Shown here: positions 1-64,000 of the stretch, piece after piece
Position numbering within the stretch: the first letter of the stretch is position 1
How the letters are laid out: every line of letters begins with the position of its first letter
Virus record (IMG/VR): IMGVR_UViG_3300013719_000006
Span: 12,652-76,651 of that record
Length of the DNA: 64,000 nt
Source: a virus
Taxonomy: Duplodnaviria; Caudoviricetes
Reading direction: 5' to 3' (one strand)
Notes under the pieces: generated by a model
The model's input: only the letters and a program-made list of their open reading frames with translations
What the model was told of the DNA's origin: nothing
Databases searched by the model: none
Position numbers and translations under genes: made by a program

Positions 1-178
1 TCACACGCTTTATTTTTTGCGCTCTATATTTAACCATTGTAACTTTTACTAGAAAATAAGGCTCGGCAATACATTTCGAATTAATGATTGATACAACTTT
101 CTAATGCAGCGCTCTAAAGCGCTGCATTTTATTGGGGATATATTCACTCTAAGAGTAAATAAAAAAGCATTTTTTCAT

Positions 179-1513
179 TCAGACCCCTCCTGACTCGGGT
201 ATGGTCATCTGGCCGGCCAACGACTGCACTGCCTGTCGCAGCATGCGGTAGTTCGACCAGCAAACCCGGTCTACCTGCTCCACCAGCCCGATGAACTCCT
301 GAACCGTGCATGGATGATCCACGCGCAAATCAGTCAGCGCGCCCGAGAACCTTTGCAGCTGCTCCGTTACCAGTTCTGGTTCATCATGCTGCTCTGAGAG
401 CCACTGTTTGATCGCCTGCTCGTCCTGGTGCTGCTGGATGAGGCGCAGAGCTGACTGGATGGTGTCCTGAGGGACAACTACGTGCTCAGGGTGCTCTACG
501 GAGTCAGCCGCCCATGTATGTGCATATTTGGACTCTGCATAGGTGTATTCATGTTTCATTTTGAACGCCGCCTGAACGCAGGCCCAGACCTCAACGCCAC
601 TCTGCTCCAGAATTTCGTGTTTCAGTAGTGGAAGGTCATCGCCATCACCATTCTCAGCTTTAGCGGGTGCCGGTTGTTCACTTACTGATTTGGTGACGCC
701 GTAATGCTCTCTGGCGAGCAGGATAATATCCATCAGCTCAGCTGCCTGCAGGTCAGTTTCAAACGTCAGCGTAATGCGTGCGCCCTCCTCGCTCTGCTCT
801 GTCTGACAGTGTTTAGCGATCAGTTCTGCCAGCTTGCGTGACTGGGCAGCACTGAACTGCGGCATAGCATCGGTCTTTGTCAGCTTCTTCTTCCCTGCCG
901 CCTTAGCTTTCTGCATCTGCTCCTGTGCAACCGATGAGGCTTTGACGCCATGTTCGCGCTGCAGGGCTACTGCTGTGGTTGCGGCCACTTCGCCGGACTT
1001 CACCATCTCAATCAGAGGCTCGCCAACGGTCAGCAGCTGGAGGTGCTGTTCAACATCGGTGATCGAACGCTTCACCTTGGCGGCGATCTCGGCTGGCTCT
1101 AAGCCCTGGTTAACGAGGCGCTGATAGGCTGCAGCACGTTCCAGCGGCAACAGGGCGCGGCCCTGACTACTGGTGACCATGAACGCCACGCTGTCAGCTT
1201 CATTTCCCACAAAGTCCTTACACTCAAGGCGCAGCGTAAAGCCCGCTTCCTGTGCCAGCTTCGCACCGTAATAACGGTGGTGGCCATCGATAACTTTAAT
1301 GCCCTTCTCGGTGACCTTAACAGCCAGCGGAGGCACATGCTCACCAGCGATAAAGGCATCGCGGAATTCCTCGACATGGGTCTGATCGATATCACGAATG
1401 TTGTAATTAGTTTCGACATACAGTTCATCAACGCCCACCAGGTAGGTTTTGCGGGTGGTGATATCGGTGTCGGAATTTTTCTTGTCGTCGTAAATGCGCG
1501 CTAATGTGCTCAT
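179..1513 (-). CDS. ParB/Srx-like N-terminal domain phage DNA-binding protein
   Basis: 445 aa; VIDGHHRY motif then HTH-like segment; start taken at MSTLARIY (1513). Confidence 0.7.
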   Translation of the reverse strand: MSTLARIYDDKKNSDTDITTRKTYLVGVDELYVETNYNIRDIDQTHVEEFRDAFIAGEHVPPLAVKVTEKGIKVIDGHHRYYGAKLAQEAGFTLRLECKDFVGNEADSVAFMVTSSQGRALLPLERAAAYQRLVNQGLEPAEIAAKVKRSITDVEQHLQLLTVGEPLIEMVKSGEVAATTAVALQREHGVKASSVAQEQMQKAKAAGKKKLTKTDAMPQFSAAQSRKLAELIAKHCQTEQSEEGARITLTFETDLQAAELMDIILLAREHYGVTKSVSEQPAPAKAENGDGDDLPLLKHEILEQSGVEVWACVQAAFKMKHEYTYAESKYAHTWAADSVEHPEHVVVPQDTIQSALRLIQQHQDEQAIKQWLSEQHDEPELVTEQLQRFSGALTDLRVDHPCTVQEFIGLVEQVDRVCWSNYRMLRQAVQSLAGQMTIPESGGV

Positions 1514-1628
1514 GCTGTGGTCAGCTCCCATGTCAGGACAATAATCAGGGCAAAAATCATCACTGCTGCTGTGCGGATGGCCCGGTAGAAAATCTCATTG
1601 CGTTGGTAGTGGCTCTTCAGGTGCGCTT

Positions 1629-2063
1629 TCATAACAAATCCCTGTTCACACTGGCTGAAATGATGCGCCCGGTGTCGAGTCCACCGTAGCTGCCACAGTT
1701 GAGTGAGCCTTTCGCAGCGCAGCGATCGCAGTTCTCTTTGGCTTCGTTGCGGGATGCCTCAAACTTGGCGACCAGCATTGCCTCACGCCAGACCTGTGCA
1801 GCACGAAGCCAGAACCCCTTTGCCTCCAGTTCGGCGGCCTGTGTCGCAAGATGGAGATGCTTTTCGCTCTCTTCCGGCAACGGTGTGGTGTTGATCGAAT
1901 AACTCCAGTCGCTGGCCCGCTTAAGCACTCCTCTGGTGAATAACGGTTTGATAAAGCGTTTCACTGAGGTTTCATGCAGGTCAGTCAGCTTGCAGATATC
2001 GCGAACTTTCAGCGGGCCTCTGCGGGTGATCAATTCAAGAATTTTTGATTCGTGGTTAACCAT
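1629..2063 (-). CDS. HTH plus PerC-family transcriptional regulator
   Basis: AAELEAKGFWLRAAQVWREAM...R..C PerC-like C-terminus. Confidence 0.7.
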   Translation of the reverse strand: MVNHESKILELITRRGPLKVRDICKLTDLHETSVKRFIKPLFTRGVLKRASDWSYSINTTPLPEESEKHLHLATQAAELEAKGFWLRAAQVWREAMLVAKFEASRNEAKENCDRCAAKGSLNCGSYGGLDTGRIISASVNRDLL

Positions 2064-2075
2064 GGTTCTCTCCCC

Positions 2076-2972
2076 TTATGCCCCGCGAAAGCCTTCAGGT
2101 ATCGCGTAGTCGGTTGACGAAACAGCCATCACATCGCGCTGCATGTTGCGCTTCAGTGCTTTCCACTCCGAACGCGGTGGACGGCCGGCTTTATCCCATT
2201 TAGTTGCTGACTGGAGATAGCCAGGCAGGTTGCCGGGGATAAACAGCGTTTTGGGGCGCATGTACTGGTATTCCTCAGTGCCTTCCCAGTGGGTGTGCTT
2301 GTAATCCACCACCAAGCACAGCTCTTCCACCGTAAATGCATCTTTCAGCCGGGATTTGATGTGGCCCATCGACGACTGCGCCTCTGTGTGCTTAGCGCCA
2401 GTAACTTTGTTTAGGTGGCGTAAGACTTCCCGAGAGCACTGAAGGATTGACCACTCATCGTCTGGTTGCGTCGCAACCTGACAAGAAGGGTTTGTTGTAA
2501 TCTCTGTAGTATTCTCTGTTGTATTCTCTGTAAGACGAGGGCAATTTGCCCCGATGGATGAGGGCATGTTGCCCTTATCGATAGGTGCAGGTTGCTCTAC
2601 TCGATTGGTGCAATTTGCATCCTTCGATGGGTGCAAATTGCCCTCATCGGTCAATAAAGGGTTTGCGTGGTTAATTGCGTAATAATTAGTCCGATCATGC
2701 TGAGATTTTTTCAGCTGCTCGACGAAAATCAAACCGTGCTTTTTGAGAGAGGTCAGAGCGCGTTTAACCGTGTCAGACGACCAGAATGGGAACTGATTAG
2801 TCCACTCTTCGATAGTGTTATATACCCAGCGTTTTCCGTCATATTCGACGCCAGATGTTGTATCTTCGAGCCAGTAGCAAATCTGCTGCAGCACAATGGC
2901 CTCATTCAGGCCAATACGCTGCGCAAGTACCGGGCTGATAACCAATGGCTTAACCTTCAGCAATAAACTCAT
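2076..2972 (-). CDS. Phage replication initiator with conserved phage C-terminal domain
   Basis: N-terminal LAQRIGLNEAIVLQQICYW; C-terminal YMRPKTLF; internal iterons. Confidence 0.85.
   Translation of the reverse strand: MSLLLKVKPLVISPVLAQRIGLNEAIVLQQICYWLEDTTSGVEYDGKRWVYNTIEEWTNQFPFWSSDTVKRALTSLKKHGLIFVEQLKKSQHDRTNYYAINHANPLLTDEGNLHPSKDANCTNRVEQPAPIDKGNMPSSIGANCPRLTENTTENTTEITTNPSCQVATQPDDEWSILQCSREVLRHLNKVTGAKHTEAQSSMGHIKSRLKDAFTVEELCLVVDYKHTHWEGTEEYQYMRPKTLFIPGNLPGYLQSATKWDKAGRPPRSEWKALKRNMQRDVMAVSSTDYAIPEGFRGA
2537..2651. repeat. Five tandem 23-bp iterons (probable prophage 1 origin)
   Basis: Units start at 2537, 2560, 2583, 2606, 2629 (e.g. GAGGGCAATTTGCCCCGATGGAT); period is not a multiple of 3 although inside a CDS. 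Confidence 0.75.
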
Positions 2973-3151
2973 GACGCCACCTTCCTGAACTTCTGACTAA
3001 ACAAAGCGCGGGGCTGCATGCATGGATGCGGATAGGTGGGGCGCATGTAAATCACGCGATGATTCACCACGTCTACGCCTACCGTTTCCACCACGACGCC
3101 CCGATGGTCCTTATAACGCTCCACCCAGGGTTTAATGATCTCGTTTTCCAT
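2969..3151 (-). CDS. DUF4222-like small phage protein
   Basis: RYKDHRGVVVETVGVD...RVIYMRPTYPHPC. Confidence 0.6.
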   Translation of the reverse strand: MENEIIKPWVERYKDHRGVVVETVGVDVVNHRVIYMRPTYPHPCMQPRALFSQKFRKVAS

Positions 3152-3339
3152 CAGTTCACACCTGACTGCGCCGGGCGGCGGTAAAACGATTTCCACGCTG
3201 CCTCAACTACCAGACGTGTGGTTGACTGGTAGTTGTTAGGGCCACCAGCGGTCGGTATGATTTGCTCATAGACAGGGACGCCAGCGATAACACGGCAACG
3301 GAATTGCCGAACTGCTTTGGTTTGGCTTACAATGGACAT
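3151..3339 (-). CDS. Hypothetical phage protein (62 aa)
   Basis: ATG at 3339 with GGAG upstream; abuts the next gene. Confidence 0.5.
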   Translation of the reverse strand: MSIVSQTKAVRQFRCRVIAGVPVYEQIIPTAGGPNNYQSTTRLVVEAAWKSFYRRPAQSGVN

Positions 3340-3433
3340 GCGATTGATTCTCCACACACGTTGATTTAGTCGCGACCGACGCTCAGGGCTGCAATCCCTG
3401 GGCGTCACTTTTTTGGGGCTTAAACTTTTCATC

Positions 3434-3970
3434 TCAAATATCCTGCGCTTCGATCTGCACACCTGACGCATCAATCTTCCTGCCGTTCGCCACGAACATA
3501 TCCACTGAGTGCTCAGCAACGCCGACGCCATACAACGCCATGAAGCCAAGAAAACCGTGAATCTGGTGACGCATTTTTTTGTGGAACAACGCGGACAGGG
3601 TTTTGCGCTCTTTGCTGTCGATGACACCGTCAGACGCGGCGGCAATTTTGGCGATCGCTAACTCACCAGCTGCTGCGCTCGTTTTCATTTCGATGTCGTA
3701 CAAATCGACCTTATCGACCTCTTTAACCGCGGATACATCCACCAGCAGTTTTCCGTGACGTGCCGCGAAAAAGTCTGCCAGGCATGCGGTACCAGATAAC
3801 TCTTCCATCTTCATGAGTTCATCCAGGGTGAAGAAACGACTGCCACATTTGCGGTACATGTGGTTGTGAAACTGATCGATGGTCATGCCTAAGTCATCGG
3901 CCATACCTAAACGACCCGCTTTATGTGCCTTGCACATCAGCCGAATTGCTGTGTTGATTGTGTCTACCAT
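3434..3970 (-). CDS. YmfL-family (CII-position) regulatory protein
   Basis: Directly after cro; GMADDLGMT...FFTLDEL pattern. Confidence 0.65.
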   Translation of the reverse strand: MVDTINTAIRLMCKAHKAGRLGMADDLGMTIDQFHNHMYRKCGSRFFTLDELMKMEELSGTACLADFFAARHGKLLVDVSAVKEVDKVDLYDIEMKTSAAAGELAIAKIAAASDGVIDSKERKTLSALFHKKMRHQIHGFLGFMALYGVGVAEHSVDMFVANGRKIDASGVQIEAQDI

Positions 3971-3994
3971 TTCAATCTCCGTTGGTAGTTCCAG

Positions 3995-4192
3995 TTAGGC
4001 CGTTTGGCCTGTATCTTTTTGGTACAACGACGCATCGAAGCGCAGTTTGCCTTTGGTGATTTTTTCGATCTGGTATGCACGACCCTCAGGAATTACTTCC
4101 GGCCACTCAGAAACTGACGGATGTTTAATTCCTAAAACTGCTGCGGTTTTACATACCCCTCCAAAGAATTTGATAACGTCCTGCTTCCTCAT
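3995..4192 (-). CDS. cro: Cro-like repressor
   Basis: MRKQDVIKFFGGVCKTAAVLGIKHPSVSEW HTH, divergent from cI; start corrected from the ORF track. Confidence 0.85.
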   Translation of the reverse strand: MRKQDVIKFFGGVCKTAAVLGIKHPSVSEWPEVIPEGRAYQIEKITKGKLRFDASLYQKDTGQTA

Positions 4193-4229
4193 GAGAGCAA
4201 TTCCTTTAATGGGTTGGCGTGGTACACAA

Positions 4230-4292
4230 TGTAGGATATCCAACATATGAATGTCAAGATTCTTACCTACGATTTTGGTAGGATTGCCTACA
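4230..4292. promoter_or_regulatory. Prophage 1 oR operators
   Basis: Palindromes TGTAGGATATCCAACA (4230-4245) and GGTAGGATTGCCTACA (4277-4292). Confidence 0.75.
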
Positions 4293-4945
4293 TGATGAAC
4301 ATGGGTGAACGTATCCGCCAAAAGCGGAAAGAACTTAATCTCACGCAACAAGCACTGGCAGAAAAGGCCGGTGTAAATCGTGTGACTGTTACTGGCTGGG
4401 AGAAGGATGATTACCAGCCGAACGGGGCTAACCTTCAGGCATTAGCGGACGCTCTGAAATGCGATCCTACCTGGCTGGTTAGTGGTAAAGGAGAAGCCGC
4501 AGCAACCCCATTACTGAGGCCTGTTCAGGTCAGCGCTAAAGAGGTGCCGTTAATTTCATGGGTACAAGCTGGCACTTGGACAGCTACCGACCCAGGAATA
4601 ACACGCGACGAAGCGATCATGTGGCTGTACACCACAGCATCAGTCTCTGATAAAGCCTTTGCTCTACGGGTTCGTGGCGACTCAATGACAAACCCTCACG
4701 GTAACCCCACTATTCCTGAAGATTCAATTGTCATTGTTGAACCTGAGATTCATGATGTTGCGGCAATCAACGGAAAGATTGTTGTCGCTCATATTGATGG
4801 CGGATCAGAAGCAACTTTGAAAAAATTTGTAGAGGATTTCCCCCACCGTTACCTTGTTCCTCTCAACCCTAATTACAAAACTATTGAATGCGATGGGAAC
4901 TGCCGCATTGTCGGGCTAGTAAAGCAAGTCATCATAGAGTTTTAA
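4292..4945 (+). CDS. cI: CI-like repressor (HTH plus S24 peptidase)
   Basis: N-terminal HTH, VRGDSM serine motif, ATLKK lysine motif; no SD upstream, probably leaderless. Confidence 0.9.
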   Translation: MMNMGERIRQKRKELNLTQQALAEKAGVNRVTVTGWEKDDYQPNGANLQALADALKCDPTWLVSGKGEAAATPLLRPVQVSAKEVPLISWVQAGTWTATDPGITRDEAIMWLYTTASVSDKAFALRVRGDSMTNPHGNPTIPEDSIVIVEPEIHDVAAINGKIVVAHIDGGSEATLKKFVEDFPHRYLVPLNPNYKTIECDGNCRIVGLVKQVIIEF

Positions 4946-4999
4946 TTCCCCCGCTCAAAAACACAGCCGGATATCACATCCGGTTTTTTTTGCCTTCCA

Positions 5000-5052
5000 T
5001 GTAGGATTTCCTACAAATACACTTGACACCCCATTGTTGGTTATCCTACATT
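5000..5052 (+). promoter_or_regulatory. Prophage 1 pL promoter and oL operators
   Basis: TGTAGGATTTCCTACA (5000-5015), TGTTGGTTATCCTACA (5035-5050), TTGACA-18-TACATT. Confidence 0.8.
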
Positions 5053-5123
5053 AAACCCAACAAAGAGGTTGCCGGTCATAATCGCCTCTTACAAATCAGG
5101 CGGAAATCTCTTAAGAGGCGGCA

Positions 5124-5279
5124 ATGAGGATGATCAAGAACATGTCGAACACCAGCTTTTGGGACCTGATTACCTTTCTTTACCTCTTCCCGGATGCTGA
5201 GTTGGTTTGTGACGGTGATATCGGTGTAGTGACCATGCAGTGCGGTAGTGAAAGCCTGGCTTACGGGCCAGCGTTCTAA
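5124..5279 (+). CDS. Small hypothetical protein (51 aa), first pL gene
   Basis: MRMIKNMSNTSFWDLITFLYLFPDAELVCDG...; AAGAGG upstream; not in the ORF track. Confidence 0.55.
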   Translation: MRMIKNMSNTSFWDLITFLYLFPDAELVCDGDIGVVTMQCGSESLAYGPAF

Positions 5280-5347
5280 GGGTACGAAATTGCTGTGTTG
5301 GCGGTTACTCATGAAGGTTTGTTTAACCGCCCTTTTTTCATAACGGT

Positions 5348-5690
5348 GAGAGCATTGCAAGAGCTGGAGCATGGGCAGCTATCAGGCGGGCGTGAGAACC
5401 TTTTTACCTGATAGCTGCAATTAAGCAGTGCTCTCCCCGTTGTGGTGAATGCGGCCAGCGCGCGCGGAAGACTGACAAAGATTGCACACAGTCTAAGAGT
5501 TTCCGCTCTGGTGTTTGTCAGTCTGACCAGAGCACCGGGAGGCACCCGGCACCGCAGCAACCTTTCAAGTGTGTGGAGTAATCGGGCTGTGGGTTATTGC
5601 AGTAACCCACCAGCCAATTTAAACGAATCCCAAAAGTTTTTTATTGCCGTCACTGGCAAGGGATTCATGCAACCAAAAATCGTGTGTGGA
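5348..5690 (+). ncRNA. Multi-domain structured RNA leader in the prophage 1 pL operon
   Basis: Several 8-12 bp inverted repeats in a region without a convincing ORF. Confidence 0.45.
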
Positions 5691-5697
5691 GAGTTTC

Positions 5698-5862
5698 ATG
5701 GAAAAGCCTAACGACCATATCACTGTCGGCATCATTACCCTGCCCTACAGCCATATCCTGAACGGCTGGATTATGCCTGATGGCTCGGTAATCAGTAATC
5801 CCATTAAGGCGCAGCGTGAAGCAGAGCGGCTTAATAAAACCATCAACATCACCATCCACTGA
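5698..5862 (+). CDS. DUF1317-family protein
   Basis: HITVGIITLPYSHILNGWIMPDGSVISNP. Confidence 0.7.
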   Translation: MEKPNDHITVGIITLPYSHILNGWIMPDGSVISNPIKAQREAERLNKTINITIH

Positions 5863-5873
5863 GGGCCGGCAAC

Positions 5874-6317
5874 ATGCTTTCTTTCAAATCAAATAAAGAA
5901 GTTGTGGCAGCTGGCCACCAGTTCGCCAAAAACATAGGCAAGGAAACCTCACTGCTGGAGATGGCAAAGATGGTTACGGAGCTGGCGTCTCGTCTCGACG
6001 TTGCCAACGTCCGAGCCAGCCTGATGGCTGCAGAGGTTCTGCGTATCAATAGCGTTCTTCCTGACACCATCACTGCACTTCAGTTGGCCGGCGCAGATAT
6101 GACCCTGATTGACGACCTCAATGCAGCAATGGCCACGCCAGCCAGCGATCAGTGGATTCGCACCCTCCGCGGTGAAGCGTTCGGAGAAGCACGACGCGCC
6201 ATTTCAACACTGGGTAACCACCAGCAGCCCGGCATTTCACACGCGATCAACATCCTCTCCCAAATGGAAATGGATTTACTGCGCTCACGTCCGGTAACCC
6301 TGAAGGTGGTGTCATGA
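5874..6317 (+). CDS. Hypothetical phage protein
   Basis: 147-aa ORF with GAGG RBS, in operon. Confidence 0.6.
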   Translation: MLSFKSNKEVVAAGHQFAKNIGKETSLLEMAKMVTELASRLDVANVRASLMAAEVLRINSVLPDTITALQLAGADMTLIDDLNAAMATPASDQWIRTLRGEAFGEARRAISTLGNHQQPGISHAINILSQMEMDLLRSRPVTLKVVS

Positions 6318-6727
6318 AAAAGGTCGCACAATTTCGCCGCAGCACAGGCCCCAATGCGGGTTTCAGTGAAAAGTTGGCCTGGCAATTATCAAAAGGCCCG
6401 GCTACAGGCAGCGAACTGGCAGCACGTCTCGGCATGACGCTGCGTGAGTTTAATCGTTTAGTCCTTCACATCATGCGCCGCGGTGGTGAAACCCTTCAGG
6501 TTGAGGCATCCAATCAGGTCTGTCTCGGTGGTGGCTCCATTGACCGCACGTACACCCTGGTCAGAAAGCCGCGCCGTGTTGCTCCACCGCCATGTAAGCC
6601 AATGGTTATCAACTACAGCAACGACCGTTCTGAAGAGGCTATTAAGCGCCATCGTGAAGCAGCCGCACGCCGTGCTCGTCTGATTGCCAGCGGGCTGTAT
6701 CTGGAATGTATTGGGAGTGCTGAATGA
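6314..6727 (+). CDS. Hypothetical phage protein (winged-HTH-like)
   Basis: ATGA overlap; ATGSELAARLGMT motif. Confidence 0.55.
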   Translation: MKKVAQFRRSTGPNAGFSEKLAWQLSKGPATGSELAARLGMTLREFNRLVLHIMRRGGETLQVEASNQVCLGGGSIDRTYTLVRKPRRVAPPPCKPMVINYSNDRSEEAIKRHREAAARRARLIASGLYLECIGSAE

Positions 6728-7452
6728 TGGATGCAACCGCCAAAAAGAAATACCTCTCCAAAATACAAAAATTGATGCGCCTGGCTGAGAACACCAGCAG
6801 CCCTGCAGAAGCCGCCAGTGCCATGTCAAAAGCGCAGGCATTCATGCGGGAGCATGGCCTGAGTGAATCAGAGGTCGTGTTCTCTGAAATTAGCACCAGC
6901 GAAAGCAAAAGTTCTCCGAGCGATGCTGAGAAGCTGCCTCGCTACATGATCTTCCTGACTCAAACCATCGAAAAGGCCTTCGCCGTGAAAAGCCTTGTAA
7001 GCTGGAGAGTAACCTCTGGCTACCGCTATAAACGCGTCGTTAAATTTTATGGGTTGGATAACCGTGATGTTGCAGCTGCATACATCTTTGACGTTCTGAC
7101 GCGCCAGATTAAGCAGGCGCGAAAAAAATTCATCAATGACCACTGCGAAAGCTGGCTTGCCCCAAAACGTAAGTCGGCATTAGCTGACCAGTTTTGCGAG
7201 GGCTGGGCCTCTGGAGCCTATCACGCAGTGAAAGAGCTGGTTATTGATGAAGAGCAGGAAGCCAAAATGAGCGCCTACGCGGAGAAGTTACGGGATGAGG
7301 GTGTTGGAAACGCTAAGGCCCGCAACAGCAAAAATGCTGATAAACCCTCTCATGCCAAATGTCTGGGCTATCAAGAGGGCATGCACGCAAAAGTTTTCCA
7401 TGGTGTCGATGGCAGCAGCAATTGCCCTGCGTTAATCGGTATGGGGGAATGA
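6724..7452 (+). CDS. DUF2786-domain protein
   Basis: KIQKLMRLAENTSSPAEAASAMSKAQAFMREHGL. Confidence 0.7.
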   Translation: MMDATAKKKYLSKIQKLMRLAENTSSPAEAASAMSKAQAFMREHGLSESEVVFSEISTSESKSSPSDAEKLPRYMIFLTQTIEKAFAVKSLVSWRVTSGYRYKRVVKFYGLDNRDVAAAYIFDVLTRQIKQARKKFINDHCESWLAPKRKSALADQFCEGWASGAYHAVKELVIDEEQEAKMSAYAEKLRDEGVGNAKARNSKNADKPSHAKCLGYQEGMHAKVFHGVDGSSNCPALIGMGE

Positions 7453-8153
7453 CTATGCGTGAACGCCCAATCATCTTTAACGCCGACATGGTTCGTGCAG
7501 TTCTCGACGGCAGAAAGACGCAGACGCGCCGGATCATGCGCGAGCAGCCTGAAGTTATCCCGAAAGAAGATGAGTTTGACCAGCCGGGTTTCTGGATTCC
7601 GTTTAATGCAGGCAAAACGATGGTGCGCAATGAGGACATGTACATTGCCTGCCCGTTCGGTTTGAAGGGTGATCGCCTGTGGGTGCGTGAGACGTGGTCT
7701 GTCGTTAGCCATGCATTTGATGATGATGGTCTGATGATTGATTACGCTCCTGACCGTCCGGCAAAGGCCGTGCATGAGAAGCCGTTCGGCAGGGGCTATT
7801 ACTCTGGTCACGCTATTTACGCTGCTGACGGCGGTTTTACGTGGGGGGACGATGATGGTTGCGTTGATGGCCGGTCATGTTGGAAGCCATCTATCCACAT
7901 GCCGCGCTGGGCTTCCCGCATAACGCTGGAGATTACCGGCGTTCGTGTGGAGCGGTTGAATAGCATGACCGAGAGTGATGCGCTTGCTGAAGGGTGTAAT
8001 GGCGGTCACGACTCTATCCCCGGCTACATGTACAGCGCCACGCCACATGAACACTTCCATCATGTCTGGCAATCCATCTACGGCGCTGACAGCTGGCAGG
8101 CTAATCCGTGGGTGTGGGTTATTGAGTTTACGCGCGTGGAGGGTGACCAGTGA
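7449..8153 (+). CDS. ASCH-like phage protein
   Basis: IIFNADMVRAVLDGRKTQTRR...GDRLWVRET...WKPSIHMPRWASRI. Confidence 0.7.
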   Translation: MTMRERPIIFNADMVRAVLDGRKTQTRRIMREQPEVIPKEDEFDQPGFWIPFNAGKTMVRNEDMYIACPFGLKGDRLWVRETWSVVSHAFDDDGLMIDYAPDRPAKAVHEKPFGRGYYSGHAIYAADGGFTWGDDDGCVDGRSCWKPSIHMPRWASRITLEITGVRVERLNSMTESDALAEGCNGGHDSIPGYMYSATPHEHFHHVWQSIYGADSWQANPWVWVIEFTRVEGDQ

Positions 8154-8737
8154 ACACAGAACAGAAACAGGCGCTGATTGGGCTCTGCAAAATTGAGATT
8201 AAGCGCTGGAAGGCTGCATCAGAGTCTGACCCTAACAGGCGATACATGGTTGAGTTGATGGGGGTCGCTCTGTCCGCACTGACTGCTGAGCCAGTAGCAG
8301 ACGTAGTTAGCTGGAATCATCCAGTTGAGAATAGAACGTGTGCCGTTCAGTTGCGCCGCTTTGATTTATTGCCAGGTGAGCTATTCACCGCCCCGCCAGC
8401 ACCCGCCGCTGACCTGGCTGATTTGCTGCCGGATGTTGAAAAGTGGCGCTCACCTGAAGCCGTCCGGGCGCAGATGGCGTACAGGAATCTGGTTGAGAAA
8501 GCGATTGCCACCGAGGCAGCCGTGCCGGTAGCAGCTCATGATGGCTGGAAGCTGGTACCCGTCGAGCCTACAAAAGAGATGGTAGCGGCCGGGCAAGACA
8601 AGTTTGAGGAGTGTATCGATTCTGGTTTCGATAGCGGTGAAGATGGCTCAACGCACGAATACAGCAAAATATCATCGGATGCACCTTACCTGGTTTACCT
8701 CGCCATGTTGGCAGCAGCACCGGAGGTGGGAAAATGA
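8150..8737 (+). CDS. Ea/Ead-region accessory protein
   Basis: GWKLVPVEPTKEMVAAG...YLAMLAAAP modules typical of this region. Confidence 0.55.
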   Translation: MNTEQKQALIGLCKIEIKRWKAASESDPNRRYMVELMGVALSALTAEPVADVVSWNHPVENRTCAVQLRRFDLLPGELFTAPPAPAADLADLLPDVEKWRSPEAVRAQMAYRNLVEKAIATEAAVPVAAHDGWKLVPVEPTKEMVAAGQDKFEECIDSGFDSGEDGSTHEYSKISSDAPYLVYLAMLAAAPEVGK

Positions 8738-9078
8738 ATTACAGCAAGCTGACAGACGGTGAAATCAGTGTGCTGGTCTGCAGGCTGGAAAATCCAAAGT
8801 ACGAGGCGGAGGTGCACCCCCATAATCCAAAGGGTGCTCAGTACACGCGGAGCTTCGGCAGCATCAGCCATAAGTACACCTTCTGCCCGTGCTCACGAAG
8901 TGAAGATGGATTTCAGATTGCAGTGCGGAACCGGATCGCTATTGCGCCGGCATCAAAAACAACGTGGGAAGCGAGACACGAAAGCGGCGCGACAGCCCGT
9001 CACAAAAACCCGCTAAGAGCAGCGATGATCGTGTATCTGATGATTAGAGATTTTGAGGAGGGCAACAATGCAAGCTGA
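8734..9078 (+). CDS. NinX-family (DUF2591) protein
   Basis: YSKLTDGEI...KNPLRAAMIVYL. Confidence 0.65.
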   Translation: MNYSKLTDGEISVLVCRLENPKYEAEVHPHNPKGAQYTRSFGSISHKYTFCPCSRSEDGFQIAVRNRIAIAPASKTTWEARHESGATARHKNPLRAAMIVYLMIRDFEEGNNAS

Positions 9079-9304
9079 TGAAATCATGCTCACACCTGAC
9101 GTTCTGAAGCGTTACAAGATTTCTCGCAGCACACTTTACTTCTGGAGTACGCCAGAGAGAATGCCAGCATGCTTCGGTCGCCCTTTCCCCAAGCCAACGA
9201 TCGGGGGAAGCCCTAAGCGCTGGCGAGGAGCGGACCTGCTGAAATGGGAAGAGGAGGTTAATATTATGCCAGCCGGCACGCAATCACCTTCTCCAGGTGC
9301 CTGA
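9068..9304 (+). CDS. xis: Excisionase (AlpA-like wHTH)
   Basis: DVLKRYKISRSTLYFW...FPKP...RW; convergent with int, 41-nt overlap. Confidence 0.8.
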   Translation: MQADEIMLTPDVLKRYKISRSTLYFWSTPERMPACFGRPFPKPTIGGSPKRWRGADLLKWEEEVNIMPAGTQSPSPGA

Positions 9305-10460
9305 CCCAGACATCTAACCAGATGTGTTGATCATCAAGGTAGTCATGAAGGTTATAACGCGCCATGACTCCTCCCATCTGATGCCCGAGCAATTTCTCAA
9401 TCACATGTGGCGGCGCGCCGAGTTCAGAAAGGCGCGTTGCTACAGTTCTCCGCAGGTCATGTAGCGACCATTCCTTCATCCCAGTCTTCATGATTATTTG
9501 CTGTGAGAAGAAAGCAATATTTGGCTGGGCCGGTGGCTTATCGTCTTCGGGTGATTTGTAACGGGACCGAGTAATTACATGCTTCGTTATGGACTGCTTT
9601 TGGTGTTGCTGGAGCATTAGTACTGCCGGCTCTGGAAGCGCCCTTCTTATAGTTTTACCGGTTTTATATTCACTTGATGGGACGGTCCATGTCCTTTCCT
9701 TAAAGTTGAACCAATCCCATTTCGCCACCCTGATCTCATTACTACGGCAACCAGTCATCATCAGGAACCGCATGATGATTTGCTGGCGAACCGGCATTTC
9801 ATTCAGCGTGTTCCAGACAAGCCGGATTTCATCATCAGAAAGGACCCTGTCTTTCATTGCTGCAGCTATTGCTACATCCGATCGCCGCAGGTCAACCAGC
9901 GGGTTGACGTCTATCACGCCCCTGTTGTGACAGAAGCGAAATGCCCTTTGCATCAGGCTGAGAATCTGGCCGGTAACGACCCTCCTCCCCATGCCATCGA
10001 ACAGGCTGAGCCAGTGGCTTTTCGTCGTGTGATTCACGATCATCTGACCTAATACCGGCTTAACATGGTTCTGGAAGTTCTGTCGGTTTTTATGGATCTT
10101 AATAAGGCCCTCTGGTTTGCAGTAATGCTCCTCCCAGTAATCAAAAGCCTCTTCTACAGTCATGGCCTCGACTTTTTTTAACCGGTCCAGAGCTACCTGC
10201 CGGCGAGGATCTAACCCCTCAGTAATCCACAACCTAAATTGCTGCCGCCGGTCCCTTGCCTGCGACAGTGATATCGACGGATAATCCCCTATAGTTAGCT
10301 GGATGGGCTTACCCTCCCAGCGATACCGGTAAAAAAATGTCACGCCCCCTGAGATGGTCAGTCTGACATTGAGACCGTGTGAGTCAGAAATGATCTCTAT
10401 TTTGTCGCGGCGCTTTCCCAGCGCTTTTCTGAGTTTGGTATCTGTAAGCAATGTGTACAT
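9264..10460 (-). CDS. int: Tyrosine integrase
   Basis: Arm-binding N-terminus; TGCRSNE, HDLRRT, LLGH...Y catalytic motifs. Confidence 0.95.
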   Translation of the reverse strand: MYTLLTDTKLRKALGKRRDKIEIISDSHGLNVRLTISGGVTFFYRYRWEGKPIQLTIGDYPSISLSQARDRRQQFRLWITEGLDPRRQVALDRLKKVEAMTVEEAFDYWEEHYCKPEGLIKIHKNRQNFQNHVKPVLGQMIVNHTTKSHWLSLFDGMGRRVVTGQILSLMQRAFRFCHNRGVIDVNPLVDLRRSDVAIAAAMKDRVLSDDEIRLVWNTLNEMPVRQQIIMRFLMMTGCRSNEIRVAKWDWFNFKERTWTVPSSEYKTGKTIRRALPEPAVLMLQQHQKQSITKHVITRSRYKSPEDDKPPAQPNIAFFSQQIIMKTGMKEWSLHDLRRTVATRLSELGAPPHVIEKLLGHQMGGVMARYNLHDYLDDQHIWLDVWVRHLEKVIACRLA

Positions 10461-10479
10461 CCCCCTTGGCGTATACGCA

Positions 10480-10640
10480 AGAGTGTACACAAAGTGCATA
10501 AATTAAAGCTAATCAGATTAAACCATAGTAAAGCATCATAAAGCACAAATAAGAGATAACCACCTGATATGAATTGTTTTTTTAAATCGAAGTTGCACAA
10601 AGTAAACCACATTAAAGCGGATACATATGCCCTCCGATAA
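10480..10640. other. Prophage 1 attachment junction with residual sapB 3' end
   Basis: TATGCCCTCCGATAA (YALR*, the SapB C-terminus as I recall it from E. coli) at 10626-10640 overlaps the sapC start; repeated TAAAGC arm-like boxes; IHF-like TAACCACCTGATA at 10557-10569. Confidence 0.7.
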
Positions 10641-11517
10641 TATCTACGCCGAGAAACGCCTGCCGAGCGCCTTTCGTCAGAGCTGGCACCATTTTTATGG
10701 CGATACCCCGGCGATGGTTGGTCTGTACGGCTTCGGCGCGTTGCTGCTGCTGTGCATTTTTGGCGGGCTGATGGCGCCTTACGGCATTGATCAGCAGTTC
10801 CTCGGCTATCAGCTGCTGCCGCCGTCGTGGTCTCGCTATGGCGATGTTTCTTTCTTCCTCGGCACCGACGATTTGGGCCGCGATGTGCTGAGCCGCCTGT
10901 TGAGCGGTGCTGGCCCGACGGTCGGTTCGGCGATCCTGGTGACGCTGTTTGCCACATTCTGGGCGCTGGTACTGGGTATTCTGGCCGGCATGACCCACGG
11001 CGTGCGATCGGCGGTGATGAACCACGTGCTGGATACGCTGCTCTCGATTCCGTCACTGCTGCTGGCAATCATCGTGGTGGCGTTTCTCGGGCCACGGCTG
11101 GAACACGCGCTGCTGGCGGTCTGGCTGGCACTGATGCCGCGGCTGGTGCGCGAAATTTACAGCGCGGTGCATGATGAGCTGGAAAAAGAGTATGTAGTCG
11201 CGGCGCGGCTGGACGGTGCCAGCAGCCGCAATATCCTGCGCTACGCCATCCTGCCCAACGTTCTGCCATTATTAATCAGTGAGATTACCCGCGCTCTGTC
11301 AATGGCGATTCTGGACATTGCCGCGCTGGGCTTTCTCGACCTGGGCGCACAGCTGCCCTCGCCGGAATGGGGTGCAATGCTGGGTGATTCGCTTGAACTT
11401 ATCTATGTCGCGCCGTGGACGGTAATGCTGCCTGGCGTGGCGCTGATGGTCAGCGTATTAATTGTTAACCTGCTCGGTGACGGCCTCCGTCGCGCCGTCG
11501 AAGCGGGAGTGGAATAG
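10627..11517 (+). CDS. sapC: Peptide ABC transporter permease SapC
   Basis: [31 protein letters not shown]; EAA loop. Confidence 0.97.
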
Positions 11518-12513
11518 ATGCCGTTACTTGATATTCGTAATCTCACCATTGAATTTATGACTGCCGACGGGCCGGTCAAAGCGGTCGATCGCGTTAATCT
11601 GACCCTGAGCGAAGGTGAAGTTCGCGGCCTGGTGGGTGAGTCAGGTTCAGGCAAAAGCCTGGTGGCAAAAGCGATTTGCGGCGTGACCAAAGATAACTGG
11701 CGCGTGACCGCCGACCGGATGGTTTTTGATGATGTCGATCTGCTGCGCCTGTCACCACGCGAGCGCCGCCGCATTATCGGCCATAACGTCTCGATGATTT
11801 TTCAGGAGCCGCAGTCCTGTCTCGATCCGTCAGAAAGTATTGGCCGTCAGCTGATGCAGGCGATCCCGCGCTGGACCTATAAAGGCCCGTGGCTGAAGCG
11901 CTTCTGGTTCTGGCGCAAAACCCGTGCCATTGAACTGCTGCATCGCGTCGGCATCAAAGATCACAAAGATATCATGCGCAGCTTTCCTTATGAGCTGACT
12001 GAAGGTGAATGCCAGAAAGTGATGATCGCCATCGCGCTGGCGAATCAGCCGCGCCTGCTGATTGCCGATGAGCCGACCAACGCCATGGAACCTACCACTC
12101 AGGCGCAGATTTTCCGTCTGCTGAGTCGTCTCAATCAGAATAACAACACCACGATTCTGCTGATCAGTCACGACCTGCGTACCATGAGCCAATGGGCCAA
12201 TCGGATTAACGTGATGTACTGCGGACAGACGGTAGAGACCGCCCAGAGTGACGATCTGATGAGCACGCCGCATCACCCTTATACTCAGGCGCTGATCCGC
12301 GCCATGCCCGATTTTGGCCGCGCTCTGCCGCATAAAAGCCGGCTGAACACGCTGTCAGGCGCGATCCCGTCGCTGGAGAGTTTGCCGATCGGCTGCCGGC
12401 TGGGACCACGCTGTCCCTATGCGCAGCGCAAATGCGTCGAAACGCCACGGCTGGCGGGCGGCAAGTCGCACCTGTATGCCTGCCATTTCCCGCTGAACAT
12501 GGAGAGCCAGTAA
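11518..12513 (+). CDS. sapD: Peptide ABC transporter ATPase SapD
   Basis: GESGSGKS Walker A; Cys-rich C-terminus. Confidence 0.97.
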
Positions 12514-12514
12514 G

Positions 12515-13318
12515 ATGGAAACCCTGCTGGAAGTGCGCAACCTGAGTAAAACCTTCCGCTATCGCACCGGACTGTTTCGTCGTCAGCACGTTGAAGCGGT
12601 GAAATCGGTCAGCTTTACCCTGCGCGAACGGCAAACGCTGGCGATAATCGGCGAAAACGGCTCCGGCAAGTCGACGCTGGCAAAAATGCTCAGCGGCATG
12701 GTCGCGCCGACCGAAGGTGAGATCCTGATTGACGATCATCCGCTTAGCTTTGGCGATTACGGCTATCGCAGTCAGCGCATCCGGATGATTTTTCAGGACC
12801 CTTCGACCTCGCTTAATCCGCGTCAGCGGGTCAGTCAGATCCTCGATTTTCCGCTGCGGCTCAATACCGATCTGACGGCAGAGGCGCGCGAAAAACGCAT
12901 TATCGCCACGCTGCGTCAGGTCGGGCTGTTACGCGATCACGCTGGCTATTATCCGCATATGCTGGCCCCCGGTCAGAAACAGCGCCTCGGTCTGGCGCGT
13001 GCGCTGATCCTGCAACCGAAAGTGATTGTGGCAGATGAGGCGCTGGCCTCGCTCGACATGACCATGCGCTCCCAGCTGGTTAATCTGATGCTCGAGCTGC
13101 AGGAGAAACACGGCATCGCCTACATTTATGTTACCCAGCATCTTGGCATGATGAAGCACATCAGCGATCAGGTGCTGGTGATGCATCAGGGTGAAGTGGT
13201 GGAGCGTGGTGGCACCGCCGATGTGCTGGCCTCCCCGCTGCATGATCTGACCCGACGGCTGATCAGCAGCCACTTTGGTGAGGCGTTAACCGCCGAAGCC
13301 TGGCGGCGTGAGCACTGA
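12515..13318 (+). CDS. sapF: Peptide ABC transporter ATPase SapF
   Basis: GENGSGKS Walker A; synteny. Confidence 0.97.
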   Translation: METLLEVRNLSKTFRYRTGLFRRQHVEAVKSVSFTLRERQTLAIIGENGSGKSTLAKMLSGMVAPTEGEILIDDHPLSFGDYGYRSQRIRMIFQDPSTSLNPRQRVSQILDFPLRLNTDLTAEAREKRIIATLRQVGLLRDHAGYYPHMLAPGQKQRLGLARALILQPKVIVADEALASLDMTMRSQLVNLMLELQEKHGIAYIYVTQHLGMMKHISDQVLVMHQGEVVERGGTADVLASPLHDLTRRLISSHFGEALTAEAWRREH

Positions 13319-13460
13319 TTATTGCTGCATATCCCGGAAATTGCGGGCTGATTTACCTGATCTCTGACAGACGTGCTAGAATCCGCACGTCGATTAACGT
13401 CGGTCGCCTACTTTTTAAACAATGCGGCCGCCAACTACAATGACCATAAGGATTACAGCT

Positions 13461-14249
13461 ATGGGTTTTCTTTCCGGTAAGCGCATTCTGATTACTGGCG
13501 TTGCCAGTAAACTTTCCATCGCCTACGGTATTGCACAGGCGATGCACAAACAGGGCGCAGAACTGGCTTTCACCTACCAGAACGACAAATTAAAAGGTCG
13601 TGTGGAAGAGTTTGCTAAAGATTTGGGTTCAGAGATCGTTCTGCCATGTGACGTGGCCGAAGATGAGAGCATCAAATCCCTGTTCACTGAACTGGCAAAA
13701 ACCTGGCCGAAATTTGACGGTTTCGTTCACTCCATCGGTTTCGCCCCTGGCGACCAGCTGGATGGTGATTACGTGAATGCCGTAACCCGCGAAGGCTTCA
13801 AAATCGCGCATGACATCAGTGCCTACAGCTTCGTTGCGATGGCCAAAGAGTGCCGTGCGATGCTGAATCCACACTCTGCGCTGCTGACCCTCTCTTACCT
13901 GGGTGCTGAGCGCGCGATCCCGAACTATAACGTGATGGGTCTGGCGAAAGCATCGCTGGAAGCTAACGTGCGTTATATGGCCAATGCGATGGGTCCGGAA
14001 GGCGTCCGTGTGAACGCCGTTTCTGCCGGTCCAATCCGTACGCTGGCGGCATCAGGCATTAAAGACTTCCGTAAGATGCTGGCACACTGCGAAGCGGTTA
14101 CCCCGATTCGTCGTACCGTGACCATTGAAGATGTCGGCAACTCAGCCGCCTTCCTTTGCTCCGATCTGGCGGGCGGCATCACCGGTGAAATCGTTCACGT
14201 TGATGGCGGCTTCAGCATCGCCGCAATGAATGAACTGGAACTGAAATAA
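13461..14249 (+). CDS. fabI: Enoyl-ACP reductase FabI
   Basis: [23 protein letters not shown]; YNVMGLAKA. Confidence 0.99.
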
Positions 14250-14466
14250 GTTCTCAAGGGCGAGTCTGACTCGCCCTCTTCTTTGCTGCCTCTCGCCCCT
14301 TCCTGCCTGATTTTCCTGTCGTTATACCGTAACGCTATTAATTATCACCGATCATTCTTTTGCCCAGGCCTGGCCTTCGGCGACGATACGTCTGCCCTTC
14401 GGTTTATGCATTTTTTCAGATTCTGCCGCCTGCATGCCGAACCAGAATTTTGCAAAAGGATTGATC

Positions 14467-15579
14467 ATGGAACAACGCCGCTATCCGGGCCATAACCACT
14501 GGTTTTACGAGAGCCAGACCAGTCCACGTACTTCGCAGGCCGCTCCGCTGGTCCCTGAAGCCGCCGATATCGATGACCGTTTTCTGCTGGGATGTGTCAG
14601 CGATCAGCTGACGCTGCCGTCACTGTTACGTGCTAATCAGCCCGCCTTGCTGGCGGCGCGCGATCTGGCGCAGCTGCTGTTCCCTGACCGCGTCGTGACG
14701 TCGCTGACCCACACGCTGACCCTTTACGATCGCCTGAGTACCGCCCTGACCGTCGCGCAAGTGGCAGGCGTTCAGCGCCTGTGTAATCACTATTCGGCGC
14801 GCCTCAATCCCCTGCCGGGGCCAGATTCGTCTCGGGAAAGTAATAACCGTCTGACTCAGATTACCCAGTATGCCCGTCAGCTGGCGATGCAGCCTGAGCT
14901 GATTACCGCCAGTGCGATTACCGCGCTTGATGCGGTGGGGCTGACCGAGCCGGACATCGTGACGCTCAATCAGCTGATCGGCTTTGTCAGCTATCAGGCG
15001 CGGGTAGTCGCCGGACTGCAGGCGCTGCAGGCCCAGCCGGTACGCTGGCTGCCCGGCACCACGCCGCCGCCGGATGCGGATGCGGCGGGCTTTGGCAAAC
15101 CAACCGTCTGGCGTCCGGCGCTGAAACCGCTGGAGTTGCGCTACGCCAGTGCCGAACAGCTGGCAGCGGTGACCCGCAGTCAGGCGCTGGCCGGCATGCA
15201 GGATGCGGTGTGGTTGCTGGCGCATGATGCCCCGGTATTGTATGGCTGGGTAATGCTGCGTCAGCAGCTGTCTGCTGGTCAGCCGCTGGCCGAAGCGACC
15301 GCTGCGCGTATCCTCGGCAGTCGCTGGGCTTTCCAGCAACTGTCAGGCGTCGACGCGTTAATAGCGGGCGTGGATGAGGCGGAAGCGCCTGAGATTCAGC
15401 GGCAAATTATCGCCCTGGCTGCCCAGCTGACTCGTGCGCCGGAGCGGTTCAGCGCCGCGCATCTGCAACCGCTGGCGGAGGCTGGCTGGTCAGCCGATGC
15501 CCTGTTTGATCTGATTCAGTCGGTGGCGATCGGTAACTGGAACAGCCGTCTCTGTTATGCGCTGGGCGAGGCGCAGTAA
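14467..15579 (+). CDS. yciW: CMD/AhpD-like protein YciW
   Basis: Follows fabI; DIVTLNQLIGFVSYQARV motif. Confidence 0.8.
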   Translation: MEQRRYPGHNHWFYESQTSPRTSQAAPLVPEAADIDDRFLLGCVSDQLTLPSLLRANQPALLAARDLAQLLFPDRVVTSLTHTLTLYDRLSTALTVAQVAGVQRLCNHYSARLNPLPGPDSSRESNNRLTQITQYARQLAMQPELITASAITALDAVGLTEPDIVTLNQLIGFVSYQARVVAGLQALQAQPVRWLPGTTPPPDADAAGFGKPTVWRPALKPLELRYASAEQLAAVTRSQALAGMQDAVWLLAHDAPVLYGWVMLRQQLSAGQPLAEATAARILGSRWAFQQLSGVDALIAGVDEAEAPEIQRQIIALAAQLTRAPERFSAAHLQPLAEAGWSADALFDLIQSVAIGNWNSRLCYALGEAQ

Positions 15580-15584
15580 GCGAC

Positions 15585-16487
15585 TTAAACCGGTAACTGG
15601 CCGCGCGCTTCGTCGAAAAAATGCTGCGCCAGAGGGGTTGCGCGTCCCGGTTCGGCAATCACCAGCGCCGCTTCGCGCGCCATCGGCGGCAGCGTAATCG
15701 GCCGCTGCTGTAATCCCTGCAGGGAAGCAGGCAGCAAATGGCCGACCGGTGAAACCAGCAATCCCAGCCCAACCTGCGCGCACTGCATCAGCTGCATCAC
15801 CGAGGCACTTTCGACAATCACCCGCGGTACCAGCGACGCTTCGCGAAACGCCATGTCGAGATAGCGGCGAAAGTAACGCGTCTGTTCGGCCAGACAGAGC
15901 GGCTGCTGCGCCAGTTCACTGAGCGTGAGCGGCTCACCAGAGATCAGATCGGGAAAATGATCGGGATGGAAGATCGCCTCAACCCCACGATCGGCCAGCA
16001 TTGCCGTCTGAAAATGGAGTTCGCGCAGCGTAGCCATCTCAAAAAAGCCAATGCCTACATCCACGGTGTGGCTGTTAAGCGCTTCCAGCAGCTGGTCGGC
16101 GCTCAGCACCGCGATCCGGTAATCAAGCTGCGGATAACGCGCCTGCACCGCCTTTAGCAACAGCGGCAACGCCACGCTGCACTGTGGCACCACCCCGACT
16201 CGCAGGGTGCCATTGACCCCATGTTTCAGCGACTCCACTTCCAGCTTTAGTCCCTGGTAAACCGAGACGATTTCCCGCGCCCAGGCCAGTACCCGATCGC
16301 CTTCCGGCGTAAAACCGGCAAAGTTATTGCTGCGATTAATCAGCGACAGGCCCAGTTCACGCTCCAGATTTTTCAGGCGCATCGAAAGGGTCGGCTGGGT
16401 GACAAAACTGGCTTCGGCGGCCCGGCCAAAATGGCGTTCGCGTTCGAGATTACACAGGTAAATTAATTGTTTGATGTCGATATTCTT
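15585..16487 (-). pseudogene. LysR-family regulator whose in-frame start is missing at the prophage 2 junction
   Basis: Frame reads KNIDIKQLIYLCNLERERHFGRAAEASFVTQPTLS (LysR HTH) but has an in-frame TAA at 16488-16490; nearest ATG (16494) is out of frame. Confidence 0.75.
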
Positions 16488-16491
16488 TTAC

Positions 16492-16554
16492 CATCAATGA
16501 CTTAGTTGGCTTCATTTTGCATCAATCTATTTTTATGTACTAGTTGCTGTACTA
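16492..16554. promoter_or_regulatory. Prophage 2 att arm: integrase arm-type repeats and IHF-like site
   Basis: TGTACTA direct repeats at 16536 and 16548; CATCAATGACTTA at 16492. Confidence 0.55.
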
Positions 16555-16644
16555 AATAAAATTTCGCTATGTTTTTTATCGCCGGGATTGGGAACATCTT
16601 ATGCCTAATATAGCCACGCTTCAAACAGCTGGAAACATGCTCCA

Positions 16645-16968
16645 TCAGATAGTCGGCCGGTAGGGCTCATACACAGCCAGCACTTCGGCCGTCACCTTTC
16701 CGAGAACCACTACCCCATCAAGCCCCTGACCGTCGATCGTCTCGCCATCCTGCGTGATGATGCCGCTGGGGAACAGTTTCCCAATCTGCGGGTAATCCTC
16801 AAGCTGATATGCCACGGTGTCGCCAGGTCTGGGCGGGATGGAACGGTCAACCAGCACAAATCCCTCCGGCGTTTCAATGCGCATCATGTTGGCCGGGTTA
16901 GGCATCAGAATATCGTTCAGGTTAAGCCGGTGCTCAATATGGTCCTGCGCAGGAGAAGGAAAGCCCAT
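16645..16968 (-). CDS. Short UmuD/HumD-like (S24-related) protein
   Basis: MGFPSPAQDHIEHRLNLNDILM...FVLVDRS..PRPGD. Confidence 0.7.
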   Translation of the reverse strand: MGFPSPAQDHIEHRLNLNDILMPNPANMMRIETPEGFVLVDRSIPPRPGDTVAYQLEDYPQIGKLFPSGIITQDGETIDGQGLDGVVVLGKVTAEVLAVYEPYRPTI

Positions 16969-16969
16969 G

Positions 16970-17209
16970 TCAGATTCCCCCGTTCGGGTTGAACTGCTTG
17001 TACGTCTTAGCTTCACCCTCCTGAGTAGAGATATCCCGGAACGTCGCTGTGTTCGACTTTATCCACTGATTGGCCTCGCGAAGGCTGAAGTGCCAGTTAA
17101 GCAGCTCCAGCTGACGCACAAAATCCTGAGTGGTGACAGTCACCCCTCCACCCGGGTTGCGCCTTATGGCGTTTACAAATGCATCGTTAATCTCGTAGTC
17201 GCGCGGCAT
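16970..17209 (-). CDS. Small SOS-regulated phage protein (79 aa)
   Basis: MPRDYEINDAF...; GGGGG RBS; directly downstream of a LexA box. Confidence 0.6.
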   Translation of the reverse strand: MPRDYEINDAFVNAIRRNPGGGVTVTTQDFVRQLELLNWHFSLREANQWIKSNTATFRDISTQEGEAKTYKQFNPNGGI

Positions 17210-17232
17210 GACAAATCCCCCCTTGATAAACA

Positions 17233-17248
17233 CTGTATGGATAAACAG
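17233..17248. promoter_or_regulatory. LexA (SOS) box
   Basis: CTGTATGGATAAACAG = CTG-N10-CAG. Confidence 0.85.
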
Positions 17249-17529
17249 TAATATCGATCGGTGGTTTTGATCAAGGCGGAGCGGCTCACAAATTTGTAAA
17301 GGTGCGGTTGTGAAAGGAATTTTAGTTGGGCAGCAGCGGTAAGGAGTGGCTAATCTCAAATGACACCCCGCAGCCTGCTGAGACTGGCGCGGTCCGTTCT
17401 GCCCCGTCGCCGGGGCTTTTTTCTGCTTTCGGTGCCTCATTGCTTCTCTTACAGCGAAGAGAGGTACTCATAGTAACTATTTTTGGATAATATGTGCCAG
17501 CCAAAATCAGGTCATGCTAAGGAATTAAA

Positions 17530-18609
17530 TTGAAGAATATTTTTGGGGAGAGAATCTACACGCTTGACGCACTACGTGGTATAGCATCACTTTCAGTAGT
17601 ATTTTGGCACTGGAGGCATTTCTTCCATCTTGATAATGGAACATTCACCCTTTCCATGGAAAATCAGCCTTTTTACCAGGCATTTTCTATTCTTTATGGC
17701 TATGGCTTGCATGCGGTAGAGCTCTTCTTCGTCATATCCGGCTTTGTTTTTTTTCATCTTTATTATTCAAAGATTCAATCCAGAGCTGTAACTGCTAAAG
17801 AGTTTTTTGTAAAAAGGATAACCAGACTTTATCCACTTTTTATTTTAAGCTCTATCTTGGTAGGACTGCTTCAGTTCTTTTTCAAGCAAAATCACAATAG
17901 CTTCTTTGTATATCAACAAAATGATTTATATCATGCATTTTTAAACATTTTAATGATCCAGGCTTGGGGGTTCCAGCACGGATGGTCGTTTAACGCACCT
18001 AGCTGGTCAATCTCAATTGAGGTTCTTCTATACACCATTTTCTTCACTATCAGCTTAATATCAAAAAGACCATTAACAGTATCAATCTTTATTATAGTTT
18101 CATCCTACTATTTTTCTGATGTAAACCCCATGATAGCTAGCGGTATGTTTTGTTTTTACACTGGCGTTGTTGCTTATATTGCATGCGCCGCATTAATATC
18201 GCAGAGGGGAGCTTTGTTTTCTTTGGCGCTTTTTGCAATCTTATGCATCGCTTCCTGGAGCGTCATTTTTTCGTTTTACGTGAAAAACATTTACCTGATA
18301 GTTTCTATGGGATTCTTGCCACTAGTCTGCGCCTTAGCGTCTTTAAGCGCATACGCCCACGACTCAGGCAAAAGCCTTGAATGGCTGGGCAACATAAGCT
18401 TCTCCTCTTATCTGTTGCACTTCCCTTTGCAGATAGCTTTTGCGACATGCTGTGATTTAATGAATAAATCAAGAGACATATTCTATAGCCCATATATTTT
18501 TATCGCTTTCTGGTTGGTGCTTATTCCGATCAGCCTTGCTTCATTTTATTTTTTTGAAAAGCCCTCTCAGGAATATCTAAGGAAGGCGTTTGGAAAAGCT
18601 GGAAATTAA
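17530..18609 (+). CDS. Acyltransferase-3 (OafA-like) membrane O-acyltransferase, moron
   Basis: DALRGIAS..V.F.H, LFFVISGF, RITRLYP, WSISIE, GNISFSSYLLHFP, FEKP; AT-rich; opposite strand to tail genes. Confidence 0.88.
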   Translation: MKNIFGERIYTLDALRGIASLSVVFWHWRHFFHLDNGTFTLSMENQPFYQAFSILYGYGLHAVELFFVISGFVFFHLYYSKIQSRAVTAKEFFVKRITRLYPLFILSSILVGLLQFFFKQNHNSFFVYQQNDLYHAFLNILMIQAWGFQHGWSFNAPSWSISIEVLLYTIFFTISLISKRPLTVSIFIIVSSYYFSDVNPMIASGMFCFYTGVVAYIACAALISQRGALFSLALFAILCIASWSVIFSFYVKNIYLIVSMGFLPLVCALASLSAYAHDSGKSLEWLGNISFSSYLLHFPLQIAFATCCDLMNKSRDIFYSPYIFIAFWLVLIPISLASFYFFEKPSQEYLRKAFGKAGN

Positions 18610-18618
18610 TGGAGTAGA

Positions 18619-19032
18619 TTATGGCTTTGCGGGCCACTTGATATCAGGTGCATTTGATGTATCTATAGCATCAAGTGCATCGGTATAATCAATCCATGCA
18701 TTTAGCTTTTCGGCTTCAGATGTAGTTAATTTACGACCGGCCATAATTTTAAGGCTAAGGGGGTATGTCGCTGAGTTTGCTTCATCGCGTAACTCTTTCA
18801 ACGTGGCTTCGGCATTAAGTTGATTCTCTTGCATTGACGGACCGCCTTCTTCTATCCACTCACCACCAGACCACTCCCCTGTACTTGTATCTTTGACTGC
18901 GTTTTTGTATACAGCCTTATAAAAGCCATTACCTACAAGATCGGCTGTCCAGTTTTCTGGCCTGCTTTCATCTTCCGTGATGTAGTCAGATATGAAAACG
19001 CCTTTTTTATCGAGTTTATTAAGCTTTAACAT
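18619..19032 (-). CDS. Tail fibre assembly protein
   Basis: C-terminal LNAWIDYTDALDAIDTSNAPDIKWPAKP. Confidence 0.85.
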   Translation of the reverse strand: MLKLNKLDKKGVFISDYITEDESRPENWTADLVGNGFYKAVYKNAVKDTSTGEWSGGEWIEEGGPSMQENQLNAEATLKELRDEANSATYPLSLKIMAGRKLTTSEAEKLNAWIDYTDALDAIDTSNAPDIKWPAKP

Positions 19033-19049
19033 ATGGTTTTCTCTTTCTG

Positions 19050-19964
19050 CTATAACTGAAGTGGATATTCGACATAGATACGCATGTTCCTTTGGCTGCC
19101 CGAATAACCCTGGCATACAACATTACCATTCGGGTTTATTTCTAAACGAGCCGCGGTTGTAAGATCAGATAATGCAGATGGAACGGAAATAACATTGTTA
19201 GGTGCATAAGAAGCTGGAATAGTGAATATGACTATTCCGTCATTTTTAGCTCCATTTGCGGTTACGTTAACGGACATCTGAACCTGTCCTGACACTTTGC
19301 GATATCCCGTTCTTACAACGCTGGGTATCGCAATGCTCCAGCCATTACCTGTTGTGGGGACGATCCATGGAACATCCAGATCCCCGGGGCTAAATGCGTC
19401 TGGTTTAATACCCAAAGAAGATTGAGCTTCAGATAACGTTTTTCCTCCCGTGCCTCCAAGGCTTATAGGCAACTTACCGTCCACAAAGCCAAGGTTTGTT
19501 CGAGCAGCGGCCTTATCTGTCAGGTCATTCAGGTTTTTACTCTTATCCAATTTTCCGGAAACGGTGGTTGCAATGCCATTCCATGCGGGCCCGGTCCATG
19601 ATGTCCCATCCGGAAGGGTGACCGTTACATTTCCGGTTCCGTTGAATATTTGCTGCCAGTTAGCCTTGTCGAGATTGAGCCCGCGAATAGCCCTGGCAAC
19701 ATCAGCTGCTACCTGAGCAGTAATCCCAACCAGCGCCGCATTAGGAATCGCAGTCCATGCCAGCCCAGACGTTGTCGGGCCGTTATATGCCGTAGTCAGT
19801 GTCACGCTTGTGGCTGAGTTAACTGACTGCACGCCAAGTGTGTAAGTCACGCCGCCCACAATGGCTACCAGGAAATCGTTAGCCTTCAGCTCAGAGGAAA
19901 AATTAGTGCCTGAGCCGGTAACTGCGGTTGAGTTGTTAGTTAGTGCAATAGTGCCTGCTGGCAT
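19050..19964 (-). CDS. Tail fibre protein
   Basis: GTIALTNNSTAVTGSGTNF N-terminus; LDKSKNLNDLTDKAAARTNLG repeat motif. Confidence 0.85.
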   Translation of the reverse strand: MPAGTIALTNNSTAVTGSGTNFSSELKANDFLVAIVGGVTYTLGVQSVNSATSVTLTTAYNGPTTSGLAWTAIPNAALVGITAQVAADVARAIRGLNLDKANWQQIFNGTGNVTVTLPDGTSWTGPAWNGIATTVSGKLDKSKNLNDLTDKAAARTNLGFVDGKLPISLGGTGGKTLSEAQSSLGIKPDAFSPGDLDVPWIVPTTGNGWSIAIPSVVRTGYRKVSGQVQMSVNVTANGAKNDGIVIFTIPASYAPNNVISVPSALSDLTTAARLEINPNGNVVCQGYSGSQRNMRIYVEYPLQL

Positions 19965-20130
19965 AGATTTCTCCGGGAAATAAAAACCCGGCGCGGTGGC
20001 CAGGTGTTATTTGGAATGGTTTCCAGTTTTTTCAATTAAGCAAAATAAAGCCAAGCTTCTTTTCAATTCACTTAATCACACAATCAGTGCATGATCTAAA
20101 ATCTGCACATAATCAAAAAAGGATATTTAA

Positions 20131-20355
20131 ATGAAAAAGGTAATGACTATCATTTGTGTTGCAATGAATCTTTCAGCTTGCGTCTCTAACTCCCCTCCTA
20201 TCTGCTATAACGAAGCTGTTATCTATAAACAAAAGTACGACATTGCAGTTTTTAAGGTTGAGGAAGGAAAGTACCTTGCGGGCAAGCCTTTTTATACATG
20301 GACAGACAAATCACAGTTTACCGACACGGCAGCATGCGATCGATTAAACCCCTAG
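20131..20355 (+). CDS. cor: Cor-like superinfection-exclusion lipoprotein
   Basis: Lipobox NLSAC; PICY...YLAGKPF.W.DKSQF; opposite strand next to J module. Confidence 0.7.
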   Translation: MKKVMTIICVAMNLSACVSNSPPICYNEAVIYKQKYDIAVFKVEEGKYLAGKPFYTWTDKSQFTDTAACDRLNP

Positions 20356-21327
20356 CGCCTGACGGTAATATGAGTCATATGCATTGCAGTATATAAATCC
20401 CGGAGGGCCGCATGAATAAGCCGGCGGCCTACCCTGTGGGACCTGATAGTTAGATGATGCAAATAGATCGCCTCCGCTAGCCTCATAGTTGCCAGAGCTA
20501 TTCACTCCCCCGCTATAGCAGTTGTAAAGCGTTACTCCTGTATTTGGGAAGGCTGGGTCAAAAGGCTGACTAACTACTACCGAAACACCGCTGGTAGATG
20601 CAACAGGCTGCCCGGCGTTGGTTGTTGAGCCAGTCTGCATCTGCAAGGGAAGGCAATTGCTGTGCCAGACCATCTGACCATTGTTGTACATGAAGAAGCC
20701 ACCTGAAGGTACGTTTACCATCATCTTGGCAAAAACATAAATTCGGGTTGCGGTCATCGGGTAGCCAAAGTTAGGCCTGAACTGAAGCGCCCAATACCCA
20801 TTCTGATTAATCTCATTCCACCACACGTGATTGAATCCAGATGCCGCCAGGCTCCTGTGAAATGCTATCAAGGGAGTACTGACCGGAACGTTGGTCTGCA
20901 CAATCTGACTAAAGGATGGTGTAAGATCGATTACCTGAACAAGGTTAAAGGGTGTGAATGTCGGTGCAAGTTTGAATATCGGTGGATTGACTGAGTAGTC
21001 GTTATATACGAATCCTGCATAGCTCAACGTTGTAGTTGGTGTAGCTGTTACGATTAACTTTGAGACTATATCAACCCCTGCCCATGAGACCGTCTGGCCG
21101 GAAACGGATACCGTGTAAGTTATATTGCTTGTTCCCGCTGAAGTTCTTCCGCCAATTATCGCTGCGCTTATTGAGAACCCCGGCAAAGTATAACTTTTGC
21201 TGCCCGTTCCTGATACTGACGCCACGTCAGCAATAAAATTGTATGACATGGCGTTTACAGCATCAAAAGAGGTTCCGTTAATAAAAGCCTGAAATCCTGC
21301 CATTACCTCTGAATCCCCATTGAGCAC
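20344..21327 (-). CDS. Tail tip-associated protein
   Basis: 327-aa beta-rich ORF directly after TipJ. Confidence 0.55.
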   Translation of the reverse strand: MLNGDSEVMAGFQAFINGTSFDAVNAMSYNFIADVASVSGTGSKSYTLPGFSISAAIIGGRTSAGTSNITYTVSVSGQTVSWAGVDIVSKLIVTATPTTTLSYAGFVYNDYSVNPPIFKLAPTFTPFNLVQVIDLTPSFSQIVQTNVPVSTPLIAFHRSLAASGFNHVWWNEINQNGYWALQFRPNFGYPMTATRIYVFAKMMVNVPSGGFFMYNNGQMVWHSNCLPLQMQTGSTTNAGQPVASTSGVSVVVSQPFDPAFPNTGVTLYNCYSGGVNSSGNYEASGGDLFASSNYQVPQGRPPAYSCGPPGFIYCNAYDSYYRQALGV

Positions 21328-24300
21328 ACCAACTGACCGCTAGCGTTGTACCAGGCGGCCCCTCTGTTATCCAGTACAAATTTACCCTGACCGGAAACCG
21401 GCCCGTTTAGCTCAAATGAACCATCGGAACGCATGATCGTCCCTGTCTGACCGGCGACGTAATTCGACGAATACCACGAGCCAACCTTGGCAAGCGTAAT
21501 CGAGGCATAGTTGATAAACGCGTCGTTAATAAATATCTGACCGTTTACCGCAGCAAACGCCATCTGGTAATTCCCCGGATCACTACCGGTATAGATGCCA
21601 AACTGGTCAGCATTGAATGCCAGCGTAGACTTATATGCGCCATCTGAAGGCTCAATGCCAATAGCCATGCCAGCACCGTAATACTGCCCCCCTCGATTAA
21701 TGCCTACTCGCAAGGTGTACGACGCTTTAGCCACGCCGTTATCAGTAACAGTTGCTGTCAGCTTCTCATTCACCGCAGCACTTAACTCACCGTACTGAGC
21801 CTGAGCTTGTGTCTCTAGCTGAGCCATAGCCATTGAGACGTCAGCTACAGTTGTTCGGATAGTGATGATGTCAGCTCTGACCTCACCAAACTGGCGAAAC
21901 TGGTGATCTACAGAAGCATCGCTGTTTAACGCGTTCTGCAGCATCCCTTCGATGTTGTTATCAATCTGGCCAGACAGGTTTTCAAACGCATCTGAATTCC
22001 TGATGGCTTCATCGATATACTCAAGCATCCCCGGGATATCTGATGACGCCTGACCCGAAACCTGAACGAAAGGCGAGACGCCAAATGCGTTTTTGGTCCT
22101 GACGTACATATAGTAAGTATGGTCAGCCTTAAGGCCATGCAGCGTCCACTGTGAAGCCCGGCCAAGGAACTGAGCTTCGGTTTCAACAGCCCCGATTGAA
22201 GTGGCTGGCACCTCTCCTGTGTACCAGAATTCAAATGTCGTATCAGTTGTTGCGCTGACACTCATTACCGGCACGATGTCAGCCGAGAAGATGCCCGGAT
22301 TCCACTGAATGAAAGAAGGGGCTGATGGAGCGCCAATTACTAGGCTGACCTGAGTTTCGGCACCCTTCATGCCGTTTTCATTGCGGCCACGTACGCCCAG
22401 CGTATAGATACCGGCATCCAGACCATAGAAGTCATATCGGAACTGGTCTGTTTCGTACTGCGCAACAACCTTCCCGTCTGCGTTATAAACGTAGAGTTCG
22501 AAAACGATCTTCTTGGTCAGCGTCGCTGTCTGCCAGGTTGCCGTGACCTGAATAGTCTCGCTATTTACGTTGATGATCCGAAGGTTTTCGATGTTCGGGA
22601 CACGATATCCATTGAGGGTATCGTTAGGCGTTTCGAATACCGCGCCATCATCCACCACTGCCTGCTTGTTCGGGTCATAGAGCGTTGCTGAGATGCTGTA
22701 GACAGAGTTATTTTCGTCTTCAGAGACTCCCATAACGCGAAACAGGCGCGTTGCCACGTCACCGGTAGAGATGACGAATATCGTTCCATCTTTAACCCAG
22801 TTCGGCGCAGTGCGCAGGGTGATGATTCGACCAGAAACTGATGCGATCGGATAGCGTGTGAATTTGCCATTCGAGCCCATCAGCGACATTGTGTCGCCGC
22901 CGCCGGCCAGAGATGAAACATCGGCATCCACTGTTATCACGGCGCCGCTATGAGAAATGATGCGACCGCCAAGCCGGGTGGCGGCATAGTCATTATCCAT
23001 GACCTCAATGACATCGCCCGGGATGAAGGCGATAGCATCTCGCGCCATCTTGAAAGTGACTTTTTTGGTCTCTCTCTTGCAGGTTTCCAGCAGCCATTTT
23101 CCGGCCCGGAAAGCTTGCCCGCGGGAGGTGCAACCGAAGGCTTCCAACGTCGTTTCGTTGTAGCCGTACCGGTCAATCATCTGGTCATCAGAGACGTATT
23201 CTTTGACCTGCTCCCATCCGTTGTTTGGGTCAGTCCATGACACCACCACGGCGTTAAAGCGCTCTGAGCGTTTCATGGAGCTGTAGGTAAACAACCCGTC
23301 CACAACGCTGGCGTTGGTTACAGCTGCCACCGGGTCCTGCGGGTTGTCCAGCATGATTGAGAAGCGCATGCCGTCCCACAGAGCAATACCACGGAACATG
23401 CCTGCAATCTTGTCGAGAATGTCGCGGGCGCTGGATTGCTCAGTGATATAAGCATTCAGGGTGAAGCGTGGTTCTTTGCCGCCATAGCCATCATCAACAA
23501 GCTGATCGCAGAACTGAGACAGGATATAAAGGCTGCCATCATCAACATCGATGTATCCAGCCCGGCGGGCCAGCCCATAACGCGTATTTTTCACTAAAGC
23601 TCGAAACAGCCATGCGGGGTTATTGGTCCAGGCAGATTTAAACCCGCCGGTCCAGATGCCAGTGTATGTTCTGGCGATCGGGTCATAGTTGTCAGGCACA
23701 TCGACAATCAAACCTCGCAGATGATATGTGCGGGTAGGCGTGTCGGTGTACTGGTCCCGGTCAATCACTGCGCCGGCTACGGCCGAATATGGGTATGACA
23801 GGCTATCGTCGGTGATTTCAGTAAAGCTGTTCCAGATCGTTCCATTAGTAAGCAGGTCGCTGGAGCTGTCAGCAGTGACGCGGCGCAGACGGATATCAAA
23901 TGGCTTCTGCACCGGAGCATCAATGATATGCGCCTCAAGGTACTCGCCTGATATTTTCCCGCTGATAGTCACTGTCTTCTGGATATTCCATGAGCCGGCC
24001 GAACCGTTGCGCGTCTCGATCACCATGGTCACCGAGGTTTCGTGCTGGTTGCCTTTGGTATCCTGCTCTACCAGACCGGTTACACCGATGTTCATTCGCA
24101 CGCGAGTCACGTCAGTGTCAGTTACCGTACGTACCAGCGGTGTGCTCTGCGTTACGTCTGTATTGACGACCGTGGTCGCTTCAATCGCGTCAAAGCCGGT
24201 GATCGGCGCCTGATTTGCAGAACCCGGCCGCCACGCCACGCTGACTCCGTTGATTGTGACGTTGCCAGCTGCATCAGTGACGGGCGTTTTATTCACCATG

Positions 24301-24440
24301 AACGAGGAAAGGTGGTTCTGGTCTACCGGTCCGTAAATCGGGCCTTCAGAGATGAGATCGAGGGCTTTGAGAAACTGCTTTGATTTGAGGTTGTCATCGA
24401 TAAGTTTGGGAGTGCTTCCGCCACCGCCGCCTGAGCTCAT
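21303..24440 (-). CDS. Tail tip / host-specificity protein J
   Basis: 1045 aa; DLISEGPI, AWTNNPAW, FGCTSRGQA motifs. Confidence 0.93.
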   Translation of the reverse strand: MSSGGGGGSTPKLIDDNLKSKQFLKALDLISEGPIYGPVDQNHLSSFMVNKTPVTDAAGNVTINGVSVAWRPGSANQAPITGFDAIEATTVVNTDVTQSTPLVRTVTDTDVTRVRMNIGVTGLVEQDTKGNQHETSVTMVIETRNGSAGSWNIQKTVTISGKISGEYLEAHIIDAPVQKPFDIRLRRVTADSSSDLLTNGTIWNSFTEITDDSLSYPYSAVAGAVIDRDQYTDTPTRTYHLRGLIVDVPDNYDPIARTYTGIWTGGFKSAWTNNPAWLFRALVKNTRYGLARRAGYIDVDDGSLYILSQFCDQLVDDGYGGKEPRFTLNAYITEQSSARDILDKIAGMFRGIALWDGMRFSIMLDNPQDPVAAVTNASVVDGLFTYSSMKRSERFNAVVVSWTDPNNGWEQVKEYVSDDQMIDRYGYNETTLEAFGCTSRGQAFRAGKWLLETCKRETKKVTFKMARDAIAFIPGDVIEVMDNDYAATRLGGRIISHSGAVITVDADVSSLAGGGDTMSLMGSNGKFTRYPIASVSGRIITLRTAPNWVKDGTIFVISTGDVATRLFRVMGVSEDENNSVYSISATLYDPNKQAVVDDGAVFETPNDTLNGYRVPNIENLRIINVNSETIQVTATWQTATLTKKIVFELYVYNADGKVVAQYETDQFRYDFYGLDAGIYTLGVRGRNENGMKGAETQVSLVIGAPSAPSFIQWNPGIFSADIVPVMSVSATTDTTFEFWYTGEVPATSIGAVETEAQFLGRASQWTLHGLKADHTYYMYVRTKNAFGVSPFVQVSGQASSDIPGMLEYIDEAIRNSDAFENLSGQIDNNIEGMLQNALNSDASVDHQFRQFGEVRADIITIRTTVADVSMAMAQLETQAQAQYGELSAAVNEKLTATVTDNGVAKASYTLRVGINRGGQYYGAGMAIGIEPSDGAYKSTLAFNADQFGIYTGSDPGNYQMAFAAVNGQIFINDAFINYASITLAKVGSWYSSNYVAGQTGTIMRSDGSFELNGPVSGQGKFVLDNRGAAWYNASGQLVCSMGIQR

Positions 24441-24449
24441 GCTTTCACC

Positions 24450-24974
24450 TTAACTGATGGAAATGTCCCAGTCCTGATTGTTGCTGGTATCAATACCGAG
24501 AGAGATAACGTTGCTGCCAACCACCATTTCGCCCAGGAGTATTGGAACCGCCCGGCCCTGGCCGATTCGGTTCTCTGCGCTGGTGAAAGAGTTGTTGGTA
24601 ATGGAATTTGTGTCCTGGTCTGCGGCGCTCTGCGTCTTCATGTGTGAAGTCATATAGAGCGAGTAAGCAACCGAGGCGACCGTGACGGCCACCATGATCC
24701 AGACTGCAGCTACGGCGCTGATTGCCCCTTCTACAATCGGCACGAAGAGGACTGTCGCACCGTCTTTCAGGTGCCTGTTCATGTGGAATTCGAGGTTATC
24801 CTGTGACACGTCACCGCCATCGATGCGAAGACGCAGACGGGTTTTGTAGAAGTCGCGTTTGAATTCGGGGCATTGAGCAAGCAGAAGACGCAGGCCTTGC
24901 GAAGGCGTATCGACGTTCAGAGTGATTTGGCGGAAATGTCGTCGGAGATTCCCCGCAAATCTAAAGATGAGCAT
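24450..24974 (-). CDS. Tail assembly protein I
   Basis: GQGRAVPILLGEMVVGSNVIS. Confidence 0.85.
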   Translation of the reverse strand: MLIFRFAGNLRRHFRQITLNVDTPSQGLRLLLAQCPEFKRDFYKTRLRLRIDGGDVSQDNLEFHMNRHLKDGATVLFVPIVEGAISAVAAVWIMVAVTVASVAYSLYMTSHMKTQSAADQDTNSITNNSFTSAENRIGQGRAVPILLGEMVVGSNVISLGIDTSNNQDWDISIS

Positions 24975-25645
24975 TGTTCATGCCTCCATATAGAGTGCGT
25001 CAGGCTTACATAGGCTTGCCGGTATGGTTCGCGGCGGCTGAGGCGCCCGGCCAGTTCGTGATGGAGTACGGTGTTGTCCCCGAGCCAGAGCATTGCGTGG
25101 CAAGGGTCTGATTCAGGGAAGGCGCGCCGAATGATGACATCCCCCGGCAGAATGTCCGCCGGACTAACTTCGTAAAACCCGTTGGCAGCCATATTCTTCA
25201 GGTAGAGGTTTTCACCCCTCACCCACCATCCGTTAGTGCGCTCGAAGTCTGGGAGGTCGATGCCGCACAGGTGGTAGGCGTCCCGGAAAAGCGTGTAGCA
25301 ATCCATCACGCCATGTTCGAACCGGCGGCCCAGTAAATGCGGTACCGGTCGGAACTTTCGAAGCCTGCCGGCGCTTGCCAGCCACCACTCAATTCCGGTT
25401 GATATCTGCGCTACCCTGTCGGCAGCCGAAAGAACAAGCTTTGGCTCCGGGTGAGAATGAAAAACGGCGGTAATTTCTCCCGCCGCTTCTGCTTTAAGCC
25501 AGTCTGTTTCGCCAATCCGGAAGTTGCGCGCCGGATCGGGATGCGCATTGCGGCACCGCCATAATCGCTGACCGTCAATAATCAGCCCACAGACCTCGTC
25601 ACCGGACGATTCAGCGTAAGCAAGGCAATCACTTTCAATCATCAT
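24917..25645 (-). CDS. Tail assembly protein K (JAB plus NlpC/P60)
   Basis: FHSHP..SAAD; DCYTLFRDAY; HA.LW. Confidence 0.88.
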   Translation of the reverse strand: MMIESDCLAYAESSGDEVCGLIIDGQRLWRCRNAHPDPARNFRIGETDWLKAEAAGEITAVFHSHPEPKLVLSAADRVAQISTGIEWWLASAGRLRKFRPVPHLLGRRFEHGVMDCYTLFRDAYHLCGIDLPDFERTNGWWVRGENLYLKNMAANGFYEVSPADILPGDVIIRRAFPESDPCHAMLWLGDNTVLHHELAGRLSRREPYRQAYVSLTHSIWRHEQCSSLDLRGISDDISAKSL

Positions 25646-26346
25646 GACACCTTCGCTGAACCGGGGTACGCACCGTACGGCTTCGCATTCGGCTTCGGAT
25701 AGCGGAACTCGCAGCCGCTCAGATGCTTTGAGCATTTATCTTTCGACATATCGGAGGTCGGGTTGTCCTTTTCATCAGCAACCGGCCCGCCTGAATAGCC
25801 ACAGCCGTCGCCGCGGTAAACCCACTGACATACGTCAGCAAGGATGGTGCGGGCCGGGATGATTGCATTATCGCAGTCGACTGGCGTAGCTAGGTTATAG
25901 GTCACCGTTTCAAACGTCTCTTCAGCCATTTCCTCAATGACGTAGCGTGAAACAGCTTCCATTGTCGGATCAGCATCAGCGTTACCGTTTGGAAAGTTAA
26001 CCGCGTCGAGATGCTTTACCAGCACCTGCCGGCGCGTCACTACCGCACCAAGCGCATCATCGAAATCATGGTTGATACCGGTGATAAGCCCGGTGATGTT
26101 CGCCACCTTCATCGTCGGGCGCGAGTAGGTGCCTTCTGACTTGGTTTCGAATCCCTCAACCGCGATCGGATAGGCTGAATACTGGCGGCCCTGCCAGATG
26201 ACGTCGCCGTAATAGCCGTTCGTGCCTGCATGAAATCGAATTACATCGCCGCCGAATGACAGCAGGTCCACCTCGAACAGGTCGAGCATCGCGCCAACAC
26301 CGGAATCAGTGCTTTCGATGATTAGTTCTGCTGGTATGTCTCTCAT
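25642..26346 (-). CDS. Minor tail protein L
   Basis: CQWVYRGDGCGY...DKCSK..SGC Fe-S cysteines. Confidence 0.9.
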   Translation of the reverse strand: MRDIPAELIIESTDSGVGAMLDLFEVDLLSFGGDVIRFHAGTNGYYGDVIWQGRQYSAYPIAVEGFETKSEGTYSRPTMKVANITGLITGINHDFDDALGAVVTRRQVLVKHLDAVNFPNGNADADPTMEAVSRYVIEEMAEETFETVTYNLATPVDCDNAIIPARTILADVCQWVYRGDGCGYSGGPVADEKDNPTSDMSKDKCSKHLSGCEFRYPKPNAKPYGAYPGSAKVS

Positions 26347-26696
26347 CGTGGCACCTGCTCAAACGTGGCCGTCAGTTCATGCTGATTGCCTGTCTTCTTC
26401 AGCGACCATGACCGGCACACATACAGTCTTTGCACGCCGGTATCCGATGGCGTCCAGTAGAACGCTTCAACAGCCATCCTTGCTTTCAGGAACGCATCGG
26501 CCGCTTTAGCTGCATTAGGTCGGGAGCATTTAGCATCGTCGAAGCCTGCGAACGTCAGTTGGTACCGCCCCATTAACGGGTTGATACCCTTAACCTGCCG
26601 TTGCTCATAACCATCGCCCAGTTTTACTACGGCTACATCAGGCGTACGGTCGCCCGTGAAGCCCTTTTGAGGGCTCCATGTGAAAGTTTCTGGCAT
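26343..26696 (-). CDS. Minor tail protein M
   Basis: KLGDGYEQR...GIN; AFYWTP. Confidence 0.88.
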   Translation of the reverse strand: MPETFTWSPQKGFTGDRTPDVAVVKLGDGYEQRQVKGINPLMGRYQLTFAGFDDAKCSRPNAAKAADAFLKARMAVEAFYWTPSDTGVQRLYVCRSWSLKKTGNQHELTATFEQVPR

Positions 26697-26699
26697 GGG

Positions 26700-29600
26700 T
26701 TATCTACCTTTACTGAGTAAACCTGAAGGCCGCTGCTGGTCTTTGATAGTGCGAATGGCCACGGTCTGCATCATTTGCGCCATCTGCTTCTGCGTGGCTT
26801 CGTCAACGCCGCCAGTGGTTTGAATGTCGAAGTTGAAATTCATCACAAGCCCACCACCGGCACCGCCCCCGCCGCTAATATCCCGGTTGCTGATTACCGA
26901 TCCATTGTCGCCGGGAATCATGTACTGGCTGCCATTGCTGGCTTTGAAGATTTCAGGCTTACCGCCCTCACCTACGCGGTACATGCTACTGGCGTTGACA
27001 GGTCCGCCGTGCTCACGAGCGCCACCCATAGAGATGCTGCCAATGCTGGTCAGTAGTGATGCGCCGGCACTGGCAATCGCTGCATAGTTAGCGAACTTTT
27101 GAGCTGGCGTTAAAGCAGTTGGGTCAGCCATAGCCTGTGAAATTGCCAGCTGCAGGTTTAGTGCTGCCTGAGCTACGGCAAACCCTTTGCTCAGAGCGAA
27201 CATGGCCTGATAGGCGCCGCTGCTTTTCCCTGCTGCACTTGCTGCAAGGTTAGCAAGCCCATCAAACCCCTGAGATACTGACCCAACGATTGATGAAATG
27301 GCTTGCGACTGCATGTTGGCTTCATTCACTGCAATCTGCTGGCGTGCGTTAGCTGCTTGCTCCTGAATTGCCGTTTTAGCGTCTTCATAAAGCTGAGCAT
27401 TTTGAAGATCGATAGCTTGGTATTTTGCCAGCGCCTCAAGCTTCTGCTGCTCGCGCAAGTCAATTTCTGCAGTTGGATTTTGCACAGCGCCGGTTTGGGC
27501 ATCAGGCATCACGGCGGCTGCGGCAATTTCCTGTGTGGCGAACTTTCTACCCTGCTCTGCCTGAGCCAAGTCTCGTATCGCTTTGGCACTATCGAATGTT
27601 TTCGCTGCGTACTCACCGGCCTGGCGAATCTGGTCATCGGTAGCTCCCTTTCCGAGTGATTGTTGAGCGCGAAGGATTGCCTGTTCTCTACTCATCTCTT
27701 GCGTGGAGCCAGCCGCGAGCTCTGATTGTTCTTTCAGTTTCGCCAGCTTTTGTGAGACCGATTCTGCTGATGTAGCAGATTTCTTCGACTGCGACTCTGC
27801 ATCTGATGCAGCTTTCTTTCTGGCAGCCTCCGCCTGCTGTAAGTCGTAGTTTTCACCAGCAAGTTTTTTAGCAGCAGCAATCTGATTGGGATTGCTCGTT
27901 ACTTTAGCCTGCTCCATGCCTGCTTTCGTAACAGCGCGGAGGCGCTCATCTTGGATCTTAAGCAGCTTGTTTCTCTGCTCGAGGTCGAGAATTGCGTCAT
28001 CGCCTTTTTGTGTGGCAGGTGAAACTTGCATTGATTTGGGGTTGTACCCCTGGCCGGCCTGATTGGCGCGATTAATCTCATCTGCAGTAGTACCAAATGC
28101 TTTAGCTACCGCGCCCTGAACTCGCTCTAAGGTTGAGCCTCTTTCAATGAGATTGTCATGGATACCCATCGCCGAAAGCATGTTGTTGCTAAGCGTAACC
28201 TGCGCCTCATCACGGAGCTTTGTTGTGTTGGAAAGCTTGCTTTCTACCGCCTCCAGATCTCTTTGCTTCTGGTTAATCTGGTCGGTTAGTTGAGCGGCAC
28301 GCTGAAGAAGACCGTTACCTTGCTCGATGGTAGTGCCGTACTTTTTCCCTGATGCTTCAGCGTCATCTCTCTCTTTGGTTAGGCTCGCGATTTCGCTTTT
28401 CAAATCAGATACCACATCCTGTTGCCCACGCAATGCCGTATTTGCATCCGCAATGGTGCCGCGAAGTGATGTGTTACTCATTGCCTTGAGGGAGTCAGTT
28501 AAACGGTCAACGCCATCCGCAAAGGACACTGCTTCCTGTTTAGCTTGCTGAGCCTGCTGCCAAAAGTAAAAGACCGCTGCCCCAGCAATCATCGCCACAC
28601 CGGCTGGCCCGCCTACTAGCCCCATTGCTCCGCGAAGTAAACCAAGAGAAGTTGATGCTGCTCTGGTTGCAATAACAGCTGCCTCTTGCGATGCGATATA
28701 GCGCCCGTTAGCGGCTGTTGCCACACCTGTAGCATCTGCGGCGGCCAATCTGGCTGTACTTACCGCAGCCTCTGCCGATGAGATTGCAGACGCTCTAGCT
28801 TGAGCTGTTGCCGCCTCAGCTGCTGCTAACCTTGTATTCAATGCCGCTGATGCTTGCTGCAGTTGCGCCATTCTTGTTGCCGTAGCAATGCGACCTTGAT
28901 CCGTAATCTGCGATTTCAAACGCTGAATCTCTAAGGCCTTTTCTGATTCGATCTGCGCGATGGTAGTACGAATAGAAGCTGCTTCAGCTTCAGCAAGTCT
29001 TACTTCTGACGCCACTGATGCCTGAGTCGTTTTTAATGTAGTCAACCTACCTTCAGCCAGCTTTAAGGTTTGAATCGTCGCTGCTTTTTCTATGTCAGCC
29101 AGACGTAATTTGGCGCCTGCTTCAATCTCAATATCCTTTGCTGCTACAGCAGATGCTTTCGACGCAGCAATAGTAGCAGCCGTGTCTTTAACCTTTGCCG
29201 CTGTTGCCATTGCTAGGGCGCCAGCAAAACGGCTACCCATCACGGCTGTTAGAGCAACAAGAACTGTGCTGATGGTGTCGAGATTCTGTGAAAGGGAAAT
29301 AATGCCGGTATTGAACGCCTTAATCCCGGTCGAAACAGTTGAACTTTCTCCGACAAACTTTACGATGTTGTTTGTTGCGATAGTCATCGCCTGACCCATG
29401 GTCATGGCGGTGTTGGAGAACTCTTTCGCGATCTTGTCGCTCTGCTGCAGCAACCCATTCACAACCACTTCAGTTGTCAGCTTGCCCTGTGCAGCCATCG
29501 CGCGTAGCTGTCCAATAGTCACGCCCAGCGAATCCGCTAGCGCAACTGCTAGGCGGCTACCGTTTTCAGATATCGAGTTGAATTCTTCTCCACGCAGAAC

Positions 29601-30140
29601 GCCGGATGCCAGAGCCTGAGAAAGCTGCGTCATGGTTGAGCTGGCTTCTTCGGTAGTGGCGCCTGAGACCGCTAGACCCTTGTTAATAGTTTCGGTCAGA
29701 GTGATGAGGTCTTGCGTACTTGTTCCGGCGCTGCGCGTTGCTCTCTCAAGACGTCCATACAAAGTGGCGGTGGCGGTAAGGCTGCTCATGGTGTTCTGGG
29801 AAATATCGAATACACGCTGAGTAACATCAGCAAGCTGTTCAGTCGAACGCACGGAGTTGGCTAGCTTGTTATTTACTGTTACCCATTCATTTCCATATTG
29901 TGCGACCTGCTGAACCGACAGGGCTGCAATCACGCCTTTAGCGACACCACTCAGGCTGGAAAGAGCGCCTTCCATGGAAGCTACGGATCTTTCGGTGCGG
30001 TTAACACTTGCCTCAAGCCTGCCCATGCTGCCGCTCATGCCATTCAACGCAGCATCCACCTCTCGCCGGGCGGCAATCAGTTTTGCAGTATCCATATCTA
30101 CTTCATAAACAATGCTGCCAGCATTTACCGATCCAGCCAT
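26700..30140 (-). CDS. Tape measure protein
   Basis: 1146 aa, Ala/Gln-rich, SGVLRGEEFNS motif. Confidence 0.93.
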   Translation of the reverse strand: MAGSVNAGSIVYEVDMDTAKLIAARREVDAALNGMSGSMGRLEASVNRTERSVASMEGALSSLSGVAKGVIAALSVQQVAQYGNEWVTVNNKLANSVRSTEQLADVTQRVFDISQNTMSSLTATATLYGRLERATRSAGTSTQDLITLTETINKGLAVSGATTEEASSTMTQLSQALASGVLRGEEFNSISENGSRLAVALADSLGVTIGQLRAMAAQGKLTTEVVVNGLLQQSDKIAKEFSNTAMTMGQAMTIATNNIVKFVGESSTVSTGIKAFNTGIISLSQNLDTISTVLVALTAVMGSRFAGALAMATAAKVKDTAATIAASKASAVAAKDIEIEAGAKLRLADIEKAATIQTLKLAEGRLTTLKTTQASVASEVRLAEAEAASIRTTIAQIESEKALEIQRLKSQITDQGRIATATRMAQLQQASAALNTRLAAAEAATAQARASAISSAEAAVSTARLAAADATGVATAANGRYIASQEAAVIATRAASTSLGLLRGAMGLVGGPAGVAMIAGAAVFYFWQQAQQAKQEAVSFADGVDRLTDSLKAMSNTSLRGTIADANTALRGQQDVVSDLKSEIASLTKERDDAEASGKKYGTTIEQGNGLLQRAAQLTDQINQKQRDLEAVESKLSNTTKLRDEAQVTLSNNMLSAMGIHDNLIERGSTLERVQGAVAKAFGTTADEINRANQAGQGYNPKSMQVSPATQKGDDAILDLEQRNKLLKIQDERLRAVTKAGMEQAKVTSNPNQIAAAKKLAGENYDLQQAEAARKKAASDAESQSKKSATSAESVSQKLAKLKEQSELAAGSTQEMSREQAILRAQQSLGKGATDDQIRQAGEYAAKTFDSAKAIRDLAQAEQGRKFATQEIAAAAVMPDAQTGAVQNPTAEIDLREQQKLEALAKYQAIDLQNAQLYEDAKTAIQEQAANARQQIAVNEANMQSQAISSIVGSVSQGFDGLANLAASAAGKSSGAYQAMFALSKGFAVAQAALNLQLAISQAMADPTALTPAQKFANYAAIASAGASLLTSIGSISMGGAREHGGPVNASSMYRVGEGGKPEIFKASNGSQYMIPGDNGSVISNRDISGGGGAGGGLVMNFNFDIQTTGGVDEATQKQMAQMMQTVAIRTIKDQQRPSGLLSKGR

Positions 30141-30204
30141 TACTTTTCTCCAGGCGTAAAAAAGCCCGCATTGCGCGGGCTATTCATTTTTCTATCTCTG
30201 AATT

Positions 30205-30732
30205 TTATTGCCTCAGAGCTTCCTTGATTTCATCGGTGTCAAACATCAGCGTTGTGGCGCCATCACCCGATGAAACCATAGCGCTGACATCGCTCTTTCT
30301 AAAAACCGCATATTTTGGCGTAGGGCATGAACCCTGCTTAACGCATCCGTAAGGAATTTTATCAACCTCAGATGCGTCAGTGATTCCTTCTTCGGTGGCA
30401 ATCGGATCGCCGAGCTTTGATTTCGCATACTCTACTGCCCCTTTGTAAAAGGCGCTTTGAGTATCATCAAGGCTTCCTCGAACTCCAATTACCTTACCGT
30501 TAACCGAATTGACCGAGTAAACGGCTGCATCACCCAGCGCCGGCTCTGGCGCCTTATTGAGTTGAGCCTCAAGGAAGTGCTGCTTTGAAGGAATAAGATT
30601 CTCACGTTTAACTAAACCATCTTTCTTCAACTGATCTGAGTTACTATCAAGCTTGATGCCGAATGCATCAATGCCATCGTTGCAGCCAGCTAACATGGTA
30701 ACTACTGCCAATCCTAAAATAATCTTCTTCAA
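30205..30732 (-). CDS. Putative lipoprotein (moron)
   Basis: TTG start with GGGAG RBS; KKIILGLAVVTMLAGC lipobox. Confidence 0.65.
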   Translation of the reverse strand: MKKIILGLAVVTMLAGCNDGIDAFGIKLDSNSDQLKKDGLVKRENLIPSKQHFLEAQLNKAPEPALGDAAVYSVNSVNGKVIGVRGSLDDTQSAFYKGAVEYAKSKLGDPIATEEGITDASEVDKIPYGCVKQGSCPTPKYAVFRKSDVSAMVSSGDGATTLMFDTDEIKEALRQ

Positions 30733-30745
30733 TGCGTTACTCCCA

Positions 30746-31129
30746 TCAGTCAGCCCAACCTTCAGAACATTTTTTCTTTTCAATCTCATTCAATTTATCA
30801 AATTCTTTCTTGCGCCTGAGGATGATGGCGTATTGCCGATAGCCGTGGTGACCTGGCGCAAAGAATTCTCCATTTGAATACATGTGCGGGTTTTGCTTCA
30901 TCGCCTCAATCGCAAGCGGAGCCAAAGCAATGTGTTGCTCACAAAGAGCTATCGCTTTCTTCATGTGTTTGGGTTCAGCACGGAGTTTGTAGTGCTTTTT
31001 TATCTGCTCTTGCAGGCTGAAGTGCGCTTGTAGTATCTGATCGTGACTAAGATGTCGCAGGCCATCTAACCACTCTTCTTCGGTCACATCCCTATCCCCA
31101 TCGGTAATTGATGGGATAAATCCTAGCAT
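30746..31129 (-). CDS. Hypothetical helical protein (moron)
   Basis: 127 aa, upstream of the lipoprotein. Confidence 0.55.
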   Translation of the reverse strand: MLGFIPSITDGDRDVTEEEWLDGLRHLSHDQILQAHFSLQEQIKKHYKLRAEPKHMKKAIALCEQHIALAPLAIEAMKQNPHMYSNGEFFAPGHHGYRQYAIILRRKKEFDKLNEIEKKKCSEGWAD

Positions 31130-31282
31130 GGCGTAGGCGCAAGATGGTGCAAAAAAAGAATGCCGATCTTGCTACGCCAAATAAATACTAGGAATATTCC
31201 TATTAGATATATTGATATTTTAATGCTTCAGGAATACTCTCGCTGTGCCATTTGGCTCAAAAATCACACAGTGAGAATCATA

Positions 31283-31435
31283 ATGAAAAAAACCATTGCT
31301 GTTTTATGCCTCATCCTGTCTATGGGTGCATCGGTTAGCGCCTTCGCAGGTAATTGTCAGCATAGTAATGATACAGCGTCTGATGGGTCGCGCTGTGGTG
31401 GGCGTTCCGCCGACGCACGACCAGGCGGCAACTGA
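31283..31435 (+). CDS. Small secreted two-Cys peptide (50 aa)
   Basis: Signal peptide MKKTIAVLCLILSMGASVSAFA; CQHSNDTASDGSRCGGRSA. Confidence 0.6.
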   Translation: MKKTIAVLCLILSMGASVSAFAGNCQHSNDTASDGSRCGGRSADARPGGN

Positions 31436-32134
31436 TCAATTTAACCCACCACCCGGTGGGTTATTATTTTTACCTAGTCGCCTCGCCTTCCTAGCCAGAT
31501 ATTCATCAGCCACAGAATCATACTCTTCTCGCGTGAAGCCTTTCTGGTCAGGATATTTGGCAGAAATCATCATCTGGAATTCCGTCATCGTGAGCTGTTC
31601 GGCCTCATTTCGACTGATACCAAAGTGATTTCGTGCTGCGCTGATGTACTCGAAAGCATTGAATTCCGTTGAAGCGCTCCCGCCCTCATGCTTCTGCAAC
31701 TGGCGCACCTTAGCTTTGCCGATCACGCCGTGAGTAATAAGTGAACGGGCCAGAACCAACATCTCGAAGTCACTCATCGCGCCATATCGCCGCTTGAACG
31801 TCCTGCCTTTTCGTTTGGCTGGCAGGAGCTCGCCAATAAGTGGCGTCATGTCAGTATCAGTACACGCCTCAAGCACGGACATAGCTGATAGCAATGCTCG
31901 CTTTCCATAGTCAGAGCTTCTGATGTGCTGCATGAGCCATTCAGGAACCAAGCCGTAAGCCTTGATAGCTCGCTCAACAAGAGGCGTCACTTCGTCATTG
32001 TGTAGGTCGTAGAAAGCCTGAACGATTTCAGCCGGACTGCCGATACGCGTCATGTTCAGAAGTGATGGCCTGAAGAAATAATCCGTCTCACCTGCACTCA
32101 CCAGACATTCGCCAATTTCCTTAAACGGGGTCAT
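31436..32134 (-). CDS. Tail assembly chaperone-like protein (DUF6246-like)
   Basis: Between major tail and tape measure; FRPSLLNMTRIG, LTMTEFQMM. Confidence 0.65.
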   Translation of the reverse strand: MTPFKEIGECLVSAGETDYFFRPSLLNMTRIGSPAEIVQAFYDLHNDEVTPLVERAIKAYGLVPEWLMQHIRSSDYGKRALLSAMSVLEACTDTDMTPLIGELLPAKRKGRTFKRRYGAMSDFEMLVLARSLITHGVIGKAKVRQLQKHEGGSASTEFNAFEYISAARNHFGISRNEAEQLTMTEFQMMISAKYPDQKGFTREEYDSVADEYLARKARRLGKNNNPPGGGLN

Positions 32135-32185
32135 TCATCCTCCATAAACATTATTAAGGGCTGACATGCAGCCCATTTGGAATGG

Positions 32186-32929
32186 TTACGAAGCAGTAAC
32201 CGTTACAGCCGTAGTTCCGGTAAAGTTACCGTCATTCGACTTAAATGTGATCGTCGCGGTGCCAGCGGCAACACCCGTAACCAGTCCGGTGCTGCTGACG
32301 GTTGCTTTCGTAGCATCTGAGGTTGTCCATGTGCCGGATTTATCTGTTGCGTCAGCAGGAAGGACAGTCGCCGTTAACTGGCGGGTAGCGCCAACGGCGA
32401 GTGAGGTTGTCGCAGGTGCAACAGTTACGCCTGTAGCGGGAACCGCTTCATCCGTATCAACAACCTGAATCGTTGATGCGTCAGCTACTTTAAATTCAGT
32501 AGAGAACGTCACAATGTCATTACTGCCGCCGTCTGAACTCAAGGCATTGATCAGCATGTACCCGATGAATGTTACTGCCCCAAACTCCATTCGAATCCAG
32601 ACTGTAGGCTGGCGAGCGGCTTGGATTTCCGTGTTGAAGTATTTGATCAGCCGGTACACGCCATACTGGTCAAGACGGTCATTACGACGCACCTCACCTT
32701 CAAATGAAATGGTCAGGTCGGCATTGGTAACAATGTTTTCGACATAGCCCTTCGTATCGTCCGCATCAGAGCTGACCGAGTTTGGGCTGAGATCGAACGA
32801 CTTAGTGGTGCCGGCAGCAAGCGCCATCCATTCGGACTCTTGCGGCAAGGTGTCAGCGCAGCCATCAGCAATTTCGAGCACAATCGCTCTGCCGAAAAGC
32901 TTCGTGTTGTCGGTCTGGCAGATAGCCAT
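32186..32929 (-). CDS. Major tail tube protein with C-terminal Ig-like domain
   Basis: VPATGVTVAPATTSLAVGAT Big-2 domain. Confidence 0.88.
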   Translation of the reverse strand: MAICQTDNTKLFGRAIVLEIADGCADTLPQESEWMALAAGTTKSFDLSPNSVSSDADDTKGYVENIVTNADLTISFEGEVRRNDRLDQYGVYRLIKYFNTEIQAARQPTVWIRMEFGAVTFIGYMLINALSSDGGSNDIVTFSTEFKVADASTIQVVDTDEAVPATGVTVAPATTSLAVGATRQLTATVLPADATDKSGTWTTSDATKATVSSTGLVTGVAAGTATITFKSNDGNFTGTTAVTVTAS

Positions 32930-32998
32930 AGGTGTAATTCCTCTTTCTTTAGGCAATAAAAAAACCCGCACTAGGCGGGCTTGTTTGTTAAACCATCG

Positions 32999-33547
32999 CT
33001 ATCTGCCATGGTTCTCGTGATATCCGTACTTTATTTCAGCTAATTTCCTGGCTGATACTGCCTCATCTAAGGTTGAGTAATGCCCAAGATTGACCTTTTT
33101 GGTTCCGTTGCTAATAAATGCGTAATACTTGCCGTTATCTTTGCGCTTATGGATACCGACGAAACCACTGGTGTTGTTATCGTATTTTTTCGCATTTCTC
33201 GTGTTCTCTTCATTGCTGACAACTCGGAGATTATCAATCCTATTGTCAGACCTGTCGCCGTTGATGTGGTCAACAAATCCATCAGGATGAGTCCCATAAT
33301 GCAATGCCCATACAATGCGATGCACAATGTAGGTTTTACCCATCAACCTAGTGAGAAGATACTTACGATTATTAATGGATCCTGCTTCTTTACCGGCATT
33401 GTCGCGATTGAAATTAACGTAAGCCGCTTTCGATTTGAAGTGTCGCTCAGGCCTGTTTTTCCATAGGACAATGCCAGTCTTTGCATCATATAAAAAGCAT
33501 TCACTCAGGAATTCAATTGGTAATTCTTTGTCTTTATCGATGTGCAT
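32999..33547 (-). CDS. HNH endonuclease with AP2 domain
   Basis: VHRIVW...VDHINGDRSDNRIDNLR; NNTSGFVGI; LGHY...EAVSAR. Confidence 0.88.
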   Translation of the reverse strand: MHIDKDKELPIEFLSECFLYDAKTGIVLWKNRPERHFKSKAAYVNFNRDNAGKEAGSINNRKYLLTRLMGKTYIVHRIVWALHYGTHPDGFVDHINGDRSDNRIDNLRVVSNEENTRNAKKYDNNTSGFVGIHKRKDNGKYYAFISNGTKKVNLGHYSTLDEAVSARKLAEIKYGYHENHGR

Positions 33548-33579
33548 TACAACCTCGTCAAAGTTGCTCGTCGTTTGGT

Positions 33580-33631
33580 TGGTGTGGCAACCCGGCGACG
33601 AAACCGGGCTTTCGGGGATCAGTCTAGCCAC
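33580..33631 (-). ncRNA. C4/CI-type tRNA-like antisense RNA element A
   Basis: GTGGC/GCCAC stem plus ACCA; GGCTAG-N7-CCCGAAA; hairpin loop TTTCGTCG complementary to downstream boxes. Confidence 0.6.
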
Positions 33632-33646
33632 TGTTTAATTATACAG
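33631..33646. promoter_or_regulatory. LexA box overlapping a TATAAT -10 element on the minus strand
   Basis: CTGTTTAATTATACAG (minus strand CTGTATAATTAAACAG). Confidence 0.8.
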
Positions 33647-33647
33647 T

Positions 33648-34037
33648 CTATTCGCCGTAAGAACAGGCAAATTGCAGGCGCCAGACCATACGCCCCTCTG
33701 CCGTGGGGATTGGTGATGGTATGCCACCCATATTGGTGATTTGGCCGACGCAGGTGTCGCTGATAGGGTTTTGCTGCACGTAGTCGATGATGGCCTGCAC
33801 GTCAGACTCTGACTTAGCGTAATCCCCTGCAGACTTGCCGGTGATCAGGTCAACAAGCACGTAATGGTCGGAGCCGATATCTCTGTCTACCGGAGTGCCG
33901 CCATTCGGCCGGAACACGATGAACCGCTGCTTCAGGTCACCCGTATCAGTCCAGATTAGTGACTGAACCGTGTATCCGGAAGTCAGGCCAGCACCGATAA
34001 GAAGATTTTTAACGCGCTGATGCATCGGAGGATTCAC
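33648..34037 (-). CDS. Tail completion/terminator protein
   Basis: Position in neck module; TAEGRMVWRLQF. Confidence 0.7.
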   Translation of the reverse strand: MNPPMHQRVKNLLIGAGLTSGYTVQSLIWTDTGDLKQRFIVFRPNGGTPVDRDIGSDHYVLVDLITGKSAGDYAKSESDVQAIIDYVQQNPISDTCVGQITNMGGIPSPIPTAEGRMVWRLQFACSYGE

Positions 34038-34402
34038 AAGCTCATCTCCTTTTTAATGGTGCGGTCGATGAGGTCGCGAGTATCCTCGAAGCCTTTGGTC
34101 AAAAACTCCTTCTGGGCTGTCGCCCGGCGGAAGGTCTGCGGCACATTCGGGTCGTGAACATAAACCGCATAGTTTGCTGAGTAGCCAACCCGCCCGGTTA
34201 GACGCGCGCCTTTGATGTCGAGCTCTCGATACTGGCTGTTGATGAGCGTGGATGTGTCTATAGGCGTATACAGCGCCGCCTGTGAAGAACCGATGATTAA
34301 CGCGCTTTGAATAGCTCTGACAGCCTTCCTGCCCTGAATGTCTCCAATCAGTGCGTTGAGGTTCTGCTGAGCCTGACGGATGCCGCGGACCTTTACTCCC
34401 AT
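34034..34402 (-). CDS. HK97 gp10-like neck protein
   Basis: YTPIDTSTLINS...VGYSANYAVYVH. Confidence 0.75.
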   Translation of the reverse strand: MGVKVRGIRQAQQNLNALIGDIQGRKAVRAIQSALIIGSSQAALYTPIDTSTLINSQYRELDIKGARLTGRVGYSANYAVYVHDPNVPQTFRRATAQKEFLTKGFEDTRDLIDRTIKKEMSL

Positions 34403-34403
34403 A

Positions 34404-34751
34404 TCAGACCCCCGTCAGAATTGCATAATCATCAGTCAGACGCTCAAAGGTGTCTGCATAGCGAATTGCCTGCATAACCTCATCAGCGCCCGCTGCGATC
34501 GGGTCAGCTTCAGTCGATTCGCCAATCAGCAGATAATCACCCTTCTTAGCCTGGGAATACTCAGACCAGAAAGTATTCTTCACCACGATTTCAGAGCCGA
34601 TACTGCCAATCCTCGCAGACAGGCCACCCTGGTAATCACACATGATTATTTCGGGTGCTGCCCAACCGAGAGAGTCGCCATACTCATCAATACCGAGATT
34701 GCGCCAGATTGTGCACGGTGCGGTGTATGACCAGCTAGCCAGCGAGCTCAT
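34404..34751 (-). CDS. Head-closure-like protein
   Basis: Position in neck module. Confidence 0.6.
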   Translation of the reverse strand: MSSLASWSYTAPCTIWRNLGIDEYGDSLGWAAPEIIMCDYQGGLSARIGSIGSEIVVKNTFWSEYSQAKKGDYLLIGESTEADPIAAGADEVMQAIRYADTFERLTDDYAILTGV

Positions 34752-34938
34752 TATTACCTTCCCGATAAACAGGGTACATTGCCAACCCTTTGTGGTTCAC
34801 AGGATTGCTTTTATAGGTGAAGTCAAGACCGTCACCAGTGAAAAAGAAATCACCTGATTTCAGGAATCCTGTTTTCTCAACTGTGCTTCCACTTTTGATT
34901 TCCATCCATTTGACCACCATATCTTCAACAATCATCAC
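34735..34938 (-). CDS. Small hypothetical protein
   Basis: 67 aa, in operon. Confidence 0.45.
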   Translation of the reverse strand: MMIVEDMVVKWMEIKSGSTVEKTGFLKSGDFFFTGDGLDFTYKSNPVNHKGLAMYPVYREGNNELAG

Positions 34939-35105
34939 TACCCCCTCCAGCTGATTACAGTGGGCTTTTCAGCAGCGATGCGAGGGCAGTTAATCCGCCA
35001 CTCGCCAGCCTCGTTTACGTAACCGGTAGTCTGTGCGCCGGTATCGGTTTTCACCCACACCCGACTGAATGCCCTGGGTAGCCTTTCCGATACAGGAATC
35101 CACAT
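34938..35105 (-). CDS. DUF551-like small protein (55 aa)
   Basis: MWIPVSERLP...; TGATG overlap with upstream gene; not in the ORF track. Confidence 0.55.
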   Translation of the reverse strand: MWIPVSERLPRAFSRVWVKTDTGAQTTGYVNEAGEWRINCPRIAAEKPTVISWRG

Positions 35106-35482
35106 CAACAGCCCCCAACCACGTCAAAGAATCCAACACTGCTGCCTACATCAATCGGCAATGATGACGTACAGCCAGACGTATCGAGCGCGGCAAGAGT
35201 GTTGCGCATAGTCTTCACATCACCGCTGTAATCGAATGACCGGGACGCCCCTGAAGGCGCTGACTGTGATTTGATGCGCTGGCTGTATGCGGTGATAGCC
35301 ATCAACGTCACGGCGTACACCTGAATAAGCATCAGATCGCATTCATCGTAGCCAGCCGCCTCCAGGCACATGCTGATACTGCCTAACTTGCACAGATAGG
35401 CATCAATCATGAAGTCCGGGACGGAGTAACCCAGCGCAGATAACTGCTGTTTAACCTGCGCTGCTGTTATCTGCACTGCCAT
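35105..35482 (-). CDS. Head-tail adaptor-like protein
   Basis: RIKSQSAPSGASRSFDY; position. Confidence 0.65.
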   Translation of the reverse strand: MAVQITAAQVKQQLSALGYSVPDFMIDAYLCKLGSISMCLEAAGYDECDLMLIQVYAVTLMAITAYSQRIKSQSAPSGASRSFDYSGDVKTMRNTLAALDTSGCTSSLPIDVGSSVGFFDVVGGC

Positions 35483-35484
35483 GG

Positions 35485-35853
35485 TTACTTATCCTTTTTG
35501 ATTGCGGCCGCCAGCGCTGCCTCGGCTTCGTCAGCTCGCTTGGTTTCTGTTTCCAGAGCAGCTACATGCTCTTTCTCTTTGCTCTCAGCGGCGTCCTGCA
35601 GTTGTTTGACCTGTTCAAGCGCGTCATCAAGCTTCGATTGCAGCACCGATGTATCAGTGCTTACAGGTGCAGACGGTGTTGCCACTTCGAAGGCCAGCTT
35701 TTCGCCTTTCTTCTCGGTGGTCTTTTCGGCTTTACCCTGTGCGAGCCACTTTTCAGCGACCGAATCCTCTACGTCATAAACCTGGCCAGCCTCCAGCTTC
35801 TGGAAGCCGGCACCGGCAAAGAGGTTTGAAACCAATACCTTTACGAGTGCCAT
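35485..35853 (-). CDS. Hypothetical virion-module protein
   Basis: Directly after capsid gene. Confidence 0.55.
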   Translation of the reverse strand: MALVKVLVSNLFAGAGFQKLEAGQVYDVEDSVAEKWLAQGKAEKTTEKKGEKLAFEVATPSAPVSTDTSVLQSKLDDALEQVKQLQDAAESKEKEHVAALETETKRADEAEAALAAAIKKDK

Positions 35854-35862
35854 GTTTTTTCC

Positions 35863-36933
35863 TTAGCTCGAAGCGTGAATAACGGAGTACTTGTTGTTGA
35901 TGTCCTGCTTAACCATCAGACCCATCGCACCCCATGTACGCCAGATGTAATCGCTGTTGTAGAACGGGCGAGGGTCAGCAACAGTACCGATAGCCTGTCC
36001 GACGATCGGAGCAATGACGCCTGCAGTCAGTGGCACAATCAGGATTTCGTTACCTGACAGTTGCGCATCTTCTTTGATGGCCGCGATGCCCGACAGCTTC
36101 AGGAGCTCTTCCAGCACGGTGCGGGTTGCGTTAACGTCGAAGTAACGCTCAAGGTTCGACATGATCTCTGCTGACACGTACCACGTCTGCGGTGCGTACT
36201 GGCTGTTGGTTACGCGAACCACATCACGCATGGCGATCGCATTGGTGCGCAGCGCTACCGGATCGGTGCTGGTTGCAAAGTTAAAGGTCAGAGTCACCTG
36301 AGCAACGCGCTCGTCAGCCTTCAGGCCTTTCCAGGTCAGGCCGTCAAACTTAACGTAGTTGCCTTCTGAATCGCGGAAGCCGTTGAACATGTAGTCAACG
36401 TACTGACGCTGCACGTCTTCAACAGAGCCACGCTGCGCATCAGCCTGAGACTGAAGTGCCGACGGGCTGTTGAAGATTGGGTCGCGCCAGGTGAACTTGA
36501 AGCCTGAGTCGTGCACCGGAACCATGGTGCCGTCAAAGGTGTAGCTCTTCGCATCCAGCGCCGCGCCAATCTGACCAGACATAGATGTGTGCGCCCAGCC
36601 ACGGCCACCGGTACGAGCGTAATCGTAACGTGACTGTTCAATGCGCACTGAGCGAGACAGCGGCATCAGGTCATTCAGCAGGGTGAACTGAGTGGTTGGC
36701 TCGAATTGGGCCAGAACGGTGGTATCGAAAGCGCGATATAGGCGGCGGATATCGTCAACAGCATTGACGGCATCCAGACGGCCGGCATCTTCACGAATGC
36801 CACGCACGCGACCGAGGAAATCGGCAGCAGCCTGAGCACCCGCATTACGCGCCATTTGCAGTTCGGCAAATTGAGACTGGTTAACCTCGAGGTTTCCAGT
36901 GCGTTCGCCCAGGGAACGGGAAAATACAAACAT
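35863..36933 (-). CDS. Major capsid protein
   Basis: 356 aa after decoration and protease genes. Confidence 0.8.
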   Translation of the reverse strand: MFVFSRSLGERTGNLEVNQSQFAELQMARNAGAQAAADFLGRVRGIREDAGRLDAVNAVDDIRRLYRAFDTTVLAQFEPTTQFTLLNDLMPLSRSVRIEQSRYDYARTGGRGWAHTSMSGQIGAALDAKSYTFDGTMVPVHDSGFKFTWRDPIFNSPSALQSQADAQRGSVEDVQRQYVDYMFNGFRDSEGNYVKFDGLTWKGLKADERVAQVTLTFNFATSTDPVALRTNAIAMRDVVRVTNSQYAPQTWYVSAEIMSNLERYFDVNATRTVLEELLKLSGIAAIKEDAQLSGNEILIVPLTAGVIAPIVGQAIGTVADPRPFYNSDYIWRTWGAMGLMVKQDINNKYSVIHASS

Positions 36934-36944
36934 TCAGGTGCTCC

Positions 36945-37379
36945 TTACTTGATTACAACGCGCAGCAGGTCACCTGCAGCGGCGGTATAGGCTTTGTCTT
37001 CTTCTACAAAGCAGCGAATGGACTCGTCAGCGGCTTGCGCTTTAACCTGCCCATTAGCGATTGAAAGCGGCTGACCTTTTTTGTAGGTGCCGGCCGCCGC
37101 GCGTACGTTCAGGAACATGCCCTGCATTGGCTGGATACCCTCGACCAGTTCGCCTGCCGGAATGCTGTCATCAACGGTCAGGCAGCGCAGATAGTCGTAG
37201 TTGGCGACATAAAGAATCGCTTCTTCATTACCATCAACCGATGCAGTGAACTTGCCCGCATCAAAGAAGCCGATAGTGCCGGCCTTGGTATCTGCTGCCG
37301 CTGCACCTTCACGATTCAGGAGCGGGTTAGGGAATACACCGCCCGCGTGAATTACATGCTTTCCATCTTTAGCCATCAT
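36945..37379 (-). CDS. Head decoration-like protein
   Basis: Gly/Ala-rich, 144 aa, between scaffold and capsid. Confidence 0.65.
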   Translation of the reverse strand: MMAKDGKHVIHAGGVFPNPLLNREGAAAADTKAGTIGFFDAGKFTASVDGNEEAILYVANYDYLRCLTVDDSIPAGELVEGIQPMQGMFLNVRAAAGTYKKGQPLSIANGQVKAQAADESIRCFVEEDKAYTAAAGDLLRVVIK

Positions 37380-38576
37380 TTACTCCGGCATTTCGCTGAG
37401 GGTTTTATCTGAGTTGACCTGACGGAAAGAACCGTTGAGGCCGGTAGTGGTCTGGCACTGTGCATACAGGCCATCCAGCGCTGCACCATCGAGAGCATTG
37501 ACTGCCATATCGTCCAGGCCAAACTTAGCCTTCACGGCATTGCGCTTTTCGCCCTTTTCTTTGTCTGCGTTAACCGCCAGACCGCTTTCAATGGTGTTCA
37601 GTTTGTCGGCAAATGGCTTGAACCATGCCGGGGCCTGCTCGCTGTTCGTTGCCGTCTCTTTGGCTTTCTTAACAGCCTCTTCTTTCTCTTTCTTGGCCTT
37701 TTCATCGGCTTCGGCTTTCGCTTTAGCGTCATCAGCTGCCATCTGGTTGTAAGCGTCCATCAGCTCAGCATCGGACTTGCCTTCAACGTCGATGCCTTTC
37801 GCTTTCAGCGCATTGGTGATGAGTTCTTTCATCGGGTTTGCTTCCTCTTTGACGGAATTGCTGTTGGCGCTGAAAAACGCCTTTAGCTGGTTGAAAAGTG
37901 TTTTAAGTGCGGGGTCTTGCGGTAAATCAGGATCTGGCGTCTCGGCTTCAGCCAGGTTCACCACTTCCAGTTCCTGCTCGGAGCCATCGGAGTTGACGAA
38001 GATGCCGACACCTTCCTCTGGAGTGCCGGCACCCGGTTCATCGAGCAGGTTGGCTACGTGGTCAAACATCATGTTGGTGACGATTTCGCGGTACTTCTTG
38101 CCCTTTGACTCGCCATTAGCGGCGATACCGGAGTAAAGAAGCCCTGTGGAAATGTGGATTGGCTCAACATTTTTACGCGCTGCCATGTCATCAAGTCGAT
38201 TGACCAGCCGCTGGCCCTTCTCAGTTGATTCGGCATAGCGGCGATCAACGTACATGTCGCCAGATACTTTGCCGTCCTTATGCTCAACATCCTGCAGCCA
38301 TGCACCTACGTGGTATTCATTGACAGCCTGAACATCGCGGGCTGAGACGTGCTTGCCGTCAACTTTTGGATGCCCTAAAGGCATTGGAGTGCGCTCAAGG
38401 GTTTTGTAGCCTTTTGCGATTTCTGCTGCCGTATACAACTTGCCGTTCATCACGATGTCGTCAACGATAGGCGTGACGCCACGGACCACGATGTGTGGCC
38501 TGCCGTTGATGATTTCGGTTGTGATGTTTGACGCAGAGTTGACGACGGACAGCACGTTAACGCGATTGCGTTTCAT
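37380..38576 (-). CDS. Prohead protease/scaffold (DUF2213-like)
   Basis: PMPLGHP, ISTG, DHVANLLDEPGAG; charged helical C-terminus. Confidence 0.75.
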   Translation of the reverse strand: MKRNRVNVLSVVNSASNITTEIINGRPHIVVRGVTPIVDDIVMNGKLYTAAEIAKGYKTLERTPMPLGHPKVDGKHVSARDVQAVNEYHVGAWLQDVEHKDGKVSGDMYVDRRYAESTEKGQRLVNRLDDMAARKNVEPIHISTGLLYSGIAANGESKGKKYREIVTNMMFDHVANLLDEPGAGTPEEGVGIFVNSDGSEQELEVVNLAEAETPDPDLPQDPALKTLFNQLKAFFSANSNSVKEEANPMKELITNALKAKGIDVEGKSDAELMDAYNQMAADDAKAKAEADEKAKKEKEEAVKKAKETATNSEQAPAWFKPFADKLNTIESGLAVNADKEKGEKRNAVKAKFGLDDMAVNALDGAALDGLYAQCQTTTGLNGSFRQVNSDKTLSEMPE

Positions 38577-38642
38577 GCTGCTTCCTCATGGGATGGATTT
38601 CAGGCAATAAAAAAGGCCGCCGTGGCGACCTCTTGTTATTTG

Positions 38643-39410
38643 TTACTCTGGTATATACTTGCTGCCCTTTACGGCATTTTCTTCTTTCCATAAAGGTTGA
38701 AGATTACTTAAGGCGTTAATTACCTTTAAATCATCAACACCTTCTGCAATGAAAGCCGATATTGGCTTGCGATGGTCTATATCCCAATCGCCACGGTTTT
38801 CCCATGTCATTCCTGGCTGGAACTGCAACTGAATTCTTTCGCGTAACTCATCCGATGTATAACCAATTGCCGATTTTACGTTACCGCTATTCCATGCCAA
38901 GGCGTTATTTATCTCGTCATAAGCCTTTCTTCGTAGCTTGTAGTTGGAATCGTGTTTCAAGACCGCATCGTAATAAGCCCGATTTTTAGCCCGTCCAACC
39001 CGGCTGCGCTTTTGCGCATTACGGCGCATTTTAGCTTCTTCGCTAATAATGGCTGACTGCCCTTTACGCGCCCTCAAAGACAAACATTCCGTACACTGCC
39101 TAGTAGATACAAGTCGTGGGGCGAGATGACCATACTTACAAGGAGTGCCAGTAAAGTAGTGTGACTTGCCTAGATTGACAGCGGTATTCTTCTTTACAGC
39201 AGAAGATTTATTTTGGGGCACACCATCAACCTTTCGCATCATGCGCTTTCTCTCTTCGAGGCATTTGCAGCACTGCTGGGTTGATACGAGTCGATCAGCA
39301 AGGTGTCCGCGCTTGCATGGCACGTGGCTACGATAATGCTTCTCACCGCTTTTTCTGGCATTTGCCAAAGACTGCTTCTGAAGCAACTTCAAATCTTCAG
39401 TAGAATTCAT
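38643..39410 (-). CDS. HNH-like endonuclease with two Cys/His repeats
   Basis: PCKRGH...QQCCKC and PCKYGH...RQCTEC; C-terminal WDIDHRKP...NLQPLWKEEN..KG. Confidence 0.7.
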   Translation of the reverse strand: MNSTEDLKLLQKQSLANARKSGEKHYRSHVPCKRGHLADRLVSTQQCCKCLEERKRMMRKVDGVPQNKSSAVKKNTAVNLGKSHYFTGTPCKYGHLAPRLVSTRQCTECLSLRARKGQSAIISEEAKMRRNAQKRSRVGRAKNRAYYDAVLKHDSNYKLRRKAYDEINNALAWNSGNVKSAIGYTSDELRERIQLQFQPGMTWENRGDWDIDHRKPISAFIAEGVDDLKVINALSNLQPLWKEENAVKGSKYIPE

Positions 39411-39439
39411 TATAAACCTCACAGTGGGTTTCACAGAGA

Positions 39440-39494
39440 TGGTGTCCGGCGCGCAGTCTGTGTTCTGCGTTTTCGGGAGCTACCCTAGCCGGAC
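39440..39494 (-). ncRNA. C4/CI-type tRNA-like antisense RNA element B
   Basis: GTCCGGC/GCCGGAC stem plus ACCA; GGCTAG-N7-CCCGAAA; loop AACACAGA complementary to downstream TCTGTG and CTGTG. Confidence 0.6.
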
Positions 39495-39514
39495 CTCATT
39501 ATTTTACCTTGTAG

Positions 39515-40474
39515 TTATTCTGGCTTCCACGATTCTCTTTCCTTATTCAGTCTTTCCACCAATCCTTGATTAACCACCTGACCTTTTTCATCAAGAATCA
39601 CAGGGACCTGAGCACAATAGCAATGGTATCTGTTGCCGTCGCGAGAGTAGAACTCCTCTACATCTTCTGTGGAGTATGTTCTGCCGTGCCTTGCACGGTG
39701 CCATGACCTAGTTGTGGGCTTTAGCGCCGACAACCAGAGCACTGCAGTATTCAGCCCTAACCGTTCACGCGCCCAATCCGTTTCCTGCCATTGAGCTTTA
39801 CGCAACGCTCCGACCTGCTCTGTCTGCGCCATGTTCTTCGCTCGGGCCATTGAGACGTCAAGCCGCTGACTGATGATGCGAGCAGTTTCTTTTGGATTAA
39901 TGCCGCGACCAATTGAATCGGCTATCACATTAGCCAGGTCACCACGCGCCCGGTCAGACTCAAGCAGCCAGTCGCTATACGTCGATACGTAAGCTGCTGC
40001 CACCTGATTCTGGTATGCAGCCGAACTGAGTAGCTGCTGCAATGTTGTCTGCTGCTCGTAGATTGGCGACTGCACCGACAGATTGGTGAATGCCTGATGA
40101 GTACCGCGCTCATACTCCGCAGCAACGTACTGCAACGCCCATAAGCTGTTACTGCCACCTTCAAGCAGATAGTCATCAAGGATTAACTGAACACGCTGCA
40201 GCAGATCAGCCAGTTGAGGTGCCGACATGTCGTAGATGTACGTGCCGGCATTCACCTGATAAATCACGTTGCCATGCACCGCATAGCTCTGCGTGTTGCT
40301 CGCCCTTTCCTGCCCGGTCAGGCGCTCATCGAATAGCCTCTTAAGCGCCACCTTTATCTGGTAGTAGCGATTCTCGATGTCGCGGAACATCCGGTTGACA
40401 GGTCGGGCAGATTGCGTCGGGTCAGCTTTGTTGCGTGGTATTACCGGAGTCCGGATTAGTTTCAGGGTTGTCAC
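39515..40474 (-). CDS. Minor head protein (MuF/gp7-like)
   Basis: ARAKNMAQTEQ...TTRSWHRARHG...HCYC. Confidence 0.8.
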   Translation of the reverse strand: MTTLKLIRTPVIPRNKADPTQSARPVNRMFRDIENRYYQIKVALKRLFDERLTGQERASNTQSYAVHGNVIYQVNAGTYIYDMSAPQLADLLQRVQLILDDYLLEGGSNSLWALQYVAAEYERGTHQAFTNLSVQSPIYEQQTTLQQLLSSAAYQNQVAAAYVSTYSDWLLESDRARGDLANVIADSIGRGINPKETARIISQRLDVSMARAKNMAQTEQVGALRKAQWQETDWARERLGLNTAVLWLSALKPTTRSWHRARHGRTYSTEDVEEFYSRDGNRYHCYCAQVPVILDEKGQVVNQGLVERLNKERESWKPE

Positions 40475-41861
40475 TTAACGGGTCTCCAGGTGGCGCTTCC
40501 GGTGGTAGTTCATTCTCTGGCATCGGCTCAAGCTCACCGACGGCGCGAATCTCGTTCTCGCTGACGGCTGGAGTGCCAAAGGCCGCCTGAGTATCTTTCG
40601 CCACGGTAGCCATTGCCTGCATATTGGCGATCTTCTCTTTCTCACTTGGGGCGAGCAAGTCAGACCACGCCAGCGTGACTTCACCTGACTTAGGAGCTTC
40701 AATTACACCTAGAGTCCAGAGGCGCTCCAGAAGCGTCTGCACAACAGAGCTCATGAACCCCCAGCGGCGCCCATTGCAGCGCTTAGCCCAGTCTGATTTG
40801 TCCTGATCCGATGCCAGGCGGCCGGTTTGCTGACCAAACAGAATGGTGAACGGGCATTGAATTGATGCTGCGAACTCGTTGGCGGTCACTTCCCACGTTG
40901 GCTTAGGGTCAGCTGCGGCGACCGATAGCACAGAGGTCGTTCCAGACTGCGTAACCAGCGCTGAATCAGTACCCCGGTTGAGCTTGTCCATCTTGTCATT
41001 CATCGCTTCGCCGAGATTCGAATAGCCGGCCTCCTTTGCCTGCGCTGCGATGGTAGCCATATCGGTAGCAGCATCAAAACTGATGCCCAGTTGCCGGCTT
41101 GCGTTCTTCAGGAACCCCTCAGAGCTACCCCCTGATACCTTTTCAAGGTCTAGCAGCTTGTTGTAGCCGGCGCGGAGATAAGGGACACCAGAAAGCATGT
41201 TCTCATCTTCTGATCCTTCACAGAGGATGATGACGCGATCTGGATGCACCGTTACGCCGCGCACCGGTCCGTATGTGCCATCATCACCAACGGGCTGCTC
41301 GTTGAAGTTGAAGGACACTGGCTGCCCGTAGGTTTCGGATAGTGTGTCAGTATCGAAATTGCCAGGCTTAACCTGAGACTCCCATGCAGGGATAAGCTTC
41401 ACGATTGCCTTATCAGAGAGCCTACCAACAACAACTCGATCAACGGGCTGGCTCCACTCTCTGCCATCCCTGAACTGAATCAGGATCGCCGAGTACCGCC
41501 CGATAAGATTGCGTCGGTCTGCATCCTTAATCTTCGGCCAGTGCTTTTTCAGCAACTTCGTTACTGTCTTTTCCCACGTCGTGGTTTCGGTAGACTCTCT
41601 GTTTTCTTCACCATCAATAATGGTCGGGTTATCCACCCAGCAGGAGTCGAGAAGCTTGTGTACGGCGGCATAGCCAACGGCATTACGCTCATAGGCTCGG
41701 TAGTAGCGGTCAAACTCAAGATTGTCCGGGTAACCGAATTCATCCCAGAGCTTTGTGCGCTTGGTGTTGCCGGGACGGCCGGCATACATCATTCGCTGGC
41801 GCCCTATCTCATGAGCGAGGGCGTTCACAAGGAATTGTTCCCCGTTGCTTAGTTCACTCAC
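40422..41861 (-). CDS. Portal protein (DUF1073-like)
   Basis: 479 aa after terminase; VTVHPDRVI, ILFGQQTGRLAS. Confidence 0.8.
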   Translation of the reverse strand: MSELSNGEQFLVNALAHEIGRQRMMYAGRPGNTKRTKLWDEFGYPDNLEFDRYYRAYERNAVGYAAVHKLLDSCWVDNPTIIDGEENRESTETTTWEKTVTKLLKKHWPKIKDADRRNLIGRYSAILIQFRDGREWSQPVDRVVVGRLSDKAIVKLIPAWESQVKPGNFDTDTLSETYGQPVSFNFNEQPVGDDGTYGPVRGVTVHPDRVIILCEGSEDENMLSGVPYLRAGYNKLLDLEKVSGGSSEGFLKNASRQLGISFDAATDMATIAAQAKEAGYSNLGEAMNDKMDKLNRGTDSALVTQSGTTSVLSVAAADPKPTWEVTANEFAASIQCPFTILFGQQTGRLASDQDKSDWAKRCNGRRWGFMSSVVQTLLERLWTLGVIEAPKSGEVTLAWSDLLAPSEKEKIANMQAMATVAKDTQAAFGTPAVSENEIRAVGELEPMPENELPPEAPPGDPLSDNPETNPDSGNTTQQS

Positions 41862-41872
41862 TGATGAGCTCC

Positions 41873-43345
41873 TTAGAAGAATATTGCGCCGGTCTGTTTG
41901 TGATTCGTTTTCGCCACTGCGAAGTAGCGGAACGCATCAGCGCCGTGCGATGTGAAGTCGTGCAAAGGCTTGTCTTTCCAGCAGCCGCGTTTGTCGTCCC
42001 ACTCCTTGCGGTAACCCTCAAGATGAGAGATGCCCTGCTCGCATTTGGATGCGTCAAAGGCGCACTTAGGAAGGATTTCGCGCACAGAGTCGATGCCGGT
42101 ATCAACACCAAGCTTTGGTGCGACCTTGAAGCGGATTGAATAAACCTGACCGTCGATTTCAAAGCCTTCTGCAGCTATCTGCTTTCGGCTCTTTCCATCA
42201 CCGGCAAACTCACGGTTATCGATATCGTGCGGTGCCCAGTGATCGCCATACTCATAGCCGCGGTCTTTCAGCACCTTCATGTAGTGCCGGAGTCCTTCTC
42301 CGCTGTTCTCGTAGTAGTCGATGACATGGAACTCATCACCAATCTCACGCACAAACCAGATGGCCGTGGAGTCGCCTACCCCGATATCCCAGAAGGTGTG
42401 AACCAGCTGGTGAGAGTTATCAGGCAGCTCACCAACACGCTTATTCGTGTATAGCCAGCGGAACTGCTTCGCGTAATAAGCCCCCTCAACTGACTGCTCG
42501 AATGCTTCAGCCGGAATTGATGGGTACTCACGCTTCATGTCATCGCCGAGAGTCTTCTCTTTGGCGTAATACCAGGCTTTCTGGCGATCATTGAGAATGA
42601 CGCCATGCTTCTGCTCGATATCGTCAAAGTAATCGTCGAGGCGTTGCGGTAGAGGCTCTACGGGGTCAATTGCATACAGTGGATTCTTCCACCAGGAGAA
42701 GAAGAAAAACTTCCAGTCGAGATTGGAAAGCGTCTTACCCTGCAACTGGGCTTTCTCAGCAGTCTGGCAATAATCAAAGAAGTAACTGGCCCGCCCTTCT
42801 GCCGTACTCTCAATGGTAGTGAAGCAATCGCTGGATACCGCTTCAAATGCACCAGTAACAATCTCACGGGCTTTGTCGGGGAACTTGGCGCATATCTTTC
42901 CGAACTCGGAAACGTGCAGGAAACGCAGCGTACCACCACGGAATGATGTGCTGACGTAGAGTGACCCGCCCTTTTTGAATACCAGCTCTCCCGCCGAATC
43001 ATTGCTCGCCGGATTGGCCGCCCTGATTTCTGCTGGAAGGCGGTCGTAGGCGTATTTCACCTTTTCGCGGAAGAGCCGCTTTGCATCGTTCAGGGTGTGG
43101 GCGATCAGGGCGCACTTAGCAGCTTCGAACAGTGCCGCATCCAACTGGATAATGCAGACTTCTGTGGTGAAGCCAAGCTGACGTGCTTTAAGGATGATGT
43201 TGCGAGTGTGCATGCCCTCGAAATACTCGAGCTGCTCTGGTGTCATCCGGAATCGCTGAGGCTTACCCTCTTTGTCGGTTATCCAGTACAGATTATTCAG
43301 CCGCCAGTCCTTATCGGATAGCAGCTTGATGTACTCAGGTTTCAT
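41873..43345 (-). CDS. Terminase large subunit
   Basis: ILKARQLGFTT Walker A; WDIG and HGADAFRY nuclease motifs. Confidence 0.93.
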   Translation of the reverse strand: MKPEYIKLLSDKDWRLNNLYWITDKEGKPQRFRMTPEQLEYFEGMHTRNIILKARQLGFTTEVCIIQLDAALFEAAKCALIAHTLNDAKRLFREKVKYAYDRLPAEIRAANPASNDSAGELVFKKGGSLYVSTSFRGGTLRFLHVSEFGKICAKFPDKAREIVTGAFEAVSSDCFTTIESTAEGRASYFFDYCQTAEKAQLQGKTLSNLDWKFFFFSWWKNPLYAIDPVEPLPQRLDDYFDDIEQKHGVILNDRQKAWYYAKEKTLGDDMKREYPSIPAEAFEQSVEGAYYAKQFRWLYTNKRVGELPDNSHQLVHTFWDIGVGDSTAIWFVREIGDEFHVIDYYENSGEGLRHYMKVLKDRGYEYGDHWAPHDIDNREFAGDGKSRKQIAAEGFEIDGQVYSIRFKVAPKLGVDTGIDSVREILPKCAFDASKCEQGISHLEGYRKEWDDKRGCWKDKPLHDFTSHGADAFRYFAVAKTNHKQTGAIFF

Positions 43346-43860
43346 TAAGCCCCCTGAGACAATGAATCCATCAGGTTAGACAGGTCATCGACCGTCTTAT
43401 TGCCTTCCTCGCTATCGAGGTTGTAGGCCTTACGCTCGGCGTTGATCACCTTAATCTGAGCATCGACACCGGCAGTGATTGAGCGTGACATTGAGGCGTG
43501 ATTGTCTTCGGTGATTTCAGCATCCTCGAGGAAGTCGCGGAGCTTGTTGGTAATGCCACGCCATGCTGCTAACCCCTCACGGTGAGCCATCACTACAGCG
43601 GCAGCTTCGTCTGATGCCTGGTCAACAATCTGCGCATCAGTAACCACTGGTGACTGGTTACCGCCGCTGGTTACCGATTTGGTTACCTTGGCTTTAACGG
43701 CCGATCTGACTTGCTCTGTAAGGTCACGTTGCCAGCCTTCTTTGTTTGCTCTTTTGAGGATGGTGGCATGGTTAACGCCATGCTTTTCACCAATCGCCCT
43801 TACTGACATCAAGCCAGCCCGGTAAGCCGACTCGATGGCCTCCCAATCTGGTGATGCCAT
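43345..43860 (-). CDS. Terminase small subunit
   Basis: PDWEAIESAYRAG...ILKRANKEGW.R HTH. Confidence 0.85.
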   Translation of the reverse strand: MASPDWEAIESAYRAGLMSVRAIGEKHGVNHATILKRANKEGWQRDLTEQVRSAVKAKVTKSVTSGGNQSPVVTDAQIVDQASDEAAAVVMAHREGLAAWRGITNKLRDFLEDAEITEDNHASMSRSITAGVDAQIKVINAERKAYNLDSEEGNKTVDDLSNLMDSLSQGA

Positions 43861-43868
43861 AATTATTC

Positions 43869-44072
43869 CTATTTGATTGTGTCAGGCTCGTGCGGCACGT
43901 ATTCCATCTTGAGCACGTCATCCGGTGCCAGGTAAACCCATGAGCCATCTTCCCTTGCAACACCAATGAAGCCATTAACCATCTCAGGCTGTGATCGGTT
44001 CATCAGGCCTTCGTGAGTTTCGCCTGACTTCGTGGTAACGGTGATGCGGTAGGTGTCAGCCATGCAGCTCAA
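43869..44072 (-). CDS. Hypothetical protein
   Basis: 67 aa. Confidence 0.5.
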   Translation of the reverse strand: MSCMADTYRITVTTKSGETHEGLMNRSQPEMVNGFIGVAREDGSWVYLAPDDVLKMEYVPHEPDTIK

Positions 44073-44211
44073 CCTCCTGGCCTTCCTTTACGATTTCTTT
44101 CTTGAAGCAGATGTCCGTTAACCATTTTGAGTCGGTCAGTGCAGCAATAATCAGGACTGGCTTCATGTAAGGACGGAACGTCATTTTCATACTTAATGTG
44201 CAAGTTGCCAT
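44056..44211 (-). CDS. Small hypothetical protein (51 aa)
   Basis: MATCTLSMKMTFRPYMKP...; GAGG RBS. Confidence 0.4.
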   Translation of the reverse strand: MATCTLSMKMTFRPYMKPVLIIAALTDSKWLTDICFKKEIVKEGQEVELHG

Positions 44212-44286
44212 ATCGCCTCTTCATTCTATGAGCCAGCTTCGCAACGCTTCACAGCGTGGCTAACCGTTATCCCTTGTCGGAGAGAT

Positions 44287-44511
44287 TCAACATGTGATGA
44301 CTGATGGAGATTTCATCAAGCGAGGATCTGATGTGGTAAGTAACCATTCCTTGGGCACGCCATAACTAATCTTTTGTCCTGGCTCTCCGGTAACTTTCAC
44401 GAAGCAGGTTTGAAGGTGTTTTTTAATCATCTCCCACTGCTCTGCGCTTGGTGGTGCGCCATGGATTTCACAGAATCCCTGAAGCCAATATGCAAATTGC
44501 TCGGTAGTCAT
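44287..44511 (-). CDS. Hypothetical protein flanked by direct repeats
   Basis: MTTEQFAYWLQGFCE; GTTATCCCTTGT at 44266 and 44513. Confidence 0.6.
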   Translation of the reverse strand: MTTEQFAYWLQGFCEIHGAPPSAEQWEMIKKHLQTCFVKVTGEPGQKISYGVPKEWLLTTSDPRLMKSPSVITC

Positions 44512-44641
44512 GGTTATCCCTTGTTAGTGGATTCATCATCAGGCGCACTCGTAAATGCGCCTTGTGATGGTCACTTTGGTAGGCCGGGGATAGTTATCTG
44601 TCCATGCTGGTCGATTCGCTCTCTGAGGGTGAAAGGCATAC

Positions 44642-45139
44642 TCATGCTGCATGTGGTTTAGCGTAGAACTCACCATGAGCGAGCTGGCAATGGCTTTCTC
44701 TGGCTCGGATAGCATCATCCTTCTCAGCGTAAGTGCCGAGGCAAATTTGTTTGCCGTTGGACTTAGTGAATGCTTTCCACTTCTTCTCTCGCTTGTTCCA
44801 GATAACACCCGGCACTCCCGACTTGTTATTTGCCTGAGTCTTTCGATTCATTGCGTTCTGGGAGGCGTTGCACTGGCGAAGATTTGATGCTCGATTGTCG
44901 CTCCTTATGCGATTTTTGTGGTCCACCATATCAGGCATGAACCCATGCATATAAAGCCAAGCCAGTCGATGAGCGCGATAATCATGACCGTCGATGGTTA
45001 TACGCCAGTAGCCTTGCTCATCTTTCCATCCGGCCAAGTCGCCAGGCTGTATTGCATTTGTCTTTTCTGACTGCCAGTGAAATAAGCCCGTTTCAGGGGA
45101 GTAACTCAAAAGGCTTTTCAATTTACCTTGCGTCAGCAT
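44642..45139 (-). CDS. HNH endonuclease with AP2 domain
   Basis: YRAHRLAWLY...VDHKNRIRSDNRASNLR; NNKSGVPGV. Confidence 0.88.
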   Translation of the reverse strand: MLTQGKLKSLLSYSPETGLFHWQSEKTNAIQPGDLAGWKDEQGYWRITIDGHDYRAHRLAWLYMHGFMPDMVDHKNRIRSDNRASNLRQCNASQNAMNRKTQANNKSGVPGVIWNKREKKWKAFTKSNGKQICLGTYAEKDDAIRARESHCQLAHGEFYAKPHAA

Positions 45140-45147
45140 CACGCCTC

Positions 45148-45600
45148 CTATTTCAGGCAAATTCTGTTGATGTAATCTTGCAGGTAGGTCACTTGGTTGG
45201 TGATGGTTGAGATTCCACTTCTGAGACGCCAATAATTCCGTTCAGCATCTGCTGTAAGTCTTGCGGTGGAATCATCGCCCACGCCGCTGGTGCCGGAGGA
45301 GGATTGTTTCTGGCAGGTGGCGTTGAGCTGCAGCCGACGCTTGCCAGTAGTAACATCATCATGCAGCTGATCGATAGTCGCTTTAGCATCAGCTAGCTCC
45401 TTAGTGTATTTCGCATCCAGAGCAGCGACACTTTGCTGTCGGCGCTGCATATCGGTGATGGTTTCCTGACGCTCAGTTGCCAGGCTGTCCGCAGAAACAA
45501 ACTTGCCGTGATAGTAGCTGGCTGTTTTAGCCATACCAGCACAGAGCAGAATTAATGCCGCTGTTGCGAGCACCTTCCAGTTATCAGCCAGCCATTTCAT
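45148..45600 (-). CDS. Rz: i-spanin Rz
   Basis: N-terminal TMD, coiled coil, AERNYWRLR. Confidence 0.88.
   Translation of the reverse strand: MKWLADNWKVLATAALILLCAGMAKTASYYHGKFVSADSLATERQETITDMQRRQQSVAALDAKYTKELADAKATIDQLHDDVTTGKRRLQLNATCQKQSSSGTSGVGDDSTARLTADAERNYWRLRSGISTITNQVTYLQDYINRICLK
45189..45389 (-). CDS. Rz1: Embedded o-spanin Rz1 lipoprotein
   Basis: Lipobox ASVGC then Pro-rich segment, nested in another frame of Rz. Confidence 0.8.
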   Translation of the reverse strand: MLKRLSISCMMMLLLASVGCSSTPPARNNPPPAPAAWAMIPPQDLQQMLNGIIGVSEVESQPSPTK

Positions 45601-46001
45601 TACTCACCTACCGGCGCAGCCTGAATTATCACCGTCCCGCCATCCTTGTTAGCTTTATCAACAGCACTAGGATCGATTGCTATTGAGCACTGCTTGCTGG
45701 AGCGGAGGAACTCGTTTTCTTTCTGCAATGAGTTAGCTCGGGTCTCGGCGGTAGAGCGCCTGCGGCTTTCTTCATCGAGCGTTGTTGCCAGGCTATCGAG
45801 TCGCTTCGTAATCGGCCCTAAGCCCTCAGCAAACTTCATATTCCGCTCATTCGCCAGAATGAATTGCTCACGCAGACGGTTGTTGCTCTCTGTGAGGTTG
45901 GCATTGTCATACCAGAGCTTGCCAACGAAACCGATGATGATTACCGAGAAGATGACGGGGATGAACCGGCGATATCTCGCCATTCTCGCTTTACCTGTCA
46001 T
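45600..46001 (-). CDS. Additional Rz-like bitopic coiled-coil protein
   Basis: TMD FIPVIFSVIIIGFVGKLW then coiled coil; between endolysin and Rz. Confidence 0.6.
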   Translation of the reverse strand: MTGKARMARYRRFIPVIFSVIIIGFVGKLWYDNANLTESNNRLREQFILANERNMKFAEGLGPITKRLDSLATTLDEESRRRSTAETRANSLQKENEFLRSSKQCSIAIDPSAVDKANKDGGTVIIQAAPVGE

Positions 46002-46627
46002 AGGAGCACCTGCTCTGCAATCCGTGTGCGCGCAATGCGATCTGCCAGGCCGTTTGTGCCGCCATTAATACGGCGGGTAAGCCCGGTCACGTCAGATGCA
46101 TCGGCGAAGCGGTTGCAGTCGTTAGCCTGCCAGAACCAGCCAGCCGAGCGGGCGGCATTGACGTCTTCCAGCAGTAAATCGGGATTAGCCAGAAGCGGCA
46201 GGTTTAATGCTTTACCGCAGGCTGCGTAGTTATCGCGGAAGGTAACCTGTTTCAGCCCTCTCCCACGATATTTCCAGCCATCTCCATTCAGGTTGTTACC
46301 ATATCGGCCGCCGTAAACGATATTGGCAATGGCAGCCTGCCGCTCCTGCGATAAGGCTGGCTCACCTGACTTGCGGCCGAGCTGCTCACGCTGTGCAGCA
46401 GTAAGACGGGATGCGAAGATTGCCAGTCCGGCAACTGAGTAGTTCAGGCTTTCCCTGATTACAGTGAACCCGCCTGACTCCGTACCAACCTGTGCAATGA
46501 AGTAAGCCTGGCGCTTTGATGTATCAATGCCGAACTCTTTCATTGAAGCCAGAACGTGTGGATACCACCGGCTGGCGAGCGCATCAGAAATAGATGCAGC
46601 CTTTTTAAACTGGTCTCTGGTCATCAT
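45998..46627 (-). CDS. Endolysin, glycoside hydrolase family 19
   Basis: FIAQVGTESGGF...RESLNY; YRGRGLKQVT; TRRINGG. Confidence 0.9.
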   Translation of the reverse strand: MMTRDQFKKAASISDALASRWYPHVLASMKEFGIDTSKRQAYFIAQVGTESGGFTVIRESLNYSVAGLAIFASRLTAAQREQLGRKSGEPALSQERQAAIANIVYGGRYGNNLNGDGWKYRGRGLKQVTFRDNYAACGKALNLPLLANPDLLLEDVNAARSAGWFWQANDCNRFADASDVTGLTRRINGGTNGLADRIARTRIAEQVLL

Positions 46628-46947
46628 TCAGCAACTCCCGAATCTCCTGAAGCTTTCTGCAGGAAACGCTTTTCAAGGGTTTTAATCAGAGATGAGCCGG
46701 ACCAGCCAGCCATACCACAGATTGCGCCGGTGACTTCCTGCGGCCACTGCCAGTAAATGGCGAGCAGCATCATGAGGAAACCGGCAAACACGGAGACGAT
46801 CATCTGAAGACACAGGGTGCGCCAACTGAAGGCGTCCCCGCTTAATACCTTGTAGGCGTATGCCGCTATCGAACCGAGGACTGTCATCCCCAGGGCGATC
46901 ATGGCGGCGAATAAGCCCGGATCTGATTTATATGGCATGCGACGCAT
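46624..46947 (-). CDS. Holin with dual-start motif
   Basis: Three hydrophobic segments; M-R-R-M starts at 46947 and 46938. Confidence 0.8.
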   Translation of the reverse strand: MRRMPYKSDPGLFAAMIALGMTVLGSIAAYAYKVLSGDAFSWRTLCLQMIVSVFAGFLMMLLAIYWQWPQEVTGAICGMAGWSGSSLIKTLEKRFLQKASGDSGVAE

Positions 46948-47633
46948 TCCTACCCCCTGATACGGGGACTTATCCTGTTTAGGAATTGATGACATTGTGA
47001 ACAGAACAAGCCCGGTTAAACTTCCCACTGTCACCTGAGAAACGTTCCCGAGCTTTCCCGCCGTCTAATGCCCGACGCAGCCTTAGTTGATCACAATGAG
47101 AATCCCGCGTTTGCGGATATCCACCGTAGAAAAAAGCGCCCGCGTAAAAGACACAGGATGAAGTGTGAGGAAATCCATTGGGCGCTGAAATGAAAAAAGG
47201 CCGCCCTAATGGCGACCCCTTGAAATAGTTTAGTAATGTTACTTACCCGCTATAGGGTATGCGGTGATGTTTATCCCCGGGAGGGTATGAGCCGATTATG
47301 TAAGGTTATTCGGCTCAGATATTGTGGTGGGCCGGTGCTTATCTCCGACTCCATTTCAAGGAAGCCAGTATTCACCACAACGAAAAGCGCAATCCCCTAT
47401 ATCCCATGCCTTCCGGGGAAATATCACCCGCTGGCTCCGGCGTCATGGATTGCGCTTATCTGTTGTGCAGAATTAAAAACGCCCTCGCAGTTGGTGAGAC
47501 CGCAGGGCGCTTTGACTATCACAAATCGATGGAACTGACTTAATTCTGTTGCTCAACGACTTCTGTCCCGAGCATAACAGAAATGTACCAGGTCCACGTC
47601 TCGTTATCAAATAGATTTTACGACTTTTTGCAT

Positions 47634-48248
47634 TTAAGCAGCATTTTTGTGATTTATCCCATTCAGTTCCTGCTTTATAGCGTGATATAGGGATGCTTCC
47701 AGTAACTCACGGCACCACCTAATTCGCTTTCGGCTGGTCTCAATATGGATTCCGGTCAGACGGGACAGCTCAAAGGCAATATCTTGCGCGCATTTGCGTT
47801 CGCAGTAGTATTTAATTGCCACATGTCGGATCGGATTGTTTGGTGCAAAGATACGGCAGATAACAGATTCAACTAAGTCGGCGTCTTCCTGTTCGTTGGC
47901 GCGGTCGAGAAGATTGCTGACTGAATTCTGTGGGTTGATGATTTGCTTTGCCTTGATGAATAACTCATCGCCGCGGTATCCCTGCTTATGGAGGTTTTCG
48001 ACGACTTCCATAATTCGCTCTGACTCCCGGTCATTCCATTCTTTGCGGATCATAAGCCGGCCGATAACACTCACCTTCCCGCCGTCAGGCCCCACATAGC
48101 CGCCATACTTCTCGCCCCACATATCGAGCAGGCACCTTACCCAGGCTGATTGAAGCGGAGTGATAAGCTTTACCGGCTTAAGGTATTGCTTCTTCAGGTC
48201 TGATTTACGCATTACCAGCGCAAGTTGAGCTAAGGTGTCAGACTGCAT
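47634..48248 (-). CDS. Q: Late antiterminator Q
   Basis: After ninG/ylcG and before lysis genes; C-terminal HTH. Confidence 0.7.
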   Translation of the reverse strand: MQSDTLAQLALVMRKSDLKKQYLKPVKLITPLQSAWVRCLLDMWGEKYGGYVGPDGGKVSVIGRLMIRKEWNDRESERIMEVVENLHKQGYRGDELFIKAKQIINPQNSVSNLLDRANEQEDADLVESVICRIFAPNNPIRHVAIKYYCERKCAQDIAFELSRLTGIHIETSRKRIRWCRELLEASLYHAIKQELNGINHKNAA

Positions 48249-48363
48249 GCTTCACCCCCATCATCTTCGCCATATTCCTGAGTATCCGGTAATCAACTGC
48301 AAAGCCGCCGCGCCTTTTGTAGATGCGGAGTTTCTGCCACTTCTCTCTGAGGTATTCGGTCAT
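48238..48363 (-). CDS. YlcG-family protein (41 aa)
   Basis: MTEYLREKWQKLRIYKRRGGFAVDYRILRNMAKMMGVKHAV; not in the ORF track. Confidence 0.7.
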   Translation of the reverse strand: MTEYLREKWQKLRIYKRRGGFAVDYRILRNMAKMMGVKHAV

Positions 48364-48986
48364 GCTGCATACTCCATCTGACGTTTACGCAATTTCTCGT
48401 AATGGCGTGCCCGGCGCGTGAATATGGATTTCACTCGCTTCAGGTACTCGATATCAAATTTGCGAACGGTGTTGTCATGCTCGATGCGCTCGACCCTGTG
48501 CAGGCCAAACTTCTCGATGAGGTTTATTCGGTAGGGGATCAGGTTTCCTGACAGGTCACGATTGCAGTGAACGCATCCAGCGTTATTGTTGAAGACATTG
48601 AAGCGGAGCCATGGTGCCGCGCCTCGCGATCGGTAGTGACTGGCGTCTACTGCCCCGCCGCGTACTCCGTAGTTGAGTGGCTTACCGCAGGCTATGCATG
48701 GGTCGCCATAGTCGCGCCAGAAGATGAACTTATTAACCGCTGCCTGAGCCTCTCTGTTCCACTCCGATTTACCCTTGAGCCTTTCCCTTCGTTGCCTCAA
48801 GTCATCGCGCTGCAGGCGTTCCTGCTTACGAATTTCACGCGCAGCATTACGCTCATCAACCTGTCGGTTGAATTCCATGGCGCATTTGTAGTTGTGGCAG
48901 ACTTTCTGGAGAGAACTTCGGGGAATGTATTCGGTAGTGCAGATGGGGCATTTCTTCGGCTTCGGCTGTGCGCCTTTAGCCATCAC
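48360..48986 (-). CDS. ninG: NinG/Rap endonuclease
   Basis: CPIC..CHNYKC; RD.GDPCIACG; DASHYRSRGA; CVHCN. Confidence 0.9.
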   Translation of the reverse strand: MMAKGAQPKPKKCPICTTEYIPRSSLQKVCHNYKCAMEFNRQVDERNAAREIRKQERLQRDDLRQRRERLKGKSEWNREAQAAVNKFIFWRDYGDPCIACGKPLNYGVRGGAVDASHYRSRGAAPWLRFNVFNNNAGCVHCNRDLSGNLIPYRINLIEKFGLHRVERIEHDNTVRKFDIEYLKRVKSIFTRRARHYEKLRKRQMEYAA

Positions 48987-49566
48987 TTTCTCCTGTCGTC
49001 ACCACACGGCGAGCACGCCCATGGTTCTCGTGAAACCCAAAGGTAATTTCAGCCGATTTCCGCCAGCAACAAGCTTCAAAAAAGTCTGCTGTTGAGCCCA
49101 AAAAAGACCTTTTCCCTCCTTTCTTTATGTAAACATAGAAATTTTTATACCGGTTACAGATTGTCACCCCATGAACTCCGGTAGAGCTATTCCTTTGAAT
49201 TGCTCGATTCATGGCATTCTGCCCCTTACTCACATTCCTTAAGTTTGATAGGCGATTATCTTTTCGGTCACCATTTTGATGGTCTATGAATTCAGGCTCA
49301 CTGCCATATGAAATTTTCCATGCGATCCGATGAACAAGCAGAGAGCGACCATCCACATGTGCGCATAAATACCCTTGCGAGTTGGCTCTTTGGCCCGAAT
49401 AATTTTCAAACCTTTTCTGAGACATTTTGTAAGCTGCGTCTGTTTTATAATCCTCACGCTTACGCAGTTTTCTAACCAACTCTCCAGTTTCTGGGTTATA
49501 TGTGAAGCATTCCGCCAATCGTTCAGCAGATGGCAAGCATTTCGCCGATGTTTTAGAGCTCCTCAT
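48976..49566 (-). CDS. HNH endonuclease with AP2-like domain
   Basis: VHRIAW...IDHQNGDRKDNRLSNLR; NSSTGVHGV. Confidence 0.85.
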   Translation of the reverse strand: MRSSKTSAKCLPSAERLAECFTYNPETGELVRKLRKREDYKTDAAYKMSQKRFENYSGQRANSQGYLCAHVDGRSLLVHRIAWKISYGSEPEFIDHQNGDRKDNRLSNLRNVSKGQNAMNRAIQRNSSTGVHGVTICNRYKNFYVYIKKGGKRSFLGSTADFFEACCWRKSAEITFGFHENHGRARRVVTTGESDG

Positions 49567-49744
49567 CTATACCTCTGCTGACTTTTCTCATTAAGGGATC
49601 CTGCATCAGGTTTATTTCGCAGCTTGTGCAGCAATAAACCACCGACTCTGGCAGCACCGCAGAACAGAAAGCGCATGCAGAAGCAGATTGCACGCCATCG
49701 CCAGTAGGCAGATTTGATTGGCTGGTCCCGTTCGTGTTCTTCAT
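49553..49744 (-). CDS. NinF-like protein
   Basis: CAFC...CCTSCEINLMQDP. Confidence 0.6.
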   Translation of the reverse strand: MKNTNGTSQSNLPTGDGVQSASACAFCSAVLPESVVYCCTSCEINLMQDPLMRKVSRGIDEEL

Positions 49745-49841
49745 AGCGGTAATCTACCTCGCAATTTTCACAGTTAGCGCCGTAGTGATACTTGTCTTCT
49801 GAGGTGAGTGTTATGTGACAGCGGCAGCAGCGTTCTTTCAT
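49563..49841 (-). CDS. Cys-rich hypothetical protein overlapping the NinF-like gene
   Basis: CCRC...CENC; 3' part overlaps the NinF-like ORF in another frame. Confidence 0.4.
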   Translation of the reverse strand: MKERCCRCHITLTSEDKYHYGANCENCEVDYRYEEHERDQPIKSAYWRWRAICFCMRFLFCGAARVGGLLLHKLRNKPDAGSLNEKSQQRYR

Positions 49842-50008
49842 CGCGCCTTCCTCAGTCGATTCCACTTGGCCTGCACAAGTCCGCCGACATAATCGAAGGT
49901 GCTGACCTGGCTGGCTGCGGGAATTGTGGTTGGTTTCTTTCGGCGTGGCTTGGTGTTGTAGATGGCGTGATTCTCGATCCTCTCCCAGAGCGATCTAGTG
50001 CGGCGCAT
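49838..50008 (-). CDS. NinE-like protein (56 aa)
   Basis: MRRTRSLWERIENH...VSTFDY...W.RLRKAR; not in the ORF track. Confidence 0.65.
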   Translation of the reverse strand: MRRTRSLWERIENHAIYNTKPRRKKPTTIPAASQVSTFDYVGGLVQAKWNRLRKAR

Positions 50009-50288
50009 GTTGCCCCCTTGCAGTTTTCAGCAGCTCGTTGAGGCTCGCCATATGAGTGCTGACACCGAATCCTGCCGCCGTGTCCTTCATGCGGTACCGG
50101 CACACGCCATACTGATTATCAACGTGCTCTTTAATGATGTGGTGGCCGCCGGATAGAGTGTTGATGACGTTAGCTACGTTGAGCCTGTTAGTCCGGCACC
50201 GCTTGCACACCTGGTCGAAGATGTCTGCCATCAGGTGCCACTGTCCGTCCGATAAAACATCCAGTACTGCTGCTTTGATTTTGCTCAT
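49995..50288 (-). CDS. Hypothetical winged-helix-like protein
   Basis: AAVLDVLSDGQWH. Confidence 0.5.
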   Translation of the reverse strand: MSKIKAAVLDVLSDGQWHLMADIFDQVCKRCRTNRLNVANVINTLSGGHHIIKEHVDNQYGVCRYRMKDTAAGFGVSTHMASLNELLKTARGQHAPH

Positions 50289-50479
50289 GCTGCACTCCTG
50301 TATTCGGTGGTAACGACGCCGGGCGAGCCGGTTGTGTACATGGGATTGCGGTCGGGGTTCTCTGGCGTCACTTCCATCAGTCCGTCAAAGCGCTGATAAA
50401 CGCAGTGCGGTTTGTTATGGACGTGAGCAAGCCACGCAGCCTCTTCGATAGCTGCGCCAATTTCAGTAAAGGGGGTCAT
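50285..50479 (-). CDS. Hypothetical protein
   Basis: MTPFTEIGAAIEEAAWLA. Confidence 0.5.
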   Translation of the reverse strand: MTPFTEIGAAIEEAAWLAHVHNKPHCVYQRFDGLMEVTPENPDRNPMYTTGSPGVVTTEYRSAA

Positions 50480-50480
50480 G

Positions 50481-50912
50481 TTATTTTCCGAAGCGGTTAG
50501 CCCACTCAGCCGCACGCGCTGACTCGTCGCTAAACCTGACGTTCTGCTCTGCACCGAAGGCATGGATGAGTGTGATTAAATCTCGCATCTCACTGACGCG
50601 CATTTTGCTTGTTGATTTACCGAGGACTACAAAGCCATTGCCCTCCAGATTCGGCACCGCCTCCTGACCGTTTAAGCTCGCACTAAACAGGTGCTTCCAG
50701 CTCTCCGGAGCCAGCTTCCGCCCATGCCAAATAACCTGCTCTGATACGTCATGCAGGCATGCCCATAAGAGAGCGTTTTGTTCGAGGGATCTGGTTCGTT
50801 CGGAGATGGTCACTACAAGAGGGGTTTGGTTATTCGCTGATATCTGCTGGATGGCTTCTACGCAATTTTGCCGTATTCGGTTATCCCGCAGGATGTAGGT
50901 TTGTTTCTCCAT
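50481..50912 (-). CDS. ninB: NinB/Orf recombination mediator
   Basis: RSLEQNALLWACL.DVS.Q...STSKM.V.EM.DLI. Confidence 0.88.
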   Translation of the reverse strand: MEKQTYILRDNRIRQNCVEAIQQISANNQTPLVVTISERTRSLEQNALLWACLHDVSEQVIWHGRKLAPESWKHLFSASLNGQEAVPNLEGNGFVVLGKSTSKMRVSEMRDLITLIHAFGAEQNVRFSDESARAAEWANRFGK

Positions 50913-51081
50913 CGCGCTTCTCTCGCTTTAATGCGTCGCTGAGGGTTTTGCGGATAGCTGCAGGGAGTGACATAAAGCCTGCATAGCGCTGAGAGATGAC
51001 TGCAAGGTCATTTGCCAGCTTATCCAGTTCGGCGTCTGATATGACGTGCTCAGAGCGTTTTAAGGGGATTACGTTGTTCAT
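50881..51081 (-). CDS. Hypothetical protein
   Basis: MNNVIPLK. Confidence 0.5.
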   Translation of the reverse strand: MNNVIPLKRSEHVISDAELDKLANDLAVISQRYAGFMSLPAAIRKTLSDALKREKRDGETNLHPAG

Positions 51082-51084
51082 GGG

Positions 51085-51390
51085 CTACTCCTTAACGATT
51101 ATTCCATGCTTAGCTAGAGTCCGGATTAACTCGCTAGTCCAGACGGCATCGTCCCCGCAGTCGTGAGGCGAAAAGCTATCGAAGTCATAGATTTCGATTT
51201 CAATCGCGGCGCGGGATGCCAGCCATGTCTGCCAGTGCCCTTGGAGGATGTCACAAACATATGTGCCACCTACATCGCCTGAACCTGGCTCTACGTGTCC
51301 AGCAGGGTAGCGCTCTAAGTCAGTAGCTTCACCTCCACGTGATAACCAATTTCCTTCAAACCGCTCCCTTTCCAGCTCATCGTTGTTCAT
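51085..51390 (-). CDS. Hypothetical protein
   Basis: ERERFE...W..WLASRAAIEIE. Confidence 0.55.
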   Translation of the reverse strand: MNNDELERERFEGNWLSRGGEATDLERYPAGHVEPGSGDVGGTYVCDILQGHWQTWLASRAAIEIEIYDFDSFSPHDCGDDAVWTSELIRTLAKHGIIVKE

Positions 51391-51672
51391 CAGCGCACCT
51401 TGTAGCTATTTGGAATACAGAAGGTTGAAGATGCCGGGGTTCCGTTTGGCGACGCATAAAAATACAAAGGCCACCATCGGCCGAAGCATCGCAACGGAAG
51501 CCTGAAGCAGACATATCCCCAGCGCTTGGTACGGATGTTTACCGCCCAGTGCATAGCGTTTTCGCCATAGATGGTTAGTGGGCCAATGCTAATATGCCCT
51601 GCCATAAAGCTTTCCCACCACGTGAATGACTGGTATTCCTTTTGATTCAATATTGCTCGCTTTAACCACATA

Positions 51673-52014
51673 TCACTGCTCTCCGTTCTGATTGGTGGGC
51701 TGCTCTGGCACAACACGGTAGGCGATGATGTCGTCACTTCGGTTTTCGTGAGGCCAGTCAATAACTGTGCTCAAAGCCGTATCTTTATCCCCGTCCCGCA
51801 TTTCAAATTCGACTAAAGTGCCAATATCGACCGGACACTCCCCACCACCCCACTCAATCCAGCCATCACCCCGCTCCTGCTGCTCCAGTATGGGGAGTGC
51901 AATCTCAAGGGCCTCCAGATAGTCATACATCTGATTGCTCATGCCTTGGTTGTCACGCTTAAACTGCAAATCAATGATGCGTTGTTTGCAGCGTTCAGCT
52001 GTTAGCTTGCTCAT
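51673..52014 (-). CDS. Hypothetical nin-region protein
   Basis: GWIEWGGGECPV...DIIAYRVV. Confidence 0.5.
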   Translation of the reverse strand: MSKLTAERCKQRIIDLQFKRDNQGMSNQMYDYLEALEIALPILEQQERGDGWIEWGGGECPVDIGTLVEFEMRDGDKDTALSTVIDWPHENRSDDIIAYRVVPEQPTNQNGEQ

Positions 52015-52265
52015 ACCCCCTCCAGTGGAAGGTTTGCAGCCACGCTGGCCACGCGCAAAAACTCGCGCATCATGTCCATATCCATCCATGTCTTTTCAGT
52101 CAGGTGAAATGCCCAGTTAGCAAGACTTTCATGGCTGTGCAGCCTGTTTACTGCGATTTCATAGGTGGTGTTGCCTGTGTTGAGCACAACGAATCCGTCT
52201 TCCAGATAAACCTTTTTGGCCAGCTCCGCGCGGTGCGCCATGTACTGCTCGAGATGTGTTTTCAT
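52011..52265 (-). CDS. Hypothetical protein
   Basis: 84 aa, coupled to the helicase stop. Confidence 0.5.
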   Translation of the reverse strand: MKTHLEQYMAHRAELAKKVYLEDGFVVLNTGNTTYEIAVNRLHSHESLANWAFHLTEKTWMDMDMMREFLRVASVAANLPLEGV

Positions 52266-53692
52266 CAGAAGCCCTCTACCTGTTTAAGTTGTTTTGTCAC
52301 CTTGCGGGATTTGCGCTCTGCTCGCTCTTCTGCTGCCTGCTTTTGATCGCATGGGAAAAGAGCTACGTCTTTCTGGTCAACGTAAACCGTGCCGGTTTTG
52401 CCGTGGCGGTTAAGTCGCAGTATGAGTTCCGTCAGTGTCGGATCCGCGTTGTCGTCGTAAACGCTTTCCTTGTAAATTGCCATCCAGTAATCACAGTCCT
52501 GTTCAATCTGTCCGGTATCGCGAGAATCGCTGGCCATAGGGCGCTTATTGGCTCGCTCTTCAAGATTACGGTTTAGCTGGGTCAGGAGGATGATTACCGT
52601 ATCCAGCTCCTTGGCCAGGTTCTTCAGAGCCTTGGTAATCTTGCCGAATGCCAGAGCGTTGGTTTCTGAAGCTTCAGTGCTCATCAGTGTCAGGTAGTCG
52701 ATGCCAATCATGCCGATACGCTTGTTATTGCGCTTCAGTTTGCGGCACTCCGCCTGAATGTGGGCCAGCGTCATGCCGGGGTTATCGTCAATCCAGATGT
52801 TTGGCCGGTCGCTCATTCTGGCCATCGCTGCGTAAACCCTATTCCAGTCTTCATCCTCGCTCGGGCCCGATTTTTCTTGTGCATAGAACATATCGGTATT
52901 GACGTGTGATGACTGGCCAAGCATGCGCTCGAAGATTTGCTCTTCAGGCATCTCAAGGCTGAACATGGCCACAGGCAGGTTTTCAACGTCTGCGACATGC
53001 AAAGCGATTTCGGTCAGCACCGTGGTTTTTCCCATTTTTGGCCTTGCGCCAATAACGAACAGGGATCCGCGCATGACATGCTTCGGTGCCAGTAGCTTGT
53101 CGAGGTCACGAATGCCAGTAGTCAGGCCGCGATGCGCATCCGGATCGTTAAACCGGTTTTCGACCATTGCTGTCCATTTAGCTGCAATGTCGTCTATGCG
53201 ACGAAGTCCCTTTTTGTTGCCGGTAGCAGTGCTGTCTACAGCCTCTGCCAGCAAAGCCTGAGCGGCTTCAACCTTCTGCTCAGTGGTCATGCCGTTGCGG
53301 GAGCTGAACAGGCTGGCCACCTCGTTTGACTGGCGGATCCACATGCGGTCAGAAGCCCGGTCTTTCACGACTGAGGCGTAGTTCACGACGTTTGCGGAGC
53401 TGGGTGTGTTTTTAACCATCTCAGCCAGATAGCCGAAACCACCTAGCTGCTCCAGCTTCCCGCCTTGCTCCAGCGCCTGTGACAGCGTCAGGATGTCCAC
53501 GGTAATTTTGCGTCGGTTAAGCGTCACAGCTTCAGACCAGATTTCCTGATGTGAGCGGCTGTAGAACGCATCTGGCTTCAGCGTGGCCAGCACCATCTGG
53601 CATTTGTCGCTCTGGCTGTCATTCAGGATGCTGCCGATTACACACTGCTCCGCATCGATGCTGTTTGGAGGTACGAAGTTATTTCCTGTCAT
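52265..53692 (-). CDS. DnaB-like replicative helicase
   Basis: GARPKMGKT Walker A; IDYL; QLNR; SDSRDTGQIEQDCD. Confidence 0.93.
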   Translation of the reverse strand: MTGNNFVPPNSIDAEQCVIGSILNDSQSDKCQMVLATLKPDAFYSRSHQEIWSEAVTLNRRKITVDILTLSQALEQGGKLEQLGGFGYLAEMVKNTPSSANVVNYASVVKDRASDRMWIRQSNEVASLFSSRNGMTTEQKVEAAQALLAEAVDSTATGNKKGLRRIDDIAAKWTAMVENRFNDPDAHRGLTTGIRDLDKLLAPKHVMRGSLFVIGARPKMGKTTVLTEIALHVADVENLPVAMFSLEMPEEQIFERMLGQSSHVNTDMFYAQEKSGPSEDEDWNRVYAAMARMSDRPNIWIDDNPGMTLAHIQAECRKLKRNNKRIGMIGIDYLTLMSTEASETNALAFGKITKALKNLAKELDTVIILLTQLNRNLEERANKRPMASDSRDTGQIEQDCDYWMAIYKESVYDDNADPTLTELILRLNRHGKTGTVYVDQKDVALFPCDQKQAAEERAERKSRKVTKQLKQVEGF

Positions 53693-54626
53693 TTGCGCGC
53701 TGCTCCTTCACCTTCGTGTAGCACTCATCCGTCACCAGATAGTCCAGATTCTTGGCTGCCCAAAATCCACCCTTGCCGTTTGGCCTTTCCTGCATCATCC
53801 AGGTGCAGTTCGAAGCGATGTATTCGAGGTAGTTCCGCCAGTTCTCAATCGTGAACGGAACACCTTTGGCCTTCTGGTACTCGCGGTTGCACTGCTGCCA
53901 GAAGTTGCGCATCGCAGATTTACGTTTTCCACGAATAATTTCGACTGCCGACATTTCCGGCAGGATTTCATGGTAGGCATTCACCATGTCTTCGTATGGG
54001 GTGCGAACTGCTTTTGGCTTATCGGGATTGGCTGGCTGTCTCGGGATTCTGATTTCTTCATCATCGTCCTGATCGGCGGTTTGAGATGGACACTCAATAT
54101 CTTTAGATATTGAGTTATTAGTTAGTAATTCATTGTATGTGGTAATTTGCTGGGAATCTGTTGGGACGACCATTACCGCAGCCTTAGTGCCATGCGGGTT
54201 TGCGTTGGTAATCTGCTGGTAATCTGTTGGTAAATAATCTGCCTGATATTCATCGTATTTCAGGATGCTTATCACAGTGAATTTACGGTTAGATTCGGCG
54301 CTTACCATTCCCATGCTGATGAACTTCCTCAGAAGGTATTGGACGCGATCCGGAGAGATTCCTGTTTCGCTAGCCAGCTTGTGTCGCCCGGTAATGCACT
54401 GCCCTCTCTCAAGCCGGATATCGCCAAACTCTGTGGTTGAAACGATAGGCTTATGAGTGGCCTTCATCACCAGGTGGAACCAGAGGTGTACGGCTTGAGA
54501 GTCCTTGTAGAATCCACAGTCCATAATTTTTCTGTGGAACAAGGCAAACCCCTTATCTACTGAAGGTTTCGCATCCTGCTGCTTGTAGTCCCTGTGGTCG
54601 GATATCTTTCGTACTACGTTGCTCAT
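53679..54626 (-). CDS. Replication initiator O-like protein
   Basis: Between cII and helicase; wHTH N-terminus; internal iterons. Confidence 0.85.
   Translation of the reverse strand: MSNVVRKISDHRDYKQQDAKPSVDKGFALFHRKIMDCGFYKDSQAVHLWFHLVMKATHKPIVSTTEFGDIRLERGQCITGRHKLASETGISPDRVQYLLRKFISMGMVSAESNRKFTVISILKYDEYQADYLPTDYQQITNANPHGTKAAVMVVPTDSQQITTYNELLTNNSISKDIECPSQTADQDDDEEIRIPRQPANPDKPKAVRTPYEDMVNAYHEILPEMSAVEIIRGKRKSAMRNFWQQCNREYQKAKGVPFTIENWRNYLEYIASNCTWMMQERPNGKGGFWAAKNLDYLVTDECYTKVKEQRANDRK
54141..54245. repeat. Iterons of the prophage 2 origin
   Basis: GGTAATTTGCTGGGAATCTGTTGG (54141) and GGTAATCTGCTGGTAATCTGTTGG (54207). Confidence 0.65.
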
Positions 54627-54801
54627 TTGCCCTTCTCCCGAGTCTTTGCTTCTTTCAGGCACTGACTTAACTTGCTGGCACCAAGCTGAGAAATGCTGCG
54701 ATAAAACTGCTCTCTGGCCTGCTCTTTGAGTAGGGCAAATCTTTCATGTTTATCGGGTTTCATGTATTATTACTCCTGTGAATTGATCCAGTCATTTCGC
54801 A

Positions 54802-55080
54802 TCAGGCCTCGAAGAATTCGCCGTTCTTCGGGGCTTTTTCTTTGGTGAGAATGCTTGCCACCTGTCTGGCTAAATGAGCCATCTCGTCATCCACAACACC
54901 CCATTCCAGCACTGCAAGCAGCATTGAGAACTTTGGCAACCAGTCGCGTTTCCAGCGGCTTATCTGCGCCTTATCGACGCCTACAGCAGCTGCCGTTTTC
55001 TCAGTGCCAATCAGAGAGATTTTGTTGAGTAAGGCACTTTCGATTTTCAGCGCCTCGTTGCGTTTGTTTGCGTGATCCAT
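54802..55080 (-). CDS. cII: CII transcriptional activator
   Basis: IESALLNKISLIGTEKTAAAVGVDKAQISRWKRDWLPKFSMLLAVLEW. Confidence 0.93.
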   Translation of the reverse strand: MDHANKRNEALKIESALLNKISLIGTEKTAAAVGVDKAQISRWKRDWLPKFSMLLAVLEWGVVDDEMAHLARQVASILTKEKAPKNGEFFEA

Positions 55081-55160
55081 TTCGTAGAATTCCTTTGTTG
55101 AATAAGTAAATGCGCGACGGCCATGTGGCAGTCACGTACGAATCATTTGATTTGATTACT

Positions 55161-55192
55161 GCCCTTTTTCAGGGCGGGGATGTTTAAGAGCG
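55161..55192 (-). promoter_or_regulatory. nutR (boxA plus boxB)
   Basis: Minus strand CGCTCTTAAACA then GCCCTGAAAAAGGGC, matching lambda nutR boxB as I recall it. Confidence 0.88.
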
Positions 55193-55201
55193 GGATGTAT
55201 C

Positions 55202-55432
55202 TTAAGCGGCTTCTAACTCAGGCCAGATGCATGTCCAATCACTTGGATGAAGGTGCTTGCGAGTCACTGCGCCGGCACTTGCTTTCTCAATCAGTACGCA
55301 TAGAGCTGCGCCTAACTCATGGTTTTTGCTAAGTGCTTTACGGAGATAACCGATTGTCGTGCCGCACTTAATTGCAAAAACTCGCTGTTCATCCAGTGAA
55401 AGGTTGTTGAGATAGATACGTAACTCGTTCAT
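55202..55432 (-). CDS. cro: Cro-like (YdaS-type) repressor
   Basis: FAIKCGTTIGYLRKA HTH, divergent from cI. Confidence 0.8.
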   Translation of the reverse strand: MNELRIYLNNLSLDEQRVFAIKCGTTIGYLRKALSKNHELGAALCVLIEKASAGAVTRKHLHPSDWTCIWPELEAA

Positions 55433-55468
55433 CTCTGATTTCCTTGTTTACCTTCACAAGGGAATAGT

Positions 55469-55522
55469 TTACCTACAGGTAACGATTTTAGCAATACCTA
55501 TAGGTTATTTACCAAAGGGTAA
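55469..55522. promoter_or_regulatory. Prophage 2 oR operators
   Basis: TTACCTACAGGTAA, ATACCTATAGGTTA, TTACCAAAGGGTAA. Confidence 0.75.
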
Positions 55523-55533
55523 ACATATTTAAA

Positions 55534-56217
55534 ATGCTCGCCATGGATAAATACGAAAAACGGCGTCAGCGCCTTATACAGATAAGAGACGAAATGTGCG
55601 GCGGAAAAGCCGTCGATCTCGCTCGCAGAATTGAAAGAGAGCCATCATATGTCTCGCGCATGCTCTATGAGGATGGTAAAAAAGGGAAAAAGCGAATTGC
55701 TGACGATATGGTAGAGATCATAGAGAAGGCGTTTTCGCTCCCTCGTGGATGGATGGATGAAATTGCCGATAAAGGGCATGACAACGTTCGCTACGCAGGG
55801 CAACACAAAGAAACGAAGGGATTCCCATTGATTAGCTGGGTAAGCGCCGGGCAATGGCTAGAGGCTCTGGAGCCTTATAAAATAAGTGAAATAGAAGAGT
55901 GGCCTGAGACAACCCAAAGTGCGGGGCCGCATTCGTTCTGGCTCACAGTTAAAGGTGATTCGATGACATCACCAGTAGGTTTCACTGTACCTGAAGGGAT
56001 GATAATCCTGGTAGATCCCAGCAAAGAAGCTAAAAGCGGAAAGCTGGTCGTTGCCAAACTTGTTAATGACAACGAGGCCACATTCAAGATGTATGTGGAA
56101 GACGCCGGTCGCAAATTCCTCAAGCCGCTAAATCCCCAGTACCCTATGACTGAGATTGATGGAAACTGCTCCATCATCGGAACAGTCATAGACGCAAAAT
56201 GGCAAAAACTGCCGTAA
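55534..56217 (+). CDS. cI: CI repressor (HTH plus S24)
   Basis: ISWVSAG, VKGDSM, ATFKMY. Confidence 0.92.
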   Translation: MLAMDKYEKRRQRLIQIRDEMCGGKAVDLARRIEREPSYVSRMLYEDGKKGKKRIADDMVEIIEKAFSLPRGWMDEIADKGHDNVRYAGQHKETKGFPLISWVSAGQWLEALEPYKISEIEEWPETTQSAGPHSFWLTVKGDSMTSPVGFTVPEGMIILVDPSKEAKSGKLVVAKLVNDNEATFKMYVEDAGRKFLKPLNPQYPMTEIDGNCSIIGTVIDAKWQKLP

Positions 56218-56325
56218 TCCGTCTTAAAAAGCCCGCCTAGCGCGGGTTTTCCTTTTTTAGTTACCCCAAAAATAAAAATAAATTACCTGTAATTTCAACG
56301 GGGTAAACTTTTACACCTAAATACT

Positions 56326-56367
56326 TTACCTATGGGTATAGACAATAAATTTACCCTGAGGTAATGT
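56326..56367 (+). promoter_or_regulatory. Prophage 2 pL and oL
   Basis: TTACCTATGGGTAT and TTACCCTGAGGTAA; TAGACA-17-TAATGT. Confidence 0.75.
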
Positions 56368-56436
56368 TTATCCCATCAGTAAGACGCTGAGGCAGTAAAG
56401 GGAAACGGAACTGATTCCCGCGTTCATTAAAATCAG

Positions 56437-56548
56437 GCGCTGAAAAAGCGCAAACATTCAAAGCAGCAAGCTTTGGGGTGGTGTGAATTGCAGCGTGAAA
56501 AAGCGCAACTGAGGAGATCGGCATCGCAGCACCTCACCGCCAAAGCTA
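56437..56548 (+). promoter_or_regulatory. nutL boxB and N-leader RNase III-type stem
   Basis: GCGCTGAAAAAGCGC at 56437; AGCTTTGGGGTGG...CCGCCAAAGCT long stem, as in the lambda N leader. Confidence 0.8.
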
Positions 56549-56566
56549 ACTGACAGGAGAATGACC

Positions 56567-56866
56567 ATGAATGCACAAGAGAAACGCCGTGCAGCTCGCG
56601 CAGAGAAACAATCAGCGTGGAAGCAAGCCAACCCCCTGTTGGTTGGCGTGAAGGCTAGACCTGATTGCCGCCCTATCCTCACGTTAAATCGTAAACCAGT
56701 TGACCGCGTGGTTAAGGCTGTCGAGACAGAAACCGAATATCACAAACAGATTCTGGCCGGCGCATCGAAGTATCTCGGTGGAGACATCGAAGGATCAATC
56801 TGCCTTCCTGATGTTGCCATCTATCACGCCGGATATCGCAAGTCAGAAAGCGTTACCGCACGATAG
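56567..56866 (+). CDS. N: Antitermination protein N
   Basis: ARM MNAQEKRRAARAEKQSAWKQANPLLVGV; first pL gene; AACTGACAGGAGAAT leader. Confidence 0.9.
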   Translation: MNAQEKRRAARAEKQSAWKQANPLLVGVKARPDCRPILTLNRKPVDRVVKAVETETEYHKQILAGASKYLGGDIEGSICLPDVAIYHAGYRKSESVTAR

Positions 56867-56918
56867 TTTTGCCAACTTCTGCCGATTAATAAACAGACAA
56901 TTACAGGGAGGGGCAAAA

Positions 56919-57362
56919 TTGAAAAGCACGATGACTTACACAGCAATGCGGGTTAAGCAGTTCGGTTTCACTCCAGCAGTTGAAGTGCAGTGCATTGACA
57001 CCAGGAGCAAACAAAATACTGATTGCTTACTACTGTTCAAGACTCTGGATGACGTGATTTTCCTCGGCGCTGATAACTTTCATCCACTGATTAAAGCGGA
57101 GATGAAAGAGGTCGCGATAGAAGCGCTCGGTGTTGGCAAAGGAAAGCTTCAGCTCGAAGCAAAGCAGCGTGTCAGTGAGCTGGAAAGCAGTCGAATCAGG
57201 CAGGCAGGCATCGCAAGGCAATTCAGGGATGCAGTAGCCGCCTGGTCGCAGGATATCTCAGGCCTTAGCCTTGATGTGCAGAACGGGCTGGATGTGCCAA
57301 CGGTGAAGTCCCGATTAATGGCGCTAGTCAGCAGCATGGAGAGGCTAAAGCCTAACAAATAA
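56919..57362 (+). CDS. Hypothetical cargo protein A (147 aa)
   Basis: TTG start after GGGAGGGG; followed by a terminator. Confidence 0.6.
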   Translation: MKSTMTYTAMRVKQFGFTPAVEVQCIDTRSKQNTDCLLLFKTLDDVIFLGADNFHPLIKAEMKEVAIEALGVGKGKLQLEAKQRVSELESSRIRQAGIARQFRDAVAAWSQDISGLSLDVQNGLDVPTVKSRLMALVSSMERLKPNK

Positions 57363-57368
57363 CAACAA

Positions 57369-57388
57369 CCCGCTTCGGCGGGTTTTTT
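57369..57388 (+). terminator. Intrinsic terminator
   Basis: CCCGCTTCGGCGGG plus T6. Confidence 0.85.
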
Positions 57389-57389
57389 A

Positions 57390-57537
57390 TTGCCTGCACC
57401 AGAGAGTAGAGAAGGCTTGCATCTCCCCTTCTCTGCGTGACCAGAAGACGACTGGCTCAGCCTGCCTGCCTGAGGTTGCAATTTACTCTGCCGGATTCCG
57501 TAACGGTCGCAAAGATGCGACTCATATCATTAAGTGA
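57390..57537 (+). pseudogene. Start-less N C-terminal remnant 1
   Basis: RVEKACISPSLRDQKTTGSACLPEVAIYSAGFRNGRKDATHIIK*. Confidence 0.75.
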
Positions 57538-57543
57538 GGGGTT

Positions 57544-57825
57544 ATGAAGCTCGACTTAAAATACTCACCTGTCAGGCCAGGTGTCGAATACGTCGTTCTT
57601 GACCATGCGAATCACTATGCCGGAACTGTTTGGCGCGTTAATGGCGACGACGCGGAATTGGCTGGATACAGATACAACATAGTTTGGGCGCTGTGCGGGC
57701 CATTCGCATGTACGAATGAACCAGCAAAAGATCATGATGATTTGTGCAAGAAAATAGATGAGATGTCAGAGCGTCATTACGCCGGCTATCGAAAACCAAC
57801 CAAGAGCATTTATCCAGCGAGGTGA
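57544..57825 (+). CDS. Hypothetical cargo protein B
   Basis: GAGGGG RBS; 93 aa. Confidence 0.6.
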   Translation: MKLDLKYSPVRPGVEYVVLDHANHYAGTVWRVNGDDAELAGYRYNIVWALCGPFACTNEPAKDHDDLCKKIDEMSERHYAGYRKPTKSIYPAR

Positions 57826-57827
57826 GC

Positions 57828-58121
57828 ATGAAAAGGACTGGTGAACTGGTAGTGTCTGTGAGCGTAGACACTACCGAGATTGAACTTCAGATAGCAGAGT
57901 TGAAATCGCTATTAGGTTCAGAGCTTGAAGGCGTTTCTGACGATTTCATCAACGCGGCTTATAGCAACCTGCCTGCTGTGCTCAATGATATCGTCTTTAG
58001 TGACACTCCTGCCGCACCCTGCACAAGCCTCAACATTGTCCATCGTGTACGGCTCGGCTCTAAATATGAAAGATTCACTGCCGCAATCAGGGCAGGAAAA
58101 TTGGATTCGAATTTTCTCTGA
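57828..58121 (+). CDS. Hypothetical cargo protein C
   Basis: GAGG RBS; overlapped antisense by a zinc-ribbon ORF. Confidence 0.5.
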   Translation: MKRTGELVVSVSVDTTEIELQIAELKSLLGSELEGVSDDFINAAYSNLPAVLNDIVFSDTPAAPCTSLNIVHRVRLGSKYERFTAAIRAGKLDSNFL

Positions 58122-58124
58122 CAT
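57918..58124 (-). CDS. Small zinc-ribbon protein (ECs_2282-like)
   Basis: FSCPDCGS...CAGCG; AAGGA RBS. Confidence 0.65.
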   Translation of the reverse strand: MSEKIRIQFSCPDCGSESFIFRAEPYTMDNVEACAGCGRSVTKDDIIEHSRQVAISRVDEIVRNAFKL

Positions 58125-58207
58125 AGCAATTCCTTTTAATGACTGTGGAGCAACCAAATTATCAGTTTCCTTTGACTGTGGAAAGCTGAGGAACCACCTC
58201 GCCTGAT

Positions 58208-58357
58208 GTGGATAAAAGCAGGCACCTCAGCCGCACCGAGAAGGCAGTCATCTCCCCTTCTCTGCGTGACAGGCATGAAGGTGGGGCTGTTTGCCTGCCT
58301 GAGGTTGCGCTATACAATGCCGGCAATCGCAAGTCCATTTCCGTAACTGCAAGGTAA
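58208..58357 (+). pseudogene. N C-terminal remnant 2 (possible GTG-started 49-aa mini-N)
   Basis: RTEKAVISPSLRDRHEGGAVCLPEVALYNAGNRKSISVTAR*. Confidence 0.7.
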
Positions 58358-58360
58358 GTC

Positions 58361-58549
58361 ATGAAAAAACTTAAATGCATCCAGTCAAATCAGCATCAGG
58401 CATTTACTGAGGGCAAGATTTACGAAGCCGATGATCGTCTCCGGTTTGTAGTGGGGAATGATGCGGATCAGGAGTCACCCTGGCAGTTAACAGGGATGAA
58501 CGTGAAGATAGACATTGGCATCGTAGCCAAATTTGAAGAGGTCGCTTAG
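58361..58549 (+). CDS. Hypothetical cargo protein E
   Basis: KLKCIQS...FTEGKIYE. Confidence 0.6.
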   Translation: MKKLKCIQSNQHQAFTEGKIYEADDRLRFVVGNDADQESPWQLTGMNVKIDIGIVAKFEEVA

Positions 58550-58560
58550 GCGGCCTTTTT

Positions 58561-58671
58561 TATTGTCTGCGTGACAGGCATGAGAGCACATCGGTATGTC
58601 TGCCGGAGATTGCAATATTTAACGCGGGTTACCGAACCGTCCGGAAGGATGCATCGCACATCATCAAGTAG
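58561..58671 (+). pseudogene. Start-less N C-terminal remnant 3
   Basis: LRDRHESTSVCLPEIAIFNAGYRTVRKDASHIIK*. Confidence 0.75.
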
Positions 58672-58728
58672 CTTCCGGTTTCACCAGCTGGACTTGGATA
58701 CGAATAAATGTGACTCAGGAGGTCGCTA

Positions 58729-59973
58729 ATGGCTTTATCAGCATCAATCATAGTACCCAGCGACATAGCACTGATGGTCCGGGAAGTAGAGCAATCTTAC
58801 TCCTCATATGTCCAAAAATTCCGCATTCCAGATGACCACCTAATTGTTGTGAATTTCTCTGGCGGAAAAGACTCTACGGCAACCCTAGCGATTGCGAATC
58901 ACTTATTTGGTAGCCGGGTTCATAACGTCATGGCAGACACAGACAATGAACATGAGTACACCATCGATTTCGCACAGAAAATACATGAACAGATAGGCTG
59001 TCGACCAACTCAGTTCGTTAAGCGTGTCTATACGGAGAATGACTTCGAAAAGCGTCGTGCTTCCATTAAGAAGAATTGGCCAAAGAGGCAGGCCATAAGA
59101 ATGGGGGCTTACAGAGGGATTGTGATGCCGTCTCTGGCGAACCCGAACACTAAGTTTGCTGATGCATGGAGGAAGTCAGCAAGGAGATGGGGGATAGATT
59201 TTGCGACCCCACTTGATGCTGCACTTTCGGTGCTAAACCCCAGTGGCAACAGCTTTTTAGACGCCGCTTTGCTTCATGGTAAATTCCCGATGCTTCGCGA
59301 TCGCTTTTGCACCGACGAACTGAAAATTAACTCTGTATTCGATCAGGTTATAAACCCAATGCTGAATGAGGGAGAGGTTGTCGTTCAGTGGTCTGGTGTT
59401 AGAGGGGATGAATCTACAAAGAGAGCATCATACGCACGATTTGAGGCCGATCGCCGAGACCCCACCTTTCTCTATAACTTTCTTCCAATCCATAAATGGA
59501 CGGCCGCAGATGTTTTTGCTCTACACAAATACTTCGGCATCAAGCCAAACCCTCTGTATCTGGAAGGTGCGGCACGTGTCGGCTGCATGAACTGCGTGCT
59601 ATGCAACAAAGAAGAGATCGCTCAAACAGCAGCCAGGTACCCACAGCATATAGATAAGCACAGGGACTGGGAGCAAAAGGTCAGGCTTGTTAGTCGCTGG
59701 GTTCACTGGATGAGCGTAGGAACTTTCAGCCAATCATGGATGCGCCAATATTCATTGCCTCTTGGACGTTCAGTGCAGCTCTATGGAAAGAAACCAGCAG
59801 TTCAAAACCTTGACTGGTCGGCATTCTATGGAACACGAGGCGGCATGGGCGCCCCTTCAGTTGATGAAGTTGTGGAATGGGCTAAAACGGGGCGAGGAGG
59901 AAAGGTTTATGACCTCGTTAAAGCAAGCATTGATACTGAAGTTTGCTCATCCAGATACGGTTTGTGTGAATAA
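58729..59973 (+). CDS. PAPS-reductase/DndC-like PP-loop protein
   Basis: FSGGKDS, RFCTDELK, GVRGDES..RA, RVGCMNCVLC, C-terminal CSSRYGLCE; AGGAGG RBS. Confidence 0.85.
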   Translation: MALSASIIVPSDIALMVREVEQSYSSYVQKFRIPDDHLIVVNFSGGKDSTATLAIANHLFGSRVHNVMADTDNEHEYTIDFAQKIHEQIGCRPTQFVKRVYTENDFEKRRASIKKNWPKRQAIRMGAYRGIVMPSLANPNTKFADAWRKSARRWGIDFATPLDAALSVLNPSGNSFLDAALLHGKFPMLRDRFCTDELKINSVFDQVINPMLNEGEVVVQWSGVRGDESTKRASYARFEADRRDPTFLYNFLPIHKWTAADVFALHKYFGIKPNPLYLEGAARVGCMNCVLCNKEEIAQTAARYPQHIDKHRDWEQKVRLVSRWVHWMSVGTFSQSWMRQYSLPLGRSVQLYGKKPAVQNLDWSAFYGTRGGMGAPSVDEVVEWAKTGRGGKVYDLVKASIDTEVCSSRYGLCE

Positions 59974-60009
59974 AGGGTCGCTTAGGCGGCCTTTTTTATT
60001 GGAGGCTCC

Positions 60010-60090
60010 ATGATAAGCACTGGAAATTACATATTCATTTGGTTGGTGACTGGTGTGTTGATGGGGCTGGGGCTTATAGCAGGAGGTTGA
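60010..60090 (+). CDS. 26-aa single-pass membrane peptide
   Basis: MISTGNYIFIWLVTGVLMGLGLIAGG; GGAGG RBS. Confidence 0.5.
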   Translation: MISTGNYIFIWLVTGVLMGLGLIAGG

Positions 60091-60091
60091 T

Positions 60092-60322
60092 ATGAGTAAA
60101 GAGACAGGTGGAGCAGCATTTCCGCTGCCGATGGGAAGTGAAACGGTAGAAGGACAGGAAGGTATGACGCTGCGCGATTACTTCGCAGCCAAGGCAATGA
60201 ATGCCTATATCTCGACGGCGGCAGCGCCTTGCATCGTCGGCGGTCTGGATGGTGCAGAAGATGAACTGGCTAAAGGTGCCTACAAAATGGCCGACGCAAT
60301 GCTGCGTGCTCGGGGCCAGTAA
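60092..60322 (+). CDS. Hypothetical phage protein
   Basis: GMTLRDYFAAKAM...AYKMADAMLRAR. Confidence 0.7.
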   Translation: MSKETGGAAFPLPMGSETVEGQEGMTLRDYFAAKAMNAYISTAAAPCIVGGLDGAEDELAKGAYKMADAMLRARGQ

Positions 60323-60342
60323 CCACTGAACAGGAGAAGAGG

Positions 60343-60549
60343 ATGGAATGGATTAAGTGCAGTGATCGGATGCCAGGCGTTGGGCAGTCGGTTATAGGTT
60401 GGAATGGGTTTGCAATCGTGCAGGTGAAATATCGAAGTAACACTTATGCCAAAACACCAAAAGGTAGATTGCCTCGGTTTGAAAGTAGCACTGGCATTTG
60501 GAACGGATGTACTCACTGGATGCCCCTTCCTGAGCCACCAACTGAGTGA
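60343..60549 (+). CDS. DUF551-family protein
   Basis: WIKCSDRMP...THWMPLPEPP. Confidence 0.75.
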   Translation: MEWIKCSDRMPGVGQSVIGWNGFAIVQVKYRSNTYAKTPKGRLPRFESSTGIWNGCTHWMPLPEPPTE

Positions 60550-60642
60550 CACCGTAAAGCTGTCTGCCTAGACGGCTTTGAGGTGCTACGCACCAACGCT
60601 GAGATTTCAGCAGGATAGATAACCAGAACGTTACATCCTTAT

Positions 60643-60668
60643 GGGAGCCGCAATGGCTCCCTTCTTTT
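60643..60668 (+). terminator. Intrinsic terminator
   Basis: GGGAGCC-GCAAT-GGCTCCC plus T-rich tail. Confidence 0.7.
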
Positions 60669-60707
60669 TGACACCAAACCTAATTCATCAATTCAACGGA
60701 GTTACCC

Positions 60708-60887
60708 ATGCAATTTCAAATGCAGGGGGCTGCCCTCATGGGTGGCTCCAGTTTAAACGCGTATCAGATTAACCAGTTCGCATACAAACTCACCGGCGCT
60801 GACGTGATGTCGTGGAAGCCTAAGAGCCGCTTACAGCAGCTTTGGGAGCGTCTGTTACAGGTCGTATCGCAGGAGGGCAAGCCGTGA
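60708..60887 (+). CDS. CIII-like protein (59 aa)
   Basis: KSRLQQLWERLLQVVSQEGKP amphipathic helix; position before recombination genes. Confidence 0.55.
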   Translation: MQFQMQGAALMGGSSLNAYQINQFAYKLTGADVMSWKPKSRLQQLWERLLQVVSQEGKP

Positions 60888-61024
60888 AGACTCAATCACC
60901 CACCCTGCCTTACCAGAAGCAGCAGGAAGAGTTAGAGCGCCATCGCAAGATGCTGGAGAACTCGAAGGATTTCACATTCATCAACCTGATGCTGAGAAGC
61001 CTTGGCTTGGGAGAGAAGAAATGA
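60884..61024 (+). CDS. Small hypothetical protein
   Basis: GTGA overlap; 46 aa. Confidence 0.5.
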   Translation: MKTQSPTLPYQKQQEELERHRKMLENSKDFTFINLMLRSLGLGEKK

Positions 61025-61332
61025 GACTGAACAGAACAGCCCGGTGTGAGGTGCAGGATATCGCCGACAACCTGCCGGAGAGTGAGCTGGAGTTCATTGC
61101 TGCAGAAGTTGATGCGCGAATGAACCAGCACAAGACTAACCCGTTAATGCCTGCCCTGTGCGCCTTCCTGACGCGGCATTACGACTACCCAGCCATAGAG
61201 ATGTTCGACGAAGACGACGAGCAGCACGAAGCCGCTGAGGCGTTTTTACGTGATGCAATGGTGCGTGTTGCGCGGCGTGAAATGGCGATCGGGATTTACC
61301 GCAACAAACATGGAAATCAGGAGGCGGCGTAA
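61021..61332 (+). CDS. Hypothetical protein
   Basis: 103 aa, coupled to recE. Confidence 0.55.
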
Positions 61333-62150
61333 TGCAGCCTGGCATCTATTACGACATCAGCAACGAGGATTATCACCGCGGCGCTGGCATCAGCAAATCG
61401 CAGCTGGATGACATCGCAATAAGCCCTGCCATTTACCAGTGGCGAAAACATGCCCCTGTCGATGAGGAAAAAACGGCGGCGCTTGATTTAGGTACCGCCC
61501 TGCACTGCCTTCTGCTGGAGCCTGATGAGTTCAGTAAGCGCTTCCAGATTGGGCCGGAAGTTAATCGCAGGACGACCGCGGGAAAAGAGAAAGAAAAAGA
61601 ATTCATCGAGCGCTGTGAGGCTGAAGGAATCACGCCTATCACGCACGATGACAACAGGAAGTTGAAGCTGATGCGGGACAGCGCTTTGGCCCACCCGATT
61701 GCAAGATGGATGCTCGAAGCTCAGGGAAATGCAGAGGCGAGCATCTACTGGAATGACCGCGACGCCGGCGTTTTATCCCGCTGCCGGCCCGACAAGATAA
61801 TTACCGAATTTAACTGGTGCGTGGACGTGAAAAGCACGGCCGACATCATGAAGTTTCAGAAGGACTTTTACTCATACCGATATCACGTTCAGGACGCCTT
61901 CTACTCAGATGGCTATGAATCGCACTTCCATGAGACCCCCACCTTCGCGTTCCTTGCTGTAAGCACGTCAATTGACTGCGGGCGCTACCCGGTGCAGGTG
62001 TTCATCATGGACCAACAGGCAAAGGATGCCGGGCGGGCTGAGTACAAACGCAATATCCACACTTTCGCAGAATGCCTGTCACGGAATGAATGGCCGGGCA
62101 TCGCAACCCTATCACTGCCCTTTTGGGCGAAGGAGTTAAGGAATGAGTAA
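61332..62150 (+). CDS. recE: RecE-like exonuclease VIII (catalytic domain only)
   Basis: [29 protein letters not shown]. Confidence 0.9.
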
Positions 62151-62964
62151 CCAGCCACCTATCGCCAGCGCTGACCTGCAGAAGACGCAGCAGAGCAAGC
62201 AGGTTGCCAATAAAACGCCAGAACAGACGCTTGTTGGATTCATGAATCAGCCTGCGATGAAAAGCCAGCTGGCTGCGGCGCTGCCCCGACACATGACAGC
62301 CGATCGCATGATTCGCATTGTCACTACGGAGATTCGCAAAACGCCACAACTGGCGCAGTGCGACCAGAGCAGCTTCATCGGTGCCGTGGTGCAGTGTTCT
62401 CAATTGGGATTAGAACCGGGTAGCGCGCTGGGGCATGCCTACCTGCTTCCGTTCGGCAATGGCCGCTCGAAATCAGGACAGTCTAACGTCCAGCTGATTA
62501 TCGGCTACCGCGGCATGATTGACCTTGCCCGGCGTTCAGGGCAAATCGTCAGCCTGTCTGCCCGGGTGGTTCGTGCAGATGACGAATTCAGTTTCGAGTA
62601 CGGACTGGACGAAAATCTGGTTCACCGCCCGGGTGAAAACGAAGACGCGCCAATCACCCATGTTTACGCTGTAGCGCGCCTGAAGGATGGCGGCACGCAA
62701 TTTGAAGTTATGACCGTTAAGCAGGTGGAAAAGGTCAAGGCGCAGAGCAAGGCATCCTCTAACGGGCCATGGGTCACACACTGGGAAGAGATGGCGAAGA
62801 AGACAGTCATCCGCCGGCTGTTCAAGTACCTGCCGGTCAGTATCGAGATGCAGAAAGCCGTGGTGCTGGATGAGAAGGCCGAAAGCGATGTTGACCAAGA
62901 TAACGCATCAGTTTTGAGCGCTGAGTACAGCGTATTGGAGAGCGGAGATGAAGCAACCAACTGA
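62143..62964 (+). CDS. recT: RecT annealase
   Basis: [18 protein letters not shown]; [17 protein letters not shown]; [15 protein letters not shown]. Confidence 0.95.
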
Positions 62965-63106
62965 CGCAATCAGGGTCGGCACTGTAACCATTCCATACAG
63001 CAACCGGTGCCACGGATGGCGCCTTCCCGATGGCTCTATCTGCCATAACCCAATACTGGTTCAACAGGTCGCTGAATACTGCAACGAGCATAAGCGCAAG
63101 CGCTAA
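62948..63106 (+). CDS. DUF1317-family protein
   Basis: [35 protein letters not shown]. Confidence 0.6.
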   Translation: MKQPTDAIRVGTVTIPYSNRCHGWRLPDGSICHNPILVQQVAEYCNEHKRKR

Positions 63107-63155
63107 CTATTTTCGCCGCGGCATTGAGCCTGACAGCGGCATAAGGGGTAAGAGA

Positions 63156-63623
63156 ATGAGCAATTACTACGTTTCAGGATGCGTTGCCGATGGTGACGAT
63201 GTGTCAATCTGCGATGACAGCGTCGCGCAGTTCTGGACGCTGTATCACCGCAATGAAGAAGGCTTGAGCGAAGGCATTATCGACTGCATGTTTCGTGAAG
63301 ATGCTGAGACGGCGATGCGGGTTTATGAGCATCGGGACGCGCTGGCTGCATCATTTGATGAGTTGGCTAAAGCTGTTGGCTGGTCGGTAGAGCAGTGCGA
63401 GCAGACCGGAGAAAGCCCGATGGATGTGGCGGTGTCATTGGTTAACCTCGTTTCCGAACTGGAAAATGATGCCTCAACGGCATGTCAGCTTGAGAAATTA
63501 GCAGGCGCAATGCTCAACCGAACGCTGGATTCCGGCAGTAAACAAACGTTGGCCTATGCAGAATGCGCAGACATGGTTGCTAAGTTCGCCAACCAACTCC
63601 GCGCCGGTAAGGATGGTGAGTGA
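63156..63623 (+). CDS. Ead-like accessory protein
   Basis: MSNYYVSG...FANQLRAGK. Confidence 0.5.
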   Translation: MSNYYVSGCVADGDDVSICDDSVAQFWTLYHRNEEGLSEGIIDCMFREDAETAMRVYEHRDALAASFDELAKAVGWSVEQCEQTGESPMDVAVSLVNLVSELENDASTACQLEKLAGAMLNRTLDSGSKQTLAYAECADMVAKFANQLRAGKDGE

Positions 63624-63805
63624 TGGCTAAATCATCAGATAACAACACGTTCCTGGGAAAGAAATTCGGAGTTAACTCTTCAACGATACTCGCGATCAAA
63701 AGACGGAAAACGTGGAGGCACATTGGTAAAGCAGAATAAATCGGTACGTATGACCCTTTTATTAATCATCGCATTTATCCGCGGTAAGCCGCCAAAGGAG
63801 TAGAT

Positions 63806-64000
63806 ATGGAATCGCCATACATGACATTTGAGGAAACGGCGGCCTTTTTTCGCCGTTCAGTGAAAACTATCCGTAACTGGAACAGCCGTGATCGGCGCAC
63901 AGGTGAAAAGCGCATGTGCGGATTTCCAGACCCCGCACATCACGGGCTGTTCCTGAAAAGCGACATTGAGAAGTTTGGTAAGCTAGTTTGCCACGATTGA
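63806..64000 (+). CDS. Excisionase-like HTH protein
   Basis: YMTFEETAAFFRRSVKTIRNW...FPDP; last pL-operon gene visible. Confidence 0.65.
   Translation: MESPYMTFEETAAFFRRSVKTIRNWNSRDRRTGEKRMCGFPDPAHHGLFLKSDIEKFGKLVCHD

What the first reader, a model, noticed from the sequence alone, without database searches (positions are those of the whole stretch)
33545..33646. LexA-gated, C4-like tRNA-mimic RNA controlling an HNH-AP2 nuclease in the tail module
Seen, minus strand: a LexA box overlapping TATAAT (33631-33646); then GTGGC-TAG-ACTGATC-CCCGAAAG-[CCCGG-TTTCGTCG-CCGGG]-TT-GCCAC-ACCA; then CGACGA and GACGAG boxes, the second overlapping the GAGG SD of the HNH gene. The hairpin loop is complementary to both boxes. 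Knowledge: P1/P7 C4 and P4 CI RNAs are RNase P-processed tRNA-like antisense RNAs whose loops pair with repeated downstream sites, normally controlling antirepressor or kil genes. Inference: an HNH gene has acquired a double safety (SOS repression plus antisense RNA), so it is expressed on DNA damage independently of late transcription.
Basis: partly seen in the sequence, partly recalled or inferred. Interest (0 to 1): 0.7.

Follow-up and report, generated by a model that had tools for sequence, protein, structure and literature searches.

The report
Programmable leader RNA before phage nuclease
A 700-bp selfish nuclease cassette in this prophage's tail genes has its own promoter, terminator and folded leader RNA (a relative of the orphan Rfam motif int-alpA) whose loop co-varies with two sites at the ribosome-binding region, so it probably throttles nuclease translation; the DNA-damage (LexA) switch is lineage-specific.

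Summary

- **Family.** The RNA is not a C4 member and not tRNA-like. Rfam C4 and c4-like models give no hit even at E≤10, ARAGORN finds no tRNA, and the 3' ACCA is ACCC or something else in relatives. It is a below-threshold relative of Rfam int-alpA (16.2 bits, gathering score 35.8) and shares its junction with members that pass the threshold.
- **Structure.** In 61 distinct relatives both stems co-vary (97% of cells paired).
- **Loop and boxes.** In 43 loop variants the loop matches its own two downstream boxes (0 of 10,000 permutations as good). Box 2 lies over the Shine-Dalgarno sequence.
- **Cassette.** Stop codon, -10, RNA, boxes, HNH gene and terminator form a 700-bp insert that is absent from 72 of 75 related tail modules.
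- **Second copy.** A second leader with an orthogonal loop sits at 39494-39444, before an endonuclease VII-like gene.
- **LexA.** The box is a perfect consensus over the -10 and +1, but the strict form occurs in only 2 of 74 family promoters, so SOS gating is plausible, lineage-specific and untested.

Earlier notes of this scan reached the same int-alpA leader reading on other DNA.

The parts
32951..33650 (-). Whole insertion cassette (about 700 bp): stop codon, -10, leader RNA, boxes, HNH gene, terminator
   Evidence: 72 of 75 related tail modules have the tail-terminator and major-tail genes adjacent. Only 3 carry the 676-nt gap. Alignment to empty sites places the left junction after TACGGCGAA, and the insert replaces AGTTAATC.
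33631..33646 (-). LexA-type box CTGTATAATTAAACAG overlapping the -10 and +1
   Evidence: Sequence. The pattern occurs 3 times in the window against 0.87 expected. Among 74 distinct family promoters the strict box is in 2 and CTG-N10-CAG at this position in 6.
33638..33643 (-). -10 hexamer TATAAT, ending 6 nt before G1 of the RNA
   Evidence: It is invariant in the subgroup while the neighbouring bases vary. Family-wide, 22 of 76 promoters match at 5/6 or better at a gap of exactly 6 nt, against 0-3 at other offsets; 19 perfect TATAAT against 0-1 in shifted windows. There is no conserved -35.
33584..33631 (-). int-alpA-type RNA scaffold. P1 GUGGC/GCCAC (33631-33627 with 33588-33584); junction UAG...CGAAAG; P2 CCCGG/CCGGG (33608-33604 with 33595-33591)
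   Evidence: Own covariance models score 73.9 and 63.9 bits. Rfam int-alpA scores 16.2 bits with the same layout. Stem covariation: 97.1% of cells paired, score 0.79 against 0.18 shuffled.
33596..33603 (-). P2 loop UUUCGUCG, the antisense (guide) loop
   Evidence: Complementary to both boxes. Loops and boxes co-vary across the family.
33567..33573 (-). Box 1 CGACGAG (UGACGAG in some relatives, which keeps pairing as G-U)
33553..33560 (-). Box 2 UGACGAGG containing the SD GAGG. It lies in or next to a local hairpin, CAAC(UUU)/(GAG)GUUG, 33566-33549
32999..33547 (-). HNH endonuclease gene, 182 aa
   Evidence: PF13392 HNH_3, E 1.3e-18. phrog_99, E 7e-62. Nearest solved structure is I-HmuI, 1U3E, E 1.3e-3.
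32955..32982 (-). Intrinsic terminator (AAGCCCGC-CTAGT-GCGGGTTT plus T-run) closing the cassette
   Evidence: An equivalent terminator is present in all 10 tail-module cassettes examined, in two sequence versions.
33648..34037 (-). Upstream tail terminator gene. Its stop codon TAG is supplied by the insert
   Evidence: PF23842, E 2e-48. Empty-site comparison.
32186..32929 (-). Downstream major tail protein gene. The true start is ATG 32929, not the GTG at 32971 inside the terminator
   Evidence: phrog_853, E 1e-93. Alignment with empty sites.
39444..39494 (-). Second int-alpA-type leader. -10 TAAAAT at 39506-39501; P1 GUCCGGC/GCCGGAC; loop AACACAGA at 39464-39457; box 1 UCUGUG at 39437-39432; box 2 CUGUGAGG at 39424-39417; ATG at 39410
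   Evidence: Rfam int-alpA 32.6 bits, E 2e-5. Sequence. Orthogonal to copy 1.
38643..39410 (-). Cargo of the second cassette: 255-aa endonuclease VII-like protein, followed by a terminator (about 38630-38603)
   Evidence: phrog_1035, E 9e-14. Terminator sequence.

Best explanation
The element is the regulatory head of a mobile, free-standing HNH homing-endonuclease cassette. The cassette is inserted between the tail-terminator and major-tail genes of an enterobacterial prophage.

The cassette carries a portable promoter that relies on the -10 alone. Transcription probably starts at G1 of a 48-nt folded RNA that is a divergent relative of the Rfam motif int-alpA. The conserved junction and the two stems hold out an 8-nt loop. 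That loop base-pairs with two sites in the same leader: box 1 just after the RNA, and box 2, which covers the Shine-Dalgarno sequence of the HNH gene.

Pairing with box 2 occludes the ribosome-binding site and keeps nuclease synthesis low. This would apply to any transcript that carries the leader, whether from the cassette promoter or from late-operon read-through. Box 1 is either a second operator or a competing parking site that sets the level. A terminator after the HNH gene closes the unit.

In this lineage a consensus LexA operator lies over the -10 and +1, so the cassette promoter is probably shut in the lysogen and opened by DNA damage.

Shown: the sequence features, the RNA fold (by covariation), loop/box co-evolution, the stereotyped geometry, and the presence/absence polymorphism of the cassette.

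Inferred: the transcription start, repression as the outcome, cis action, and LexA binding.
For: - **Selection on the non-coding element.** 95% identity against roughly 60-65% in the flanks (my count from the alignment), and near invariance across cassettes whose HNH proteins are only 47-95% identical.
- **Homology to int-alpA.** The junction CUAGGCUGAUCCCCGAA is identical to that of RNAs passing the Rfam int-alpA gathering score. Copy 2 in the same window scores 32.6 bits.
- **Fold.** 61 distinct sequences, 97.1% of cells paired, 184 double-sided changes, covariation 0.79 against 0.18 for shuffles (0 of 500 as high) and 0.13 or less in slid registers.
- **Loop/box co-evolution.** Longest Watson-Crick helix of a loop with its own leader is 5.77, against 4.36 +/- 0.13 for permuted pairs (0 of 10,000 as high). 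G-U-compatible changes occur, such as box 1 C to U opposite the loop G.
- **Geometry.** Box 1 at -20 to -28, box 2 at -8 to -16, and the start codon 31-40 nt after P1. Box 2 lies in a hairpin loop in 38 of 58 leaders.
- **Promoter.** Sharp -10 peak 6 nt upstream of G1.
- **Cassette.**
- **Local targets only.** No other tandem box sites in the window.
- **Orthogonality of the two copies.** -9.0 and -7.5 kcal/mol for own pairs, -1.9 and -1.4 for crossed pairs.
- **Precedent.** RBS-sequestering RNA structures limit translation of T4 and Aeh1 homing-endonuclease genes (PMC2988022).
Against: - No expression data exist. The transcription start, RNA ends and direction of regulation are all unmeasured.
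- The whole-leader minimum-free-energy fold is not exceptional (z = -1.5) and prefers a loop/box 1 helix over P1/P2.
- The promoter has no -35 element and may be weak.
- In this subgroup a local hairpin could mask the SD without any help from the loop.
- The invariance of the junction in my family sample is partly due to the search pattern used.
- The covariation counts were made on a model-fitted alignment.
- LexA half-sites are the most variable positions of the otherwise invariant region.
Confidence: 0.7

Rival explanations
1. First reader's model. The RNA is a C4/P4-CI-like, tRNA-mimicking RNA that is cut out of the transcript (by RNase P and others), accumulates, and acts in trans as an immunity-type antisense repressor on both boxes.
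For: - A conserved scaffold with highly diversified, mutually orthogonal loops suggests selection against cross-talk, which only matters for trans action.
- Two repeated target sites, one at the RBS, recall P1 a2/b2 and P4 seqA/seqC (established knowledge, from memory).
- Some cargo genes are antirepressors (AntA, P22_AR_N, Rha).
- One subgroup has a U-run right after P1, which could release a discrete small RNA.
Against: - No C4, c4-like or isrK hit at E<=10.
- C4 and int-alpA occur as separate elements in L103.
- No tRNA-like call, and the CCA is not conserved.
- The -10 places the 5' end at G1, leaving nothing for RNase P to remove from promoter-derived transcripts.
- This subgroup has no terminator or U-run between the RNA and the boxes.
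- There is a single antisense loop, where C4 has two segments.
Confidence: 0.18
2. The LexA box is fortuitous or vestigial. The cassette promoter would then be constitutive (a moron expressed in lysogens) or irrelevant, with HNH made only from late read-through transcripts.
For: - The strict box occurs in 2 of 74 family promoters.
- Sister cassettes with CCG..TAG, CGG..CAG and GAG..AAG have kept everything else.
- The half-sites are the most variable bases of the conserved block.
- Copy 2 in the same phage has no box.
Against: - Perfect CTGT-N8-ACAG with an A/T-only spacer and an extended dyad ACTGT..ACAGT, exactly over the -10 and +1. The chance of this in one register is about 1.5e-5.
- CTG and CAG are retained in 6 of 9 distinct promoters of the ~180-aa HNH subgroup.
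- The hosts are Enterobacterales, which use this LexA consensus (consensus from established knowledge).
Confidence: 0.4
3. The conserved block works at the DNA or protein level. The boxes and the loop sequence would be repeats bound by a protein (for example HNH autoregulation or a homing-site remnant), and the conservation would simply reflect recent horizontal transfer.
For: - The boxes are direct repeats, and the loop is their inverted copy at the DNA level.
- Cassettes are mobile, so some of the identity is due to recency.
Against: - Stems co-vary with G-U intermediates, for example U-G 12 times at one P1 position.
- The relation between loop and boxes is complementarity that is kept while the sequence changes completely.
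- Box 2 always coincides with the SD at a fixed distance from the start codon.
- The leader is far more conserved than the adjoining HNH coding sequence.
Confidence: 0.05

Closest known systems
int-alpA RNA motif (Rfam RF02996; typed 'Gene; sRNA'; by my recollection from the Weinberg et al. 2017 survey, PMC5737381, whose supplement is not held)
   Same: - Three-way-junction layout: P1, then CUAG, a small middle arm, CGAA(A), the P2 hairpin, then P1'.
- The 17-nt junction is identical to that of members passing the gathering score.
- The Rfam model's 3' tail AgGG is complementary to its loop CCuUu, so it corresponds to box 1.
- It occurs in mobile elements and phages.
   Different: - Copy 1 scores only 16.2 bits against the gathering score of 35.8.
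- P1 is 5 bp where the model has 8, and the middle arm is vestigial.
- The loop is not anti-SD-like (ACCUCU) but gene-specific (UUUCGUCG), with matching re-programmed boxes.
- It sits in front of an HNH gene in a tail operon, not between int and alpA.
- A LexA box overlies its promoter.
- I found no published function for int-alpA.
P1/P7 C4 antisense RNA and P4 CI RNA (Rfam RF01695, clan CL00128)
   Same: The logic is the same. A structured RNA is encoded just upstream of its target in the same transcript, its loop sequence is complementary to repeated downstream sites, and one of those sites covers the RBS. Some family members control antirepressor genes.
   Different: - No sequence or structure match to the C4 model.
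- One antisense loop, not the two segments a'/b'.
- No evidence of RNase P processing or tRNA-likeness.
- C4 and int-alpA-type RNAs co-occur as separate elements.
RBS-sequestering hairpins of T4-type homing endonuclease genes (I-TevI/II/III, segB, Aeh1 mobE; PMC2988022)
   Same: Translation of a selfish nuclease gene embedded in a polycistronic phage operon is limited by RNA structure at the Shine-Dalgarno sequence.
   Different: The T4 cases are simple local hairpins, relieved by a proximal late promoter that starts inside the structure. Here a conserved, portable scaffold presents a programmable loop to two sites, and the cassette promoter transcribes the whole scaffold.
Morons of lambdoid phages (promoter-gene-terminator units inserted between late genes; established knowledge, from memory)
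   Same: A self-contained unit with its own -10 and its own intrinsic terminator, inserted between two tail genes and polymorphic among close relatives.
   Different: The cargo is a homing-type nuclease and not a lysogenic-conversion gene. The unit also carries an RNA regulator and, in this lineage, a LexA operator.

Membership tests
C4 antisense RNA (RF01695) | Scores at or above the Rfam gathering score (45 bits) on the C4 covariance model | tested here: not met
   No C4, c4-like or isrK hit even at E<=10 on 33450-33750, and none at gathering thresholds in the window. The same library detects a true C4 at 60.7 bits in L103.
C4 antisense RNA (RF01695) | Two antisense segments (a', b') pairing with a2/b2 downstream, with b2 at the RBS | tested here: not met
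   A single 8-nt loop pairs with two near-identical boxes. Only the 'site at the RBS' part of the feature is met.
C4 antisense RNA (RF01695) | Maturation by RNase P from a longer precursor; tRNA-like acceptor end | not testable with these tools
   Indirect evidence is against it: ARAGORN finds nothing, the ACCA is not conserved, and the -10 puts the 5' end at G1.
int-alpA RNA (RF02996) | Scores at or above the Rfam gathering score (35.8 bits) | tested here: not met
   Copy 1 scores 16.2 bits, E 0.57. Copy 2 scores 32.6 bits, E 2e-5.
int-alpA RNA (RF02996) | P1 / CUAG / middle arm / CGAA(A) / P2 / P1' topology, with both long stems supported by covariation | tested here: met
   The alignment to the Rfam model has the same layout. 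In 61 distinct relatives 97.1% of cells are paired, with a covariation score of 0.79 against 0.18 shuffled.
int-alpA RNA (RF02996) | Homology link to accepted members | tested here: met
   RNAs with the identical CUAGGCUGAUCCCCGAA junction pass the gathering score: L032-L035 at 38-51 bits, and 7 of 20 representative loci. My model R1, built on the window's subgroup, finds them at 37-51 bits.
SOS (LexA) operator of Gammaproteobacteria | CTGT-N8-ACAG consensus placed over the promoter | tested here: met
   CTGTATAATTAAACAG at 33646-33631 covers the -10 and +1. The pattern occurs 3 times in the window against 0.87 expected.
SOS (LexA) operator of Gammaproteobacteria | Conserved in orthologous promoters | tested here: inconclusive
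   CTG-N10-CAG is kept in 6 of 9 distinct promoters of the ~180-aa HNH subgroup and lost in the 310-aa subgroup. The strict box is in 2 of 74 family promoters.
SOS (LexA) operator of Gammaproteobacteria | Bound by LexA and derepressed by DNA damage | not testable with these tools
   Needs a gel-shift assay and reporter assays.
Free-standing homing endonuclease cassette | Presence/absence polymorphism at one precise intergenic site among close relatives | tested here: met
   72 of 75 related loci are empty, including ones with 97-99% identical tail-terminator protein, and 3 are filled. The junctions are defined.
Free-standing homing endonuclease cassette | Encodes a homing-type nuclease | tested here: met
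   HNH_3, phrog_99, and I-HmuI as nearest solved structure.
Free-standing homing endonuclease cassette | The nuclease cuts the empty site and drives gene conversion | not testable with these tools
   Needs cleavage and co-infection assays.
HNH-AP2 architecture | AP2 DNA-binding domain C-terminal to the HNH domain | tested here: not met
   No AP2 hit for the whole protein at E<=0.1 or for the C-terminal 65 aa at E<=10. AP2 is detected in 4 other cargo proteins of the family.

The most novel reading that the evidence does not exclude
int-alpA-type RNAs may be a widespread, portable riboregulator platform. A conserved junction scaffold presents a freely re-programmable guide loop, and each mobile nuclease, antirepressor or transposase cassette carries its own orthogonal loop/box pair. 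The released or leader-borne RNA would also act in trans, silencing incoming copies of the same cassette as a form of cassette-specific immunity. In this lineage the LexA operator would time nuclease expression, and hence homing, to the RecA-rich SOS state.
Probability: 0.2. Interest if true: 0.8.

Novelty: new variant of a known kind. Interest (0 to 1): 0.55.

Why it matters
The result gives an orphan Rfam motif (int-alpA) a concrete, testable mechanism. It also shows that the family is much wider than its model captures: 13 of 20 representative loci, and this window's copy 1, fall below the gathering score.

Selfish nuclease genes that lodge inside essential late operons appear to bring a complete control kit with them: a promoter that needs only a -10, a scaffold RNA with a programmable loop, paired target boxes and a terminator. 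That helps explain how such insertions are tolerated.

The conserved scaffold with an exchangeable 6-10-nt loop is a natural design for orthogonal translational repressors.

The system should be accessible to experiment. Cronobacter phage ES2 is an isolated phage with the same cassette, and reporter fusions should work in E. coli. The LexA overlay, if functional, would link a homing endonuclease to the SOS response.

Tried and rejected
- **Known RNA families.** Rfam at gathering thresholds on the window and on 9 + 20 related loci gave no family for the window's subgroup. C4, c4-2, c4-a1b1 and isrK gave no hit at E<=10.
- **tRNA mimicry.** ARAGORN found none.
- **Similarity searches.** BLAST of the element against E. 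coli complete genomes and plasmids gave no match.
- **Folding alone.** Thermodynamic folding of the whole leader was uninformative (z = -1.5). It is blind to pseudoknots and prefers the loop/box 1 helix.
- **-35 element.** None is conserved.
- **AP2 domain.** Not detected.
- **Trans targets.** None convincing elsewhere in the window.
- **Q-type antiterminator.** I looked for one to explain read-through of the cassette terminator. A PF03589 ORF exists in the provirus record, but outside the window and beyond the tail end, so I could not assign it to this late operon.
- **Box 1 versus box 2 energies across the family.** My fixed zones split the boxes of the int-alpA-proper subgroup, so the family-wide tally is not reliable. 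Only the per-locus values are used.
- **Literature.** I found no functional study of int-alpA, and the supplement of the discovery paper is not held.
Full report
**Observation**

- The tail-terminator gene (33648-34037; PF23842) ends in TAG.
- The 16-mer CTGTATAATTAAACAG (33646-33631) is a perfect CTGT-N8-ACAG box and contains TATAAT (33643-33638).
- The RNA occupies 33631-33584: GUGGC-UAG-ACUGAUC-CCCGAAAG-[CCCGG-UUUCGUCG-CCGGG]-UU-GCCAC.
- Box 1 CGACGAG lies at 33573-33567 and box 2 UGACGAGG at 33560-33553. Box 2 includes the GAGG Shine-Dalgarno sequence.
- The ATG at 33547 opens a 182-aa HNH_3 protein.
- The loop pairs with box 1 at -9.6 kcal/mol and with box 2 at -8.1 kcal/mol. The 48-nt RNA alone folds into the two stems.

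**The non-coding block is under selection of its own**

- In Cronobacter phage ES2 the same 99 nt lie at the same place, between the tail-terminator homologue and an 'endonuclease' gene followed by the major tail gene.
- They are 95% identical, while the flanking coding DNA is only roughly 60-65% identical by my count from the alignment.
- An exact-core scan found 14 more loci in IMG/VR and in Buttiauxella, Pantoea and Superficieibacter genomes.
- In these loci GTGGC through ATG is almost invariant, although the HNH proteins are only 47-95% identical.
- The variable bases are the spacer between P1 and box 1, and the bases flanking TATAAT.

**It is a cassette**

- I fetched 80 related tail modules, with terminator proteins 68-100% identical. 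In 72 of the 75 that hold both genes, the terminator and major-tail genes are adjacent (gap about -22 to +30 nt). This includes relatives at 97-99% identity.
- Only 3 have the 676-nt gap holding the RNA and the HNH gene.
- Against empty sites, the insert (about 33650-32951) starts right after TACGGCGAA, supplies the stop codon for the upstream gene, and replaces AGTTAATC.
- It ends in an intrinsic terminator (32982-32962 plus T-run).
- All 10 tail-module cassettes have such a terminator, in two different sequence versions.
- The major tail gene really starts at ATG 32929.

**What the RNA is**

- Rfam finds nothing at gathering thresholds.
- In permissive mode there is no C4, c4-like or isrK hit. 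The best match is int-alpA (RF02996) at 16.2 bits against a gathering score of 35.8, with the same layout.
- ARAGORN sees no tRNA.
- Scanning IMG/VR with only the 5' part of the RNA found loci with the same scaffold but different inner hairpins.
- A covariance model built on these (R1) found further members in 6 of 151 Enterobacteriaceae genomes. Four of them are accepted int-alpA RNAs at 38-51 bits and carry the identical junction CUAGGCUGAUCCCCGAA.
Of 20 representatives, 7 pass the int-alpA threshold and 13 do not. One locus (L103) also has a separate true C4 RNA 2 kb away.
- The window's RNA is therefore a divergent, unrecognised branch of int-alpA and is distinct from C4.

**Fold**

On 90 matches (61 distinct), P1 and P2 are paired in 97.1% of cells, and 184 cells have changes on both sides. 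The covariation score is 0.79, against 0.18 for shuffles (0 of 500 as high) and 0.13 or less for slid registers. The alignment is model-fitted, which favours the structure, but the range of pair types is wide (GC, AU, CG, UA and UG at most positions).

**Loop and boxes co-evolve**

Each loop's complement recurs twice downstream:

| Loop | Box 1 | Box 2 |
|---|---|---|
| UUGACCG | CGGUCAG | GGUCAG |
| UUACGCCUAU | AUAGGCG | AGGCG |
| CCGCUAG | CUAGCG | CUAGCGAGG |
| ACUGUCC | GGACAG | GGACAG |
| AACACAGA | UCUGUG | CUGUGAGG |

- For 43 distinct loops, the longest Watson-Crick helix with the RNA's own leader averages 5.77. Permuted pairings average 4.36 +/- 0.13, with 0 of 10,000 as high.
- The geometry is stereotyped: box 1 at -20 to -28, box 2 at -8 to -16, and the start codon 31-40 nt after P1.
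- Box 2 lies in the apical loop of a small hairpin in 38 of 58 leaders, which suggests a loop-loop contact. In the window's subgroup that stem can extend and partly mask the SD by itself.
- Box 1 varies C/U opposite the loop G, which is an RNA-compatible change.

**Promoter and LexA**

- A -10-like hexamer sits at a sharply fixed distance. 22 of 76 distinct promoters match TATAAT at 5/6 or better exactly 6 nt before P1, against 0-3 at any other offset. There are 19 perfect TATAAT against 0-1 in shifted windows.
- There is no conserved -35. That fits a portable promoter, because the cassette brings only about 7 nt upstream of the -10.
- The LexA box is a perfect consensus over the -10 and +1. 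However, the strict form is in only 2 of 74 family promoters, and CTG-N10-CAG at that position in 6.
- All of these are in the ~180-aa HNH tail subgroup. The 310-aa subgroup has CCG..TAG, CGG..CAG or GAG..AAG.
- SOS gating is therefore a lineage-specific overlay. I put the chance that it is functional at about 0.55.

**Cargo**

The 67 downstream ORFs include HNH_3 (11), AP2 (4), AntA, P22 antirepressor and Rha, TnpB, endonuclease VII, VapE/primase, helicases and exonucleases. Pfam finds no AP2 domain in the window's own protein.

**A second copy in the window**

- At 39494-39444 (minus strand) there is a -10 TAAAAT, then 6 nt, then P1 GUCCGGC/GCCGGAC, CUAG, CGAAAA and P2 CGCAG-AACACAGA-CUGCG.
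- Box 1 UCUGUG and box 2 CUGUGAGG follow, with box 2 in an AAACC/GGUUU hairpin. The ATG is at 39410.
- It scores 32.6 bits on int-alpA.
- It precedes an endonuclease VII-like gene (phrog_1035) that lies after the head-morphogenesis gene. It ends in a terminator followed by the same ATTGCCT as cassette 1.
- It has no LexA box.
- The two loops are orthogonal: own pairs are -9.0 and -7.5 kcal/mol, crossed pairs -1.9 and -1.4.
- No other tandem box sites for loop 1 exist in the window.

**Mechanism**

- Most likely (0.7), the leader's loop pairs with box 2 and occludes the ribosome-binding site on any transcript that carries it. Box 1 acts as a second operator or as a competing parking site.
- The cis/trans question is open. 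Loop diversification and orthogonality hint at trans action. The missing terminator between RNA and boxes in this subgroup, together with the predicted start at G1, favour a leader.
- T4-type homing endonuclease genes are likewise limited by RBS-sequestering structures (PMC2988022), but by simple local hairpins.

**Earlier notes of this scan**

Notes read, after I had formed this reading, describe int-alpA-type leaders before phage nucleases on other DNA, with the same 'parking site or RBS' idea. They agree with my reading. I tested the claims independently here and do not count the notes as evidence.

**Novelty**

This is a new variant of a known but functionally unstudied motif. What is specific to this window:
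- the re-programmed, non-anti-SD loop;
- the tail-operon homing cassette with defined junctions;
- two orthogonal copies in one phage;
- the LexA operator.

Noticed in passing
window 39444-39506 (-) and ORF 38643-39410 (-): A second int-alpA-type leader (32.6 bits, just under the Rfam threshold) with a different loop (AACACAGA). It precedes an endonuclease VII-like gene inserted after the head-morphogenesis gene, has its own terminator and has no LexA box.
   Followed up: yes
window 32955-32951 and 38610-38603 (-); also L019, L004-L015: Cassettes with different cargo share not only the 5' scaffold but also a 3' end: terminator T-run followed by ATTGCC(T). The conserved ends might matter for cassette mobility or recombination.
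   Followed up: partly
window 17233-17248 and 15882-15897 (+): Two more CTGT-N8-ACAG matches. CTGTATGGATAAACAG at 17233 looks like a good LexA box. It lies about 280 nt upstream of an Acyl_transf_3 gene (17530-18609, +), next to the tail-fibre assembly gene and a LysR gene. It could be an SOS-controlled moron or a host flank.
   Followed up: partly
window 32929 vs 32971 (-): The mechanical ORF call for the major tail gene starts at a GTG inside the cassette terminator. Comparison with empty sites shows the real start is ATG 32929, with SD AAGAGGAA.
   Followed up: yes
L046, L047, L050, L064, L066, L069, L075, L079: A subgroup (P1 CUGGC/GCCAG) has a hairpin GCCTG..CAGGC just upstream and a U-run right after P1. 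There the scaffold may act as a terminator or attenuator, or be released as a discrete small RNA. Some of these have a long box 1 (11 nt) and a site over the start codon.
   Followed up: no
L033, L035, L062, L073, L076 and others (accepted int-alpA loci): Repeated GTAGAC motifs lie immediately upstream of the -10-like AAGAAT. They are probably binding sites for a regulator of these satellite or island promoters.
   Followed up: no
L017:5953-7351 (-): The same scaffold (loop UUGACCG, boxes CGGUCAG and GGUCAG) precedes a 439-aa ORF. Its N-terminus looks TnpB/OrfB-like by eye, and the only OrfB_IS605 / Cas12f1-like TNB hit among the 67 cargo ORFs probably belongs to it; the per-member assignment was not checked. 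The leader may therefore also serve transposon nucleases.
   Followed up: partly
L103 2691-2756 and 4888-4976: One element carries both an int-alpA RNA (44.3 bits) and a genuine C4 RNA (60.7 bits) 2 kb apart. This is direct evidence that the two are separate families that can work side by side.
   Followed up: partly
L164, L165, L169, L200, L202, L210 (about 80-100 nt upstream of distant HNH homologues): Related phages lacking the tail-site cassette carry a 41-47% identical HNH gene at another head-tail position. It is preceded by a divergent scaffold (middle arm GCCGGCCAGU or GGUAGCUCC), its own -10 and its own loop/box pair.
   Followed up: partly
G000:C1:8578-9264 (-), outside the window: A 300-aa open frame with two PF03589 (Antiterm) matches lies in the provirus record beyond the tail end. 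It is unclear whether it belongs to this prophage's late control.
   Followed up: no

Follow-up and report, generated by a model that had tools for sequence, protein, structure and literature searches.

Remnants of the antiterminator gene N among the accessory genes of a lambda-like early-left operon

The window analysed here, a 64,000-nucleotide stretch of viral DNA, comes from a lambda-like prophage and includes the portion of its early-left (pL) operon closest to the promoter, in which the 3' end of the antiterminator gene N recurs among the accessory genes that follow it (Table 1). The question raised by this locus is where the additional N ends come from, and whether they take part in the gathering of the genes that stand between them.

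The N gene, its remnants and the accessory genes

The N gene codes for a protein with a lambda-like arginine-rich motif (ARM) in its N-terminal part and a tail with a ..VTAR end, the latter resembling the C-terminus of P22 gp24, as stated in an earlier note on this DNA (51% identity over 42 amino acids; tblastn). It possesses both the ARM and above-cut-off matches to the Pfam families N36 and N_peptide, i.e. the marks of an antiterminator, and its ATG at 56567 has a better-spaced Shine-Dalgarno sequence (SD) than the ATG at 56561. The nutL hairpin was also detected, on the minus strand, by the terminator scan, and a degenerate second boxB-type copy is seen at about 56493-56508.

Table 1 Features of the locus in window coordinates (for remnants A, B and C the first position is that at which homology to N begins)
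Feature	Coordinates	Strand	Description and basis
nutL boxB-type hairpin	56438-56452	+	5-bp stem, GAAAA loop, upstream of N; read from sequence
Antiterminator N	56567-56866	+	Pfam N_peptide 2.1e-14, N36 3.4e-12; phrog_271; tblastn to P22 gene 24
Cargo c1	56919-57362	+	phrog_13686, 1.2e-72; own SD
Terminator T1	57367-57392	+	Intrinsic; ends in T-run plus ATTG junction; terminator scan
Remnant A	57394-57537	+	Last 144 nt of a foreign N, ..HIIK type, without start codon
Cargo c2a	57544-57825	+	ORF, 93 aa; SD in last codons and stop of remnant A
Short remnant	57790-57825	+	36 nt, the last 12 codons of c2a; ..SIYPAR type
Cargo c2b	57828-58121	+	97 aa; phrog_29546
Short boundary sequence	58189-58224	+	Not N-derived; 100% in L013 and L020, 91% in L034
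Remnant B	58217-58357	+	Last 141 nt of a foreign N, ..VTAR type
Cargo c3	58361-58549	+	ORF, 62 aa; SD in last codons of remnant B
Terminator T2	58540-58565	+	26-nt exact direct repeat of T3; repeat search, terminator scan
Remnant C	58563-58671	+	Last 109 nt of a foreign N, ..HIIK type, without start codon; starts at core
Cargo c4	58729-59973	+	PAPS-reductase family, 414 aa, own SD; Pfam PAPS_reduct 1.1e-21; phrog_424
Terminator T3	59976-60001	+	Same repeat as T2; next comes a small membrane-peptide gene common to many relatives
RecE-like PDDEXK exonuclease	61332-62150	+	Pfam DUF3799 1.3e-27; candidate recombination function
RecT annealase	62143-62964	+	Pfam RecT 1.1e-56; candidate recombination function

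Four N-derived remnants stand behind this gene, three long (A, B and C) and one of 36 nt. The three further open frames in which the earlier note had seen the C-terminal motif of N are all present: a search of the genome with its own N yields three additional matches (E 2.5e-6 to 1.5e-3), and a profile hidden Markov model (HMM) of the tail finds each copy at E 1e-20 to 1e-26 (7.9e-25 for A, 4.2e-20 for C), the rest of the 64 kb giving no match below E 0.7. In the remnants it is only the C-terminal 36-48 residues that match N, the ARM being absent, and A and B also match the C-terminal part of the N-like family phrog_271. Each remnant begins after a terminator or a stop codon and ends 3-57 nt before the next start codon. 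Remnants A and C directly follow intrinsic terminators (hairpin and T-run at 57367-57392 and 58535-58565) and have no in-frame start giving at least 30 amino acids, both as previously described, neither of them possessing a start codon; remnant B has an in-frame GTG at 58208 with an SD about 16 nt upstream, which is a poor spacing. The 36-nt remnant provides c2a with its stop codon and c2b with its SD. The short boundary sequence at 58189-58224 matches loci that have no remnant at that place.

Concerning the cargo, four of the five accessory genes behind N (c1, c2a, c2b, c3 and c4) each have an N 3' remnant ahead of them, and the ORFs together with the Pfam and PHROG matches bear out that every copy lies upstream of something different. 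The SDs of c2a, c2b and c3 sit in N-derived last codons (3/5 cargo genes); the last codons of N often hold the ribosome-binding site of the next gene. Terminators are located 3' of c1, c3 and c4, and promoter-like sites are no more frequent than by chance (3 vs 4.9 expected).

The copies differ from one another mostly at synonymous sites (pS 0.48-0.95 vs pN 0.14-0.17 over 13 shared codons), and the shared exact tracts reported earlier are real, measuring 22 nt (A/B) and 18 nt (B/C), with a further A/B tract of 17 nt seen in the alignment. A recent intragenomic duplication was rejected, given a mean column identity of 63% among the copies, synonymous sites near saturation and a greater similarity of every copy to a live N of another phage than to the adjacent copies. 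The pool of N genes was compared through IMG/VR phage contigs (labelled L005, L053, L064, L097 etc.), and the proposal that the remnants are separate N alleles from other phages has held: they are 96-99.6% identical to the 3' ends of live N genes, exact matches of 54-89 nt tie each of them to live N genes elsewhere, and the same cargo follows the matching live 3' ends in L097, L064 or L053. Remnant A thus has 98.3% identity to the 3' end of N in L097 (44 of 45 tail residues the same), where c2a-c2b come next; remnant B has 95.8-96.3% identity to the N ends of L053 and L059, with an 89-nt exact match to the latter; and remnant C shares 54 exact nucleotides with N of L057. The ..SIYPAR tail of the short remnant is found on the live N of L094 (38-nt exact match) and L108 as well. 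Relaxed constraint was sought at the invariant motif positions and none was seen (2/21 deviant in the remnants vs 7/55 in live N), which gives no basis for dating the remnants as old pseudogenes. In every one of them the frame stays open as far as the natural stop, an observation that selection on a product could also explain and that speaks against the preferred reading of untranslated relics.

Breakpoints, copy number and the mosaic structure of N

Four overlapping segments of related phages tile the locus: positions 56540-57441 are 97.3% identical to L005, 57394-58278 are 98.3% identical to L097, 57790-58568 are 99.6% identical to L064—the short remnant being there the end of a live N—and 58222-58672 are 95.8% identical to L053. 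In the last three, each part aligned to one of the window's remnants forms the 3' end of a complete N gene. The overlaps fall in N-derived sequence; the L005-like and L097-like segments overlap at 57394-57441 only, and homology to L005, L008 and L020 ends exactly at 57441. The remnant of L007 is a chimera, A-like up to a conserved core within N and C-like after it. The breakpoints (57441, 57394, 57790, 58222, 58278, 58568 and 58672) lie inside N-derived sequence, which agrees with the N 3' anchor of the earlier note, and homology between relatives starts and stops within these elements, as in boundary sequences.

The individual joints recur as well. The order N-c1-terminator-remnant is also found in L005-L008 and L014, the T1-remnant junction is common to L005-L008 and L020, the left junction of remnant B reappears in L064, L096 and L097, and the terminator-remnant junction of C is present in L053. 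Homologues of c2a in L013, L037, L065 and L097 directly follow either a remnant or a live N; c2b directly follows a live N in L064 and L009; and c3 follows a live N in L053 and remnant B in L064. The window is the sole case, among the sets searched, in which c4 is joined to a remnant: an N remnant was sought near 26 relatives of c4 (≤77% amino acid identity) and none was found within 3 kb (0/26), homology to these relatives ending at the coding region. Likewise, none of the 26 showed N immediately ahead of the PAPS-reductase gene, an arrangement that would have completed the tiling. The join between remnant C and c4 has no counterpart in the data compared, a point that speaks against the preferred reading.

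It should be noted that there is no fixed block: long remnants number zero in most contigs, one in about 19 and three only in this window, and the cargo behind them belongs to many families, so that both copy number and cargo vary among relatives. Core and tail together adjoin more than ten different gene families upstream and downstream; the A-type left half has different partners on its right, and different cargo, in L005-L008, L020 and the window; and a conserved 38-nt mini-tail, with a constant junction to a terminator T-run, stands beside different genes at at least 20 loci. About ten distinct left junctions exist, with unrelated sequence upstream, most of them within about 15 nt upstream of the core; these were first placed by blastn, which understated the extent of some remnants (e.g. 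in L013, where a diverged part continues upstream), so the clustering is to be taken as indicative and not as exact. Simple crossing-over leaves this clustering unexplained. In L040, L110 and L065 a remnant follows the stop codon of a lambda-type N in the same frame, and a second family of cargo proteins ending, like c2a, in an in-frame N tail is represented in L035 and L065. A near-identity DNA search of cultured phages and complete E. coli genomes returned only trivial short matches.

The core lies in the middle of N (peptide SPSLRDRHE) and is highly conserved at the DNA level. It occurs as an exact 20-mer in 61 IMG/VR stretches, mostly in full-length N genes, and, among species-representative genomes, in three of Pantoea only; because of this distribution, we assign the gene pool to Pantoea. 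As DNA the core is nearly invariant, whereas the codons that follow differ synonymously, the apparent conservation of the core being inflated by ascertainment since it was partly sampled by exact-match search; in some lineages it varies, with amino acid changes. A promoter inside the core was considered and rejected, the would-be -10 region not being conserved among the remnants and the scan remaining at chance level. Full-length N genes with the core combine four N-terminal families with ..TAR, ..HIIK, ..SIYPAR or lambda-type ends in all combinations. N is thus a three-part mosaic—an N-terminal nut-specific module, the mid-gene core and a C-terminal tail of several types—i.e. a gene itself assembled from exchangeable modules around a conserved core.

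Probable recombination within N-derived sequence and rival readings

Based on these comparisons, the remnants are probably untranslated relics that at the same time act as portable homology, i.e. as boundary sequences for unequal homologous crossovers by which cargo is added, deleted or replaced. The interpretation of the earlier note is largely right, in that early genes are probably stacked and exchanged in this pool through recombination inside N-derived sequence. The slot directly downstream of N holds variable accessory genes in this pool, and unequal recombination would occur when the N-derived sequence of one phage pairs with a displaced N remnant of another; the product would retain both cargo sets, the downstream one still behind the 3' end of its former N. 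The window would then represent at least three such events and four kinds of parent: L005-like (N-c1-terminator-remnant), L097-like (N-c2a-c2b-remnant), L064/L053-like (N-c2b-remnant-c3-terminator-remnant) and a donor of the PAPS-reductase gene. N-dependent antitermination would pass the internal terminators and keep the stacked genes in the early transcript, the cargo presumably being expressed by such read-through, and the events probably ran towards expansion rather than contraction.

The crossovers may be catalysed by RecET-type functions of the phage, the Pfam matches placing both genes about 2 kb downstream, as the earlier note had stated. RecT-type recombinases act efficiently on short, diverged homology, the minimal pairing segment of Red-beta being quoted as 23-27 nt (PMC3945230). 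Exact identity within the window reaches at most 10 nt between N and the remnants and at most 22 nt between remnants, and it is because these tracts are below that minimum that exchange in cis is unlikely, be it a swap of the C-terminus of this N or an active accordion within the prophage. With in-prophage tracts so short, the more likely route is exchange with relatives, where exact matches of 54-89 nt are shared. Three proposals of the earlier note have to be narrowed. Its accordion-like array stands as far as cargo and copy number vary among relatives, its operation inside the prophage being unlikely; its swapping of C-termini agrees with the presence of both ..TAR and ..HIIK on live N genes with the same N-terminal modules, and is unlikely in cis; and its anchor, the N 3' end, does contain the breakpoints, the main anchor being the mid-gene core plus the tail and not the tail alone. 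Moreover, every left-junction type requires a non-homologous event for its first displaced remnant to arise; as about ten such junctions exist, illegitimate recombination contributes as well.

A more ambitious version, for which the chances appear rather slim, sees in the core and tail, with the frequent preceding terminator, a homology-based cassette-capture system that has been selected as such and is not a by-product of mosaic exchange. Were it true, any phage of the pool could stack, lose and trade early accessory genes under N antitermination, the system would be a recombinase-independent analogue of the integron, and both the clustered left junctions and the constant T-run junction would reflect selection keeping the arms intact. 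As a sub-variant, cargo proteins with an in-frame N tail (c2a and the L035/L065 family) may contact RNA polymerase.

It is unlikely that the remnants are inert scars of illegitimate insertions of N plus cargo, with no further role in recombination. The diversity of left junctions, the attachment of c4 without detectable homology and the shortness of the exact tracts in the window would all suit such scars; however, the chimeric remnants and tiling overlaps repeatedly place breakpoints inside N-derived sequence, one and the same left half is tied to different right halves and cargo, and the mini-tail with its constant T-run junction is conserved across many loci.

The probability is very low that at least one remnant is translated, be it into mini-N peptides devoid of the ARM or into read-through extensions of N, with RNA polymerase as their target. 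Open frames throughout, invariant residues kept as often as in live N, the conservation of the in-frame GTG of copy B in L064, L096 and L097, and the remnants in frame after a lambda-type N would fit translation; yet A and C lack a start codon and have their left ends within a terminator or immediately behind one, these ends differ widely among remnants, the SD of copy B is badly placed for its GTG, tails of 36-38 nt are too short for a functional domain, and a start with a well-spaced SD and a conserved N-terminus, as expected of a mini-N small protein, is not found in the remnants. At 96-99.6% identity to live alleles, the open frames can simply be young.

Weakest of all, and most improbable, is a functional RNA or DNA element (a processing or protein-binding site, or a site-specific recombination site like that of integron cassettes) selected as nucleotides: the near-invariance of the core as DNA, the left junctions just upstream of it and the constant T-run junction point that way, but promoter-like sites do not exceed chance and the core changes with its amino acids in some lineages, and as a main reading the RNA element was rejected, no Rfam match and no conserved fold being found for the repeat (consensus -2.9 kcal/mol, negligible covariation). 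The pL-operon genes scanned (55.5-63.6 kb) include no recognisable site-specific recombinase.

Relation to known systems

Compared with lambda N and P22 gp24, the window gene is a member of the family, and the remnants are homologous to the C-terminal third of N, from which they differ by the lack of the ARM, the central region and the start codon. The preferred reading, that of N remnants as boundary sequences, has its closest precedent in the linkers of lambdoid phages (Susskind and Botstein 1978; Clark et al. 2001, on HK620), which, in the summary given by PMC3029335, are short sequences conserved between unrelated genes of the early-left operon, located at gene boundaries, where homology between genomes starts and stops, and proposed to direct the homologous exchange of modules. 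Short sequences conserved between unrelated flanking genes and a position at gene or module boundaries are found here too; relative to the linkers as described there, the difference is that the linker is here a fragment of an essential regulator gene (the 3' 36-144 nt of N), reiterated up to four times in one operon, and the reiteration would permit unequal crossovers that change the number of cargo genes, beyond one-for-one replacement. De Paepe et al. (2014) have found relaxed recombination by Rad52-like recombinases (Red-beta, RecT, Erf) to drive the mosaicism of temperate phages, pieces of about 100 bp within genes being often exchanged (PMC3945230). The present phage likewise encodes RecT and an exonuclease, with exchanges over short, partly diverged homology; in that study exchange was measured with defective E. 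coli prophages, whereas here it is read from sequences alone, and the architecture of repeated gene tails is not described there.

The terminators behind c1, c3 and c4 are reminiscent of the morons of lambdoid phages. Morons, as Juhala and colleagues reportedly put it in 2000, are single accessory genes added between conserved genes, often with a terminator. The cassettes here differ in having no promoter detectable above chance, in that three of five cargo genes depend on an SD inside an N-derived tail, and in carrying a piece of a former upstream gene. Integron arrays are similar as tandem promoterless single-gene cassettes with a repeated separator and one upstream promoter; unlike them, the present cassettes have no attC-type site, their ends being intrinsic terminators and N fragments, no integrase is adjacent among the pL-operon genes scanned (55.5-63.6 kb), and the repeat is a coding-gene fragment of variable length with breakpoints resembling homologous crossovers.

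Whether the mosaic joints of phages come from homologous exchange at short linkers, or from illegitimate joining at random with selection acting afterwards, has long been debated. The locus offers a clear natural case, with parent-like genomes, products and crossover intervals visible at 96-99.6% identity, and, as the linker is a fragment of an essential gene whose reiteration lets gene number grow and shrink, the debate becomes directly testable in a tractable host-phage pool. As regards annotation, some of the small 'hypothetical proteins' entered behind N in deposited genomes of phages can be relics of genes, an example being found in OL617042. Taken as a whole, the locus is a new variation on known phage mosaicism.

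Displaced N ends in the early-left region

The window derives from a provirus record in IMG/VR, and its part from ~55.5 to 63 kb represents a lambda-like immunity and early-left region, with an imperfect second boxB hairpin positioned at 56493-56508, ~55 nt past the first one and upstream of N. The antiterminator N combines a lambda-like N-terminus with a C-terminal tail homologous to P22 gp24 (tblastn, 42 aa aligned at 51% identity), as stated in the earlier note. The three extra copies of this tail that the note had read in open frames downstream of N were all recovered by a tail HMM at the positions claimed (E 1e-20 to 1e-26 each); in the whole 64 kb, beyond the N-tail copies, there was no match under E 0.7.

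Features of the early-left region, and window segments with their best matches among related IMG/VR phage contigs (L numbers)
Feature	Position	Remarks
S24-peptidase repressor	55534-56217	Pfam Peptidase_S24; first in the region's gene order
boxB-type hairpin	56438-56452	Between repressor and N; read from sequence
Antiterminator N (live)	56567-56866	Pfam N_peptide and N36
Run of small genes		Between N and RecE-like gene
Cargo c1	56919-57362	
Terminator T1	57367-57392	Intrinsic
Copy A	57394-57537	N 3' end
Cargo c2a	57544-57825	
Cargo c2b	57828-58121	
Copy B	58217-58357	N 3' end
Cargo c3	58361-58549	
Terminator T2	58540-58565	Intrinsic
Copy C	58563-58671	N 3' end
Cargo c4	58729-59973	PAPS-reductase gene
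Terminator T3	59976-60001	Intrinsic
RecE-like PDDEXK gene	61332-62150	
recT	62143-62964	
L005-like segment	56540-57441	97.3%; in L005: N, c1, terminator, left part of remnant
L097-like segment	57394-58278	98.3%; in L097: live N 3' end, c2a, c2b, remnant B
L064-like segment	57790-58568	99.6%; in L064: live N tail, c2b, remnant B, c3, terminator
L053-like segment	58222-58672	95.8%; in L053: live N 3' end, c3, terminator, remnant C

Copies A and C indeed start immediately 3' of intrinsic terminators and lack a usable start codon; in copy B a GTG is present. The exact tracts of 22 and 18 nt shared among the copies were confirmed, and one of 17 nt was seen in their alignment. Over 13 shared codons, pS was 0.48-0.95 versus pN 0.14-0.17, and the copies have therefore diverged as coding sequence, in agreement with the origin from separate N alleles proposed in the note. 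A fourth, short copy was found in c2a, the final 12 codons of which (57790-57825) represent an N tail read in frame. Of five cargo genes, four (c2a, c2b, c3 and c4) are thus each preceded by a displaced N 3' end, c1 alone following the live N, and the ribosome-binding sites of c2a, c2b and c3 are located in the N-derived last codons.

Source pool, shared segments and variation

The N-protein scan of IMG/VR yielded 46 related loci, and 61 stretches there matched a 20-mer chosen in the conserved portion of the remnants; among species-representative genomes, the same 20-mer was confined to three Pantoea, and the gene pool was therefore assigned to Pantoea lambdoid phages. Full-length N genes account for most of these 61, covering four N-terminal families around a common mid-gene core (peptide SPSLRDRHE) and ending in ..TAR, ..HIIK, ..SIYPAR or a lambda-type tail, every combination with the N-terminal families being seen; in this pool N, too, is therefore a mosaic built around a conserved core. 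A central stretch of the window N (56697-56773, peptide around KAVETETEYHKQIL) exhibits 82-87% DNA identity to loci whose N is only 40-50% identical in protein, possibly representing another conserved patch for recombination inside the gene.

The array divides into segments nearly identical to other contigs (95.8-99.6%), each window remnant thus having its counterpart in another phage, where a functioning N ends with it before the same cargo. The L005-like and L097-like segments overlap only at 57394-57441, an N-derived stretch including the core, which is, judging from the alignments, their crossover interval. The homology of L005, L008 and L020 to the window ends exactly at 57441, and the remnant of L007 is identical to copy A as far as the core and C-like beyond, both of which locate breakpoints to this N-derived stretch as well.

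The relatives do not carry one fixed block, the outcome that the note had named as refuting its reading, since both copy number and cargo vary. Among ~95 distinct contigs with this N-tail type, long remnants are absent from most, single in ~19 and threefold in the window only; many gene families are represented 3' of remnants, and every window cargo but c4 occurs somewhere immediately 3' of a live N. Concerning the Pantoea species genomes, 14 of 74 matched, just two or three of them remnant-like, and none of the 74 contained an array of remnants. Of 162 records of cultured phages whose N tail is of the P22 type, just three contain a second copy; in one of these, Flyfo siphovirus Tbat2_3, the remnant bears the annotation of a hypothetical protein. 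In L054 (reverse strand; 2721-3296 in oriented coordinates), a 191-aa pentapeptide-repeat cargo is located between live N and remnant.

The gene c4 has distant relatives only (up to 77% aa identity), with unrelated flanks and no N remnant there; its capture is not accounted for by homology, as far as these comparisons indicate. An exact 26-nt direct repeat of the terminator (58540-58565 and 59976-60001, 1436-nt spacing) flanks remnant C and c4, and a crossover between its two copies would excise exactly this cassette. Short non-N sequences at 58189-58224, 60313-60337 and 60543-60600 are 98-100% identical in relatives with different neighbour genes, and are, by this pattern, further putative boundary sequences of the same operon.

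Junctions, rival readings and a proposed mechanism

With a DNA profile built on N 3' ends, a conserved 38-nt mini-tail (last 12 codons plus stop) was detected in 20 or more other loci, usually immediately 3' of a terminator T-run and 2-8 nt ahead of the next start codon. It is near-invariant in L038, L041, L042, L047, L058-L060, L063, L064, L074, L087 and L092, where the terminator hairpins differ, the T-run junction is constant and the next gene's SD lies inside the mini-tail. N-derived sequence after the T-run starts at three depths: type A includes ~39 nt ahead of the core, type C opens with the core itself, and the mini-tail has just the last 12 codons. This looks like a deletion series trimming the 5' side of the relic and sparing the ribosome-binding site of the next gene. 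There are ~10 distinct left junctions, many within ~15 nt upstream of the core, a clustering that is indicative only because some remnants continue further upstream in diverged form.

In L040 (7974-8417), L110 (1654-2097) and L065 (reverse strand; N 5302-5628, remnant to 5751, oriented coordinates), N has a lambda-type C-terminus (..GKSIPLI) and a P22-type remnant continues in the same frame past its single TGA, with two different junctions; read-through would add a second RNA-polymerase-binding tail to N. Two unrelated cargo ORF families (window 57544-57825; L035, ~7040-7455, and L065) enter the N tail in frame and use its stop, their proteins thus ending in N C-terminal residues (GYRK...AR).

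The remnants could be translated as a mini-N: all have open frames, with the motif as intact as in live N (deviant in 2 of 21 versus 7 of 55). Such intactness can, however, be mere youth, given 96-99.6% identity to live alleles, and the absence of starts in A and C, which begin at terminators, the heterogeneous left ends and the shortness of the 36-38-nt tails all speak against this function. For an RNA or DNA element, neither an Rfam match nor a conserved fold was found. An integron-like system is disfavoured, as an attC-type site is lacking and the genes scanned include no adjacent integrase. Inert scars from purely illegitimate events are contradicted by the recurrence of breakpoints inside N-derived sequence.

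We favour unequal homologous crossing-over, in which a displaced remnant of one phage would be paired to N-derived sequence of another; two cargo sets would thereby be joined, with the former N 3' end left between them, and in the reciprocal product cargo would be lost and N would gain a new tail. The window phage encodes RecT and an exonuclease; RecT-type proteins recombine short, diverged homology well, the minimal pairing segment of Red-beta being given as 23-27 nt (PMC3945230). Exact matches to live N genes elsewhere extend over 54-89 nt for every remnant of the window, versus at most 22 nt inside the window and at most 10 nt between N and its own remnants. The accordion-like array proposed in the earlier note is thus plausible as exchange with relatives, and less so as an active accordion inside a single prophage. 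For every junction type, the initial displaced copy has to be ascribed to a deletion or to a non-homologous event. By analogy with the known behaviour of lambda-type N, the three internal terminators would be read through N-dependently.

Relation to known lambdoid boundary sequences

We found no description in the literature of N 3' remnants in reiterated form. The closest concept comes from lambdoid phages, whose early operons contain short conserved boundary sequences (Clark et al. 2001; Susskind and Botstein 1978, as presented in PMC3029335); it is compatible with phage recombinases acting on relaxed homology (PMC3945230). In contrast to those sequences, as they are described there, the linker of the window consists of part of an essential gene and is reiterated, and the number of cargo genes can therefore change; arrangements resembling the parents and the products can all be observed.
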